Notes under the pieces: generated by a model
What the model saw: the letters and a program-made list of their open reading frames with translations, nothing else
The model's database searches: none
What the model was told of the DNA's origin: nothing
Position numbers and translations under genes: made by a program
In this document: piece after piece, positions 1 to 8,253 of the stretch
Layout: the number at the start of each line of letters is the position of its first letter
How positions within the stretch are numbered: position 1 is the stretch's first letter
NCBI GenBank assembly: GCA_013416795.1
Contig: RQSC01000154.1
Coordinates: 120,035-128,287 of the forward strand
Reading direction: 5' to 3'
From: Prasinococcaceae sp. CCMP 1430
Lineage: Eukaryota; Plantae; Prasinodermophyta
Length of the DNA stretch: 8,253 bases

Positions 1-46
1 GCCGCGGCGCGGCGCCCGACGCTCCCGCCGCCGGGGCGCGCGCGCG

Positions 47-2503
47 ATGGCCGAGGAGGCGTTGCCGATGGAGAAGACGCTGGCGCTGGTGAAGCCCGAC
101 GCCGTGAGCGCGGGCTCGGCGGGGTCCATCGTGCACCGCGCCGAGCTTGACGGCTTCGTCGTCGTCGACAAGCGCACGCTGCAGGTGCGCGAGCGGGCGC
201 CCCCTTTTTTTCCATTCCCCTTTTTTTTTTTTTGCTCGTCCGTGGGAGCGGACGGGAGGGTGCGCGCGTGGGGCAGCGAGGGAGCGCCGAGCGCCACGCG
301 CGCGCGCTGCGAGGCTGTGGCGGGGAGGGATTGAGGGGGTTCCCAGCGATCCCCGCAACCGCGTGGCCCCGCGGGATCTCGCGCGCGCCGTGGGCGCTGC
401 GCTGCGCGTCGCGCGCGTCGCGCGCGCGCGTGCTGTCCATGGCAGTGCGCCCAATTTCCCCCCCCCGCTTTTTTCGTTCGGTTTTCGCTCCCAACAAAAA
501 AGTCTCGCAACAGCGTTTCTGGCGCGCGCGCGCGCGCGCGCGCCCGACTCACCCACCCGCTCCGACGCGGGGTGAGCGGGGGGACAGCTGGGCTCCCCAT
601 CACCGCGAGCGAGGGCGTCGCGCGAGCGCCCCGTCGCATCGCCTCGGCGGGAGCTCCGGGCGCGCGAGAGGAGGGGAGGGGCACCGCGGTGCATCTCGCG
701 CGCGTGCGCGCTTTCGGAAACTTCCTCTTCCGTTTCCGGGATGTGTGGGCTCGGCTGACGCCTTCTCGTGCCCGCGCCCTGGCCCGCTCTCGTGCTCGCC
801 CCACGCGCGCGCGGTGCGGACCTTACGCGCTTCTCCCGCGGCATTTGGTCCAACAGATGAGCAAGGGCCGTGCGGAGGAGTTCTACGCGGAGCACAAGGG
901 CAAGGACTTCTTCGGCAAGCTGGTGACGCACATGAGCAGCGGCCCGGTCGTCGCGGCCGTGCTCGCGCGCTCAGGCGGCATCAAGGGGTGGCGCACGCTG
1001 CTGGGCCCCACCGACTCGAAGGCGGCACTCCAAGACGCGCCCGACAGCATCCGCGCGGTGTACGGCACCGACGAGACGGCCAACGCGGCGCACGGCTCGG
1101 ACTCGCCGGAGTCCGCCCAGCGCGAGATCAAGTTCTTCTTCCCCAACCTTCCGCTGGAGCCCCCCGAGGGCTTCTCTCCGGAGGAGTACGTGACCGCCAA
1201 TCTACAACCAACGCTGCTGCGCGCGCTGACGGCCATGTGCAAGGAGAAGCCGAGCGCGCAGCCGCTGGAGGCCATCAAATGGCTGAGCTCGTGGCTGCTG
1301 GAGAACAACCCCAACAAGGGCCGGGCGATGGCCGAGACCGACTTTGCCTTGAGCAGGGACGAGCTGGCGGGTGCCGAGCCCGCTGTGATGATTGAGGACG
1401 TGGACGAGGTGGTGGCGGCGGAGGCGGACGAGGAGGTGCTGGCGGAGGAGATCGTGGCGGTGGAGGATGAGCTCTTCGCAGGCACCGCCGAGGAGGACAT
1501 TGCCGCGATTAAGCTTCAGGCCACATACAGAGGCTACATGACCAGGAAGAAGCTCGCCGCGGAGGCCGCCGCCAGCGCGTCCGACGCAGTGATCATCGTC
1601 GCAGCCGCCGCCGACGACTCGGAGTTGGCCCAGGAGGAGGCTGCCGCGCTGAAGATCCAGGCAGTCCATAGAGGACGCCTCGCGCGCAGGCAGGTGGCCA
1701 AGCAGCGCGAGGAGACCGCCGCGGCGATCAAGGTGCAGGCTGCCGCGCGCGGGAGGATCGCGAGGAAGAGGGTGGCGGCCATGAAGGATGGGGGGGATAG
1801 CGCCGATGCGGCGAGCGCGGAGGCGGTCGCGGTGGGGAGTGCGCCAGCGGAGGCCGAGCCGGCCGTCGAGGAAACTGCTGCTGCGTCCGCGGAGGAGGCC
1901 GCCGAGCCTGGTGAGGAGGGTGAGGCGCCCGCCGAGGAGGCCGAGGCGCCCGCGGAGGAGGCCGAGGCGCCCGCCGAGGAGGCTGCAGCGCCCGCCGAGG
2001 AGGCTGCTGCGCCCGCCGAGGAGGCTGCTGCGCCCGCCGAGGAAACTGAGGCGCCCGCGGAGGAGGCTGAGGCGCCCGCGGAGGAGGCTGAGGCGCCCGC
2101 GGAGGAGGCCGAGGCGCCCGCGGAGGAGGCCGAGGCGCCCGCGGAGGAGGCTGAGGCGCCCGCCGAGGAGGCCGTGGCGCCCGTGGAGGAGGCGGGGTCG
2201 TCCGCTGAGGAGGCTGAAGAGGGTGCTGCGCCCGTGGAAGAGGCTGAGGCGCCCGCGGAGGAAGGAGCAGCGCCCACCGAGGAGGCTGCAGCGCCCGCCG
2301 AGGAGGCTGCAGCGCCCGCCGAGGAGGCTGCAGCGCCCGCCGAGGAGGCTGCTGCGCCCGCCGAGGAGGCTGCTGCGCCCGCCGAGGAAACTGAGGCGCC
2401 CGCGGAGGAGGCTGAGGCGCCCGCGGGGGAGGCTGAGGCGCCCGCGGAGGAGGCTGAGGCGCCCGCGGAAGAGGCGCCCGCGGAGGAGGCGCCCGCGGAG
2501 TAA
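47..2503 (+). CDS. NME5: Radial-spoke nucleoside diphosphate kinase (group II NDK, NME5/NDK5/RSP23-like); join(47..184,857..2503), ~594 aa: NDK domain + Dpy-30 motif + 3 IQ motifs + acidic Ala/Pro/Glu tail
   Basis: Exon 1 encodes MEKTLALVKPDAV...KRTLQ and ends at CAG|GTGCGC (184/185). Exon 2 starts after CAACAG (856) with MSKGRAEEFYAEHKGKDFF...MSSGPVVA...WRTLLGPT...SIRAVYG...NAAHGSDS...REIKFFF. The phase-0 join restores a continuous NDK domain with catalytic His at 1091-1093. Dpy-30 and IQ motifs follow; stop TAA at 2501-2503. An alternative start is ATG 68. The architecture matches what is known for Chlamydomonas RSP23. Confidence 0.93.
185..856 (+). other. Spliceosomal intron (672 nt, phase 0) of the NME5/RSP23 gene
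   Basis: GTGCGC donor, CAACAG acceptor, branch-point candidates CTGAC (755-759) and CTTAC (822-826), no AG between 679 and 854. Removal joins the two halves of the NDK domain in frame. Confidence 0.92.
1181..1318 (+). other. Dpy-30 dimerisation/docking motif within NME5/RSP23
   Basis: EEYVTANLQPTLLRALTAMCKEKPSAQPLEAIKWLSSWLLENNPNK fits the Dpy-30 pattern (Y-L...V-P-T-L...L...KP..P...L...L..NNP) found directly after the NDK domain in NME5 proteins. Confidence 0.88.
1490..1775 (+). other. Three IQ (calmodulin-binding) motifs within NME5/RSP23
   Basis: AAIKLQATYRGYMTRKKL, AALKIQAVHRGRLARRQV and AAIKVQAAARGRIARKRV all fit [ILV]QxxxRGxxxR. Confidence 0.9.
1925..2500 (+). repeat. Coding 21-bp tandem repeat (consensus GCGCCCGC[C/G]GAGGAGGCTG[AG/CN]) encoding (APAEEAX)n, ~28 units including degenerate and short terminal units
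   Basis: Read directly: units start at 1925, 1946, 1967 and so on. One interrupted unit (SSAEEAEEGA) lies near 2188; the last three units are shortened to 15 bp or less (APAEE, APAEE, APAE) before TAA. Confidence 0.96.
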
Positions 2504-3076
2504 GCCGTGCAGGCGCGCATGCGGCCCTGTGTGCATGCAGCGCGCACCCCGTCGTGGGCCTGGCGGTGTAGTAGGAGTCTCCGTAACACAACCAATGTAC
2601 AAATTTTCCGGCCGAAGCGCTCCCCCCGCGCGGCACCGCCACCCTCCCTCCACCGTCGCCCGCTCCGCCGCGGCCCAGCACCTGTCCGTCAGCGCCCCGG
2701 CTGCACGGCCTGCCCAGCGAGGGCCGCTCGCGCGCCGAGGCAGGGGGCAGGGGTTGCCCCTTCGGCAAGTCAGGTCTCCCGTGGTCAAATTGATACACAC
2801 AATATACGAGGCGCGAGCCGCGGGGGGGGGGAGGGGGAGGGGCCGCGGCCCGGCCGAACCCAAACCCGCACCTCGGCGGTCGCCCCCATCGCGCCTTCAA
2901 CATATATCAATTCCACACCATATTTAGACCCTTTATGTGATTTGACCCTAAAGAGTCGGAGGGCGCGTGGGCGTGGCAGGCGTGCGTGCGTCCGTTCGGG
3001 CGATTTGAGTTTGCGCGCGCGCGCGGGCGTTGTGATGGCGGTTTCGCATGCGTTTTCCGGCGCGCCGTCGGCGCCC

Positions 3077-3127
3077 CGCGCGCGCGCGCGCGCGCGCTCG
3101 AGGCATGCAGGTGTGTGTGTGTGTATG
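3077..3127. repeat. (CG)n tract (3077-3097) and (GT)7 microsatellite (3111-3124) upstream of the CCDC33-like ATG
   Basis: Read directly: 21 nt of alternating CG followed by GCATGCA and GTGTGTGTGTGTGT. Confidence 0.85.
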
Positions 3128-3298
3128 AGGGGGAGGGCACAGCGCGCGCTGTCGGCGCGCGCGTGCGGGGCGACCCGCGCGCTGGAGGCGGGGCGGCCTT
3201 TCCCGCGCGAGCGGCTTGCGCCTGGCACCACCCCCAGCCCCAACGGGACACGGCAAAGTTCAAGCCCCGCGCGGCGGCCTCGGTGGGGGGCGGCGGCG

Positions 3299-6200
3299 AT
3301 GGGCGACTCGGCGCGCGAGCTGCGCGTGGCGATCAAGGCGGTGGAGACCTCTGACGCGCAGCGCTACTACCTGCGCGTCTCCGCCGAGGGCGAGCACCCC
3401 GCGCTGCAGGCCGCCGCGGCGGGCGGCGCGGGCGTGCTCGCGGCGCTCACCGACGTGAGCGATGTGAACGCGCGGCCGCAGTTCGGCAACAACGTGCTGC
3501 ACCTCACGCTGCCGGGGGGCGTGCTCAGCGCGAGGTCGGAGCTGCTGGACGCCGCGGCGTTCTCGCTGCGCTGGCGGCTGTACACGCTCGCGCCGGCCAT
3601 ACCGGCGGGCGGCGGCGGTGAGGCGCTCGCAGCGAGCGGCGAGTGGCGCGTCGAGCCTGGTGACGCGGCAGTGTTGCTGCGCGGCGACCCGCGCGACGTC
3701 AAGGTGAGCCTGCTCCCAGAGGCGCTTAACGGCGTCGCGGGCGACGTCGCCTTCCAGGCATGCTTCGTGGACGCCATGGCAGTTGCAGCCGGCGGCTCGG
3801 CCGGGCAGGCGTTCGGCCTCGGCGCGCGTGTGCGCTCGAAAAAGGTGCCCGTCAAGGTGCGCGTGTGGGTCGCGTGCGCGACGGGCGTTCCCAAGGCCGC
3901 GGCCGCAGGCGGCGGCGTCTTCGTGGCCGCCAAGACCTCGCGCGAGGCAGCGCTCCGCAAAGCGTCCAAGCAGCGCACGGCGGCCGCCGGTGGCGACTCG
4001 GGCAACTGTCACTGGAACGAGGTTCTCGAGCTCGAGATGTTCGACGCCGACCTTGACAAGGAGCGTGTGCTCCTCGCACTTGTGGACGCGGACTCCAAGC
4101 AGCTCGTCGCCAAGTGCGCCGTGCCCATGCTGCACCTCGTGCCGCGGCGAGCCTATCCGCTCAAGCTTGTCCTGGACGAGGCCGCGGGCACCGCCCTGTA
4201 CCTGAGCGTGACGATCGGCGAGGCGCCGCGGCGAGAGGCGACTATCCTGCAGGCTGCGCCCATTCAGCGCGCGCGGGTCGAGGTGTCCCTCCTGGAAGCG
4301 CTCCCCCCTGCAGCGGGCGTCCGCGCCCGAGAGGCGCTGGAGCTGGGCGCGTCGGTGGTCGCGGTGGCTAGGATCGAGCAGGGCGGAGCGGCGGCGCAGC
4401 AGGCCGCCTGGGCTGGCCCGCTGCTGGCGCCCGACAAGCTCTTCACGCGCGTCAATGTTGGCAGCGGCAGGTCTGACGCCTGGGATGTGGTCGCCGACAT
4501 GGACCACAACTCGGATGGCGCTGGTCCGGAATTGATGCCGTTGCTCGCGCCGGACATGTCCTCGCAGCTGTGGAAGGGCAGGCCCCCACAGCCGCTCACG
4601 CTCGCCCCGCCGGCGACAAGCCTCGTCGGCGCTGACGCCGCGCTTTCAATCGAGCTGCATGTGGTGGCAGCGGTATCTGGGGTGGCTGCGGGCAGTGCGG
4701 GTGCGAGGGCAACGCCGAGCGCGAGCGCGCCGCACCAGGCTGCGCCCGCGTCGGCAGCCGAGCCAGCGCAAAAGAGCACCCCTGCGGACGAGCCTGCCGA
4801 AGAGCCTGCGAGCGAGCCTGCGGACGAGTCTGAGGGAAAGCCTGCCCCCGAGGCCCCACCGGCTGAGGGGGTGAAGAGCCTCGACGGGCCGCCGATGCCC
4901 ACTGAGGAGTCAATTGGTATGGAGAAGGCCAGTCCTACGAAGCAGGATGCGCCGGGGACTGTTCCCTCCAAAGAGGGAGAGGAGGCGGCGGCACCGCCAA
5001 CGCCAAAGCAGCCCGCTGCACAGGCGCCCGAGGCAGGAGGCGGCGGCAGTGGCAGCGGCGGCAGTGACACTTTCCTCGGTGGCTTGCGAGTGCCGCTCAA
5101 GGGACTCGTGGCTGCCAAGGCCGGCGAGCCATACGACCTTCGTAAGGCGCACCTCCTAGGCGGAGCGGGTGGCACGCTGACGATGCAAGTTCGCCACTGG
5201 GACGACGAGTCGCTCATGCAGAACGTCCTGTCGGATGCGGCGGATGGCGCGGGCACCATCACCTTGACGGGCGCCACGCTGCAGCTTGCTGAGGACGTGA
5301 AGGCCAAGCAGGTGCTGGTGGAGCGAATGATCATCCAGGGAATGGAGCGAGACGCGCTGGCGGCAGCAGCTGCGCACTCTCGCGACGTGTCGGCGGTGGC
5401 GCAGCAGGAGCTTGCGGACGAGCTGGCGGCCACGCAGCAGGCCCTCGCGGACGAGCGCGAGGCAGGCCGGGCGACGCCCACGCTCGAGGGGGTAGAGAAT
5501 CTGACCTGGCCGGAGCTGCGCGAGCGCGCCGAGCAGCTCGCGCTTCGCCATGGGCGCGAGCAGCGCCACAACCAGGAGCTGGTCGCGAGGGTGCACCGTA
5601 TGCATCGCGCGGCCGTCGAGCACAAGGCTGAAAGCAAGAAGTACAAGGAGTTGCAAGAGGCGCATGCGCAGCAAGGCCGCGTGGTGGCCAGGCTGGAGAG
5701 GGAGGCGGGCACCGCACGCAAGTGCCGCGAGACCATCACCAGCCAGGAGAGGGTGATCGCGAGACTCGAGTCTCTGCTTGAGGAGTCTGCGGGCGACTCT
5801 GATGCCCTAAGCGCGGCGCGGGCCGAGTCGAGGGCACTCGCGGAGGACCTGTCTGCCATGCGGCGCGAGCGGGACGGGCTGTTTGAGGAGGTGGCGCGCG
5901 CAAAGAGTGACGCCTCAGCACAGTTGGAGCGGCTGCGATCAGACAGCGGCGTGGTCGAGCTGGAGACTGCGAACAGAGAGAAGGCAGCGGAGCTTGCTGC
6001 AGTCCGCGAGGCGAGCAAGGCCGCTGACGAGAACTCGAAGAAGCTCGAGGAGGAGAAGATGGCCATGATGATGCGATGTGAGATCGCCGAGGCGCGCGCG
6101 GTGGCCTCGTCGAATGAGCTCGTGGAGGCCACGCAGCGCTACGCCAAGGAGATCAGCGTGCTCAAAGCCAAGCTCGCAGAGAAAGAGGCGCAGCTCATGG

Positions 6201-6412
6201 GCGGGTTTGGCTCTCTCGCAAACCTCGCGCTCGGCGAGATGCCGCGAGTAGTGCCTTTTCCGAGAGGCTCGACGCCGCCCGGGCGCAAGAGCCCGGGCGC
6301 GCTGAAGCCCCTCGACGGCGCTGACGCCAAGCCCACGCCGCCGTCGACGCGCAAGCCGGCGGGCAGGGCTGGGGGGCGCGGTGCGGCCGCTCGCGCGCGC
6401 CGCGGCGGCTGA
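3299..6412 (+). CDS. CCDC33: CCDC33-like protein (~1037 aa): three C2-like domains followed by a long coiled coil; no intron evident
   Basis: Segments match human CCDC33 as recalled: RYYLRVSAE (RYALRLSAE), ALTDV (AITDV), LHLTLPGG (FIFTLPKG), VRVWVACATGVP (VTLHGATNLP), HWNEVLELE...ERVLLALVD...VPMLHL...YPLKLV (IWGDTVNVE...EDVILKVVD...IPIKYL...YHFELV), ETITSQERVIARLESLLEE (ETVRHQEKVIEKMERVLED), ATQRYAKEISVLKAKLAEKE ([20 protein letters not shown]). ATG 3299 is chosen because homology begins just after it; the upstream open frame (2507-3298) is simple-repeat-rich and not protein-like. Stop TGA at 6410-6412. Confidence 0.82.
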   Translation: MGDSARELRVAIKAVETSDAQRYYLRVSAEGEHPALQAAAAGGAGVLAALTDVSDVNARPQFGNNVLHLTLPGGVLSARSELLDAAAFSLRWRLYTLAPAIPAGGGGEALAASGEWRVEPGDAAVLLRGDPRDVKVSLLPEALNGVAGDVAFQACFVDAMAVAAGGSAGQAFGLGARVRSKKVPVKVRVWVACATGVPKAAAAGGGVFVAAKTSREAALRKASKQRTAAAGGDSGNCHWNEVLELEMFDADLDKERVLLALVDADSKQLVAKCAVPMLHLVPRRAYPLKLVLDEAAGTALYLSVTIGEAPRREATILQAAPIQRARVEVSLLEALPPAAGVRAREALELGASVVAVARIEQGGAAAQQAAWAGPLLAPDKLFTRVNVGSGRSDAWDVVADMDHNSDGAGPELMPLLAPDMSSQLWKGRPPQPLTLAPPATSLVGADAALSIELHVVAAVSGVAAGSAGARATPSASAPHQAAPASAAEPAQKSTPADEPAEEPASEPADESEGKPAPEAPPAEGVKSLDGPPMPTEESIGMEKASPTKQDAPGTVPSKEGEEAAAPPTPKQPAAQAPEAGGGGSGSGGSDTFLGGLRVPLKGLVAAKAGEPYDLRKAHLLGGAGGTLTMQVRHWDDESLMQNVLSDAADGAGTITLTGATLQLAEDVKAKQVLVERMIIQGMERDALAAAAAHSRDVSAVAQQELADELAATQQALADEREAGRATPTLEGVENLTWPELRERAEQLALRHGREQRHNQELVARVHRMHRAAVEHKAESKKYKELQEAHAQQGRVVARLEREAGTARKCRETITSQERVIARLESLLEESAGDSDALSAARAESRALAEDLSAMRRERDGLFEEVARAKSDASAQLERLRSDSGVVELETANREKAAELAAVREASKAADENSKKLEEEKMAMMMRCEIAEARAVASSNELVEATQRYAKEISVLKAKLAEKEAQLMGGFGSLANLALGEMPRVVPFPRGSTPPGRKSPGALKPLDGADAKPTPPSTRKPAGRAGGRGAAARARRGG

Positions 6413-6448
6413 TGGCGCGGTGCAATGGGAACACACACCACTCACAAT

Positions 6449-6454
6449 AATAAA
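6449..6454 (+). terminator. Candidate polyadenylation signal (AATAAA) for the CCDC33-like gene, inside the only AT-rich patch between two convergent genes
   Basis: AATAAA lies 37 nt after the stop codon; TGCAA (a UGUAA-like variant) is at 6421-6425. Signal usage in this organism is unknown. Confidence 0.4.
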
Positions 6455-6585
6455 ATGCATTCTCATCCTCGCGCTTTGTCGTATGTGTGCATCGGCTTGC
6501 GCCACTAGCGACTGGGCGTGCTGTGTGCATCACTGGACCACAGGGCACGCCAGCTCGTCCGGCTCTGTGAGAGCGCATCGAGCAA

Positions 6586-7617
6586 CTAGTGCAACAACCG
6601 TGACCCGCCCGTGGCAGTCGCAGCCATCGCCGCGATTGTGCGCCGCCGCGACGGCGGCGGTGGAACGTCGTCCATCACATCGTCCACCTGCTGCTCCGCC
6701 TCGCTTTCCCCGGCAGAGTCATCGCTCCGCATGAAGGTGGGCGGTAGCCCTGCCAGCACCCTCTGTAACGCCGCGATGTAATTTGTGTTCTCGACGTACT
6801 CAAGCCCGGCCGCGCTCGCAGCGCGTAGCACCTCGTCGGGATCGACAGCCTCGACGCACACCGTAGACAACTCCATCGGCGGCTGGGACTGATCCTTGCA
6901 ATGGTAGTAGTCTTCCACTGTGACGGCAGATACTTCAGCCAGGGTGCCATCCGAAGAGTCGCTCAGGGCTCCGACGACCCGCTCCTTGCGGACGTCAATC
7001 GCGTGTAGCAGTGGATGCGACGCAATCATCTCCATGAAATCAGACTGTCTGTACTCCCCGCTCCCCAGCAGCGAGTCGGGGGCCGTGACGCCGAGGCAAC
7101 GCTCGAAAACGTTTTGCAGCGTGGCACCAGCTGCGGGGAAGGCTACGACACCGAAGGGCTCCCAGAGCTCGAGAGACTGGATGCCGAAGGGATGGACGTA
7201 TCCCCCTTCGTCTTCACCGCCACTTAGGCGTTGCTTGATGTCGATTGTGCCCCCGCGCACCTTCACGTTGTAATCGGTCCTGAAATTGCCGAAGATGTAC
7301 GTCTCGCGAGTGCATCTGGGTACACCATGACCAGCAGCTGCCGTCGCGCCTTGACGTTCTATCTCCTCGGCAAGGGAGCTTTCCGCTGCAGCCACCACTG
7401 CCGCCACTGGCGGGGGCGGCGGGCCGGAGCTCAGGTCGGGCTCGCTGCTGCACACGCGAAACGCGCGAAACTCGTACCTTGGCTGCGTTGCTGGGTGCGC
7501 CGCGGCCCTGCTATGCGGCGCCGCGGCCGCCCGCGGCCGCCGCCTGCCGCGCCTGCAGCCAGCGCCGGCGGCACGCTCAGCACTGCACACCACCCGCAGC
7601 GCCGCCTGCGCCGCCAT
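6586..7617 (-). CDS. CYTH/triphosphate-tunnel-metalloenzyme-like protein of an uncharacterised bacterial-type family (~343 aa) with an N-terminal transit-peptide-like extension
   Basis: Ordered motifs PRYEFRAF, ETYIF, NVKVRGGTIDIK, LELWEPFGVVAFP, IDVRKER, AEVSAV, TVCVEAVD..V, GL..VENTNYIAAL parallel a bacterial family recalled as PRWEWRTF, ExYxL, NVKVRDxLMDIK, LEQWEPVMKxxFP, VxVHKRR, AExTxV, TIAVESED..V, GL...NxxYxxGL. Start chosen at GCAAAATGG (7617) for its good context and Ala/Arg-rich leader; an in-frame ATG also exists at 7767. Stop TAG at 6588-6586. The gene itself is well supported; the fold call is from memory. Confidence 0.72.
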   Translation of the reverse strand: MAAQAALRVVCSAERAAGAGCRRGRRRPRAAAAPHSRAAAHPATQPRYEFRAFRVCSSEPDLSSGPPPPPVAAVVAAAESSLAEEIERQGATAAAGHGVPRCTRETYIFGNFRTDYNVKVRGGTIDIKQRLSGGEDEGGYVHPFGIQSLELWEPFGVVAFPAAGATLQNVFERCLGVTAPDSLLGSGEYRQSDFMEMIASHPLLHAIDVRKERVVGALSDSSDGTLAEVSAVTVEDYYHCKDQSQPPMELSTVCVEAVDPDEVLRAASAAGLEYVENTNYIAALQRVLAGLPPTFMRSDDSAGESEAEQQVDDVMDDVPPPPSRRRTIAAMAATATGGSRLLH

Positions 7618-7792
7618 TTTGCGGGCTTGCGGACTCCGGAGCCGTGGCCGGGCCCTGACCACGAGCCTCCCCTCCTCCCACCCCTCGACGCCCGCTTGCT
7701 CGCGCGCGTGTGCCCCTCCCCTTCCCCCCTCCCCACCCACCCCACCACCACCCCTCTCCCCTCCCATGATCCCATCACCCCTCGCCCCTCGT

Positions 7793-7844
7793 GCGCCCCT
7801 GCACCTACCCCTGCTCCCGCGCCCCTGCACTCCCCCCCTGCTCC
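7793..7844. repeat. Two-copy ~26-bp tandem repeat within a C-rich(+)/G-rich(-) tract
   Basis: GCGCCCCTGCACCTACCCCTGCTCCC (7793-7818) is followed by GCGCCCCTGCACTCCCCCCCTGCTCC (7819-7844). Confidence 0.8.
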
Positions 7845-7926
7845 GCGCTGCCGCATTTGCGTACTGCGGAGGCCGCCGCGGGTGCGGGCGCGCGCCCCTT
7901 CGCGAACGGTCCCAGGAATCGTTGGG

Positions 7927-8003
7927 CTGCGGACTGTCAGCAACCTCGCACGGAAAAAAAAAAAAAAAAGACAGACGGAGCGAGACTGAGAGATGACGCG
8001 CAC
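7927..8003 (-). other. Candidate 77-nt spliceosomal intron upstream of gene 3 (5'UTR intron, or intron of a separate minus-strand transcript)
   Basis: The minus strand reads GTGCGCGT...T16...TGCTGACAGTCCGCAG: the same donor hexamer as intron 1, a pyrimidine/poly-T tract, a CTGAC branch point (7940-7936) and a CAG acceptor. There is no transcript evidence. Confidence 0.55.
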
Positions 8004-8253
8004 AGGGTTTGGGTTGGGGTGTTGGGGTTTTTTGTAGGAATACGCGCCCGAATGCTGCAGAGCAGTGCGCGTACAGTACGAGTACCATCCGGATGGTAGA
8101 AGACTCTTGGGAGGGTTTCATTCTTTATTAGTATATTAAACCCTGAGGATTACGCCCCAAACTTCGAACCCGTGTGGGAGCGACGCGAGAAGCGCGCTCG
8201 GGGCGGGCGCCGCGCCACAGCGCGCGCCCCCCCCCCGCCCCTCGGGCCGGCCG

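Follow-up and report, generated by a model that had tools for sequence, protein, structure and literature searches.

TTM/CYTH enzymes constitute an ancient and much-studied fold. Canonical members, collected in Pfam as PF01928 and including NeuTTM (2FBL/3TYP), PH1819 (2EEN), SaTTM (7NS9), ygiF (5A60) and ThTPase (3TVL), are eight-stranded beta-tunnels with helices, one of them C-terminal. ThTPases have an aromatic W/YxRxR signature. The ExExK motif on strand 1 serves metal and substrate binding (PMC8233210). The ExE motif on strand 8 places its first Glu at metal site 1 and its second at metal site 2, and basic tunnel residues (RxR, K, KxR) bind the triphosphate. In assigning these roles we follow PMC8233210 and PMC4641920 throughout. 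In Arabidopsis TTM1 and TTM2, which share the TTM fold, ExExK and ExE are degenerate but the basic substrate-binding residues are retained, and the reported activity is that of a pyrophosphatase rather than a triphosphatase (PMC8233210). Both proteins also carry a kinase domain, a coiled coil and a membrane anchor. The tunnel domain of Vtc4p (3G3Q/3G3R; 7YTJ) has basic residues instead of the acidic-patch glutamates, guiding the polyphosphate chain (PMC4641920).

Here we describe a protein with this fold encoded in a stretch of 8,253 nucleotides (the window, meaning all of the DNA analysed) from the marine green picoalga Prasinococcaceae sp. CCMP 1430. The best explanation of the evidence taken jointly, which we hold to be probable, is that it is a stand-alone divergent TTM of a bacterial family, here called family X, that belongs to condensed-phosphate loci and was acquired by the alga from a bacterium. 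What is new is an uncurated sister family of TTM/CYTH with a remodelled acidic patch (RxExR).

The algal gene and its product

On the minus strand, a mechanical open reading frame (6586..8121, 511 aa) carries all the motifs listed by the initial annotation, in the order given there: PRYEFR at 7482, ETY at 7305, NVKVR at 7269, IDIK at 7245, LELWEP at 7173, VRKER at 6993, AEVS at 6939, VCVEA at 6861 and NTNY at 6789. Using the ORF list, the divergence profile and the start context, we delimit the coding sequence as a complete single exon at 6586..7617 (minus strand; 343 aa plus stop) for a divergent TTM/CYTH-fold protein. The start at 7617 was chosen over upstream ATGs of the ORF because divergence from an independent marine scaffold (L001) is low in 6586-7617 (0.29%) and rises upstream (2.7% in 7618-7767, and 20% with indels in 7768-8121), and because of its caaaATGGCG context. 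Judging from its sequence and this divergence, the upstream part of the ORF (7618..8121, minus strand), which is G-rich and of low complexity with a T16 run, is most likely a 5' UTR or promoter and not coding. A probable 3' UTR (6469..6585, minus strand) lies within transcript-like contigs and ends before the stop codon of the convergent neighbour at 6412. Metatranscriptome pieces and transcript-like contigs cover the gene, the RNA status of their source runs being a guess. Two of these contigs (X15, 6469-7427, and X16, 6501-7323) follow the genome without a joint, and the protein can be aligned with its bacterial homologues from one end to the other, bearing out the earlier view that the domain has no intron. 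The domain limits first given were also correct: counted from the Met at 7617, PRYEFR begins at residue 46 and the domain ends at about residue 295.

The TTM/CYTH-like tunnel domain, placed at residues 46-291 (6745..7482, minus strand) by the model, structure matches and conservation, is preceded by an N-terminal extension of 45 aa (7483..7617, minus strand). This extension has 16 Ala, 9 Arg and a single acidic residue, is presequence-like, and has no equivalent in bacterial homologues, which in the alignment begin about 5-10 residues ahead of the PRxExR motif. As far as its sequence can tell, it is possibly an organelle-targeting peptide. Three alga-specific inserts, all on the minus strand, are evident from the alignment. 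Insert 1 (residues 56-73; 7399..7452), a Pro-rich loop after strand 1, is a gap in every bacterial row and contains both amino-acid differences from the TARA copy described below (substitutions at 7437 and 7433). Insert 2 (residues 134-145; 7183..7218) lies between strands 4 and 5 in a block of low pLDDT, and insert 3 (residues 238-248; 6874..6906) between strands 7 and 8. The C-terminal tail (residues 292-343; 6589..6744, minus strand) runs from an acidic stretch through PPPPSRRR to an Ala/Thr-rich end and is without bacterial counterpart. A Pfam search found no other domain in the algal protein, and both flanks are disordered in the full-length AF2 model (overall pLDDT 76.8), with pLDDT below 50 for residues 1-41, 303-306 and 319-343.

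The AF2 model of the domain (pLDDT 86.5, pTM 0.84) has eight main strands plus helices. The best Foldseek matches include ygiF (5a60) and ThTPase (3tvl), with probability 1.00. In VIA, the 22 best entries are all CYTH/TTM structures (Z 11.3-8.2, spanning residues ~5-257 of 266), with Z of 11.3 to 2een and 10.6 to 3tvl. The predicted structure confirms the algal protein as a member of the CYTH-like/TTM fold, an eight-stranded antiparallel beta-barrel tunnel, as had been proposed from the sequence. Scores against NeuTTM, PH1819, SaTTM, ygiF and ThTPase range from Z 9.6 to 11.3 over 150-188 aligned residues; the Arabidopsis TTM structure 7z67 matches at Z 9.9 and Vtc4p more weakly, at Z 6.9-7.8. 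Like the canonical enzymes, X has alternating inward charged residues, with KxR on strands 3 and 6, K on strand 4 and Glu on strands 5, 7 and 8. X differs from Arabidopsis TTM1 and TTM2 in consisting of one domain, in its motifs and in having bacterial relatives. It also lacks the SPX domain and membrane part of Vtc4p, keeps several acidic tunnel residues, and has relatives that are bacterial and cytoplasmic.

At the sequence level, by contrast, X does not match canonical CYTH. With E values up to 1 allowed, PF01928 still matched neither the algal protein nor a single one of 38 homologues, and membership at this level was rejected on an hhalign profile-profile probability of 1.4% against canonical CYTH. 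Both results agree with the earlier remark that the protein is not a standard CYTH or VTC4. Searches of Pfam, NCBIfam, PADLOC and PDB sequences gave no match to the algal protein, and the family profile gave chance matches only against PDB sequences. The family as a whole likewise has no matching model in Pfam, NCBIfam or PADLOC. A reading as a defence system was dropped, PADLOC being without a match.

Family X and its conserved residues

An exhaustive HMMER scan of 1.84 billion representatives returned 71 matches, all of them ~190-230 aa except the self-cluster. The 70 non-self relatives (phmmer E 1e-12 to 1e-3) open with PRxExRxF and have every motif in common, in the order PRxExRxF / ETY / NxKIRxGxLDIK / GLEQWxP..K..FP / VxKxR / ExA / T.AVE..DP / NxNY..ALKR, all of which the algal protein has. 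A bacterial family "starting PRWEWRTF", named in the initial annotation, does exist, with the same ordered motifs. One near-identical copy comes from a marine metagenome (P0001; TARA) and is the only match listed in a word-indexed protein search; a second such search, with the 511-aa ORF as its first row, had among the matches listed P0001 and a Ppx-GppA fusion-like protein (P0129). Neither the word-indexed search nor the exhaustive scan found a relative between 99% and ~40% identity. Among the 30 nearest Atlas clusters, the three shown carry 83-100% bacterial labels, one cluster is auto-named "putative CYTH domain-containing protein", and some have a minority of members not labelled bacteria. 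All sampled genomic contexts of the ~200-aa relatives are bacterial. Because canonical CYTH co-occurs in the same operon, X is a distinct family paralogous to it, bacterial, widespread and uncurated; a literature search on chosen terms found no description of it.

Compared with 178 bacterial homologues, in which 41 positions reach a conservation of 80% or higher, the algal protein is identical at 33 of these, and it keeps all of those conserved at 95% or more, every charged one included; the motifs are therefore not due to chance. An exception is the position of residue 157 (P..K..FP), where a Lys conserved at 87% is Val in the alga. The family-signature residues of the tunnel domain are R47, E49, R51, E105, Y107, K119, R121, D126, K128, E150, W152, K211, R213, E228, E256, N277 and Y280, and since this full signature is kept, algal X is probably functional. 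The hallmark N-terminal ExExK on strand 1 is absent. The alga reads R47-Y-E49-F-R51 (RxExR), and the 178 bacterial members have R, E and R at these positions in 171, 174 and 175 cases; an Arg at the place of the first ExExK Glu is a basic residue in the acidic patch, as in Vtc4p. Strand 8 of X differs from canonical TTMs in having a single conserved Glu (E256, 98%). The second residue after it is Val in the algal protein, and bacterial members have T, E or V there (E in 53/178, Thr or Val in most members); the second residue before it is C, N or A. The basic tunnel residues K119/R121, K128 and K211/R213, on predicted strands 3, 4 and 6, are retained and 98-100% conserved, with the central Arg, R121, invariant (178/178). 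Six acidic positions (E49, E105, D126, E150, E228 and E256) are at least 90% conserved. X further departs from canonical CYTH/TTM in its own motifs, ETY, WxP..K..FP and NxNY. Residues were equated with those of canonical TTMs by their place in the motifs and by a local hhalign alignment that is not significant and sets K211/R213 opposite the partner's K88/R90; the strand-8 register is ambiguous.

Bacterial gene neighbourhoods

The gene context was surveyed in 112 loci from at least 13 phyla, collected with a degenerate DNA pattern; as Bacteroidota (69 of the 112) and members that fit the pattern dominate the sample, the counts are not independent. Abundant gut Bacteroidales are included. In 86 of the 112 loci, the gene that directly follows X, after a median gap of 9 nt, encodes a NeuTTM-like CYTH triphosphatase. 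This partner resembles NeuTTM (2fbl/3typ; E ~1e-23) and does match PF01928. Other neighbours are DASS (72 loci), LTD (62), Porin_O_P (59), PHO4-like (30), phytase-like (17) and MgtC (15) genes, and the genes usually follow one another as porin O/P, LTD protein, phytase-like protein, X, NeuTTM-like tripolyphosphatase and DASS transporter, then PHO4, MgtC or TctC. In about nine loci, X is doubled as a tandem X-X' pair ahead of the CYTH gene. In one of the sampled lineages (P0089), none of the neighbours is phosphate-related.

A link to Ppx/GppA phosphatases, to which the initial annotation had pointed, was upheld by the survey of neighbourhoods and fusions. Ppx-GppA adjoins X, directly downstream of it, in Bacillota and Acidobacteriaceae; in P0129 the X domain is N-terminal to a Ppx-GppA match; and a 504-aa Actinomycetota Ppx/GppA cluster fits the algal model over 202 residues (rmsd 2.4, TM 0.68). 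The extra N-terminal domain of these Actinomycetota exopolyphosphatases (~504 aa) is of the same family as X. The algal protein, unlike them, lacks a Ppx/GppA domain, and in the window its gene is not adjoined by a Ppx gene. In many phyla, X is encoded beside NeuTTM-like PPPases, phosphate porins and transporters of anions or phosphate, an arrangement which suggests that exogenous condensed phosphates are taken up and degraded step by step. It bears on the physiological source of inorganic triphosphate and on the role of specific PPPases such as NeuTTM.

Function and origin of algal X

We propose that in bacteria X would work in the cytoplasm as one partner in loci for the acquisition of condensed phosphates. 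The basic clamp (K119/R121, K128, K211/R213) and Glu256 would hold a metal-triphosphate or polyphosphate in the tunnel, as metal site 1 of known TTMs does, and the water-activating acidic patch would be remodelled, the first Glu of ExExK having become Arg47 and the residue two after Glu256 Val. With such remodelling, one of two roles might be expected of X: cleavage of a short condensed phosphate (PPi, PPPi or a polyP end) by altered chemistry, or binding of that phosphate and its transfer to the partner hydrolase; hydrolysis by X is uncertain because ExExK and ExE are not intact. Gene context suggests polyP, PPPi or ppGpp as the substrate. It is possible, though we doubt it, that X is instead a non-catalytic pseudo-TTM that binds or senses condensed phosphates or metal-phosphate complexes and regulates or feeds the adjacent hydrolase (NeuTTM-like CYTH or Ppx/GppA), in the manner of CHAD modules on TTMs; in the alga it would then be a polyP/PPPi-binding factor. 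The Arg at the first ExExK position and the Thr or Val two after the strand-8 Glu speak for this, since mutations of the corresponding glutamates cripple AtTTM3 and ygiF (PMC4641920). So do the canonical hydrolase nearly always alongside at that short spacing, the tandems, which suggest hetero-oligomers, and the precedent of the polyP-binding CHAD modules on TTMs described in 10.1101/567040. However, AtTTM1/2 are without ExExK and ExE and yet have reported pyrophosphatase activity (PMC8233210). Six strongly conserved acidic positions beside the basic clamp are also beyond the need of simple anion binding, and the alga retained X without an adjacent hydrolase.

Another reading, which we consider distinctly unlikely, would make X a cyclase or an enzyme for nucleotide-linked polyphosphates such as (p)ppGpp, NTPs or thiamine triphosphate, working in the alga inside the plastid. 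Stringent-response machinery is located in the plastid, and the Ppx/GppA family includes pppGpp phosphohydrolases. The presequence-like N-terminus, the linkage or fusion of X to Ppx/GppA and the presence of ThTPase and class IV cyclases among the TTM structure matches are all in keeping with it. So is, provided that Glu256 corresponds to the first Glu of ExE, the missing second Glu of strand 8, whose loss characterises class IV cyclases (PMC8233210). Yet the dominant context of phosphate porin, DASS/PHO4 transporters, phytase-like gene and inorganic PPPase is not one of nucleotide metabolism, and the central Arg that is replaced in cyclases is invariant here. Mainly on this last point, the class IV cyclase reading was rejected. 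Our preferred reading, a divergent TTM of condensed-phosphate loci, makes algal X a protein overlooked by standard annotation that may take part in turning over polyphosphate or pyrophosphate. In its boldest form, which is rather speculative and on balance improbable, X would be the missing functional partner of the long-puzzling NeuTTM-type specific tripolyphosphatases, forming with them, a phosphate porin and a DASS or PHO4 transporter a widespread bacterial "condensed-phosphate utilisation locus". It would bring a new TTM chemistry (either a single-metal pyrophosphatase or polyP-end hydrolase, or a Vtc4-like chain-guiding tunnel). A deep-branching oligotrophic green alga would have captured it by gene transfer and redirected it to an organelle, where it would open up polyphosphate or pyrophosphate as a P source.

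In the alga, X occupies a nuclear locus with eukaryotic genes on both sides: its contig also holds a convergent coiled-coil gene and an NDK-Dpy30-IQ gene that contains introns, and on the independent TARA scaffold L001 it is linked to that convergent neighbour again and to a Rad51-family gene. No NeuTTM-like CYTH, Ppx/GppA or phosphate/anion transporter gene neighbours it at this locus; such absence of the bacterial partners is expected for a eukaryotic nuclear gene. Transfer from a bacterium to the alga is likely. The alga would have acquired X from a bacterium, and the copy would then have gained the presequence-like N-terminus, the loop inserts and the tail, making it a clean single-gene acquisition with eukaryote-style additions in a lineage adapted to oligotrophic water. 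The initial annotation's proposal of bacterial derivation stands in that all non-self relatives are of ~200 aa and all sampled contexts bacterial, but two trees gave no supported sister or donor clade for the alga, whose branch is long (1.55-1.62). Its phrase "used by algae" holds for the one algal lineage in which X was found, not for algae in general. The missing donor clade and long branch would allow great age, and some Atlas clusters have members without bacterial labels, but we consider it very improbable that there was no transfer, be it that an ancient eukaryotic gene was lost nearly everywhere else or that the gene is bacterial contamination or mis-assembly. Against vertical descent, the 1.84 billion representatives hold no intermediate relative, all other matches being ~200 aa, and every examined genomic context of the matches is bacterial. 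Contamination is countered by the eukaryotic flanks in two independent assemblies, by the eukaryote-style additions and high GC of the gene, and by recurrence in sequencing runs: all or part of the stretch occurs in 20 runs from 17 studies, and at least half of the sampled words in 16 of these runs. The GC3 of the X gene, 0.74, is lower than in its neighbours (0.92 and 0.83), which favours transfer, as does the lack of relatives between 99% and ~40% identity.

The algal gene and its predicted fold

An open reading frame at 6586-8121 on the minus strand of the window, where G+C is ~70% over 8253 nt, contains a gene for a protein resembling triphosphate tunnel metalloenzymes (TTMs). It carries all the motifs listed in the initial annotation, in the claimed order: PRYEFR at 7482, ETY at 7305, NVKVR at 7269, IDIK at 7245, LELWEP at 7173, VRKER at 6993, AEVS at 6939, VCVEA at 6861 and NTNY at 6789. 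We compared the window with L001, an independent marine metagenome scaffold (TARA) reached through P0001, a protein 99% identical to the algal one. Divergence is 0.29% across 6586-7617 (3 substitutions), 2.7% across 7618-7767 and 20%, plus indels, across 7768-8121. Because divergence rises upstream of 7617, the start is taken there, giving a coding sequence of 343 aa at 6586-7617 (minus) and leaving 7618-8121 (minus) as 5' UTR or promoter. The domain limits first proposed, residues 46-295, match numbering from this Met, which we use here. The segment 7768-8121 is hypervariable between the two sequences, whereas the coding sequence and 3' region are near-identical; within it lie a G-rich stretch of low complexity and, at ~7955-7970 on the minus strand, a T16 run. 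The gene is matched by two transcript-like contigs, one covering 6469-7427 and the other 6501-7323, both collinear with it and free of joints, and two pieces of 151 nt from it occur in one seawater metatranscriptome. Transcription is probable rather than proven, since the RNA nature of the runs is partly a guess.

The algal protein had no match in Pfam, NCBIfam or PDB sequences. Scanned exhaustively with HMMER, 1.84 billion representatives yielded 71 proteins with E no higher than 1e-3, namely P0001 and 70 others (~140-230 aa, best E 1.2e-12, 31-42% identity to the algal protein). These homologues begin a few residues ahead of PRxExRxF and have every motif in common with the algal protein; the bacterial PRWEWRTF-type family named in the initial annotation thus exists. 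When 38 members of this family, here called X, were run against the Pfam, NCBIfam and PADLOC models, none gave a match.

Modelled by AlphaFold from an alignment of the algal protein and its homologues, the domain has eight main strands (pLDDT 86.5, pTM 0.84). Among PDB entries, Foldseek pairs the model best with ygiF, with thiamine triphosphatase and with CYTH 'adenylate cyclase-like' proteins. VIA-align fills its first 22 places with CYTH/TTM structures (Z of 11.3 for 2een, 10.6 for 3tvl, 10.1 for 7ns9 and 9.6 for 5a60) and ranks Mediator Med18/20, capping-enzyme triphosphatases and Vtc2/4 lower. The predicted structure thus bears out the proposed fold: as modelled, the algal domain is a CYTH/TTM tunnel.

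Bacterial gene context

We examined the contigs encoding nine family proteins, two of which (P0002, P0026) are too short to inform. X abuts Ppx-GppA, followed by TctCBA, in Bacillota (P0003). The gene order is Porin_O_P, LTD, X, CYTH, DASS in Muribaculaceae (P0099); X, CYTH at P0005; MgtC, X, Porin_O_P, CYTH, DASS at P0008; X, DASS, with a Na/Pi cotransporter nearby, in Gammaproteobacteria (P0017); and MgtC, X, then a cut ORF at P0006. P0089 lies between phosphoglucomutase and methyltransferase genes, with no phosphate link.

A degenerate DNA pattern for NxK[IV]RxGx[LM]D[IV]K matched at least 120 genome loci. A family member is present in 112 of the 120 listed, from at least 13 phyla, 69 of the 112 being Bacteroidota. 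Neighbours were clustered over these 112 listed loci and representatives named with Pfam; in counts biased by taxon sampling and by the search pattern, a 157-aa CYTH protein occurs in 86 (in 77 it follows X directly, on the same strand; median gap 9 nt), DASS (Na_sulph_symp/CitMHS) in 72, an LTD protein in 62, Porin_O_P in 59, a PHO4-like protein in 30, a phytase-like propeller in 17, MgtC in 15, TctC in seven and Ppx-GppA in two (Acidobacteriaceae). Sampling bias notwithstanding, the X-CYTH pairing recurs in ~10 phyla among the listed loci.

The CYTH partner is closely related to NeuTTM (2fbl/3typ, E ~1e-23), the specific inorganic triphosphatase (PMC3440374). Membership of X in CYTH at the sequence level was rejected, as hhalign of the X family against this canonical partner family gave a probability of 1.4%. 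The suggested link to Ppx/GppA holds in two forms: the domains are fused in an Actinomycetota cluster (504 aa, matching the algal model over 202 residues) and in P0129, and the genes adjoin in Bacillota and Acidobacteriaceae. Bacterial X is embedded in phosphate-acquisition loci, beside a true tripolyphosphatase or exopolyphosphatase.

A tandem of X and a paralogue, X', precedes CYTH in about nine listed loci (L068:2414-3739, L088:5997-7286, L059, L085, L054, L042, L124, L090 and L043); in Bacteroidota and Chlorobiota it lies directly upstream of the canonical CYTH, placing three TTM-fold genes in a row. The LTD (lamin-tail-domain) protein (~282 aa, representative L120:4054-4902, minus) is directly upstream of X, at a median gap of 80 nt, and stands between the phosphate porin and X in nearly all listed Bacteroidota loci (62 loci). 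A 487-aa ORF without a Pfam match (representative L019:935-2398, minus), downstream on the same strand ~2 kb from X in 22 listed loci, is a candidate for a further, still unnamed component of the locus.

Active site and likely ligands

TTMs carry ExExK on strand 1 and ExE on strand 8; the first ExE Glu, which all characterised TTMs share, serves metal site 1, the second joins the ExExK glutamates in the water-activating site 2, and RxR, K and KxR make up a basic clamp (PMC8233210, PMC4641920). We counted conservation over 178 bacterial members plus the alga, with an inferred register against canonical TTMs. Conservation is 98-100% at the clamp residues K119, R121, K128, K211 and R213. On strand 1 the sequence is R47-x-E49-x-R51, and strand 8 keeps one conserved Glu, E256, with Thr, Glu or Val (Val in the alga) at +2. 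E105, D126, E150 and E228 are also conserved. The alga retains 33 of 41 strongly conserved positions, including all charged ones except the Lys of P..K..FP, which is 87% conserved and is Val in the alga. Because clamp and E256 are kept, strand 1 is RxExR and the +2 position varies, the site-1-type binding apparatus looks intact and the acidic patch remodelled. Such departures have precedents in Vtc4p, where basic residues replace acidic-patch glutamates and guide polyP (PMC4641920), and in AtTTM1/2, which have neither ExExK nor ExE and are reported pyrophosphatases (PMC8233210). What is new here is X as a distinct, uncurated paralogue family of CYTH, with RxExR replacing ExExK, and its place in phosphate-acquisition loci.

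Given that bacterial context, the likely ligands are short condensed phosphates, not nucleotides. Whether X hydrolyses them is close to an even call. A role confined to binding or regulation has about one chance in three.

Origin and neighbours of the algal copy

The 90% cluster of the algal protein has 23 members, all from marine metagenomes, and the HMMER scan found no relative above ~42% identity outside it. For the other relatives every genomic context examined is bacterial, and three of the nearest Atlas clusters are labelled 83-100% bacterial. In trees of 68 and of 120 rows alike, the algal branch is long (1.55-1.62) and lacks a supported sister group, and for this reason no donor is named. 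GC3 is 0.74, against 0.92 for the NDK gene and 0.83 for the coiled-coil gene nearby, compatible with incomplete amelioration or weak codon bias. Overall G+C falls to 0.61-0.64 across the TTM-like domain. Compared with bacteria, the algal protein has gained three loop inserts, a 52-aa tail and an Ala/Arg-rich N-terminal extension of 45 aa (16 Ala, 9 Arg, 1 acidic residue), a putative organelle-targeting peptide; both ends are disordered in the predicted model. Acquisition from bacteria by horizontal transfer is most likely, and the initial annotation was essentially right: the nuclear genome of the alga encodes a TTM-fold protein that is divergent, stands alone and is of bacterial type.

Bacterial contamination is very unlikely as the source of the gene because its neighbours are eukaryotic, both in the window and on L001, and because the stretch recurs: all or part of it is present in 20 runs from 17 studies, with at least half of the sampled words in 16. 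The G+C of the window agrees with the 69.8% published for Prasinoderma coloniale (PMC7455551), and the flagellar-type neighbour gene and the marine occurrences are consistent with that alga too. The other neighbour on L001 is a Rad51-family gene. Upstream in the window is a split gene (plus strand, 47-334 as exon 1 and ~850-2503) encoding an NDK domain, then Dpy-30 and IQ motifs, and ending in a 21-nt tandem array (7 aa, Glu/Ala/Pro; ~26 copies, 1883-2500). A coiled-coil ORF of at least 1043 aa (3281-6412, plus), without a Pfam match, converges on the TTM-like gene; its C-terminal half is coiled-coil-like and ~170 nt separate the two stop codons. The NDK-Dpy-30-IQ gene has the radial-spoke-type NDK architecture, in an alga reported to be without flagella.
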